Notes under the pieces: generated by a model
Databases searched by the model: none
The model's input: only the letters and a program-made list of their open reading frames with translations
Told to the model about the DNA's origin: nothing
Program-made: the position numbers and the translations under genes
From: a virus
Length of the DNA stretch: 10,913 bases
Direction: 5' to 3' (one strand)
Virus genome (UHGV): UHGV-0220142
In this document: positions 1 through 10,913 of the stretch, in pieces
How the letters are laid out: the number at the start of each line of letters is the position of its first letter
Numbering within the stretch: the first letter of the stretch is position 1

Positions 1-692
1 GTATTATTAATGGAAACATTCGTTCATTAATTATCTCTGGTGCGGCGGGTATTGGTAAAACGTATTCTTTAGATAAAGCTTTGAATAAAGCAAATGATAT
101 TGGATACATTGAGTATAAAAGCATTAATGGTAAAATCTCTGGTATTGGTCTTTATGAACAGCTTTGGAATAATCGTGAAGAGAATTCTGTCCTTTTGATT
201 GATGATGTGGATGTTTTCTCTGATATGGACATTCTTAATCTTCTGAAAGCTGCTCTGGACACTGGAGAGACCCGTAAAGTCTGCTGGAGCACCGCATCTT
301 CTTACTTAGAAGAAAAAGGCATTGACCGTGAGTTTGAATTTAAAGGAACGATTGTTTTTATCACAAACGTTGACATTGACCGCGAATTAGACCGTGGTAC
401 TAAACTTGCTCCACATTTACAAGCATTAGTGTCCCGCTCAGTTTATTTGGATTTGGGTGTTCACACTAATGAAGAAATTATGGTCAGGGTTGAAGATGTT
501 ATTCTTTCAACTGACATGATGCAAAAGCGCGGTCTTTCTGATGAAGAAACTTATAAAGCATTATCATGGATGAAAGTCAATGTTAATCGTTTACGCAATG
601 TTTCACTGCGTACTGCTCTTTATCTTGCTGACTTTATTATGACCGACAAAAACGGTTGGGAAGAAATTGCTGAAACGGTATTATTAAAATGA
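1..692 (+). CDS. P-loop (AAA-like) ATPase, 5'-truncated by window edge; reading frame begins at position 3
   Basis: Open frame from the window start with no stop until TGA 690-692. Walker A GAAGIGKT (codons at 39-62), Walker-B-like hhhhDD in VLLIDDVD, and FITN sensor-1-like motif. The track start at 81 is a TTG inside the frame, not the true start. Confidence 0.7.
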   Translation, partial: IINGNIRSLIISGAAGIGKTYSLDKALNKANDIGYIEYKSINGKISGIGLYEQLWNNREENSVLLIDDVDVFSDMDILNLLKAALDTGETRKVCWSTASSYLEEKGIDREFEFKGTIVFITNVDIDRELDRGTKLAPHLQALVSRSVYLDLGVHTNEEIMVRVEDVILSTDMMQKRGLSDEETYKALSWMKVNVNRLRNVSLRTALYLADFIMTDKNGWEEIAETVLLK

Positions 693-1408
693 AAAAATAT
701 TTTACTATCTATAAAACTGAAATATTAAATTTAAAGACAGGTATTAAGAAATACTATTATGGTCGACATATAACTAATAACATCAATGATTCGTATGTTG
801 GTAGTGGAAATTATATAGAACGTGTAAAAGTGTCAAATGACCACATATTATCAAAAACGGTTTTAGAAGTTTTTGATAATTATGATAAAATGGTACAAGC
901 TGAAATATTATATATCATGGCAGGTAAATTGAAATATGGAAAAAACTGTGTTAACCTGTCATACGGGGGTGAAGGAGGAAAGGTTGCAGATGAAACTAGG
1001 ATAAAATGCAAAAAGCATTCTATAAATTTATGGAAAAATCCTAATCATATACAGCATATGAAGAAAAAGATGAAAGAGGTCACATCCACGCCGGAAGCTA
1101 AATTAAACACTTCAATAAAAACTTCGCAACGATATAAGGACCCAGTTTTTGTTAGAAAAGTTAGTAATATTATTAAAAAGAAACTAAGCAATCCTGTAGT
1201 AAAAGAAAAGCATATTAATGGAATTAAAGCTGCAAAGCGTTCTCATTTAACTATATGGCAATATGAAGATGAATTATTCGAGCTTTGGAAAGAAACTAAA
1301 TATGGATGGAGAAAATTTACAAAGGAAGCTATAAAACACGGGTATCCAAATGAACCGTATCGTAGTATGGTATCAACTTTTCAGAAAAGACATTTAGAAG
1401 AATCCTAA
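689..1408 (+). CDS. GIY-YIG family homing endonuclease (seg-like), 239 aa
   Basis: N-terminal TIY-x-YYG, conserved Arg (YIERV), VFDN, Glu (QAEIL) and Asn (CVNLSYGGEGG) in the spacing expected for a GIY-YIG catalytic domain. Basic C-terminal half with periodic K/S/P-rich repeats resembling NUMOD-type DNA-binding modules. Start ATG overlaps the upstream stop (ATGA at 689-692) and has no SD, suggesting translational coupling. Confidence 0.8.
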   Translation: MKKYFTIYKTEILNLKTGIKKYYYGRHITNNINDSYVGSGNYIERVKVSNDHILSKTVLEVFDNYDKMVQAEILYIMAGKLKYGKNCVNLSYGGEGGKVADETRIKCKKHSINLWKNPNHIQHMKKKMKEVTSTPEAKLNTSIKTSQRYKDPVFVRKVSNIIKKKLSNPVVKEKHINGIKAAKRSHLTIWQYEDELFELWKETKYGWRKFTKEAIKHGYPNEPYRSMVSTFQKRHLEES

Positions 1409-1490
1409 GACAAAAAGGCAGTTCAGAAATAGATTATATGGACTGCCATTAAAAAGATGACTAGAATTAAACTGGTAAATGGAGGTAAAG

Positions 1491-1793
1491 ATGTTATACT
1501 CAAAAGCTCGTGAAATTTATGAAACTAAAATTAAAGACGCGGTTCATCAGTTCGCAACGACAATGCGTTGGACAAATGATTGGGAGTATTCAAAAAATCA
1601 TAAGAAGCCCCTGGTGACAAGAAAGGCTCATATGTTAGTGTTAATAGACCGTGAGCAGATTAAAGCCCGAGAAGCCCTCCAGAATCATAAAAAGGCTGCC
1701 TTTGAATGGTTTATGGATAACACTGCTCCTGAGACTAAGAAAGCAGTGAGCGCGTGGTTCAGTGGAAAAAATTGTGAAAGAAGTTTCTTTTAG
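1491..1793 (+). CDS. hypothetical small basic protein, 100 aa
   Basis: ORF-track frame 1479-1793. ATG 1491 is preferred because GGAGG (1481-1485) sits 5 nt upstream of it, whereas ATG 1479 has no SD. Confidence 0.6.
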   Translation: MLYSKAREIYETKIKDAVHQFATTMRWTNDWEYSKNHKKPLVTRKAHMLVLIDREQIKAREALQNHKKAAFEWFMDNTAPETKKAVSAWFSGKNCERSFF

Positions 1794-1795
1794 TG

Positions 1796-1825
1796 GTTTA
1801 CAAGACTGTTCCTCTGTGGTACTAT
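1796..1825 (+). promoter_or_regulatory. promoter-like element: GTTTAC, 18-bp spacer, TGg-TACTAT
   Basis: GTTTAC at 1796-1801 and extended -10 TGGTACTAT at 1817-1825. Same architecture as the elements at 4767 and 7417. The -10 hexamer is imperfect. Confidence 0.35.
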
Positions 1826-1850
1826 ACAACTATCAACTACGGAGGAACAG
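1806..1850 (+). promoter_or_regulatory. RNA stem-loop sequestering the Shine-Dalgarno of the gene at 1854
   Basis: Perfect 9-bp inverted repeat CTGTTCCTC (1806-1814) / GAGGAACAG (1842-1850), extendable by 6 further pairs with two G-U wobbles (1815-1820 with 1836-1841). The 3' arm contains the SD GGAGG (1841-1845). Confidence 0.5.
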
Positions 1851-1853
1851 AAA

Positions 1854-2381
1854 ATGAATGCTAAAGATATTTTCAACTTGGTAAATTACAACGATGGTAA
1901 ATTTAAATCTGAAGCACAAAGCAAGTTCTTTAATGACATCTCAATTGGAGGTGAAATCACGGTTGATGGAGGACAAATTTATAAATCTCGTTGGAATTGG
2001 ATTGTTATCATCGATGAGATTGGTATTGTAGAAATTTACAAAAATACGAATAAAAATCGTACATTACGCTGGTCTCGTGATACTAACGAACAGTACAAAA
2101 AGGATAAAGCATCTAAGTTATCTCGTGTAACTCAAGAAGATATTAAGTTCATCAAGAAAGATATTTTGATGTATGATAACTTAATTGCTGAAGAGCAAGC
2201 TGTTATTGATAAATTTGATGAGATTAAAGCTTCTCGTGAAATTCCTGATTTTATGAAAGAATCAGTAAATGAACGATACACTCTCATTTCAGAGCGTATT
2301 GAAACTTACAAAAAGCAAAGAGCTGAACGCCAGAATACTCTTCGGAAATTTGAAGAACGGTTAAAGACGGTACTCGCATAA
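1854..2381 (+). CDS. hypothetical protein, 175 aa
   Basis: Long ORF with ATG 1854 preceded by GGAGGA (1841-1846). Codon usage is consistent with neighbouring genes. No recognisable motif. Confidence 0.7.
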   Translation: MNAKDIFNLVNYNDGKFKSEAQSKFFNDISIGGEITVDGGQIYKSRWNWIVIIDEIGIVEIYKNTNKNRTLRWSRDTNEQYKKDKASKLSRVTQEDIKFIKKDILMYDNLIAEEQAVIDKFDEIKASREIPDFMKESVNERYTLISERIETYKKQRAERQNTLRKFEERLKTVLA

Positions 2382-2383
2382 CC

Positions 2384-2407
2384 GCTTTATACCAAGGATG
2401 GTATAAT
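2384..2407 (+). promoter_or_regulatory. middle-promoter-like element: MotA-box-like GCTTTA plus extended -10 TGgTATAAT
   Basis: cGCTTTA at 2383-2389, 12 bp, then TATAAT at 2402-2407 preceded by TGG. There is no sigma70-like -35 at the expected position, which fits the T4 middle-promoter arrangement. Confidence 0.4.
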
Positions 2408-2436
2408 GGTTCTAAGCCCTTTTAATTGAGATTATT

Positions 2437-2844
2437 ATGAAACAGTTGATAATTAAAAGATTGAATTTATTGATATGTTGTTTATGTGTAGTAGTTGCAT
2501 ATGGTTATTACGCAATTAATGATTATATGCATTATAAAGATTATGATGTTACTGTAGTTAATACCCTTACAGGAACTCAAGGAAAGGGGTCTAGTTTATC
2601 GTTTATTGCTGTATATGAACTCAAAGACGGTTATAGATTTAGCGAATATATTTCACCGGAGATGTATTCTTCAATAGAAAAAGGCGATAATATTACTGTA
2701 AGTTTACGTCCTTTCGACGTAAAACAGACATGGTTTGATAATATTGTCTGGTTCTTTGGAATGGTATTAGTTCAATCTGTGTGTGGTGCTTATATAGTCT
2801 TTTCCATCATATTCTGCGTATTTAGTAAAATTGAAATTGAGTGA
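2437..2844 (+). CDS. small membrane protein with two predicted transmembrane segments, 135 aa
   Basis: Hydrophobic stretch LNLLICCLCVVVAYGYYAI near the N-terminus and FFGMVLVQSVCGAYIVFSIIFCVF near the C-terminus, flanking a ~75-aa polar domain. Preceded by a promoter-like element at 2384-2407. Confidence 0.65.
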   Translation: MKQLIIKRLNLLICCLCVVVAYGYYAINDYMHYKDYDVTVVNTLTGTQGKGSSLSFIAVYELKDGYRFSEYISPEMYSSIEKGDNITVSLRPFDVKQTWFDNIVWFFGMVLVQSVCGAYIVFSIIFCVFSKIEIE

Positions 2845-2851
2845 GGAAAAT

Positions 2852-3739
2852 ATGTCAGTAGTAATTAATAATGTCAATACAGTAATTAAATCTTTAGTTA
2901 ATAAAAAAATGAATGAATGGACTGTACTTCGTCGTGGAGAGCCAGATAAATTTTTTCATAGATTTAACCCAACTTTGGATTTGAATGTTATTGACAGAGA
3001 TGTTCATGCTGAAATTTTAGATAAGTTTAAAGTTGATATTGGATTTGGATTAGAAAAACATTTACAGCGAACAAACGGGTCTGGAATGAGTTTATCTAAT
3101 CGCATCATGAAAGCCCTTAATAAAATTGGAGCGTTGTCTCGTATTAATGCGAGTGAAATCCTTCGCAATTATAATAAAGGATATGACCTTTATGGTCGAC
3201 TAATGCCGAAATTATCATTCGATCAAATGATTGCGGATTTGTGGGAAAATCAACGACGATTATTAGCATTAGGCGCTCGATTAGCTAAAGGTCTAGATAA
3301 ACAAATGATTTTTAAGACCAATAATACAGAAGACCTTAAATGCTTTAAATTTAGTATTCGCGGCGATGATTATTATATCAGAGCTCGCTCTACAGATTAT
3401 GTTAATATGGGGCATCATCTCTGTTTAGCTTTTGAAGTTTTAAAAGAAGCTGGAACGTTAGAATATTCATCTGGTGCTAAATGTCCGATTGGTTCAAGTT
3501 GTATTTTAATTTATCGCCCGGATGAATCCAGTTCAACTAAATTGCCTACAAAACCTGTACCAGTTCGTAGTAACGAAAAACATTCTGAACAAATTGATTA
3601 TTTTAATAAACAGATTGAAGAGCTAAATATTTCTATTCAACAATATGACGATGAAATTTTCAGACTATCTGGATTGAGTAGTAAAGCTAAATCTGAGCGT
3701 GAAAAGTTAATTAAAATTGTCGATTTACTTAAATCTTAA
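2852..3739 (+). CDS. hypothetical protein with C-terminal coiled-coil-like tail, 295 aa
   Basis: Track ORF 2831-3739 begins at TTG. ATG 2852 is preferred because GAGG (2843-2846) precedes it. C-terminal ~40 aa show a heptad-like pattern (QIEELNISIQQYDDEIFRL...EREKLIKIVDLLKS). Confidence 0.7.
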   Translation: MSVVINNVNTVIKSLVNKKMNEWTVLRRGEPDKFFHRFNPTLDLNVIDRDVHAEILDKFKVDIGFGLEKHLQRTNGSGMSLSNRIMKALNKIGALSRINASEILRNYNKGYDLYGRLMPKLSFDQMIADLWENQRRLLALGARLAKGLDKQMIFKTNNTEDLKCFKFSIRGDDYYIRARSTDYVNMGHHLCLAFEVLKEAGTLEYSSGAKCPIGSSCILIYRPDESSSTKLPTKPVPVRSNEKHSEQIDYFNKQIEELNISIQQYDDEIFRLSGLSSKAKSEREKLIKIVDLLKS

Positions 3740-3747
3740 GGAACACC

Positions 3748-4767
3748 ATGAAAACTCGTTCTCAAATTGAAGATATGGTTCGTAATGCCAGCTATACTCG
3801 TAATGTTATGACATTTTTGTGCCAAAATAATTTAGACCCTGATAGAGTTAATAGTTCCATTCACTTTAAGTATATGAATAGCAGTGAATGGTTACGTCAT
3901 TTTAGTAAAGCGGGGTATATTACACAAATGACTGCTCGTGAGCAGCTCACCGATTTCTGTAAAACTATTGATTATAAAAATCCTCTATTTGTTCAAGGTG
4001 TTGGTCAGAGTAAGGTCGATTTATCATCTGGATTTTTCAATCCAAATCATTATCGTATTGAATGGAGATTTATTGCTCTATTCCGTAAACAATTAAAGCA
4101 AATTTTGTCAACAGCTAGTCGATTAAAAGGTTCTGACATTAATTTAAAGAACCTGAAATTTGATGGTTATACTCTTCAGATGGAAGTAAGACCATTAAAA
4201 GAAAATAACAGAACTGCACGAATTAGCTTTAAACCTAATACAAAAAATTCTCTTTCAATTTGCGAATGCCTTAAATCGCAGTTGACAGAAGCATTTAAGT
4301 ATATGGATGTTGTTGCCGCTGTTCAGTCTAAGATTTTACCTCGTTTTGAGCGATTTAAATTAGACACAACAACATATGAACTTGATATGATCGTTTCATT
4401 TAAATACGATTTTTTGAGAAAGGACGAAGCCCCGCAAGAGAAAAAGCAAGAAGTGCAAGATAACTTAAATTTATCTAATTACTTATCAAACGATCCTAAA
4501 TTTTGGATGTATAGTTCAGGCAATAATGATGCATGGAAATTTAATAAAGTGAATTTTCTTCCTATTGAAAATCCGAGTCTTAAACCTGTTGAAAAATGGC
4601 ACGCGGATGCGATTGAGAAGTCTCTTAAGGCAGTAGATGATGAACTTGTTAAAGCAACAAATGAAGTGCTAGAAGCTGAAAAGATGCTAGAAAAAGCTCA
4701 AGAAAAAGTCAAAAATCTCACGAAGCAACGTTCTAAACTGAACAATGCACTAAATGCACTAAACTAG
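3748..4767 (+). CDS. hypothetical protein with C-terminal coiled-coil-like tail, 339 aa
   Basis: ATG 3748 preceded by AAGGA. C-terminal ~50 aa are strongly heptad-like (LKAVDDELVKATNEVLEAEKMLEKAQEKVKNLTKQRSKLNNALNALN). Shares a K(Y/I)MDVV motif with the next gene. Confidence 0.75.
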   Translation: MKTRSQIEDMVRNASYTRNVMTFLCQNNLDPDRVNSSIHFKYMNSSEWLRHFSKAGYITQMTAREQLTDFCKTIDYKNPLFVQGVGQSKVDLSSGFFNPNHYRIEWRFIALFRKQLKQILSTASRLKGSDINLKNLKFDGYTLQMEVRPLKENNRTARISFKPNTKNSLSICECLKSQLTEAFKYMDVVAAVQSKILPRFERFKLDTTTYELDMIVSFKYDFLRKDEAPQEKKQEVQDNLNLSNYLSNDPKFWMYSSGNNDAWKFNKVNFLPIENPSLKPVEKWHADAIEKSLKAVDDELVKATNEVLEAEKMLEKAQEKVKNLTKQRSKLNNALNALN

Positions 4768-4796
4768 TTTACTTCGCCACAAGGATGTGGTATAAT
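4767..4796 (+). promoter_or_regulatory. early-promoter-like element: GTTTAC, 18-bp spacer, TGg-TATAAT
   Basis: GTTTAC 4767-4772 (overlapping the upstream stop codon), TGG 4788-4790, TATAAT 4791-4796. Lies 30-60 nt upstream of the SD and ATG of the 4825 gene. Confidence 0.45.
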
Positions 4797-4824
4797 GTTC
4801 TTACTTTCTACTGAGGAGATTAAT

Positions 4825-5751
4825 ATGACTCGTAAACATTATATTGATTATTTTGACAGTCTTATTACTAAACACCGCAATTATCAGATCGGACACAGAG
4901 CAGTAATCAATAATATTCTTCGTGATTTCCTTCAGTATGTTGGCCAGGAAAATCATATCTGTAAAGATACTCAGAACGCTTATTCTCATTCGTTAGGCAA
5001 TTTGCTTGAATGGTTTAAACGTTCTCGTATGTTATCTTCTACTGTAGCTCGTGATAACATTAAAAACTTTATGAAGCCGAGCTTCATTAAAACTGCGACA
5101 TCTATAACTGATTTGGTTGAATTTACTATTATTAACGATGTTAAAAAGACCCATTTGGCTGATTGGTTATCTACCATTCCTGAAACTAAATTTGCTAATA
5201 AATTTGCTTGTCAATTCAATACTCAAGTGAATATGCTTTTTAAGCATGCTCGCAAACTGTTTACCGCGGGCGATGACCGTACAAATACAGTTCATGTTAA
5301 GGACTGGGTTATTGCTGATGAAGTAACACACAAGCCAGGTGGTTCATCAGTATTAATTAATATCCAGGTTCCTTATTATTACTCGCGTAATCTTGGCACC
5401 ATGACAGCTAAAGAAATTAATAAGCACAACAAAACTATTCGTTCGTTGTCTTATAAACTCCGCATGATGTTAAAAATTATGGACGTAGTGGAAATGTATG
5501 ACGAAACCGAAGATAATGGTTCAATGTTATACAGTTCACGCATTCTAATTAAACTGAAGAACCCTAATACATATAAGACAGTTGTAAAAGAGCCTAAAGT
5601 AGAAAAGGTTGATAATTTGAGTGAAGAACGTGAATATCTCAATGCCCGTTTGATTGAAGTTGAAGCCCAAATTGCAGAACACACCAAATTGTTAAAAGCT
5701 CTTAATGCAAAAGCAAATGGTTTACGTAATGCTATTGAGGTATTGAAATGA
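4825..5751 (+). CDS. hypothetical protein with C-terminal coiled-coil-like tail, 308 aa
   Basis: Track ORF starts at ATG 4795, which lies inside the TATAAT of a promoter-like element. ATG 4825 is preferred because GAGGAG (4813-4818) sits 6 nt upstream. C-terminal tail is heptad-like ([44 protein letters not shown]). Confidence 0.7.
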   Translation: MTRKHYIDYFDSLITKHRNYQIGHRAVINNILRDFLQYVGQENHICKDTQNAYSHSLGNLLEWFKRSRMLSSTVARDNIKNFMKPSFIKTATSITDLVEFTIINDVKKTHLADWLSTIPETKFANKFACQFNTQVNMLFKHARKLFTAGDDRTNTVHVKDWVIADEVTHKPGGSSVLINIQVPYYYSRNLGTMTAKEINKHNKTIRSLSYKLRMMLKIMDVVEMYDETEDNGSMLYSSRILIKLKNPNTYKTVVKEPKVEKVDNLSEEREYLNARLIEVEAQIAEHTKLLKALNAKANGLRNAIEVLK

Positions 5752-6137
5752 AAAAGCGTTTATTAGAAGACATTGCAGCTTCAAGTAATTCTAGTCTAAT
5801 TAAAATTATTATGGCTGGTGAAGAAGACGATTTGGAAATGCGTGGAAAGATTCACGGCTGCGACGATTTAGATTTTAAACCTCCAGCATGGGATGCTATT
5901 ATGGCTATGGTTGAACGACGTGAAAGAGCTTCTAAAAACGTTCCTAATTGCCCTGAATGCGGTACTGAACAAGTTCAATTGATTAACTGGCGTAAACCAG
6001 AGCTTGAATATAAATGCCGTCAATGTAAACATAAATTCAGTAAGCATGCTCCGGAAATGGTTAAATTGCCTGACTCTACTGAGTTCTTTAAAGAACTTGT
6101 GAGTGTTCAACCAATGCCTAATAATATTTTGGATTAA
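5748..6137 (+). CDS. hypothetical zinc-ribbon protein, 129 aa
   Basis: ATGA stop/start overlap with the upstream gene at 5748-5751. Two Cys pairs, CPEC and CRQC, separated by 17 residues (C4 zinc-ribbon-like). Confidence 0.65.
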
Positions 6138-6139
6138 AA

Positions 6140-6382
6140 ATGACCAAGCGTAAAGAATATATGGAGACTGCTGAAAAGGCAGTCCGTGAATTAGCAATAG
6201 CGTATTATAATGAACATGGTAAATTTCCTGATAGATACAGCGTGCTTAAATCTGCTTTAACTCGTTCATATAAAAATATGCTATCAGAAGTAAGTGATAT
6301 TATATACAAACATAAAGAACAAACGGGCCAAAGTCTTGATTACGACGAGACTTTTAAACAAGTACTAGGAATTAAGGAATAA
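6140..6382 (+). CDS. hypothetical protein, 80 aa
   Basis: ORF starts 2 nt after the upstream stop and ends 1 nt before the nrdC start. Tight packing supports it being coding. Confidence 0.6.
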
Positions 6383-6383
6383 T

Positions 6384-6647
6384 ATGTTTAAAGTATATGG
6401 TTATGATAGCAACATCCATAAATGTGTGTATTGCGATAATGCAAAACGTCTTTTGACTGTGAAGAAACAGCCGTTTGAATTTATCAACATTATGCCGGAA
6501 AAAGGTGTTTTTGATGATGAAAAAATCGCTGAGCTTCTGACTAAACTAGGCCGTGATACTCAAATTGGTTTGACAATGCCACAAGTATTTGCTCCTGATG
6601 GAAGTCATATTGGTGGATTTGACCAACTGCGAGAATATTTTAAATGA
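6384..6647 (+). CDS. nrdC: phage glutaredoxin/thioredoxin (NrdC), 87 aa
   Basis: 87-aa product with CVYC redox-active dithiol near the N-terminus (MFKVYGYDSNIHKCVYCDNAK...) and glutaredoxin-like length. Sequence matches my recollection of T4 NrdC. AAGGA SD 5 nt upstream of the ATG. Confidence 0.9.
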   Translation: MFKVYGYDSNIHKCVYCDNAKRLLTVKKQPFEFINIMPEKGVFDDEKIAELLTKLGRDTQIGLTMPQVFAPDGSHIGGFDQLREYFK

Positions 6648-6859
6648 TGCTCGAAGGAACTGACTATATTCACGATTACCGCGGAAGCGCGGTATATGTA
6701 GGTGATGAAGTTGCAGTTTATTATGGGTATGGAACTTTGATGACAGCAAAGGTTATTCAAATTAAAAATAATCGTGCTAAACTTGAAGTTTATTATTCTA
6801 ACGGTGAAAAGTCTATTTCTAAGTGGAAATACGGCGATTGTATGGTCAAACTGGGGTAA
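6644..6859 (+). CDS. hypothetical small protein, 71 aa
   Basis: ATGA overlap with the nrdC stop. Sits where T4 has the small 49.x ORFs between nrdC and pin. Confidence 0.55.
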   Translation: MMLEGTDYIHDYRGSAVYVGDEVAVYYGYGTLMTAKVIQIKNNRAKLEVYYSNGEKSISKWKYGDCMVKLG

Positions 6860-6861
6860 AT

Positions 6862-7032
6862 ATGATTTACGATATTAATGTAGCAAGAGCTCCGTCAATG
6901 GTTACTATTCCTGCTGAAGAACTAGATCGTCTTCATAAAATTGAAGAACTTCTTTGGGAAATTGAATCTGATTTGCCATCAGGATTAGAATCCTGGATTG
7001 ATTATGAAGAACTTAATAAATTGCGAAATTAA
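6862..7032 (+). CDS. hypothetical small acidic protein, 56 aa
   Basis: Track ORF starts at GTG 6823, inside the upstream gene. The in-frame ATG 6862, 2 nt after the upstream stop, is the more plausible start. Confidence 0.5.
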   Translation: MIYDINVARAPSMVTIPAEELDRLHKIEELLWEIESDLPSGLESWIDYEELNKLRN

Positions 7033-7042
7033 TTGGTGAAAA

Positions 7043-7363
7043 ATGACTATTGAAAATAAATTAGATGTTGATGCAGTTCTGAGCGAAATTATTGAAGACC
7101 ATGATGCATTTTCAGAAAACTATGATTTCGATTTTTCCGATTATCTTAAACCTGTCGAAATAGAAGACTGGGTGCAAGACGGCAAATGTCAATATCGTCA
7201 GTGTGTTTATTTTAGTCCAAAACATAATGTACATGTTTCCGTAAATGAATCTCGCTCAGGTTCTTACCATTCTGATTGGTATTATGCAGTTCCGACTGTT
7301 GAACTAGTCGAGCCCCGTGAACGTGTAGTAACTCAGACAATACGAGAATGGATTACGCTATAA
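7043..7363 (+). CDS. hypothetical acidic protein, 106 aa
   Basis: ORF with ATG 7043 preceded by GGTGA. No recognisable motif. Confidence 0.55.
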   Translation: MTIENKLDVDAVLSEIIEDHDAFSENYDFDFSDYLKPVEIEDWVQDGKCQYRQCVYFSPKHNVHVSVNESRSGSYHSDWYYAVPTVELVEPRERVVTQTIREWITL

Positions 7364-7416
7364 AACCCTGGTGGGCGGCTAGATGGGAAACTGTAGAGCC
7401 AGAGCCGGAAGAACCG

Positions 7417-7446
7417 GTTTACACTGATGAAGAAACATTATATAAT
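7417..7446 (+). promoter_or_regulatory. early-promoter-like element: GTTTAC, 18-bp spacer, TATAAT
   Basis: GTTTAC 7417-7422 and TATAAT 7441-7446, in the gap upstream of the pin-like gene. Confidence 0.4.
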
Positions 7447-7486
7447 GAACCAACGATAAATGACTTAATTGATATGGAGATGGGAC

Positions 7487-7972
7487 ATGATTACAGTAGA
7501 TAAGTGGTTTAGAATTAATCGTGCTGATACAGGGCTGTGTAATTACTGGCCGGAACTTAGTGCAGGTACTGTCTTTAAAGTTCGTGAACTTGCAAAAGAA
7601 TGTGAAGATGATATAGAGCCTGACACTGGAATTATTGAAATTGAACTTTCTGATGGAAAGATTATTAACATCTACGATAAGCCAATTACGTATTGGTGCT
7701 TGTGGAATACTGAATCAGTAGAAAATGGCGAAATTGAAGAAGTTGTAGATAGAACTAATCAAGTTGTTCAGAAGCCTAAAGCTGATTTTCAAGGTGAACG
7801 TATTTCATACGCATTAGCTAAATTAGCTGCACAAGAAAATAACGATGGCTATGAAGGAAATTTGATGCAAGCTGCGGCAGAATATATTGAATGGCTTGAA
7901 ACCCAAATTTCTTTTTCTGACCAAAAGATTCGGCAATATAAGCGATTGAATCAAATGTTTTACAATACTTGA
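7487..7972 (+). CDS. pin: candidate Pin-like protein (inhibitor of host Lon protease), 161 aa; assigned by position and size only
   Basis: Track ORF starts at TTG 7469. ATG 7487 with GGAGA 7 nt upstream gives a 161-aa product. It lies immediately upstream of gene 49, as pin does in T4. The sequence itself was not recognised. Confidence 0.45.
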   Translation: MITVDKWFRINRADTGLCNYWPELSAGTVFKVRELAKECEDDIEPDTGIIEIELSDGKIINIYDKPITYWCLWNTESVENGEIEEVVDRTNQVVQKPKADFQGERISYALAKLAAQENNDGYEGNLMQAAAEYIEWLETQISFSDQKIRQYKRLNQMFYNT

Positions 7973-7976
7973 AAAT

Positions 7977-7984
7977 AATAAATA
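7977..7984 (+). promoter_or_regulatory. late-promoter-like octamer AATAAATA, one mismatch from TATAAATA
   Basis: Sits just upstream of, and overlapping, the 5' arm of the gene 49 hairpin, so a transcript starting a few nt downstream would lack the 5' arm. Confidence 0.25.
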
Positions 7985-8015
7985 CCCTTATCTATTTAAG
8001 GTAAGGGTTTTATTA
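7984..8015 (+). terminator. stem-loop followed by T-rich run; candidate intrinsic terminator and/or SD-sequestering hairpin before gene 49
   Basis: ACCCTTA (7984-7990) pairs with TAAGGGT (8002-8008), extendable to ~10 bp with a 5-nt loop ATTTA, followed by TTTTATT. The 3' arm contains the gene 49 SD AAGGG (8003-8007), 7 nt before ATG 8015. Confidence 0.45.
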
Positions 8016-8488
8016 TGTTATTGACTGGCAAATTATATAAAGAAGAAAAACAGAAATTTTATGATGCACAAAACGGTAAATGCTTAATTTGCCAACGAGA
8101 ACTAAATCCTGACGTTCAAGCTAATCACCTCGACCATGACCATGAATTAAATGGACCAAAAGCAGGAAAAGTACGTGGATTGCTTTGTAATCTCTGCAAT
8201 GCCACAGAAGGTCAAATGAAGCACAAATTTAATCGTTCTGGCTTAAAGGGACAAGGTGTTGATTATCTTGAATGGTTAGAAAATTTACTTACTTATTTAA
8301 AATCCGATTACACCCAAAATAATATTCACCCTAACTTCGTTGGAGATAAATCAAAGGAATTTTCTCGTTTAGGAAAAGAGGAAATGATGGCCGAGATGCT
8401 TCAAAGAGGATTTGAATATAATGAATCTGACACCAAAACACAATTAATAGCTTCATTTAAGAAGCAGCTTAGAAAGAGTTTAAAATGA
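8015..8488 (+). CDS. 49: recombination endonuclease VII (Holliday-junction resolvase), 157 aa
   Basis: 157-aa product with zinc-binding Cys pairs CLIC and CNLC and the HLDHDH catalytic His/Asp cluster. N-terminal sequence MLLTGKLYKEEKQKFYDAQNGK matches my recollection of T4 gp49. Stop overlaps the nrdD start (ATGA 8485-8488). Confidence 0.92.
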   Translation: MLLTGKLYKEEKQKFYDAQNGKCLICQRELNPDVQANHLDHDHELNGPKAGKVRGLLCNLCNATEGQMKHKFNRSGLKGQGVDYLEWLENLLTYLKSDYTQNNIHPNFVGDKSKEFSRLGKEEMMAEMLQRGFEYNESDTKTQLIASFKKQLRKSLK

Positions 8489-10302
8489 CAATTGAAAAAG
8501 AAATTGAAGGATTGATTCATAAAACTAATAAAGACCTTTTAAACGAGAATGCTAATAAAGATTCTCGTGTTTTTCCAACTCAACGGGACCTTATGGCTGG
8601 TATTGTGTCTAAACACATTGCCAAAAATATGGTCCCGTCTTTTATTATGAAAGCGCATGAAAGCGGAATTATTCATTTTCATGATATTGATTATTCCCCT
8701 GCTCTTCCATTTACTAATTGCTGTTTAGTAGATTTAAAAGGAATGCTTGAGAACGGATTTAAGCTTGGTAATGCACAGATTGAAACTCCTAAATCAATTG
8801 GCGTTGCTACTGCAATTATGGCACAAATTACTGCACAGGTTGCTTCTCACCAATACGGCGGAACGACTTTTGCGAATGTAGATAAAGTACTTTCTCCTTA
8901 TGTTAAACGCACCTATGCAAAACATATTGAGGATGCAGAAAAATGGCAAATCGCTGATGCGTTGAATTATGCTCAATCTAAAACAGAAAAAGATGTATAC
9001 GATGCATTCCAAGCTTATGAATATGAAGTAAATACTCTCTTTAGTTCAAACGGACAGACTCCTTTTGTAACAATTACATTTGGTACGGGAACTGACTGGA
9101 CTGAACGAATGATTCAGAAAGCAATTCTGAAAAATCGTATTAAAGGTCTTGGTCGTGATGGGATAACTCCTATTTTCCCTAAGCTTGTTATGTTCGTTGA
9201 AGAAGGTGTTAATCTTTATAAAGACGATCCGAACTATGATATTAAGCAGCTTGCTTTAGAGTGCGCAAGCAAAAGAATGTATCCTGACATCATTTCGGCT
9301 AAGAACAATAAAGCTATCACCGGCTCATCTATTCCTGTTTCTCCAATGGGTTGCCGTAGTTTCTTGAGCGTATGGAAAGATTCGACTGGTAATGAAATTC
9401 TTGATGGACGTAATAATCTCGGTGTTGTAACACTGAATCTTCCTCGCATTGCGTTAGATTCTTATATTGGAACACAGTTCAATGAACAGAAATTTGCCGA
9501 ATTGTTCGATGAACGAATGGATTTGTGTTTTGAAGCTTTGATGTGTAGAATTAGTTCCTTAAAAGGAGTTAAAGCGACTGTTGCTCCTATTCTTTACCAA
9601 GAAGGTGCATTCGGGGTCCGTCTTAAACCTGATGACGACATAATTGAGTTATTTAAAAACGGTAGAAGTTCAGTGTCTTTAGGATACATTGGTATTCACG
9701 AATTGAATATTCTTGTCGGTCGTGATATTGGACGAGAAATTTTAACTAAGATGAATGCTCATCTTAAACAGTGGACTGAAAGAACCGGATTTGCTTTTAG
9801 TTTATATTCGACTCCTGCTGAAAACCTTTGCTATCGCTTCTGTAAACTCGATACAGAAAAATATGGAAGCGTAAAAGATGTTACTGATAAAGGCTGGTAC
9901 ACTAACAGTTTCCACGTTTCAGTAGAAGAAAATATTACTCCGTTTGAAAAGATTTCTCGTGAAGCGCCATATCATTTCATTGCGACAGGTGGTCACATTT
10001 CTTATGTTGAACTTCCTGATATGAAAAATAACTTAAAGGGTCTTGAGGCCGTATGGGATTATGCTGCACAACATTTAGATTATTTTGGTGTTAATATGCC
10101 AGTAGATAAATGTTTTACATGTGGAAGTACCCATGAAATGACTCCTACTGAAAACGGATTTGTTTGTTCTATTTGTGGAGAAACTGATCCTAAAAAGATG
10201 AACACCATAAGAAGAACATGCGGATATCTTGGAACTCCTAGCGTTGTTCCATGGAATTTAGGTAAAATGAAAGAAATGGTAAAACGAGTAAAACATGCAT
10301 AG
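8485..10302 (+). CDS. nrdD: anaerobic ribonucleoside-triphosphate reductase (class III RNR), 605 aa, uninterrupted
   Basis: C-terminal glycyl-radical motif RRTCGYLG, preceding C4 zinc ribbon (CFTCGS...CSICGE) and overall length typical of NrdD. Single continuous ORF. Confidence 0.95.
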   Translation: MTIEKEIEGLIHKTNKDLLNENANKDSRVFPTQRDLMAGIVSKHIAKNMVPSFIMKAHESGIIHFHDIDYSPALPFTNCCLVDLKGMLENGFKLGNAQIETPKSIGVATAIMAQITAQVASHQYGGTTFANVDKVLSPYVKRTYAKHIEDAEKWQIADALNYAQSKTEKDVYDAFQAYEYEVNTLFSSNGQTPFVTITFGTGTDWTERMIQKAILKNRIKGLGRDGITPIFPKLVMFVEEGVNLYKDDPNYDIKQLALECASKRMYPDIISAKNNKAITGSSIPVSPMGCRSFLSVWKDSTGNEILDGRNNLGVVTLNLPRIALDSYIGTQFNEQKFAELFDERMDLCFEALMCRISSLKGVKATVAPILYQEGAFGVRLKPDDDIIELFKNGRSSVSLGYIGIHELNILVGRDIGREILTKMNAHLKQWTERTGFAFSLYSTPAENLCYRFCKLDTEKYGSVKDVTDKGWYTNSFHVSVEENITPFEKISREAPYHFIATGGHISYVELPDMKNNLKGLEAVWDYAAQHLDYFGVNMPVDKCFTCGSTHEMTPTENGFVCSICGETDPKKMNTIRRTCGYLGTPSVVPWNLGKMKEMVKRVKHA

Positions 10303-10913
10303 GTATTATATAATTTATAAAATAACAAATATAATTAATTCAAAGGAATATATCGGTGCGCATAGCACCGATAACATAAATGACGGTTATATGGGATCAG
10401 GAACATTGATTCGTGCTGCTTTATTAAAATATGGTAGAAAAAATTTTTATAAAGAAATTTTATATGTTTTTGATAATGAAAAGCAAATGTATGATAAAGA
10501 AGCTGAACTTGTAACTGAAGAGTATTGTCTAAAAGAAAATACATATAATATTAAACCTGGTGGAAAAGGTGGAACTGCCTATGAACAGACACTTGAACAT
10601 CGCCACAAAAATAGTTTAGCAAATAAAGGTAAAAAGAGAACAGAAGAAACTAAAATAGCTATTTCACGTGCTTTAAAGAAATATAAACGTACGCCAGAGC
10701 ATCAAGCAAATTTAAATAAAGCCGTAAGCATAGCTATGAAGCGAAAAGATGTTAGAAGTAAATTAGCTGGAGAGCGGTCTGAGAAAGATAAATTATCTAT
10801 ATCAAACGGTGTTAAAAAATATTACAATTCTTTGAGTGAAGAAGAACGCGAACTTCATCGCAAGCGAATTATTGAAGGTAAAAAGAATTCTCCCATGTCA
10901 TTGGAATCTAGAC
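10295..10913 (+). CDS. GIY-YIG family homing endonuclease, 3'-truncated by window edge; sits in a slot comparable to mobC/segH of T4-like phages
   Basis: Not in the ORF track because no stop is reached. ATG 10295 overlaps the last 8 nt of nrdD. The frame stays open to the window end. Motifs: YIIYKITN...YIG, conserved Arg (LIRAAL), VFDN, Glu (KEAELV), Asn (TYNIKPGGKGG). NUMOD3-like repeat KKRTEETKIAISRALK. Clear paralog of the 689-1408 gene (shared NINDxYxGSG, VFDN, AE(I/L)L). Confidence 0.8.
   Translation, partial: MHRYYIIYKITNIINSKEYIGAHSTDNINDGYMGSGTLIRAALLKYGRKNFYKEILYVFDNEKQMYDKEAELVTEEYCLKENTYNIKPGGKGGTAYEQTLEHRHKNSLANKGKKRTEETKIAISRALKKYKRTPEHQANLNKAVSIAMKRKDVRSKLAGERSEKDKLSISNGVKKYYNSLSEEERELHRKRIIEGKKNSPMSLESR

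Follow-up and report, generated by a model that had tools for sequence, protein, structure and literature searches.

Two open reading frames with GIY-YIG motifs bracket the nrdC-49-nrdD region in a 10,913-nt stretch of the virus genome UHGV-0220142 (hereafter the window; all features below lie on its plus strand), and the question they raise is whether they are a pair of paralogous mobile genes or unrelated arrivals. Our answer, which we hold with a probability of about 0.88, is that the window carries two independently acquired free-standing Seg-family (GIY-YIG) homing-endonuclease cassettes, referred to here as seg1 and segH.

The window is a Tequatrovirus (T4-like coliphage) segment with 97% identity to RB6, RB7, RB9 and RB3; 450 phage records align over at least 80% of its length, and its gene order agrees with the annotation of T6 and RB6. 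It opens with the 3′ part of nrdC.10 (1..692), i.e., the last 229 codons and the stop, open from position 3 and ending with TGA at 690-692, which contains a Walker-A motif (GAAGIGKT) and matches T6 nrdC.10; the assignment is backed by the annotation of RB6, T6 and RB14. The gene 5′ of the ORF at 689-1408 (229 codons, window 3-692) had previously been taken for nrdC.11, a name that has to be withdrawn, and because it is nrdC.10, seg1 lies between nrdC.10 and nrdC.9, approximately 5 kb upstream of nrdC. Near the other end, nrdD (8485..10302) encodes an anaerobic ribonucleotide reductase of 605 aa (Pfam NRDD, 1.1e-171; Gly_radical, 6.9e-25) and is intron-less; the intron of T4 nrdD would map to approximately 9020-9023. 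The interval between seg1 and segH lacks nrdC.4, has 49.3 replaced, and holds a homolog of a T6 ORF whose position suggests that it is the reported OLD inhibitor.

Identity of the two genes

The first gene, seg1 (689..1408), is a complete GIY-YIG endonuclease gene of the Seg family, free-standing and of the 'RB32ORF093c' type; its 239-aa product has a catalytic domain at approximately aa 1-99 (nt 689-985), then a linker of helical character and, at approximately aa 185-238 (nt 1241-1402), a C-terminal module of three helices. As the sequence-only reading had noted for both ORFs, its start overlaps the preceding stop, the ATG at 689-691 sharing an ATGA with the nrdC.10 TGA at 690-692. It matches phrog_314, 'homing endonuclease', at 1.8e-30. 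The same gene is annotated as a 'seg-like putative site-specific intron-like DNA endonuclease' in T6, RB14, RB51, RB3, RB5, RB6, RB7, AR1 and others, with 98-100% nucleotide identity, the same 239 aa, nrdC.10/nrdC.9 position and ATGA overlap and without any difference; seg1 is thus a seg-like gene known for years from T6, RB14, RB32-type and other genomes. A word-indexed protein search returned only two clusters, and the wider family became visible only in an exhaustive HMMER search, which matched 1419 representative proteins at E<=1e-3. A less closely related T4-like contig has a homolog, 44% identical, in this slot, likewise with an ATGA overlap. This homolog was at first a candidate for a decayed one, as its gene call looked N-terminally truncated; this was rejected, since the DNA holds a full-length ORF beginning at the ATGA overlap.

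The second gene, segH (10295..10913), runs off the window after the first 206 of 276 codons, which encode the GIY-YIG domain, a basic linker and the first NUMOD3 residues. Full-length SegH of T6 and RB6 has 276 aa; the rest of the SegH NUMOD3, an I-TevI-like HTH and the nrdG junction lie beyond the window end. Its ATG (10295-10297) overlaps the nrdD TAG (10300-10302), the overlap being 8 nt. The encoded protein is 97% identical to T6 SegH (AXN58115) and 99% identical to the RB6 copy, and matches phrog_314 at 6e-58; the DNA is approximately 98-99.8% identical to 70 records, and AY262137, annotated 'segH: SegH', matches at 97.9%. The earlier proposal that this ORF is segH in the slot held by mobC in T4 is therefore borne out by 97-99% amino acid identity, over these 206 codons, to named SegH proteins and by the same nrdD/nrdG slot. 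SegH of T6, RB3 and LZ2 (AY262137-AY262139) shares that slot, the 8-nt nrdD overlap and a linked alternative nrdD tail, and differs in nothing of substance from the window copy, apart from the latter ending at codon 206 of 276. Judged from its sequence, the window gene is the SegH orthologue, an already characterised endonuclease gene. T4 MobC, also free-standing, holds the same slot but is an HNH nuclease of an unrelated family; the mobC insertion point lies just within the first ~20 nt of nrdG, a stretch that the element duplicates, and the nrdD tail of T4 type is left untouched.

Family relationship, catalytic residues and C-terminal modules

The two proteins are homologous, as had been claimed: BLASTP gave 51 bits and 31% identity over 159 aa (E=1e-12). 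That this similarity arose by chance or through low complexity in AT-rich DNA, and that the ORFs are not real genes, is hardly credible; both regions are AT-rich (GC ~0.30) and Pfam is silent for seg1, but that pairwise E-value, the 1419 seg1 matches and the recovery of the GIY-YIG fold refute it, and each ORF is conserved, with an annotation, in dozens of genomes. The description of the pair as paralogs stands only insofar as both are Seg-family members; they are neither each other's closest relatives nor a duplicated pair. Likewise, the shared motif string on which the description was based is present in both proteins, but it typifies T-even Seg proteins as a whole (IY..YxG.H.T.NxNDxYxGSG..E..N) and is found equally in SegA-E. 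SegH groups with SegA-E (87-113 bits, 31-53% identity), while seg1 is an outlier, equally distant from SegH, SegB, SegA, SegE and SegF (41-52 bits), with a link to SegA-E that is distant (34-52 bits) but reciprocal and significant; phrog_314 is common to seg1 and SegH. As the distance from SegH to SegA-E is much smaller than that to seg1, the two genes were acquired independently. T4 SegA-SegE have the same catalytic signature as the window proteins (Y...YxG.H.T.NxxDGYxGSG...E...N..GG.GG) and, like seg1 and segH, are free-standing, co-oriented with their neighbours and present or absent among relatives; seg1 differs from them in a beta-hairpin 4-5 residues longer and in its unnamed C-terminal helical module.

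Both proteins have the residues expected of a GIY-YIG nuclease (the tyrosines of GIY and YIG, the Glu in the helix, and the Asn), and the beta-beta-alpha-beta-alpha catalytic fold was recovered. TIY(6-8) and YYG(23-25) of seg1 and IIY(6-8) and YIG(19-21) of SegH align with Y6, Y17 and G19 of I-TevI; Y8 and G25 of seg1 do not vary among 53 relatives, in which Y23 reaches a conservation of at least 90%. E72 and N89 of seg1 are invariant in the same 53 relatives and share columns with E69 and N85 of SegH. An alignment of the seg1 profile to I-TevI (PDB 1LN0) sets the conserved Glu on E75 (the metal-binding Glu) and the Asn on N90, although MAFFT sets the Glu one column off E75. For R27 of I-TevI no alignable Arg was found in seg1 or SegH, all Seg proteins, including SegA-F, having a 9-residue gap at this point; in place of the R27 segment they carry H-x-T...ND.Y.GSG, and H27 of seg1 is at least 90% conserved in the 53 relatives. 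Since Table 1 of a review marks SegA, B, C, E and F, which have the gap, as active, it is by itself no argument for inactivity. I-TevI, which is encoded in the T4 td intron, differs from the window genes, which are not intron-encoded, have no alignable R27/H31 segment and show only marginal sequence similarity to it. The 53-sequence seg1 profile reaches I-TevI only at E=0.22, phmmer searches of seg1 or SegH against PDB sequences returned no nuclease, and Foldseek with the full-length seg1 model found nothing in the PDB.

At the C-terminus, T6 SegH has a NUMOD3 match above the cutoff (26.6 bits, aa 200-228) and a weak I-TevI_DNA-bd match (aa 226-273), and modules of the NUMOD type also occur in some relatives of seg1. 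When seg1 itself was scanned with Pfam and NCBIfam, no match appeared, even at E<=10, including for NUMOD1, NUMOD3 and I-TevI_DNA-bd; it has the unnamed three-helix module instead.

Cassette boundaries and distribution

The comparison with relatives suggested by the sequence-only reading showed that both genes are polymorphic among near-identical phages, with clean cassette boundaries. Whereas 67 records carry seg1, the intact empty nrdC.10/nrdC.9 junction is found in 434 of 503; segH is carried by 73 records, and the nrdD-nrdG junction is intact in 561 of 760. All four combinations of seg1 and segH occur (T6 +/+, RB14 +/-, EC121 -/+, T4 -/-).

At its left edge the seg1 cassette begins with a substitute nrdC.10 tail (672..692; E-T-V-L-L-K-stop), in the place of which the seg1-less phages EC121 and T4 have EVTLLK and TGYSSEINS, respectively, each followed by the stop. 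The cassette-borne tail differs from that of EC121 at 12 of 21 nt with nearly the same peptide, while the flanks are approximately 97-98% identical. On the right, the alignment of the window, T6 and RB14 with EC121 and T4 picks up directly after the seg1 stop, in a conserved intergenic flank before nrdC.9 (1409..1490) that is common to seg1-plus and seg1-less phages and contains an inverted repeat (GGCAGT, 1417-1422; ACTGCC, 1442-1447). The segH cassette has a comparable left edge, an alternative nrdD C-terminal tail (TPSVVPWNLGKMKEMVKRVKHA and stop; 10234..10302) that begins directly after the CGYLG motif, in place of NPNERGFNLGKNKEIMHRVKHQ and stop in segH-less phages; 40 of its 69 nt are identical to RB14, compared with 290 of 300 just upstream. 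Phage records carrying this tail number 81, those carrying segH 73. A flanking haplotype specific to carriers, the mark of a co-conversion tract, was looked for over approximately 130 nt to either side of seg1 and in the sequence preceding the nrdD tail, and none was evident. GC content is 0.30 in the cassettes versus 0.36-0.37 in the flanks (segH 0.306, nrdD 0.366), and among carriers the cassettes are conserved slightly more than the flanks (98.9% versus 96.5-98.0%; 98.8% versus 97.0%), a small excess based on 4-6 genomes.

Two genomes preserve other states of the segH slot: in PD112 segH is internally deleted, a relic of decay, and BCPShso_001 is a chimera in which the segH-type nrdD tail is joined to mobC, from which it follows that segH and mobC replace one another. 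The 10-nt string CATGCATAGG, found at the segH start and in the T4-type nrdD tail, was considered as a positional homology and rejected, being 13 nt out of register, and for this reason it was treated as microhomology used in the chimera.

This distribution also bears on whether seg1 is a nuclease that is no longer mobile, domesticated or inactive, its pattern being due to vertical inheritance with repeated loss. Such a reading could draw on the searchable literature, in which we found no functional study and no cleavage or homing data for seg1, on the outlier position of the protein with its longer hairpin and non-NUMOD C-terminus, and on the divergent homolog in the same slot of a distant relative, which could mean long vertical residence. 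We consider it unlikely, as seg1 is an untruncated ORF that keeps every conserved family residue in its 67 genomes, at 97.6-100% nucleotide identity (52 at >=99%), and is scattered over mosaic backbones in every combination with segH; real decay in the family looks like PD112 segH, and nothing similar is seen in seg1.

The interval between the two cassettes is itself strongly mosaic, window 4800-6000 being 62-86% identical to T4 and T6 and 92-100% identical to RB6, RB14 and EC121. The two enzymes might accordingly be seen mainly as break-makers at the edges of an accessory island (nrdC.1-nrdC.10/49.x), promoting its en-bloc exchange or segmental amplification. A parallel exists in T6, where amplification of the interval gp49.1-nrdC.1 depends on SegB (PMC13096335), and PMC10448857 reports that nuclease genes lie where stretches exchanged between phages begin and end. 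If this were true, cuts made on either side of the ~9-kb hypervariable stretch from nrdC.9 to nrdD could drive island exchange or amplification between co-infecting phages. However, the mosaic block boundaries coincide with neither endonuclease gene, and the published amplification in T6 needed SegB, not seg1 or segH, so that a role chiefly of this kind would appear quite improbable.

Expression, mobility and significance

No late promoter (TATAAATA) was found anywhere in the window, no strong Shine-Dalgarno sequence precedes either endonuclease ATG, and scans of the window for sigma-70-like promoters and terminators gave only background levels. Both seg1 and segH are promoter-less, AT-rich ORFs, each probably translated at a low level by coupling to the stop-overlapped upstream gene. 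In a mixed infection, the enzyme (for seg1, both cleavage and homing are presumed) would make a double-strand break near the empty site of the co-infecting phage, a likely position for either cleavage site, and recombinational repair from the endonuclease-bearing genome would copy in the cassette together with the diverged C-terminal codons of the upstream gene.

For SegH, homing activity and the location of the cleavage site have reportedly been described by Sandegren, Nord and Sjoberg in NAR in 2005, and SegH is reported to cut segH-plus DNA as well. If SegH does cut segH-plus DNA, the nrdD tail would be hitch-hiking donor DNA and not an immunity determinant. That nrdD/nrdG are targets of seg and mob endonucleases is stated, with Sandegren 2005 as the source, in the review PMC2988022.

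Both cassettes are already known and ordinary for T4-like phages, and they have little significance beyond correct annotation. Within that limit, the recoded tails of the upstream genes point to the site of target divergence and provide concrete substrates for cleavage assays, and natural intermediates of decay and replacement exist in the deleted segH and the segH-tail/mobC chimera. If the improbable break-maker role were true, seg1 would be a ninth functional Seg enzyme, with a previously unnamed, repeated three-helix DNA-binding module. The unnamed, repeatable helical module in which the seg1 family ends may represent a new type of DNA-binding cassette in GIY-YIG endonucleases.

Two seg genes in a Tequatrovirus segment

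The window (10.9 kb) is a segment of a Tequatrovirus (T4-like coliphage) genome, with its + strand in the direction of early transcription. By Megablast it matched 1074 phage records, 450 of them covering at least 80% of its length; the top matches, RB6, RB7, RB9 and RB3, were each 97% identical, and no record was identical to it. The annotated RB6, T6, T4, RB14 and EC121 records served as references for the gene order. On the + strand, the 3′ part of nrdC.10 (3-692; not nrdC.11, as the sequence-only reading had it) is followed by a seg-like gene, here called seg1 (689-1408), and then by nrdC.9, nrdC.8, nrdC.7, nrdC.6, nrdC.5, an nrdC.3 variant, nrdC.2, nrdC.1, nrdC (6384-6647), two small RB32-type ORFs, 49.2, 49.1, pin, gene 49 for endonuclease VII (8015-8488), nrdD (8485-10302) and segH (10295 to the window end).

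Several features of this region were observed in addition. Within 4795-6000, nrdC.4 is absent and the nrdC.3 variant is just 61% identical to T4 nrdC.3; the stretch has 62-86% identity with T4 and T6 but 92-100% with RB6, RB14 and EC121 (except RB6 over 5801-6000, 78%), a contrast that indicates mosaic replacement. A small ORF at 6823-7032 is 89% identical to T6 EcT6_00080, which, judged by its position, appears to be the T6 'Gp49.2' described as inhibiting the OLD defence system (PMC13096335); the T4-type 49.2, which T6 lacks, is also in the window (7043-7363). The group I intron of T4 nrdD (1035 nt, carrying I-TevII; insertion point ~9020/9023) is missing and, thus, a third endonuclease also has an unoccupied homing site in the window. 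Just 3′ of seg1, the intergenic region contains an inverted repeat, GGCAGT...ACTGCC (1417-1447), which is conserved, including in phages without seg1.

Both endonuclease ORFs are present where the sequence-only reading had placed them. The second is segH: over the 206 codons that the window contains, its product shares 97% identity with annotated T6 SegH and 99% with the RB6 copy, and its DNA matches 73 records, among them AY262137 (T6, 'segH: SegH'). SegH activity and homing were reportedly described by Sandegren et al. in 2005. A review cites Sandegren et al. 2005 for seg/mob endonucleases targeting nrdD/nrdG (PMC2988022). As the sequence-only reading had suggested, the slot is the one that the HNH gene mobC occupies in T4; in RB14 nrdD directly adjoins nrdG. 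In full-length T6 SegH, a NUMOD3 motif (aa 200-228) scores above the Pfam cutoff and an I-TevI-type DNA-binding domain is weakly matched towards the C-terminus; in the copy studied here, only the first few residues of the former fall within the window, and none of the latter. The RB6 record (KM606996, locus L001 13764-14594) names segH 'segD' and places the start at an internal ATG, an annotation artefact.

The first gene is the seg-like ORF 'RB32ORF093c', located between nrdC.10 and nrdC.9 and found in T6, RB14, RB51, RB3, RB5, RB6, RB7, AR1 and others, with 97.6-100% DNA identity across 67 records. No functional study of it was found in the searchable literature.

Family membership of seg1 and SegH

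Pfam and NCBIfam scans of seg1 alone gave no match, and the GIY-YIG claim was therefore tested directly. An exhaustive HMMER search returned 1419 representative proteins at E<=1e-3 but just two at E<=1e-30. When seg1 was aligned with 52 relatives, Y8, G25, Y36, G38, G40, E72 and N89 were invariant, and among the 53 members 13 matched SegE_GIY-YIG, 5 matched PF01541 GIY-YIG and 16 matched NUMOD3. Alignment of the seg1 profile to the I-TevI catalytic domain matched up the tyrosines, E75 and N90, with E=0.22 only, and AlphaFold2 (pLDDT 78) modelled the N-terminal domain as beta-beta-alpha-beta-alpha. No residue of seg1, or of any Seg protein, listed-active ones included, aligns with R27, the canonical arginine of I-TevI, owing to a 9-residue gap that the clade shares at this position.

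The two proteins are homologous (31% identity over 159 residues, E=1e-12), and both belong to phrog_314 'homing endonuclease'. In all-against-all BLASTP with T4 SegA-G, I-TevI and I-TevII, SegH fell within a tight SegA-E cluster (87-113 bits), whereas seg1 was an outlier (51 bits with SegH, 52 with SegB, 41-52 with SegA, 42 with SegE and SegF). The two are separate members of one family and not a local duplication. Thus, of the paralogy suggested earlier, common family membership stands and a locally duplicated pair does not; the motif string on which it was based is the Seg family signature, common to SegA-E.

Cassette boundaries and evidence for mobility

Each cassette begins within the upstream host gene and brings a substitute C-terminal tail. 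For seg1, heterology extends from ~672 to 1408, with homology returning directly after the stop; the nrdC.10 tail is ETVLLK* with the cassette, EVTLLK* in EC121 (12/21 nt different) and a frameshifted TGYSSEINS* in T4. The segH cassette replaces the final 22 codons of nrdD from 10234, directly after the conserved CGYLG motif, and the tail DNA is 58% identical to the segH-less allele, compared with 96.7% for the preceding 300 nt. The segH-type tail occurs in 81 records, tracking segH nearly exactly, and also matches the original segH entries AY262138 and AY262139 (RB3, LZ2). On one simple reading, the tail is DNA of the donor lineage, carried along with the endonuclease gene every time because it is too diverged for strand invasion; on the other, it is a target whose recoding shields the carrier.

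Both slots are polymorphic. An intact empty nrdC.10/nrdC.9 junction was found in 434/503 matching records, compared with 67 records that have seg1 there; nrdD and nrdG meet directly at an intact junction in 561/760, compared with 73 that have segH; all four seg1/segH combinations occur (T6 +/+, RB14 +/-, EC121 -/+, T4 -/-). GC content is ~0.30 in both genes versus 0.36-0.37 in the flanks, and both are slightly more conserved than flanking DNA (few carriers compared). Phage vB_vPM_PD112 (NC_054928, locus L008 1500-1810) carries an unannotated segH relic: loss of ~600 nt from within the gene, at a short AAATATG direct repeat, has joined the first ~131 nt to the last ~100 nt. In Shigella phage BCPShso_001 (PV295201, locus L009 13167-13960), a segH-type nrdD tail runs into a T4-type tail end and mobC, joined at the 10-nt microhomology CATGCATAGG; this chimera shows replacement of one endonuclease cassette by another at the nrdD/nrdG slot. 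The opening ATGAATTATGACAGAATCTAT of T4 mobC (locus L003) nearly repeats the first ~20 nt of nrdG, and mobC thus appears inserted just inside nrdG with the nrdG start duplicated.

The nrdC.10/nrdC.9 slot of a more distantly related T4-like contig (L006; nrdC.10 85% identical) holds a full-length seg1 homolog with 44% identity, likewise starting in an ATGA overlap, and a 31% identical homolog with the same C-terminal module adjoins tk in another T4-like genome. The metagenomic call for the L006 homolog (P0002, 5872-6594) starts 43 codons too late, an annotation artefact, since the real start is the ATG in that overlap with the stop of nrdC.10.

Expression and standing of the two genes

Both starts overlap the preceding stop, as had been noted: the seg1 ATG (689-691) overlaps the nrdC.10 TGA (690-692), and the segH ATG (10295-10297) falls within nrdD, giving an 8-nt overlap that ends with the nrdD TAG (10300-10302). 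No T4 late promoter was found anywhere in the window, and promoter-like and terminator-like matches were at background level only. A good Shine-Dalgarno sequence is absent before either ATG, in contrast to neighbouring genes. Several T4 seg and mob genes are described as promoter-less and translationally coupled, and the signals of seg1 and segH fit this arrangement; both would be translated by coupling to the upstream host gene.

The sequence-only reading is correct in its finding and essentially right in its interpretation. SegH is an already characterised homing endonuclease and seg1, a putative one, has long been annotated as seg-like; both genes represent known and not new biology.

Follow-up and report, generated by a model that had tools for sequence, protein, structure and literature searches.

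The nrdC.9 to nrdC.1 cluster of a Tequatrovirus genome: homologues of two published T4 immune-inhibitor genes in a probable island of independently acting genes

Genes at the locus

The window analyzed here, a stretch of 10,913 nucleotides from the virus genome UHGV-0220142, is from a Tequatrovirus and is about 97% identical to RB6/RB3/RB14, and 450 phage records match at least 80% of these 10.9 kb. Its + strand holds eight ORFs, flanked by a seg-like GIY-YIG endonuclease gene (689-1408) and nrdC (6384-6647). They are the T4 cluster nrdC.9,.8,.7,.6,.5,.3,.2, and.1 minus nrdC.4: they occupy the place of that cluster, which runs from nrdC.10 (with or without a homing endonuclease gene) to nrdC, and the annotated regions of RB14, RB6, and T4 align with them gene for gene, in the same order and on the same strand. 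Gene starts, all of which are given below as corrected, were set by RB14 and RB6 annotation, ribosome-binding sites, and alignment. A TTG at 2831 was rejected as the nrdC.6 start in favor of 2852, as was an ATG at 4795, which falls within a promoter -10, as the start of nrdC.3.

1491-1793, + strand: nrdC.9, 100 aa
1854-2381, + strand: nrdC.8, 175 aa
2437-2844, + strand: nrdC.7, 135 aa
2852-3739, + strand: nrdC.6, 295 aa
3748-4767, + strand: nrdC.5, 339 aa
4825-5751, + strand: nrdC.3, 308 aa
5748-6137, + strand: nrdC.2, 129 aa
6140-6382, + strand: nrdC.1, 80 aa

All eight ORFs named by an earlier, sequence-only reading are thus present, each with a PHROG family match (E 1e-36 to 1e-169) and each under purifying selection (dN/dS of 0 to 0.37 versus T4 and RB14). 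The T4 cluster (NC_000866, 48393-54248) has the position between nrdC.10 and nrdC, the gene order, the strand, and the promoters in common with the block, and BLASTP identity to T4 is 91.7 to 100% for six genes (NrdC.1, 100%;.9, 98%;.8, 97.7%;.6, 98%;.5, 93.5%;.7, 91.7%), whereas T4 lacks the seg-like homing endonuclease gene that lies between nrdC.10 and nrdC.9 in the window. The other two, nrdC.3 and nrdC.2, are 95 to 99% identical to RB14. The block is therefore already known, as an annotated T4 cluster in which two genes have published immune-inhibitor roles, and the proposal that it represents an undescribed accessory system does not stand; the T4 equivalent had been rightly sought in the nrdC cluster, but this extends over nrdC.1 to nrdC.9 rather than nrdC.1 to nrdC.8, and nrdC.4 is missing from the window. 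In keeping with the reported lack of recognizable enzymatic motifs, profile searches matched the block proteins to no enzyme, structural-protein, or defence family.

Several proteins were also correctly described from their sequence. NrdC.9 is basic (pI 9.7) and matches Pfam DUF7203 (E 1.5e-15) and phrog_1931, with a dN/dS of 0.055 versus T4. NrdC.7 (phrog_2547) is a membrane protein with hydrophobic segments at about residues 1 to 29 and 102 to 134 on either side of a domain of ~70 aa, and its gene is missing from most non-Tequatrovirus loci. NrdC.2 carries a zinc ribbon (CPEC...CRQC; Zn_ribbon matches are subthreshold); its allele is RB14-type, with 99% identity to RB14 and 79% to T4, and its C terminus is longer than that of the 104-aa T4 protein. 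NrdC.8, helical in its C-terminal half, matches phrog_2274 (E 2e-109) and nothing in Pfam, NCBIfam, PADLOC, or PDB, and is 66 to 84% identical to its counterparts in other Tevenvirinae genera.

Many records name nrdC.1 to nrdC.6 homologues "thioredoxin," phrog_9774 is labeled "NrdC-like thioredoxin," and nrdC, nrdD, and nrdG adjoin the block, which could suggest that its genes are nucleotide or redox metabolism accessories tied to nrdC and nrdD. We regard this as scarcely credible. None of the eight proteins matches a thioredoxin or glutaredoxin in Pfam or NCBIfam, CxxC pairs occur only in the nrdC.2 zinc ribbon, to which the phrog_9774 match is limited (residues 53 to 102), and the "thioredoxin" labels derive from gene names, not homology. 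The grouping of nrdC.8 with nucleotide reductases in the DRT1 paper likewise appears to be based on its gene name only. The true glutaredoxin of the region is nrdC itself.

Promoters and the loss of nrdC.4

The three promoter-like elements pointed out at 1796, 2384, and 4767 are real; two are early-type, and the one at 2384 is PnrdC.7.

1796..1825, + strand: early-type promoter of nrdC.8 (GTTTAC, 17-bp spacer with TG end, TACTAT)
2384..2407, + strand: PnrdC.7, MotA/AsiA-dependent middle promoter (MotA-box core GCTTTA, 12 bp, TATAAT)
4767..4796, + strand: early-type promoter upstream of nrdC.3 (GTTTAC, 17-bp spacer with TG end, TATAAT)

The T4 early-promoter pattern was found three times in the window versus 0.76 expected, a count reached in 8 of 200 shuffles, whereas a generic sigma-70 scan showed no excess over chance (48 found versus 47 expected). 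Four intergenic gaps measure 50 bp or more; the 1796 and 4767 elements occupy two of them, and their positions are constant across genera while the flanks have diverged. At 1796, GTTTAC and the -10 keep their position in Tequatrovirus, Mosigvirus-like, and Dhakavirus-like loci, with a diverged spacer; in T4, RegB moderately cuts the GGAG of the ribosome-binding site downstream of this promoter (PMC1702504).

PnrdC.7 was assigned as a middle promoter by a MotA box about 12 ± 1 bp 5' of a TAnnnT -10 together with a start site mapped in T4. Its sequence in the window is identical to that of T4, where the start site at 53325 was mapped experimentally (PMC2988021 Table 1) and lies 23 nt from the nrdC.7 ATG, as it does here; the full 9-nt MotA box is imperfect (ACCGCTTTA versus wwwTGCTTtA). 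Two further middle promoters, which serve nrdC and are named PnrdC(1) and PnrdC(2), are placed inside nrdC.1 by transfer of T4 coordinates (start sites 48492 and 48465, corresponding to ~6283 and ~6310 in the window), with TGCTTTA at 6253-6259.

The 4767 element is the promoter of nrdC.4 in T4 and RB14 and is also retained 5' of this gene in five additional genera-level loci. In the window it precedes nrdC.3, which it is predicted to drive, since nrdC.4 has been cleanly deleted and the nine-gene complement of the cluster is reduced accordingly. In the alignment, the promoter, ribosome-binding site, and first codons of nrdC.4 are joined to the body of nrdC.3, nrdC.4 having been lost by recombination at the 5' ends, where the two genes are similar. 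The same junction is found in 27 of 581 records, all 27 of them complete deposited phage genomes. Further, the nrdC.3 allele is RB14-type (95% identity to RB14 NrdC.3 and 61% to T4 NrdC.3), and dS versus T4 is 0.84 to 1.0 for nrdC.3 and nrdC.2 versus 0.1 to 0.2 for neighboring genes.

Counter-defence genes and the ~300-aa proteins

Published phenotypes cover two of the eight genes, in both cases from T4. NrdC.5 matches Pfam DUF7235 over its full length (E 2.9e-122), a family confined to T4-like phages, and its similarity to T4 NrdC.5 identifies it as the orthologue of a counter-defence gene against Dsr1, a sirtuin defence that combines a SIR2 NADase and a TPR sensor. Expression of T4 nrdC.5 alone allows the deletion mutant to plate again on Dsr1-carrying cells (PMC9391042); this result concerns the T4 allele and the Dsr1 of ECOR17 and was obtained by genetic complementation. 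As 6.5% of residues differ, the specificity of the window protein could differ from that of T4. In NrdC.1, all 80 of 80 residues are identical to T4 NrdC.1, which has been reported in a preprint as a bona fide Septu inhibitor (bioRxiv 10.1101/2025.11.20.689424) and is without effect on OLD (PMC13096335). In the HIDEN-SEQ study, no further block gene was reported as an anti-defence hit on the hosts used (bioRxiv 10.1101/2025.11.20.689424). Hence, the anti-defence role suggested for the block holds for the T4 counterparts of two genes, although neither as something undescribed nor as the property of one system. A PDB search found no structure of NrdC.5 or NrdC.1.

A functional analogue of NrdC.5 is DSAD1 of phage SPbeta, a phage protein reported to neutralize the SIR2-domain NADase DSR2, a sirtuin defence; the sensors of DSR2 and Dsr1 alike recognize a structural phage protein. 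No sequence or fold relationship was found between NrdC.5, which has its own Pfam family, and DSAD1.

Profile-profile comparison identifies nrdC.3, nrdC.4, and nrdC.5 as diverged paralogues, for which we propose a new superfamily. With hhalign, NrdC.3 matched NrdC.4 at a probability of 97.8% (E 7e-13) and NrdC.5 matched NrdC.3/.4 at 94 to 97.8%, rising to 97.8% (E 7e-13) over 240 columns when Marfa and Jiaodavirus members were added to NrdC.3/.4, versus E of at least 0.15 for negative controls. An exhaustive HMMER profile search of 1.84 billion proteins returned only NrdC.3 and one NrdC.4-like protein (E 1.4e-6). In the architecture proposed for the family, the N-terminal domain is helical and carries the conserved motif F-K-x-S/G-x-L-S...A-R-D/E-x-L-x-x-F, the core is beta-beta-alpha-beta-beta, the linker is variable, and the C terminus is a coiled coil.

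The basic protein NrdC.6 is probably a distant member, by its N-terminal domain only: it matched the merged profile at a probability of 90.9% (E 1.1e-6) over only 91 columns, single-family comparisons gave E of 0.01 to 0.09, and its order of secondary structures is the same. Its AF2 model is confident (pLDDT 80.6), with Foldseek BFVD matches (E 5e-7 to 2e-3) that tie it to the family indirectly, by length and position; no relative was found among solved structures searched with this model. The model of NrdC.5 is of low confidence (pLDDT 51) and unusable, and both models end in long C-terminal helices. The coiled-coil-like tails noted by the sequence-only reading thus find support in these two proteins, whereas for NrdC.3, coiled-coil families (prefoldin beta, for instance) gave only subthreshold matches. 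A tyrosine-recombinase N-terminal SAM-like domain was also considered for NrdC.3 from weak matches (E 8e-4 in NCBIfam and 0.06 in Pfam; 8 of 20 family members) and rejected, with 14 bits against a Pfam cutoff of 22.3 and 18.7 against 279 in NCBIfam; no recombinase fold was among the matches listed for its paralogue NrdC.6.

Since nrdC.3, nrdC.4, and nrdC.5 are paralogous and nrdC.6 is a probable member, the three ~300-aa genes of the window would be tandemly arrayed relatives of a protein with known counter-defence activity. It is conceivable, although we put this forward only tentatively, that nrdC.6/.5/.4/.3 are a fast-diverging paralogue array in which each copy neutralizes a different member of one host immune-sensor family, with gains, losses, and allele swaps tuning host range. 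Dsr1/Avs7-type TPR sensors that recognize the major capsid protein are examples of the targets such copies might have.

Independent variation and the role of the island

Are the eight genes parts of one machine? They lie on one strand with gaps of -4 to 8 nt between several of them, and their order is constant in Tequatrovirus, as would fit a co-functional, operon-like accessory system. However, T4 early regions throughout are, as a rule, tightly packed on one strand, and the three promoters of the block belong to two temporal classes. A presence/absence comparison across T4-like genomes, as the sequence-only reading had proposed, confirmed that gene content is variable and gave no sign that the genes are retained as a set: in a matrix of 31 loci, they were lost or retained independently across genera, with nrdC.7,.9,.3, and.4 variable and only nrdC.2 (49 to 65% identity) and nrdC.1 remaining in distant genera, whereas nrdC and gp49 were retained in nearly all of the T4-like loci. 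With nrdC.4 also missing here and in the 27 genomes that share the junction, and with single genes sufficient in published assays, a single multigene system is very improbable.

Alternatively, the genes besides nrdC.5 and nrdC.1 might serve takeover of host physiology (transcription, membrane, DNA binding, or superinfection exclusion) rather than counter-defence. Five products are predicted to be basic (pI 8.9 to 9.7 for nrdC.9,.8,.6,.5, and.3), NrdC.7 resembles the T4 exclusion proteins Imm and Sp in being a membrane protein, and NrdC.3 and NrdC.2 have the SAM-like matches and the zinc ribbon described above. Those matches all fall under their family cutoffs, however, and the phenotype of the paralogue NrdC.5 is counter-defence. 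In T4 transposon mapping in laboratory E. coli, moreover, nrdC.1 to nrdC.9 were all nonessential and none was classed with a fitness defect, and nrdC.1 to nrdC.6 are deletable in T4. We therefore consider a takeover role unlikely.

Genes adjoining the block also encode host-factor inhibitors, namely, gp49.2 (OLD) and Pin (Lon). These two and the T4 dmd-tifA-adfA "anti-TA island" are likewise small, dispensable early genes, each acting against a different host factor, in hypervariable parts of T4-like genomes like the nrdC block, although their proteins and targets differ from those of the block and they lack its tandem array of ~300-aa paralogues.

Based on consensus, position, and conservation, host sigma-70 RNA polymerase would transcribe the block by upstream read-through and from 1796 and 4767, both strong early promoters, and, once MotA and AsiA are made, also from PnrdC.7, as shown in T4, so that the block proteins may be present before immune sensors respond to late products. 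NrdC.5 would then neutralize Dsr1, as T4 genetics indicates, perhaps by stoichiometric binding like that of DSAD1 to DSR2, and NrdC.1 would neutralize Septu, as reported for T4. NrdC.3, NrdC.6, and the missing NrdC.4, as putative diverged paralogues of NrdC.5, may be inhibitors of or decoys for other host factors, and nrdC.9,.8,.7, and.2 are probably additional single-gene host-range factors. Therefore, based on single-gene action in published tests, independent presence and absence, and three promoters of two classes, we suggest that the Tequatrovirus nrdC.9 to nrdC.1 cluster is probably a dispensable island of independently acting counter-defence (host-range) genes rather than one machine.

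Identity of the block and its genes

A megablast search with the whole window matched 1,074 phage records, 450 of which cover at least 80% of it, the closest being RB6, RB7, RB9, RB3, and RB14 at ~97% identity. The window is collinear with the annotated RB14, RB6, and T4 regions, each gene having a counterpart, and this gene-for-gene alignment shows that the window comes from a Tequatrovirus and that the interval 1491-6382 is its T4-type nrdC.9-nrdC.1 cluster. The undescribed accessory system proposed in the sequence-only reading is thus a block that was already known.

Gene order in and around the block (window coordinates)
81-692: nrdC.10, C-terminal part
689-1408: seg-like GIY-YIG homing endonuclease gene, between nrdC.10 and nrdC.9
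1491-6382, + strand: nrdC.9,.8,.7,.6,.5,.3,.2, and.1, in that order
6384-6647: nrdC, directly after nrdC.1
6644-7032: two small ORFs (71 aa and 56 aa; RB32ORF082c and 081c types)
7043-7363: gp49.2 orthologue, 95% identical to T4
Between 49.2 and pin: 49.1
7487-7972: pin
After pin, before nrdD: gene 49
8485-10302: nrdD, 605 aa, uninterrupted

All eight ORFs first read from the sequence were found, on the + strand, and their protein descriptions were borne out: NrdC.9 is basic (pI 9.7), NrdC.7 has two hydrophobic segments, and NrdC.2 carries a CPEC...CRQC zinc ribbon. In line with the coiled-coil-like tails, AF2 modelling ended both NrdC.6 and NrdC.5 in long C-terminal helices; for NrdC.3, the matches to coiled-coil families were all sub-threshold. 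Three start codons had been placed too far upstream in the mechanical ORF list and were corrected to 1491 (nrdC.9), 2852 (nrdC.6), and 4825 (nrdC.3) on the basis of annotated homologues, ribosome-binding sites, and alignments; the ATG at 4795 falls within a promoter TATAAT, upstream of the true nrdC.3 start. Every one of the eight matched a PHROG family (E values of 1e-36 to 1e-169), nrdC.9 and nrdC.5 matched the Pfam families DUF7203 and DUF7235, respectively, and dN/dS against T4 and RB14 was 0 to 0.37 for every gene of the block. The eight ORFs are genuine genes.

Profile searches with the eight proteins matched no enzyme, structural-protein, or defence-system family. NCBIfam and PADLOC searches returned nothing but sub-threshold noise, and a PDB sequence search (NrdC.5,.1,.2, and.8, and profiles of NrdC.3 and NrdC.6) gave no match below E 0.19. 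A SAM-like (tyrosine recombinase N-terminal) domain in NrdC.3 was rejected: it recurs in related sequences, far below cut-offs and without fold support. In many GenBank and UniRef entries, homologues of nrdC.1-nrdC.6 carry the label "thioredoxin," and none of these proteins matched a thioredoxin family; the widespread labels appear to have been propagated from the gene name, not by homology. A redox or nucleotide-metabolism role, to which such labels would point, is exceedingly improbable given this name spill-over.

Gene turnover and paralogy

We compared 31 loci, comprising T4, RB14, RB6, SP18, Marfa, and 26 IMG/VR contigs found via NrdC. The full gene set is carried by Tequatroviruses. Other Tevenvirinae keep nrdC.8,.6,.4,.2, and.1 and a 25 to 29%-identical nrdC.5, with.9,.7, and.3 variably missing, and the distant genera Marfavirus and Jiaodavirus keep only nrdC.2, nrdC.1, and one 315- to 326-aa protein. 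Nearly all T4-like loci retain nrdC and gene 49, with no match to gene 49 in one of them (L015) and only a weak match to nrdC in the four most distant loci. A single co-functional system is very unlikely, since the genes are gained and lost independently, single genes suffice in published tests, and three promoters lie inside the block. For the same reasons, the block is probably an island of separate genes and not one machine.

Within this island, NrdC.3 and NrdC.4 are clear paralogues by sequence (26% identity; BLASTP E value of 5e-8). An exhaustive HMMER search of 1.84 billion proteins with the NrdC.3 profile gave five matches, namely, NrdC.3 sequences and an NrdC.4-like protein (E value of 1.4e-6), and no relatives beyond T4-like phages. 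Profile-profile scores were initially inflated by a chimeric protein, P0056, and by promoter and ribosome-binding regions translated in ORFs with upstream starts; the profiles were therefore cleaned by removing P0056 from the NrdC.3/4 set and trimming ORFs to their true starts. After cleaning, NrdC.3 matched NrdC.4 with a probability of 97.8% (E value of 7e-13), and NrdC.5 matched NrdC.3/4 over 244 columns at 94.3% (E value of 1e-7), rising to 97.8% (E value of 7e-13) when Marfavirus and Jiaodavirus members were added. For NrdC.5 against NrdC.3/4, an hhalign comparison of independent alignments agreed (80%; 1.5e-5), and control comparisons with four unrelated families from the same loci gave E values of at least 0.15. 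These comparisons are evidence that nrdC.3,.4, and.5 form a paralogue family, which is an addition of the present analysis.

NrdC.6 probably belongs to this family too, with less certainty. It matched the single families at E values of 0.01 to 0.09 and the merged superfamily profile at 90.9% (E value of 1.1e-6), over only 91 N-terminal columns. Its membership is supported by a secondary-structure order shared with the NrdC.5 model (helical N-domain, beta-beta-alpha-beta-beta, disordered linker, and C-terminal helices), the latter having a pLDDT of 51 and a shallow alignment of 21 sequences, mostly above 85% identical. Foldseek matches of the NrdC.6 model, to 309- to 335-aa proteins of other T4-like phages (E values of 5e-7 to 2e-3), also support it. 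One of these, a 326-aa protein of Klebsiella phage Mineola, would, by its length and position, correspond to the gene directly upstream of the nrdC.2-like gene; the family of that upstream gene scores 95% against NrdC.3/4.

The paralogue array also undergoes natural rearrangement. P0056, a chimera from metagenome contigs, fuses NrdC.5 in frame to NrdC.3 at a short ...(K/Q)VN motif common to both, with nrdC.4 removed, and the NrdC.6 of Shigella phage Sf25 (P0093) has an internal duplication of ~83 aa, reaching 378 aa in total.

Allelic mosaic and promoters

The window differs from T4 in lacking nrdC.4 through a precise deletion (window 4740-4850). In the alignment, the body of nrdC.3 follows directly on the early promoter, ribosome-binding site, and ATG-ACT-CGT-AA of nrdC.4; nrdC.3 thereby acquires an early promoter that is missing from its T4 and RB14 counterparts. 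Of 581 phage records, 27 have the identical junction, and the loss is consistent with recombination between the paralogues nrdC.4 and nrdC.3 at their similar 5' ends. Further, nrdC.3 and nrdC.2 (4825-6137) are RB14-type alleles; their identity to T4 is only 61% and 79%, and their dS against T4 is 0.84 to 1.0, versus 0.1 to 0.2 for neighbouring genes. This divergence makes the block an allelic mosaic and points to a recombinational allele swap at nrdC.3/nrdC.2, matching RB14-type phages.

Other differences lie around the block. T4 gene 49.3 is replaced by the two small ORFs, another hypervariable spot adjoining nrdC, and nrdD is without the group I intron and I-TevII of T4. The seg-like endonuclease gene occurs in RB14, RB6, and a few further loci, but T4 and most loci lack it. 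SegB reportedly drives amplification of anti-defence loci, and the presence of a homing endonuclease at the island edge may be relevant in that light.

The promoter-like elements noticed at 1796, 2384, and 4767 are all present: those at 1796 and 4767 are promoters of the early type, and the one at 2384 is a middle promoter dependent on MotA/AsiA.

Promoters within the block (window coordinates)
From 1796: early-type promoter, GTTTAC-N17-TACTAT, TG before the -10 element
At 2384: middle promoter PnrdC.7, GCTTTA-12 bp-TATAAT, identical to T4
From 4767: early-type promoter, GTTTAC-N17-TATAAT, TG before the -10 element

The case for these promoters is made by position, conservation, and published T4 mapping. 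For the T4-style pattern GTTTAC-N15-19-TAnnnT, the window has three occurrences, each on the coding strand, versus 0.76 expected (8 of 200 shuffles reach 3); the MotA-core pattern is not above chance (2 found versus 1.2 expected), and a generic sigma-70 scan of the AT-rich window is uninformative (48 found versus 47 expected). The 1796 and 4767 sites lie in intergenic gaps directly upstream of ribosome-binding sites, and their position is kept in the loci of other genera, where the flanks have diverged. From the element at 2384, transcription would start 23 nt ahead of the ATG of nrdC.7, the same geometry as mapped for T4 PnrdC.7 (start site 53325, ATG at 53302; PMC2988021 Table 1). RegB moderately cuts a GGAG upstream of T4 nrdC.8 (PMC1702504), which fits early transcription. 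The early/middle transcription pattern of the block should carry over from T4 by near-identity.

By coordinate transfer, the mapped start sites of the T4 middle promoters PnrdC(1) and PnrdC(2) (48492 and 48465) land within the nrdC.1 coding sequence (window 6243-6310), where a TGCTTTA MotA box is found at 6253-6259; this would give nrdC middle promoters of its own inside the gene for the Septu inhibitor. A short palindromic CCAAGGATGG / CCACAAGGATGTGG motif lies in the spacers of PnrdC.7 (2390-2401) and of the nrdC.4-type early promoter (4777-4790). It is conserved across genera, is also present upstream of nrdC.4 in five other loci (L004, L013, L016, L020, and L021), and its core, CAAGGATG, likewise occurs upstream of nrdC.3 in T4 and RB14.

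Counter-defence functions and significance

The sequence-only reading guessed at an anti-defence role, and this was right, although it is already published for two genes of the block. Expression of T4 nrdC.5 by itself lets a deletion mutant plate again on MG1655 carrying ECOR17 Dsr1, a SIR2 NADase defence (PMC9391042), and T4 NrdC.1, which has no recognisable domain, is a reported Septu inhibitor (bioRxiv 10.1101/2025.11.20.689424). The window proteins are 93.5% (NrdC.5) and 100% (NrdC.1) identical to those of T4, and through this near-identity, both activities would be expected to transfer. The same should hold for dispensability: T4 nrdC.1-nrdC.9 are all classed as non-essential by transposon mapping, and nrdC.1-6 can be deleted (PMC9825161). 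The run of host-factor inhibitors continues past 6382 with 49.2 and pin; in recent work, the OLD defence nuclease was inhibited by T6 Gp49.2 and not affected by T4 NrdC.1 (PMC13096335).

We hypothesize that NrdC.5 acts by binding Dsr1, by analogy with the action of the SPbeta inhibitor DSAD1 on DSR2. A preprint reports recognition of major capsid proteins by the Dsr1 TPR sensor (PMC12803255). The paralogues NrdC.3,.4, and.6 may aim at other host factors, and nrdC.9,.8,.7, and.2 could be further host-range factors. The open-access literature yielded no mention of nrdC.3,.6, or.7 and only incidental ones of nrdC.2,.4, and.8 (a sub-threshold domain match, a strain difference, a RegB site, and a transcript change). 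Roles in host physiology for the genes beyond nrdC.5 and nrdC.1 seem unlikely.

The block is textbook T4 "dark matter," and recognising it as such keeps a known cluster from being reported as a new system. Its practical value is a concrete candidate set in which defence targets are already defined for two genes. The present analysis adds modestly to this with the paralogue family and the natural nrdC.4-minus, RB14-allele configuration, both of which ease targeted tests. Natural variants with these features, such as the window phage, offer ready material for host-range comparisons that bear on therapy with T4-like phages, and the paralogy of nrdC.3,.4,.5, and probably.6 suggests that the remaining copies may be counter-defence proteins with other specificities.

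Follow-up and report, generated by a model that had tools for sequence, protein, structure and literature searches.

The window, meaning the whole stretch of 10,913 nucleotides analysed here (UHGV virus genome UHGV-0220142), is the nrdC.10-to-nrdD segment of a Tequatrovirus (T4-like), and the ORF list places all genes of the segment on the + strand. The region of interest joins two cistrons: nrdC.9 upstream (1491-1793, + strand; assigned from synteny with the RB14/T4 annotation and from matches to DUF7203 and phrog_1931) and nrdC.8, the gene whose regulation is considered here, downstream (1854-2381, + strand, 175 aa; assigned from the ORF list, the RB14/T4 annotation, and phrog_2274). The phrog_2274 match belongs to a PHROG of unknown function, no match to nrdC.8 was found in Pfam, and the label "thioredoxin" carried by nrdC.8 in many GenBank records was rejected as unsupported; the DRT1 paper mentions nrdC.8 merely as a down-regulated transcript. 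A tblastn search of 50,697 phage records recovers nrdC.8 in three genera only (Tequatrovirus, Mosigvirus, and Dhakavirus), which were compared here together with a further, fourth lineage (L015, L016, and L018). IMG/VR provided 15 loci for the comparison of orthologues, and a metagenome scan yielded 11 loci with little added variation. Rfam covariance models, applied at the gathering score to the whole window, gave 0 matches.

Between the two genes lies a long inverted repeat whose anatomy can be read directly from the sequence. The original prediction of a 9-bp perfect repeat, extending up to 15 bp with wobbles, between 1806-1820 and 1836-1850 agrees with both direct reading and the repeat finder. 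The 5' arm (CTGTTCCTCTGTGGT, 1806-1820, + strand), which is also recovered by the repeat finder (pair I5) and the fold, begins 12 nt beyond the nrdC.9 stop codon (1791-1793), and the 3' arm (ACTACGGAGGAACAG, 1836-1850, + strand) is recovered by direct reading, the fold, and the repeat finder. The arms form 15 bp, of which 87% are Watson-Crick, with two G·U wobbles (T1815·G1841 and G1818·T1838); the basal 9 bp of the stem (1806-1814 with 1842-1850) are perfect. The fold leaves a loop of 15 nt (1821-1835, + strand) that holds most of the -10 element and the predicted transcription start near A1832, while the Shine-Dalgarno sequence of nrdC.8 (GGAGG, 1841-1845, + strand) lies within the 3' arm, upstream of the ATG at 1854. 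The stable structure anticipated for the region around 1790-1860 was obtained: the minimum free energy of RNA 1790-1870 is -26 kcal/mol, whereas 200 dinucleotide-shuffled sequences give -11.7 +/- 2.6 (z = -5.43) and none of them (0/200) is equally stable. The excess of complementarity was also measured directly by shuffling the 14-nt promoter spacer alone; in this test the arm duplex of the window (-26.0 kcal/mol) has p = 0.0005, and the T4 copy of the nrdC.8 site has p = 0.002. The energy of the masking helix ranges from -22 to -26 kcal/mol. Because of these shuffle tests, a chance origin of the arm complementarity is excluded.

The hairpin is interlaced with a promoter. In the literature, the early promoters of T4 have a UP/-35/TGn/-10 layout, and the corresponding parts are all found here on the + strand: an upstream segment (AATTGTGAAAGAAGTTTCTTTTAGTG, 1770-1795) that overlaps the end of nrdC.9 and includes a block (AAGTTTCTnTTAGT) kept in all three genera; a -35 element of the T4 early-promoter form (GTTTACA, 1796-1802) that matches 7/7 scan positions and is invariant in the Tequatro-, Mosig-, and Dhakavirus orthologues; an extended -10 motif (TGn = TGG, 1817-1819) with its TG kept in the orthologues of all three genera; and a -10 element (TACTAT, 1820-1825) whose hexamer occurs identically at 15 other T4 scan sites. 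The promoter-like element had been placed inside the hairpin, and its motifs are found where expected, with GTTTAC at 1796-1801, TGG at 1817-1819, and TACTAT at 1820-1825; the notation GTTTAC-18-TGgTACTAT names the right elements with a loose spacing, since the 18 nt separate GTTTAC from TACTAT and not from TGg. Read in the sigma-70 register, the element is TTTACA-17-TACTAT with TG. A generic sigma-70 scan finds 48 sites where 47 are expected and so performs at chance level in DNA this rich in A+T; the promoter match is therefore meaningful only under a T4-specific score combined with conservation. With a score built on GTTTACA-17-TGn-TAnnnT (maximum 15, threshold >=13), the nrdC.8 promoter (GTTTACA-17-TGG-TACTAT, 1796-1825) reaches 13/15. 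At this threshold the T4 genome contains 36 sites on the early-transcribed strand versus 1 on the opposite strand, the T4 counterpart of the nrdC.8 site (start ~53907) is among those 36, and the sites in the window fall on the + strand only.

The predicted start of transcription, 7 nt past the -10 element, is A1832, a position within the loop (1821-1835) and downstream of the 5' arm, as anticipated, and 22 nt before the ATG; the same +7 rule returns the GenBank-named T4 early promoter Pe133295, which is likewise one of the T4 sites scoring 13 or above, at its exact coordinate. The promoter is intergenic, on the + strand, and precedes the Shine-Dalgarno sequence and ATG within the 20-40 nt characteristic of T4 early promoters. 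Across Tequatro-, Mosig-, and Dhakavirus the -35, TG, and -10 elements are invariant or Y-variable and the leader (CTATCAACTAC) is likewise conserved in the three genera, while the spacer cannot be aligned. A MotA box has the consensus TGCTTtA and is centred at approximately -30. A MotA-dependent middle promoter was rejected on inspection by eye, because the -35 region, GTTTACA, is of the early type and the published table of middle promoters does not list the site; its nearby entries are PnrdC.7 (53325) and PmobD (57389). The T4 records AF158101 and NC_000866, as examined, contain no promoter features, and no start-site mapping or Cappable-seq data set for T4 came up in the literature searched. 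Promoter type and conservation, both obtained directly from these comparisons, support the designation of the nrdC.8 element as a putative T4-type early (sigma-70) promoter. The 5' arm sits in the spacer of this promoter and reaches through the TGn into the first position of the -10 element, and is therefore absent from own-promoter transcripts, whatever their exact start.

The consequence for ribosome access was examined by comparing the predicted pairing of read-through and promoter-proximal RNAs. In the window, the probability that the Shine-Dalgarno sequence is unpaired is 0.000 in the read-through RNA versus 0.41 in the promoter-proximal RNA, a difference that is a direct output of the folding model and that bears out, at the level of prediction, the expected occlusion of GGAGG by the repeat. 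The hairpin of gene 49 (7981-8011), which lies in the same window and served as a positive control, gives 0.001 for the long RNA and 0.85 for the short RNA. That the nrdC.8 Shine-Dalgarno sequence is only ~40-50% unpaired in the modelled short RNA counts against a masking switch. Because the 5' arms of Tequatro- and Dhakavirus lie at different offsets, masking across lineages was judged by folding each sequence separately and by spacer shuffles. The values for Tequatrovirus are 0.000 in long RNA versus 0.41-0.50 in short RNA; among the variants in this genus, two give a longer stem (C to T at 1807 and C to G at 1850), a C to T change at 1848 retains the pair as G·U, and the rest fall in the loop. 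In Dhakavirus the 5' arm (TCTCCAGTAG) differs in sequence and lies ~5 nt further upstream, and is still complementary to the Shine-Dalgarno sequence (p = 0.0015), with unpaired probabilities of 0.004 in long RNA versus 0.19-0.50 in short RNA. In Mosigvirus and the fourth lineage the hairpin encloses the -10 element only, and the Shine-Dalgarno sequence of the long RNA is predicted to be unpaired with a probability of 0.3-0.5. Since these hairpins leave the Shine-Dalgarno sequence free, masking cannot be the sole role of such hairpins, and it might arise only incidentally from the position of the 3' arm.

A device with the same logic is documented in the T4 genes e, soc, 49, and I-TevI, with further examples in I-TevII, I-TevIII, segB, and mobE of Aeh1 (PMC3014915, PMC2988022). 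Reviews confirm that T4 uses this switch for several genes including gene 49, as the original prediction states, in all cases with late promoters, and one review states that the known masked genes of T4 "are all late genes". The resemblance to e, soc, 49, and I-TevI lies in a Shine-Dalgarno sequence held in a helix, a 5' strand upstream of or overlapping the promoter, and a regulatory logic (predicted by modelling for nrdC.8) in which long transcripts are masked and internal-promoter transcripts without the 5' strand are translatable. The difference lies in the promoter, which in that family is late (TATAAATA, gp55-dependent), so that the device delays translation, whereas the nrdC.8 promoter is of the early sigma-70 type. 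Neither the late promoter nor the late product of the family is found at nrdC.8. By the modelled accessibilities, the nrdC.8 element would work like the e/soc/49/I-TevI family while standing outside the family as currently described. Since the promoter is early, the temporal logic would be reversed and translation confined to the immediate-early burst.

We therefore consider it reasonably probable that the early promoter cassette of nrdC.8, with a spacer complementary to its own ribosome-binding site, restricts translation to its own transcripts. A polymerase arriving from upstream, which in T4 would have set out from the nrdC.10 early promoter or from PmobD, a middle promoter, and crossed nrdC.9, would copy both arms; in the read-through RNA, GGAGG would be locked into a hairpin of 13-15 bp, leaving nrdC.8 untranslated from this RNA. 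A polymerase starting in the loop near 1832, at the gene's own promoter, would produce RNA without the 5' arm and with a free Shine-Dalgarno sequence. Translation would thus probably proceed solely from transcripts begun at the nrdC.8 promoter, and NrdC.8, made from its own promoter alone, would be produced in the first minutes of infection, before early-promoter shut-off. From the sequence and the folds we infer that the promoter fires near 1832 in vivo, that read-through RNA is present and translationally silent, and that the arrangement serves this biological purpose.

The architecture is also that of a promoter-early stem-loop (PeSL) cassette, a known kind of element. The original prediction missed this identity; its internal-promoter switch is otherwise supported in every respect open to computation, since its exclusion of the 5' arm from own transcripts stands and Shine-Dalgarno accessibility in the model differs as it foresaw. 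PeSL cassettes occur as repeated copies within a genome and are intergenic among small genes without known function (Arbiol et al. 2010; Comeau et al. 2014). The nrdC.8 site has the strong early promoter, the A+T-rich upstream sequence, the 3' Shine-Dalgarno sequence and ATG, and the small ORFs of the hyperplastic region that characterize these cassettes; its promoter fits the T4/PST PeSL consensus TTTACW-N17-TAYWAT, its stem-loop falls into two of the subclasses of Arbiol et al., "between -35 and -10" as well as "overlapping -10", and repeat copies are represented by the cassette of T4 ndd.4 and by at least eight sites sharing TGGTACTAT. The terms translation and ribosome have 0 occurrences in the PeSL papers (Arbiol et al. 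2010; Comeau et al. 2014), and the stem-loop that Comeau et al. 2014 draw for PST/T4, just upstream of the promoter, differs from the nrdC.8 helix. With an early promoter inside a Shine-Dalgarno-masking hairpin, two T4 devices that are each already known are joined in a previously undescribed arrangement.

The roles given to stem-loops in the PeSL papers are those of terminator or attenuator and of recombination site, and the stem-loop of nrdC.8 could accordingly serve mainly to stop or thin upstream transcription, so that each cassette depends on its own promoter for expression, with the Shine-Dalgarno pairing incidental. This is the role proposed by Arbiol et al. 2010 for stem-loops between -35 and -10 or overlapping -10, one RB49 stem-loop lowered the expression of lacZ to the same extent as did the rrnB T1 terminator, and hairpins that leave the Shine-Dalgarno sequence free occur in orthologues and in six T4 cassettes. 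However, the RB49 stem tested is a G/C-tract stem unlike that of nrdC.8, downstream genes in T4 are known to be reached through extension of early transcripts, and the nrdC.8 3' arm, which covers the Shine-Dalgarno sequence, is followed by AAAATGAAT with no U-tract. An intrinsic (Rho-independent) terminator was rejected at this site given a loop of 15 nt (versus 3-8), the sequence after the stem (AAAAUGAAU), the missing U-tract, and the absence of the site from the terminator scan, and the U-run is missing after the hairpin in all of the 16 T4 hairpin cassettes (0/16), with A-rich sequence in its place. Attenuation as the main function is thus considered unlikely, and restriction of translation to own-promoter transcripts remains the preferred explanation.

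Published T4 data are consistent with this masking model. T4 NrdC.8, classed as "early RNA, early protein", is present at 1 min in 2/3 replicates and flat from 3 to 30 min. NrdC.9, encoded upstream, is not detected in the 1-min samples, and the downstream NrdC.6 and NrdC.5, behind a middle promoter, continue to rise (PMC9697503 Table S3). The early plateau is common to NrdC.8, NrdC.9, and NrdC.10 (PMC9697503 Table S3), and that of NrdC.8 could be explained by promoter shut-off alone. A second line of evidence comes from the RegB endoribonuclease, which cuts intergenic GGAG and is inhibited by secondary structure. The GGAG at 1841-1844 is a RegB target motif that is "moderately cleaved" in T4 in vivo (PMC1702504), which would be in keeping with the coexistence of masked and unmasked RNAs, the GGAG of long transcripts being shielded from RegB by the same arm pairing. 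The same observations could be read to mean that the hairpin mainly protects RNA, either by guarding GGAG from RegB or by blocking 3' exonucleases, thereby preserving long mRNAs of nrdC.7 and beyond. Besides the inhibition of RegB by structure and the moderate cutting at nrdC.8, this reading draws on the structured nature of 16 RegB-resistant T4 sites and on the position of the hairpin between two cistrons. Yet the bases that follow the GGAG (GAACAGAAAAU) do not conform to the RegB consensus (GGAGAAUAAAA), which could alone explain moderate cleavage, hairpins that exclude the GGAG are left unexplained, and protection is compatible with translational masking and does not exclude it. Protection as the main function seems improbable, somewhat more so than attenuation.

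Other T4 cassettes provide a wider setting for translational masking at nrdC.8. Among 41 T4 early-promoter sites, eight (nrdC.8, regB, denV, alc, motB.2, 30.8, ndd.4, and modB) are predicted to have a Shine-Dalgarno sequence that is paired in transcripts from upstream and becomes free in promoter-proximal RNA. In six more cassettes the complementarity is significant but the hairpin surrounds the -10 element only; these, together with the orthologues of the same kind, mean that a hairpin straddling the -10 element has some role other than masking. Of the 16 T4 hairpin cassettes, 14 fold more stably as sense than as antisense RNA, with a mean difference over the 16 of approximately -5.5 kcal/mol versus a genome background of -1.97 +/- 3.9, and the sense folds of these 16 contain 47 G·U pairs versus 18 in the antisense folds. 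These predicted folds are taken to support selection of the hairpins acting on the sense RNA. They bear on the proposal that the inverted repeat is a DNA-level element (a recombination hot spot, cruciform, or protein site) or a by-product of cassette shuffling. PeSLs have been proposed as recombination sites and form mini-circles, and the T4 ndd.4 gene is preceded by a cassette near-identical to that of nrdC.8, both arms included. The much greater stability of the structure in the sense RNA than in the complementary strand, owing to mismatches that are G·U and not A·C, argues against this proposal, as do arm sequences that vary among lineages and hence offer no common protein site, and the exclusion of chance by the shuffle tests; a DNA-level role or an origin as a shuffling by-product is regarded as very improbable.

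Whether anti-Shine-Dalgarno promoter spacers are a design feature common to early gene cassettes of the T4 type in general is a more tentative matter, and we regard it as possible at somewhat less than even chances. If so, each cassette would be translationally insulated from upstream, with its output set by its own promoter and ending at early shut-off; this independence of genomic context would explain the free shuffling of mobile promoter-ORF cassettes by PeSL-mediated recombination. A class of strictly immediate-early proteins would also be defined, with a sequence rule to predict them in T4-like genomes (regB, denV, and alc, among others, suggest such generality), and a natural template for insulated expression parts would become available to synthetic biology. 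T4 is the reference for phage temporal gene control, where hairpins masking ribosome-binding sites are taught as delaying late proteins; the early-promoter version would do the reverse, limiting a protein to the first minutes despite later read-through, and PeSL stem-loops would gain a concrete post-transcriptional role. The immediate biological payoff for nrdC.8 itself is modest.

Two observations concern individual T4 cassettes. At least eight T4 sites have TGGTACTAT followed by acaactatc or taccctatc. The regB early cassette shares the predicted complementarity between spacer and Shine-Dalgarno sequence (unpaired probability of 0.000 in long RNA and 0.47 in short RNA; shuffle p = 0.003), and no masking hairpin is described in the regB literature found. 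regB is autoregulated through RegB cleavage of its own Shine-Dalgarno sequence, and its GGAG, unlike the moderately cleaved site of nrdC.8, is cleaved efficiently. T4 RegB protein, as NrdC.8, reaches an early plateau.

Over 500 Tequatrovirus genomes, RB14, RB32, and MLF4 among them, match the 1.1 kb of sequence surrounding the element at 97-98% identity, and synteny with the RB14 and T4 annotations places early transcription on the + strand. Encoded in order on this strand are a partial nrdC.10, a seg-like homing endonuclease (689-1408), nrdC.9 (1491-1793), nrdC.8 (1854-2381), and nrdC.7, continuing to nrdC and pin, with gene 49 at 8015-8488 followed by nrdD; the element therefore occupies the 60 nt that separate nrdC.9 from nrdC.8. 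The endonuclease gene between nrdC.10 and nrdC.9 (239 aa, phrog_314) is present in RB14, RB32, and RB51 and absent from T4, where the gap between these two genes is 94 nt, and it appears to be a mobile gene inserted into the unit whose transcription runs on into the hairpin. The stretch from the endonuclease stop codon to the nrdC.9 Shine-Dalgarno sequence holds a small hairpin (GGCAGTTC...GGACTGCC, 1419-1449; 8 bp with one G·U), with no U-tract 3' of its stem. Many GenBank records label nrdC.9, nrdC.8, and nrdC.7 (1491-2844) as 'thioredoxin', apparently via the nrdC name; Pfam gives DUF7203 alone for NrdC.9 and nothing for NrdC.8 or NrdC.7, and the label looks like a propagated mis-annotation.

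The hexamers of the element (GTTTACA-17-TGG-TACTAT, 1796-1825) were found by direct reading where the original prediction had placed them. A generic sigma-70 scan, which scores the element at 9 of 12 with the TG, cannot by itself carry the promoter claim; this match is not special because the window contains 48 such sites against 47 expected. A T4-specific score (GTTTACA-17(+/-1)-TGn-TAnnnT, maximum 15) was run on the assembled T4 genome, where sites scoring at least 13 number 36 on the early-transcribed strand and one on the other, a split demonstrating that the score is specific. The nrdC.8 site is amongst these high scorers (13/15, predicted start T4 53907), and the predicted start of another, 133295, agrees with the early promoter named 'Pe133295' in a GenBank note, which validates both the scan and the rule placing the start 7 nt after the -10. 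Sites scoring at least 13 in the window are confined to the + strand, at 1796-1825, 4767-4796 (before nrdC.4), and 7417-7446 (before pin). The latter two are T4-type early promoters scoring 14/15, one (GTTTACT-17-TGG-TATAAT) directly before nrdC.4 and the other (GTTTACA-17-TATAAT) in the 49.1 coding region upstream of pin, and their T4 equivalents (50937, 47416) show no significant spacer-to-leader complementarity. Orthologous loci of Mosigvirus (~84% protein identity) and Dhakavirus (~68%) retain AAGTTTCTnTTAGTnGTTTACA, TGnTAYTAT, and the leader CTATCAACTAC, while the spacer from -35 to TGn is unalignable, the footprint that would be expected of a working promoter. The UP/-35/TGn/-10 promoter type is termed 'über' in reviews (PMC2988021), and the element also fits the consensus TTTACW-N17-TAYWAT of the PST/T4 PeSLs (promoter-early stem-loop cassettes of T4-like phages). 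By sequence, the nrdC.8 element is a T4-type early promoter, and it lies within a hairpin.

The hairpin is highly non-random. An independent repeat finder and direct reading both recover the inverted repeat as originally described (arms 1806-1820 and 1836-1850; 15 nt, 87% Watson-Crick, 15 nt apart), the two remaining arm positions forming G·U pairs in the sense RNA. Folding of 1790-1870 predicts a stable RNA structure of -26 kcal/mol, compared with -11.7 +/- 2.6 for 200 dinucleotide shuffles, none of them equally stable (z = -5.43), and an arm duplex of -26.0 kcal/mol is reached in fewer than 1 in 2000 shuffles of the 14-nt promoter spacer alone (p = 0.0005). The 3' arm contains GGAGG (1841-1845), 8 nt before the nrdC.8 ATG. 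The 5' arm takes in the TGG of the extended -10 and stops at T1820, the base with which the -10 begins; because of this overlap, transcripts from the element's own promoter must lack the arm, whatever their exact start. The predicted start (A1832) falls within the loop, downstream of the 5' arm, as had been proposed. The proposed occlusion of GGAGG also holds in partition-function folding, with unpaired probabilities of 0.000 on RNA from 1760 or -80 and 0.41 on RNA from 1832, so that complete sequestration is predicted on the longer RNA. As a positive control, the classical hairpin of gene 49 in the same window (7981-8011; arms 7981-7993 and 7999-8011; ATG at 8015), with the late-promoter-like AATAAATA at 7976-7983, gave values for its Shine-Dalgarno (AAGGG, 8003-8007) of 0.001 on the long RNA and 0.85 on the short RNA (start ~7990).

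Masking of the ribosome-binding site, combined with an internal early promoter, is probably the role of the nrdC.8 hairpin. The promoter would fire at ~1832, and RNAs from upstream (in T4, from the nrdC.10 early promoter at ~55348 and the middle promoter PmobD at 57389) would read through the hairpin and remain untranslated for nrdC.8, tying NrdC.8 synthesis to its own promoter and the immediate-early period. The nrdC.9 stop codon lies 12 nt before the stem, and a ribosome terminating there should, from the size of ribosome footprints, barely reach it, a point against translational coupling as a means of opening the helix. A time-resolved omics study of T4 infection (PMC9697503) classes nrdC.8 as 'early RNA, early protein', and gene e, whose ribosome-binding site is known to be masked, as 'early RNA, late protein'. 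NrdC.8 is detected at 1 min in two of three replicates (LFQ 18.6 and 33.2 million), and its signal remains within 21-51 million up to 30 min; the upstream NrdC.9 is absent at 1 min and reaches ~92 million at 3 min, and NrdC.6 and NrdC.5, downstream of the mapped middle promoter PnrdC.7 (53325), rise until 12-20 min. The data are consistent with nrdC.8 having an independent immediate-early promoter and not being translated later on; they do not distinguish an effect of the hairpin from promoter shut-off alone, since early plateaus are also seen for NrdC.9 and NrdC.10.

The hairpin would additionally shield GGAG (1841-1844) from the endoribonuclease RegB. RegB, which secondary structure inhibits, cleaves just two T4 sites 'moderately', the nrdC.8 GGAG being one (PMC1702504); such cleavage would be in keeping with masked and unmasked RNAs occurring side by side, or could alternatively be caused by the non-consensus sequence after GGAG. 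Protection of the RNA as the main role of the hairpin is quite improbable.

The arrangement is not uniform among lineages. T4 has C at both 1807 and 1850, giving a 13-bp stem to which the T (1807) and G (1850) of the window each add one pair; other Tequatrovirus variants carry loop-base changes (L008) or a G-C pair turned to G·U (L033, position 1848). The Dhakavirus spacer differs (TCTCCAGTAGAAA) and its arm is shifted ~5 nt towards the -35; here too the arm complements the Shine-Dalgarno region, and one A in it matches the extra T of CTACTGGAGG (spacer-shuffle p = 0.0015; predicted unpaired probability 0.004 on long RNA and 0.19-0.50 on short RNA). Anti-Shine-Dalgarno complementarity has thus been independently maintained in a second genus. 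In the Mosigvirus orthologues, AGGTCTATGG pairs with CTATAGACCT around the -10 and the Shine-Dalgarno is ~46% accessible. A fourth lineage (L015, L016, and L018; about positions 1440-1500) has a different promoter cassette (GTGTACA...TATAAT), in which the -10 is enclosed by a 13-bp hairpin formed by AGTATGGGGA and TCCCCATACT (p at most 0.0035); its Shine-Dalgarno GGAGAAUAAAA, an exact match to the RegB consensus, is free in the predicted fold. The sequence suggests that RegB rather than masking may limit expression in this lineage, whose divergent NrdC.8 begins MEAKSIF and whose Shine-Dalgarno GGAGAAUAAAAUG is exactly the 11-nt RegB consensus. A hairpin with its 5' arm in the promoter, and hence present on read-through RNA only, is conserved in all four lineages; masking of the Shine-Dalgarno is found in two.

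The masking-hairpin design recurs in T4. Amongst 41 early-promoter sites with a downstream start codon, 13 have spacer-to-leader complementarity that reaches the lowest p value the shuffle test allows (0.003), compared with ~0.1 sites expected by chance, and at eight the Shine-Dalgarno is predicted to be less than 1% unpaired on the long RNA and more than 40% on the short RNA. These eight comprise nrdC.8, ndd.4 (whose cassette nearly copies that of nrdC.8), alc, 30.8, denV, regB, modB (where the masking does not come from the spacer), and motB.2; predicted starts of the seven besides nrdC.8 are ~166771, 136300, 130274, 65378, 62761, 13150, and 8182 (L022-L025). Six other cassettes (30.7, ipI, ipII, mobD.2, dmd, and motB) have a hairpin around the -10 only. 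A DNA-level role for the inverted repeat, or its origin as a by-product, is very unlikely: 14 of 16 T4 hairpin cassettes fold more stably as sense RNA than as antisense RNA (mean difference ~-5.5 kcal/mol, genome background -1.97 +/- 3.9), and 47 G·U pairs occur in the sense folds against 18 in the antisense folds, which suggests that the sense transcript, and not the symmetry of the DNA, has been under selection. The generality that the design may have among T4 early genes is the most valuable lead.

Two literatures meet at the nrdC.8 element. PeSLs (Arbiol et al. 2010; Comeau et al. 2014) are early promoters with an A+T-rich upstream region and a stem-loop, mostly between the -35 and -10 or overlapping the -10, with a Shine-Dalgarno and ATG at the 3' end; they are repeated in hyperplastic regions, and the nrdC.8 element has the same structure. 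The roles proposed for them in these two papers, which do not mention translation or ribosomes, are as terminators or attenuators and as recombination sites. Attenuation or termination is an unlikely function for the nrdC.8 hairpin; a U-tract 3' of the hairpin is found in none of the 16 T4 cassettes. Reviews of T4 (PMC3014915, PMC2988022) describe Shine-Dalgarno sequences sequestered on long transcripts and freed on transcripts from internal late promoters for e (a 100-fold effect), soc, 49, I-TevI, and some endonuclease genes, bearing out the precedent that had been cited for gene 49 and others. The nrdC.8 element would work likewise but lacks the late promoter and late protein of this family, whose members 'are all late genes' according to one review. 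No description of an early-promoter version was found, although Miller 2003 or Liebig and Ruger 1989 could contain one. The original interpretation therefore stands as the best-supported explanation, with the amendments that the promoter is early, making the timing logic opposite to that of gene 49, and that the structure is that of a PeSL cassette; the element is not categorically new and varies known kinds.

Three further observations concern other genes. The annotated start of ndd.4 (166764; T4 166749-166764, L025) is an ATG inside ctATGgagg, overlapping the Shine-Dalgarno and 7 nt after the predicted transcription start, and a start at the in-frame ATG 15 nt further on, which follows GGAGG by 8 nt, seems more plausible. 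In the window, nrdD (8485-10302) is one uninterrupted ORF of 605 aa; T4 nrdD is split by a group I intron carrying I-TevII, which appears to be absent from this phage. The nrdD coding sequence also contains the longest inverted repeat in the window (8583-8638), with 26-nt arms that are 77% complementary and separated by 4 nt.

Follow-up and report, generated by a model that had tools for sequence, protein, structure and literature searches.

The DNA analyzed here, a stretch of 10,913 nucleotides from virus genome UHGV-0220142 (the window), represents an early-gene block of Tequatrovirus (T4-like) type and contains three of the four genes nrdC.6, nrdC.5, nrdC.4 and nrdC.3, with nrdC.4 missing. 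Profile comparisons indicate that the four products form one superfamily, C-terminal heptad tails included. These genes are tandem paralogs whose copy number changes by recombination, and we consider it fairly probable that they encode counter-defense heads joined to oligomerizing tails. The genes themselves are known, and what is modestly new is the insight that unifies them.

The three genes are located on the + strand and encode NrdC.6 (gene A, 2852..3739, 295 amino acids), NrdC.5 (gene B, 3748..4767, 339 amino acids) and NrdC.3 (gene C, 4825..5751, 308 amino acids). The ATG starts at 2852, 3748 and 4825 on which the original prediction was based match those of the homologs and fit the Shine-Dalgarno-like sequences found in front of them (GAGGA, AAGGA and GAGGAG, respectively); longer mechanical open reading frames starting at 2831 and 4795 disagree with both. 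Gene A is of the NrdC.6 type (phrog_2257, E 3e-153) and 98% identical to NrdC.6 of KMB39. The precomputed Pfam label PF26899 (Phage_T4_Y05B) is found on all 105 of its homologs, including proteins that are 97–99% identical to it. Gene B is the ortholog of T4 nrdC.5 (AF158101; 93.4–93.8% amino acid identity) and occupies the same position between nrdC.6 and nrdC.4/3. Its product matches DUF7235 (PF23882) with 408.4 bits (gathering cut-off 30), residues 1–339 covering profile positions 1–307, and this model is matched by neither A nor C. Gene C is of the NrdC.3 type, its homologs carrying the precomputed label PF26897, and matches phrog_1435 over its full length (E 1e-116). PHROGs already groups NrdC.3 with NrdC.4 in this family, to which T4 NrdC.4 matches with E 6e-168. 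Weak Pfam hits (PHL, Phage_int_SAM_1, DUF4164, CENP-F) were each below their cut-off and rejected, as was an NCBIfam tyrosine-recombinase hit (18.7 bits versus a cut-off of 279), NCBIfam otherwise yielding nothing meaningful. Sequence and profile searches of the PDB detected no solved-structure relative of the head.

Paralogy of these proteins is evident at the level of profiles. Pairwise BLASTP among A, B and C gave nothing significant; between NrdC.3 and NrdC.4 (D in the profile comparisons) it gave 25% identity over 226 amino acids. HHalign joined C and D with a probability of 97.5% (E 5.6e-12), and B matched the merged C+D profile with 93.1% (E 3e-7) over B residues 49–186, the score of 56.8 comparing with 14.5±2.1 when columns were shuffled and with 22 when the alignment was reversed. 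Because the direct A-B, A-C and B-C comparisons are weak (probabilities of 0.5–6%), the link of A to the family rests on merged profiles and on three metagenomic intermediates that were retrieved by an exhaustive HMMER search with the NrdC.6 profile. These intermediates match A with 98.7% (E 3e-16) and B with 97.6% (E 3e-12), the latter match reaching the C-terminus. Combined with A, they match B with 94% and B+C+D with 97.9% (E 4e-13, 275 columns), and a cross-check of the superfamily link with HH-suite gave 84.6% (E 7e-6). The C-D match, the match of B to C+D and that of A plus intermediates to B+C+D all exceed reversed and shuffled nulls. Similarity of the heads is independent of the tails: with tails removed, the C-D heads still matched with 97.7% and the B-D heads with 54%, whereas profile comparisons of tails only were weak. 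A Foldseek search with the model of A retrieved proteins of 300–346 amino acids from other T4-like genera, the very phages to which the sequence intermediates lead. Identity between paralogous heads is only about 10–25%. The distant paralogy with strongly diverged heads and a homologous C-terminal heptad helix that had been suspected thus emerged from profile-profile alignment at 93–97.9%, through merged profiles and intermediates, and not from pairwise BLASTP or direct pairs.

Every member of the family follows the same plan, which consists of a variable helical N-terminal region, a conserved core, a variable and probably disordered linker, and the C-terminal heptad helix. Three core motifs are collinear across all lineages in the alignment: (Y/L)(F/L)S...A+..L..F(G/K), then hydrophobic..L..(G/A)(A/S)(R/K)L..G..R, and finally a helix carrying (Y/I)MD.V. 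In the AlphaFold2 model of A, which is good (pLDDT 78.7), a helical N-terminal part is followed by a beta-beta-alpha-beta-beta unit (amino acids 165–221), a low-confidence linker (222–241) and a two-helix tail. The model of B is poor outside the tail (pLDDT 43.9), its alignment being shallow and composed mostly of sequences that are 86–96% identical. The two models agree only in the order of elements (long helix, beta, beta, helix, beta, linker, C-terminal helix). From this order and the sequence profiles, rather than from superposed models, we infer a common head fold.

The heptad-patterned segment predicted at the end of each of the roughly 300-residue proteins is present in all three. The tails of A (amino acids 242–295; 3575..3736, + strand), B (281–339; 4588..4764, + strand) and C (259–308; 5599..5748, + strand) comprise 50–59 residues, or seven to eight heptads, in a single register without break. 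That of A contains the motif EIFRLSGL and ends in KLIKIVDLLKS; that of B starts with (E)KWHADAIEKS and ends with KQRSKLNNALNALN; and a pattern ..L..A(L/I)..LK at the end is common to the tails of the family. Hydrophobic residues occupy 80% (A), 88% (B) and 86% (C) of the a/d positions, compared with 35–46% overall, and each tail contains at most one proline or glycine. A crude, custom-made heptad scorer with a 28-residue window (neither COILS nor MARCOIL) placed the best window of all three proteins in the tail, with z values of 2.9 for A (reached by 2 of 100 shuffles), 5.7 for B and 3.7 for C (0 of 100 each); most other products of the window were near the shuffle mean. AlphaFold2 predicted helices at residues 242–271 and 277–294 of A (pLDDT about 70–92) and one 56-residue helix at 283–338 of B (pLDDT 58–91). 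The coiled-coil check proposed with the original prediction was therefore positive by heptad scoring, by a/d analysis and, for A and B, by predicted helices, the unbroken heptads numbering at least the four to five expected of a coiled coil. Since the tail of A forms a helix-turn-helix in the monomer model, it could pack on itself instead of oligomerizing.

A K(Y/I)MDVV motif preceded by an SLS-containing stretch had been taken as a hint of paralogy between B and C, and this holds for one of its two parts. KYMDVV of B (amino acids 184–189; 4297..4314, + strand) lies inside a predicted helix (168–200), and KIMDVV of C is at amino acids 217–222 (5473..5490, + strand). Sharing of four-mers is by itself within chance, as B and C have two in common and shuffles have 1.4 on average (p about 0.42). 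The MDVV columns of the two proteins are homologous, each of them lining up with the segment CMETVE of NrdC.4. The SLS triplets upstream of both motifs are coincidental, being spaced unequally from them (13 versus 7 residues) and falling in non-equivalent alignment columns.

Copy-number variation among related phages, which the notion of a tandem family had led to expect, was found: genomes across Tevenvirinae genera carry one, three or four family copies in differing combinations (6-5-3, 6-5-4 and 6-5-4-3), and all members sit in a fixed slot between nrdC.7/8 and nrdC.2. Distant members were collected from Gaprivervirus, Dhakavirus, Mosigvirus and Kanagawavirus. In IME523 and PM2, the genes of about 260 codons that precede the single-copy member do not belong to the family. 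The superfamily is restricted to Tevenvirinae and was born by tandem duplication within this one slot, and recombination between paralogs changes the copy number. The octamer ACTCGTAA (4828..4835, + strand in the window) is one that nrdC.4 and nrdC.3 have in common at their 5' ends. On its 5' side the window is nearly identical to the sequence preceding nrdC.4, with a single mismatch over 70 nt, and on its 3' side it matches nrdC.3 with two mismatches over about 50 nt. A crossover in these 8 nt has removed nrdC.4 from the window, and 26 of the 501 phage records that matched have the same nrdC.4/nrdC.3 junction. Gene C is a recombinant with the promoter, ribosome-binding site and first codons of nrdC.4; a T4-type early promoter-like site (4768..4796, + strand; TTTACT, 17 nt, TATAAT with an upstream TG), natively that of nrdC.4, is now directly in front of nrdC.3. 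Compared with T4, which has both NrdC.4 and NrdC.3, the window retains a gene C of the same family but lacks nrdC.4, and its 5'-recombinant nrdC.3 is an allele only 62% identical in product to that of T4. Family genes are accessory, as documented by the frameshifted nrdC.6 of T4, the NrdC.5-like gene of SP18 that is split in two, and naturally occurring variants with fusions or duplications.

For the hyperplastic regions of T4-type phages, a modular shuffling of genes by way of PeSL promoter/stem-loop cassettes has been described (Arbiol et al. 2010, PMC2839356; Comeau et al. 2014, PMC4122927). The situation in the window is similar in that the content of variable early accessory genes is altered by short-homology recombination, and several genes of the block follow early-promoter cassettes with a common CCAAGGATG-type spacer. 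It differs in that the crossover falls within the coding 5' ends of two paralogs and not within an intergenic cassette.

T4 nrdC.5 counters Dsr1, a defense protein with a SIR2 domain (Srikant, Guegler and Laub 2022, PMC9391042), which fits the idea of a host target put forward originally. Given this activity, the NrdC.3-6 family most likely comprises counter-defense proteins. The activity was established genetically, for the T4 allele only, by expressing NrdC.5 alone from a plasmid, which restored infection of Dsr1 cells (PMC9391042). Gene B is the ortholog of that gene, whereas A and C are distant paralogs with the same domain plan and heads only about 10–20% identical to NrdC.5. As the neighboring nrdC.1 was reported to be a Septu inhibitor (preprint 10.1101/2025.11.20.689424), the nrdC.x block behaves as an anti-defense island. 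A functional likeness only exists to DSAD1 of SPbeta-like Bacillus phages, another phage protein disarming a defense-associated sirtuin, which two reports describe as an inhibitor of DSR2 (PMC10973363, PMC10981675). Literature searches for the mechanism or binding partner of NrdC.5, for 'anti-DSR1' and for DUF7235 found nothing beyond the 2022 study, and DSR1 is still termed 'poorly characterized' in the 2026 literature. We propose that the head would serve to bind a host immune protein, that the heptad tail would provide a dimer or higher oligomer and thereby raise avidity for oligomeric targets, and that paralogs and deeply diverged alleles, notably those of NrdC.3, would cover different variants of host defense; oligomerization via the tail and diversification of targets are what we infer here.

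It is rather unlikely, yet worth considering, that NrdC.5 is the only counter-defense protein of the family, the others having drifted to unrelated roles in host takeover or regulation or being in decay, with the tail a merely inherited structural element. A literature search for functions of NrdC.3-6 yielded one for NrdC.5 alone and none for NrdC.6, NrdC.4 and NrdC.3, loss or disruption of members is frequent (nrdC.4 here, nrdC.6 in T4, the split gene in SP18), and the heads have little identity in common. On the other hand, each of the four families is intact and under purifying selection (dN/dS 0.08–0.25) in hundreds of phages (742, 539, 554 and 654 records), the block holds two proven anti-defense genes, and presence/absence variation together with deep alleles is typical for counter-defense loci. 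A search for dN/dS above 1 found none, the ratio always being below 1; values in the heads of NrdC.5 and NrdC.3 were 0.35–0.39, compared with 0.04–0.10 in neighboring genes. The NrdC.3 alleles fall into classes 60%, 75% and >90% identical to that of the window, and with a dS of about 1.0 the deep ones look like old cassettes swapped by recombination.

That the paralogs are subunits of one hetero-oligomeric complex joined by their similar tails, and not independent target-specific inhibitors, seems improbable. The genes are adjacent, the gap between nrdC.6 and nrdC.5 is 8 nt with no promoter-like site immediately upstream of either, and the homologous tails have the same ending. However, one to four copies in varying combinations are hard to square with an obligate complex, and NrdC.5 alone rescued infection on Dsr1 cells (PMC9391042). 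Convergence of three unrelated proteins on coiled-coil-like tails, with MDVV shared by chance, is hardly credible: the BLASTP results, the chance-level four-mers, the weak tail-only comparisons and the separate Pfam families would agree with it, but tail-less head profiles match, merged profiles and intermediates give E values from 3e-7 to 4e-13 far above the nulls, the motifs follow one another in the same order in every lineage, and the syntenic slot is the same for all members.

Within the preferred reading of the family as counter-defense paralogs, we tentatively raise the possibility, itself somewhat doubtful, that each of the four lineages inhibits host immune proteins of its own, such as particular SIR2/NADase-type effectors or other oligomeric ones, by means of one undescribed head fold, the tail being an interchangeable oligomerization module. 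If this were true, the tail might permit mixed oligomers, and the combination of paralogs and alleles would set the host range of a phage.

T4 is the reference phage, and most genes of its nrdC.x block are without assigned function. Through their link to NrdC.5, the 'hypothetical proteins' NrdC.6, NrdC.4 and NrdC.3, with about 550–740 phage records each, become testable counter-defense candidates, and the conserved motifs and the tail are defined targets for mutation. The junction in the window displays base by base how recombination between paralogs contracts such arrays. Finally, natural genomes with one, three or four copies and the diverged NrdC.3 alleles allow comparisons of host range, which is relevant to phage therapy.

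The window is an early-gene block of the Tequatrovirus (T4-like) type, 10.9 kb long, in which every gene lies on the + strand, in the order NrdC.10, a homing-endonuclease-like ORF, nrdC.9, nrdC.8, nrdC.7, nrdC.6, nrdC.5, nrdC.3, nrdC.2, nrdC.1, nrdC (glutaredoxin), small ORFs, pin, gene 49 and nrdD. Its nt 2700–5900 are matched at 80–99% identity by 654 phage records (megablast). The three consecutive ORFs of interest (295, 339 and 308 aa), whose coordinates, starts and lengths had been correctly predicted, were named by comparison with phage KMB39 and T4. They encode NrdC.6 (2852–3739, +; 98% identical to KMB39 NrdC.6), NrdC.5 (3748–4767, +; 96% to KMB39 and 93–94% to T4) and NrdC.3 (4825–5751, +; 97% to KMB39 and only 62% to T4). 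The leftmost ORF (1–692, +), which is cut by the window edge, is the C-terminal two-thirds of NrdC.10 with a Walker A motif (GAAGIGKT), and nrdC.11 was ruled out as its identity; the mechanical ORF list starts this fragment only at an internal TTG, nt 81. The adjoining 239-aa ORF (689–1408, +) lies between NrdC.10, whose stop it overlaps by 4 nt, and nrdC.9. It matches homing-endonuclease family phrog_314 in PHROG (E 1.8e-30) and nothing in a Pfam search; the corresponding slot of T4 and KMB39 is empty, and phage EC121 has a 247-aa ORF there.

All three proteins carry the coiled-coil-like C-terminal tail of the original prediction. A single unbroken heptad register runs through residues 242–295 of NrdC.6, 281–339 of NrdC.5 and 259–308 of NrdC.3, with at most one Pro/Gly and with 80–88% hydrophobic a/d positions versus 35–46% overall. 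According to a crude heptad scorer of our own (not COILS), which compares 28-residue windows with shuffles, the top window falls in the tail of each protein (z = 2.9, 5.7 and 3.7, respectively). Most other products encoded in the window stay close to the mean of the shuffles; an exception is NrdC.8 (1854–2381, +, 175 aa), which has a heptad-like helix at its C-terminal end (best window aa 145–172, z 3.1, equalled by 0 of 100 shuffles) and no match to HMMs of the NrdC.3–6 families. AlphaFold2 models predict helices at 242–271 and 277–294 of NrdC.6 and one 56-residue helix (283–338) as the sole confident part of NrdC.5.

The suggested paralogy of the three proteins is borne out by profile comparison. 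BLASTP among them found nothing. A link is provided by NrdC.4, whose gene most relatives carry between nrdC.5 and nrdC.3 and which is 25% identical to NrdC.3 over 226 aa (BLASTP). With family alignments built from database homologues and annotated loci of Gaprivervirus, Dhakavirus and Mosigvirus phages, HHalign joined NrdC.3 to NrdC.4 (97.5%, E 5.6e-12; same result without tails) and NrdC.5 collinearly to NrdC.4 (42–54%, E about 1e-4). The merged NrdC.3+4 profile matched NrdC.5 (93.1%, E 3e-7), and addition of NrdC.5 gave a profile that matched NrdC.6 (73.6%, E 3e-5). The scores of the two merged comparisons, 56.8 and 43.0, lie well outside noise as defined by column shuffles (14.5±2.1 and 15.4±2.5), reversed alignments (22 and 16.5) and block-shuffle maxima (38.8 and 35.1). 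An exhaustive HMMER search of 1.84 billion representatives with the NrdC.6 profile recovered only 14 relatives, three of which are full-length distant proteins that unite motifs of the NrdC.6 and NrdC.5 types. As intermediates, these three match NrdC.6 (98.7%, E 3e-16) and, over 243 columns reaching the C-terminus, NrdC.5 (97.6%, E 3e-12). Together with NrdC.6 they match the other three families over 275 columns (97.9%, E 4e-13); an HH-suite cross-check against a shallow NrdC.5 alignment gave 84.6% (E 7e-6).

The shared motif that first hinted at kinship stands in part. KYMDVV and KIMDVV are present in NrdC.5 and NrdC.3, respectively; considered alone, their common MDVV is within chance (p about 0.42), but in context it is real, as CMETVE of NrdC.4 aligns with both. 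Two more collinear blocks, F.K.S.LLS..vAR(D/E).L.NF.K and F+.Q...IL..AS+L, are held in common. The SLS triplets, by contrast, occupy non-equivalent alignment columns. Pfam keeps separate families (PF26899, PF23882, PF26897), and PHROGs merge NrdC.3 and NrdC.4 only. From these alignments we conclude that NrdC.6, NrdC.5, NrdC.4 and NrdC.3 constitute one superfamily and that their tails are homologous rather than convergent. This unification around a common tail is new, as are the copy-number series and recombination junction described below.

As the original prediction had led us to look for, copy number varies across related phages: one copy in Kanagawavirus and Mosugukvirus, 6-5-3 in Mosigvirus, 6-5-4 in Gaprivervirus and Dhakavirus, 6-5-4-3 in most Tequatrovirus phages, and 6-5-3 in the window and EC121. 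Up to nt 4827 the window is near-identical (1 mismatch/70 nt) to the nrdC.5–nrdC.4 intergenic region, which has an early-promoter-like TTTACT-17-TATAAT site, an RBS and an ATG; from nt 4836 on it tracks the nrdC.3 body (2 mismatches/about 50 nt). The switch lies within ACTCGTAA, common to both genes because both proteins start M(K)TR. T4 and KMB39 retain the native nrdC.3 upstream region, and its homology to the Mosigvirus counterpart indicates deletion from a four-gene ancestor, not insertion; the 6-5-3 state of the window is therefore derived. A 100-nt probe spanning the junction is intact in 26 of 501 records and falls in two separate places in the others. Early-promoter-like sequences (GTTTAC...TGGTATAAT) occur in several intergenic regions of the block, at 2399–2407, 4768–4796 (the site just named) and 1797–1825, and in locus L008 (7436–7468); some share a CCAAGGATG-type spacer, and they resemble the PeSL promoter/stem-loop cassettes of T4-type hyperplastic regions (PMC2839356).

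Further variants are signs of a plastic and dispensable array. Deposited T4 nrdC.6 (AF158101; about 4385–4500 of locus L003) has a 1-nt deletion (GAGCT-GATAT versus GAGCTAAATAT), either a true lab-strain lesion or a sequencing error, that removes the entire heptad tail (275 versus 295 aa) and leaves its coding sequence intact in another frame. In Shigella phage SP18 an NrdC.5-like gene is divided between two ORFs (4038–4550 and 4565–4942 of locus L005), which probably marks either a pseudogene or a frameshift introduced by sequencing; gp093 matches the head (E 7e-68), and gp092 the linker and tail (E 7e-37). Protein P0033 naturally fuses the middle part of NrdC.5 to the C-terminal half of NrdC.3 at FNKVN|MLFKH, with both MDVV motifs present, and in P0037, a 378-aa NrdC.6 from Shigella phage Sf25, a stretch of about 83 residues is duplicated internally.

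Between window and KMB39, dN/dS of nrdC.5 and nrdC.3 is 0.24–0.25 (heads 0.35–0.39; NrdC.5 tail 0.04), raised but below 1, with most neighbour genes at 0.04–0.10. Rapid in-situ positive selection is not what the divergence of NrdC.3 looks like; old diverged cassettes appear to have been exchanged. Compared with T4, dS is about 1.0 for nrdC.3 and about 0.84 for nrdC.2 versus 0.09–0.27 for flanking genes, and the two form one diverged cassette (window 4825–6137; 6637–7874 of T4 locus L003). NrdC.3 identity to T4 is 80–90% at the N-terminus, 25–55% in the central head and 75–100% in the tail, and NrdC.3 proteins from different phages sort into classes with >90%, about 75% or about 60% identity to that of the window. 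NrdC.2 of the window has 129 aa versus 104 aa in T4, with zinc-ribbon-like CxxC pairs. The rate pattern is compatible with an arms race without proving one.

The three genes were already known from T4, one of them with a published function. An evolved T4 clone with compensatory deletions lost infection of ECOR17, which was restored by host deletion of dsr1, a SIR2-domain defence gene, and likewise by plasmid-expressed T4 nrdC.5 (Srikant, Guegler and Laub, eLife 2022, PMC9391042). DSR1 was called poorly characterised as late as 2026, and our literature search found no published NrdC.5 mechanism and nothing on NrdC.6, NrdC.4 or NrdC.3. The neighbouring nrdC.1, whose window product (6140–6382, +) is 100% identical to that of T4, was reported to inhibit the Septu defence system (2025 preprint 10.1101/2025.11.20.689424); counting nrdC.5, the block thus has two or more anti-defence genes with experimental support. 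A 69-aa ORF (6823–7032, +) matching phrog_3402 (E 2.3e-39), labelled 'antitoxin from a toxin-antitoxin system', may be a further counter-defence-type gene. From the build of the proteins, the phenotype of NrdC.5 and the genes nearby, we infer that the head may bind a host immune protein and that the tail may oligomerise, and that the range of paralogues and alleles would serve against different targets; both oligomerisation and the target diversification originally proposed are plausible for this family.

Follow-up and report, generated by a model that had tools for sequence, protein, structure and literature searches.

In a T4-like phage, the leader of gene 49 (recombination and packaging endonuclease VII) combines a T4-type late promoter with a hairpin that holds the Shine-Dalgarno sequence, and this element is in all likelihood the temporal translational switch of T4 gene 49. 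The sequence that we analyzed (the window) is a stretch of 10,913 nucleotides from the virus genome UHGV-0220142. The element itself is the one already described for T4 gene 49, seen here in a close relative of T4, and only two differences separate it from its T4 counterpart: an extra T and the loss of the GUG start codon for gp49'. The arrangement of box and hairpin is clearly beyond chance, given its identity to T4, a start codon region that is the most occluded of 17, and conservation that extends past the level of sequence. The working of the switch in vivo is taken from the T4 literature, and we expect that it would be the same in this phage; by this analogy, endonuclease VII would very probably be under T4-like, late-only translational control.

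In the proposed mechanism, transcripts that start upstream and read through pin would fold into a 10-bp hairpin and a lower A-U helix, and the folded long RNA is computed to bury both the gene 49 Shine-Dalgarno sequence and part of the AUG. Late in infection, RNA polymerase with gp55 would recognize AATAAATA (7977-7984) and, by the T4 promoter rule, would start at about A7990. The resulting transcript would lack most of the 5' arm (6 of its 10 bases) and all of the lower helix, so its Shine-Dalgarno sequence would be single-stranded. Full-length endonuclease VII would then be made mainly late, though its gene lies within an early transcription unit. Such timing would match the need to resolve branched DNA for packaging, and premature synthesis of a junction-cutting nuclease would thereby be avoided.

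The gene 49 locus of a T4-like phage

The source of the window is a T4-like phage (Tequatrovirus). In a nucleotide database comparison, positions 7600-8500 had 99.2% identity to phage teqhad, and at least 80% of this interval was covered by 505 phage records. Across the entire window, the best identity was about 97%, to RB6 and its relatives.

The open reading frame at 8015-8488 (+ strand, 157 amino acids) matches the Pfam families Endonuclease_7 and Endonuc-dimeris (PF02945 and PF09124; the latter is the dimerization domain of T4 endonuclease VII), and its product differs from T4 gp49 at one residue. Upstream and in the same direction is pin (7469-7972, + strand), which encodes a Lon protease inhibitor (Pfam Inhibitor_I24, E = 3e-48, along with T4-like synteny) and ends with a TGA stop codon at 7970-7972. 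Downstream is nrdD (8485-10302, + strand; 605 amino acids; Pfam NRDD and Gly_radical), whose start overlaps the stop of gene 49. The order pin-49-nrdD is the order in T4, and gene 49 is thus an endonuclease VII orthologue in its expected context. Upstream of pin, a consensus scan gave a candidate sigma-70-type early promoter (TTTACA-17-TATAAT at 7418-7446, + strand; 11 of 12 matches). Judging by its sequence, this predicted promoter is strong, and it could give rise to long early transcripts that continue through pin and into the hairpin.

A hairpin and a lower helix are predicted to cover the start of gene 49

The stretch that links the pin stop codon to the ATG of gene 49 (at 8015) reads AAAATAATAAATACCCTTATCTATTTAAGGTAAGGGTTTTATT. 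Within it, RNA folding gave a hairpin on the + strand with the 5' arm ACCCTTATCT (7984-7993), the loop ATTTA (7994-7998), and the 3' arm AGGTAAGGGT (7999-8008); both arms were also found by a pattern scan and are supported by the covariation that is described below. The stem has 10 base pairs, one of them U.G. A Shine-Dalgarno-like AAGGG (8003-8007, + strand) lies inside the 3' arm, with 7 nt between it and the AUG. The hairpin is followed by TTTTATT (8008-8014), whose first T doubles as the closing pair of the stem. Both the coordinates and the fold bear out the initial annotation, which had described a stem-loop of about 10 bp at 7984-8008, followed by TTTTATT, with the Shine-Dalgarno sequence in its 3' arm.

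In the minimum free energy (MFE) and centroid structures, the U-rich tract TTTATTAT (8009-8016, + strand) pairs with positions 7975-7982 to form a lower helix of 8 A-U pairs, which is predicted to cover the A and the U of the gene 49 AUG as well. The RNA from 7960 to 8040 has an MFE of -18.2 kcal/mol (z = -3.0), and 1 of 200 shuffled sequences was as stable. The pattern scan scored the hairpin as terminator-like, with 10 pairs of which 4 are G-C. Taken alone, the hairpin appears moderately unusual by these calculations. Of the 17 ORF starts on the + strand of the window, that of gene 49 is predicted to be the most occluded, with a mean unpaired probability of 0.062 for its initiation region; the next lowest value is 0.18, with a median of about 0.5. 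(The runner-up among the + strand ORFs, at 0.18, is the ORF at 1854-2381.) An Rfam scan of 7700-8300 gave nothing at the gathering threshold and only chance-level matches well short of it: PyrR (24 bits, with a gathering threshold of 54) and the rnk leader (20 bits, with a threshold of 50).

A late-promoter box is placed for a predicted start inside the hairpin

T4 late promoters have TATAAATA at -13 to -6 (PMC1524935). Of 50 listed T4 late-promoter sites, 32 are perfect matches and 9 have A at -13, which is the commonest variant (PMC2988020). The box upstream of gene 49, AATAAATA (7977-7984, + strand), is this A(-13) variant, and T4 has the same sequence. The last A of the box is the first base of the hairpin stem. 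Because the late box occupies -13 to -6, the predicted start is the A that lies six bases past the box, at about 7990 on the + strand and inside the 5' arm. Furthermore, A7990 is nearly invariant in an alignment of 32 distinct sequences. This geometry agrees with the earlier proposal that the box at 7977-7984 is positioned for a start inside the hairpin.

The 8-mer alone is not above chance, as AATAAATA occurs once in the window and 2.75 occurrences are expected. The canonical TATAAATA does not occur on either strand of the whole 10.9-kb window (1.8 expected). Instead, what makes the box significant is where it lies, that it is identical in T4, and that it is conserved. (A single AATAAATA and no TATAAATA would fit a region of early genes with one embedded late promoter.)

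To quantify the effect of the start site, the probability that the Shine-Dalgarno sequence (8003-8007) is unpaired was computed from partition functions over different RNA 5' ends. This probability was 0.001 for RNAs with a 5' end at or upstream of 7984, and it was 0.62 for a 5' end at 7988, 0.84 at 7990, and 0.87 at 7992. By prediction, transcripts that start upstream contain a helix that sequesters the Shine-Dalgarno sequence, and the stem of that helix is backed by covariation. In the same type of comparison across 32 distinct relatives, the Shine-Dalgarno zone was predicted to be more accessible in the late RNA than in the long RNA for 31 of them, with a median of 0.53 for the late RNA versus 0.22 for the long RNA. 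For some relatives, L032, L047, and L049 among them, the predicted gain is modest.

Comparison with T4 and with other switches

The initial annotation had named the T4 gene 49 upstream sequence as the one to compare. We found that, over the 48 nt that begin at the pin stop codon and lead to the ATG of gene 49, the sequence is the same as in T4 (AF158101) except for one inserted T: the stem is followed by TTT in T4 and by TTTT here. The extra T gives the lower A-U helix 8 pairs instead of 7 and adds 1 nt to the spacing between the Shine-Dalgarno sequence and the AUG. The neighboring genes, the AATAAATA box, both arms of the stem, the loop, and the Shine-Dalgarno sequence are all shared with T4. 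Because the two stretches are identical bar one T, reports on the T4 gene 49 element apply here. Barth, Powell, Trupin and Mosig reportedly described, in 1988 (Genetics 120:329), a hairpin in the initiation region of T4 gene 49 with an overlapping late promoter, and the support for the gene 49 mechanism is said to have come, until now, mainly from that one study.

One review lists T4 gene 49, together with e, soc, and I-TevI, among the genes whose Shine-Dalgarno sequence and/or AUG is sequestered in an RNA helix (PMC3014915, section 29). Another also includes gene 49, for which its text prints '39', and cites Barth et al. 1988 for the sequestration of ribosome binding sites on long polycistronic transcripts (PMC2988022, section 12). 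These listings are in line with the earlier claim that a hairpin blocks translation of T4 gene 49 on long transcripts. The switches of T4 gene e (lysozyme), soc, and I-TevI share the same logic: a late gene lies within an early or middle transcription unit, the Shine-Dalgarno sequence and/or AUG is hidden in long RNAs, and the DNA that encodes the 5' arm contains a late promoter (PMC3014915, PMC2988022). In contrast, the genes and the sequences involved are unrelated to gene 49.

Published T4 time courses are consistent with a delay between transcription and translation of gene 49. Its RNA is classed as early, and the protein (END7) had zero LFQ intensity from 0 to 8 minutes, was first detected at 12 minutes in 2 of 3 replicates, and was up at 20 and 30 minutes, like late baseplate proteins (PMC9697503 and its supplements). 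In the same supplements, pin is classed as early for RNA and as middle for protein. The delay in END7 could instead mean that its early abundance was under the detection limit. Our literature search found no usable genome-wide maps of T4 transcription starts or terminators.

The module is conserved across lineages of Straboviridae

The late-promoter-in-hairpin module upstream of gene 49 is probably an ancient, structurally conserved cis-regulatory RNA of most of the gp49-encoding lineages of Straboviridae that were sampled. The sample included 44 gene 49 loci from IMG/VR, with 50-99% identity of the gp49 protein, to which we added GenBank phages from other lineages (Pseudotevenvirus Miller, an Acinetobacter phage, Aeromonas 31.2, and Krischvirus KFS-EC) and 17 further loci that were found by using single divergent gp49 proteins as queries. 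Of the 66 loci, which represent several lineages of Straboviridae, 63 have a hairpin upstream of gene 49 with a TAAATA box positioned at or inside its 5' arm. (The 63 loci are all 44 of the IMG/VR relatives, the 4 GenBank phages, and 15 of the further loci.) In the same 63 loci, the 3' arm bears a Shine-Dalgarno sequence (GAGG, AAGG, GGAA, or GGAGG), and its end is separated from the start codon by 0-7 nt. The lineages with the module are Tequatrovirus and other Tevenvirinae, Pseudotevenvirus, Krischvirus, and Acinetobacter and Aeromonas phages, including Aeh1-like phages.

The sequences of the arms vary. The 5' arms differ by clade (ACCCTTATCT, GGTTCATCT, GAGTCAT, CTCTTATCT, CCTCTATA, ATGACACC, and CTATCATCT), and there are at least a dozen distinct stem sequences among the relatives. 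Nevertheless, each of the 32 distinct relatives has its box placed such that transcription would start inside the 5' arm or past it. In a plain MAFFT alignment of 32 distinct sequences, TAAATA is the sole invariant block. As controls for covariation in this alignment, the 3' partners were slid by 1-3 columns. Standard pairs filled 88.3% of the cells of the ten stem pairs (38-47% in the slid controls), there were 61 compensatory cells (versus 5-20), and the covariation score was 0.468 (versus 0.08-0.14). Changes on both sides were seen in 6 of the 10 stem pairs. Four rows of the alignment (L037, L038, L034, and L045) are out of register with the stem and were retained, so the stem pair counts are conservative. 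These compensatory changes imply that the stem is selected as an RNA structure. Furthermore, the U.G wobble is kept in 27 of the 32 sequences, which favors a helix in the + strand RNA over a DNA palindrome.

The promoter box also varies with lineage. Late promoters of phage Aeh1 have (a/g)C at -13/-12, that is, (a/g)CTAAATA (PMC2988020). In the four Aeh1-like loci (L041-L044), the gene 49 hairpin is preceded by GCTAAATA or ACTAAATA (G/ACTAAATA), which is the late-promoter consensus of that lineage. Since the Aeh1-like loci carry their own lineage's variant, the box follows the promoter specificity of the lineage. Going by these sequences, the promoter box may have co-evolved with the specificity of each lineage's gp55.

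The 3 exceptions among the 66 loci are KVP40-like Vibrio phages (L050, L057, and L058), which have neither the box nor the hairpin at their gene 49 homologue. In these phages, the homologue is flanked by genes on the opposite strand, so there is no read-in from upstream co-directional genes. The KVP40-like phages can be viewed, anecdotally, as a natural control for the switch, and the module may be missing only where gene 49 is not co-directional with the genes upstream.

One locus has a different layout. In L068 (IMGVR_UViG_2974770551_000001, at about 550-615), a divergent relative, TATAAATA lies near the loop within the hairpin CCTCCAATA...TATTGGAGG, which places the entire 5' arm before the predicted late start; the logic is kept.

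For comparison, the gene e structure is found in close T4 relatives only and is absent in Aeh1, 44RR, 25, and 31 (PMC3014915). In contrast, the gene 49 module is present in Aeh1-like phages, in Aeromonas 31.2, and in Acinetobacter, Pseudotevenvirus, and Krischvirus phages. In the T4 literature that we surveyed, we did not find a comparable breadth of conservation reported for gene 49, and only genes e and 25 had been compared in this way. The breadth of conservation is a modest extension of what was known; it does not amount to a new kind of system, and it raises no new question. As phylogenetic support, the comparative result is unusually clean, in that it combines conservation throughout the family, compensatory changes, and a promoter variant that matches the lineage. 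It would justify the definition of an RNA family for the gene 49 leader.

Other explanations for the hairpin

The hairpin resembles a Rho-independent terminator, which likewise has a G+C-containing stem and then a U-rich run, and pattern-based tools do predict a terminator here. A 10-bp stem with four G-C pairs is followed by TTTATTAT (the tail in the scan was UUUAUUAU), this phage has one more U after the stem than T4 does, and an identical hairpin in phage G2133 is annotated as an ARNOLD-predicted terminator (-10.7). As a terminator or attenuator, whether mainly or in addition to another role, the hairpin would end the pin unit or stabilize the 3' end of the pin mRNA and would limit early read-through to gene 49 and nrdD. 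We consider this rather unlikely, although it is the alternative that we take most seriously. Unlike in a typical terminator, the U-run is interrupted, and it can pair with the upstream A-rich sequence in the lower helix. The U-tract is also limited to the T4-type clade: elsewhere the hairpin is conserved without a U-run, and in most relatives the stem runs directly into the ATG (as in ...GAACCTATG). Furthermore, the early class of T4 gene 49 RNA (PMC9697503) implies that at least part of the upstream transcription reads through the hairpin, and nrdD, which overlaps the gene 49 stop, showed no strong promoter of its own in the consensus promoter scan. Because the U-tract is not conserved in other clades, a secondary role as a terminator would be confined to the T4-type clade, where a partial terminator or 3'-stabilizer function is possible. 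Some related genome records label the hairpin a "terminator", yet its main role would be to gate translation.

It is also conceivable that the inverted repeat acts as DNA, either as a palindrome that binds a protein or as a cruciform that is cut by endonuclease VII. The repeat is nearly perfect and adjoins the gene for a cruciform-cutting enzyme, but this link is speculative, and we consider a DNA-level role to be highly improbable. The U.G pair that is kept in 27 of the 32 sequences would become an A.C mismatch in the opposite strand, the letters of the stem vary freely with pairing retained, and the 3' arm always has the Shine-Dalgarno sequence at the proper distance from the start codon; for these three reasons we rejected the DNA palindrome. 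Least probable of all, with almost no weight in our judgment, is that an AT-rich 8-mer and a functionless hairpin occur together by chance. The window is AT-rich and shows no enrichment of the 8-mer, and it has 3 terminator-like matches with 1.5 expected. Chance would not account for the identity to T4, the family-wide conservation, the compensatory changes, and the lineage-matched promoter variant, and these comparative data led us to reject it.

Features within and downstream of gene 49

The module of hairpin and late promoter is conserved, in contrast to the T4-type internal start within gene 49. In T4, the nested protein gp49' starts at an internal GUG (codon 53, after AGGAAAG). In the window (8170-8173), this codon is GTA, and the base at 8170 is A where T4 has G; both the change at 8170 and the change in codon 53 are synonymous. 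In 44 relatives, codon 53 is GTT in 28, GTC in 6, GTA in 4, GTG in 4, and ATT in 2. With GTG in just 4 of 44 relatives, the internal start of gp49' lacks conservation, and, to judge from the sequence, gp49' is probably not made from codon 53 in this phage. Also inside gene 49 is AAATGCTTAA (8078-8087), which we take to resemble the MotA box of T4 middle promoters; we saw no convincing -10 element at the usual spacing from it. The T4 record states that gp49' "has its own promoter".

Beyond gene 49, nrdD is a single uninterrupted ORF, whereas in T4 a group I intron with the gene for I-TevII interrupts nrdD. An ORF at 10295-10913 overlaps the nrdD stop by 8 nt and runs off the end of the window. 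It has no Pfam match at E <= 0.001, matches homing-endonuclease families (PHROG 314, E = 5e-51), and by eye has a GIY-YIG- or Seg-like N-terminus. T4 differs at this position in having the HNH endonuclease mobC.
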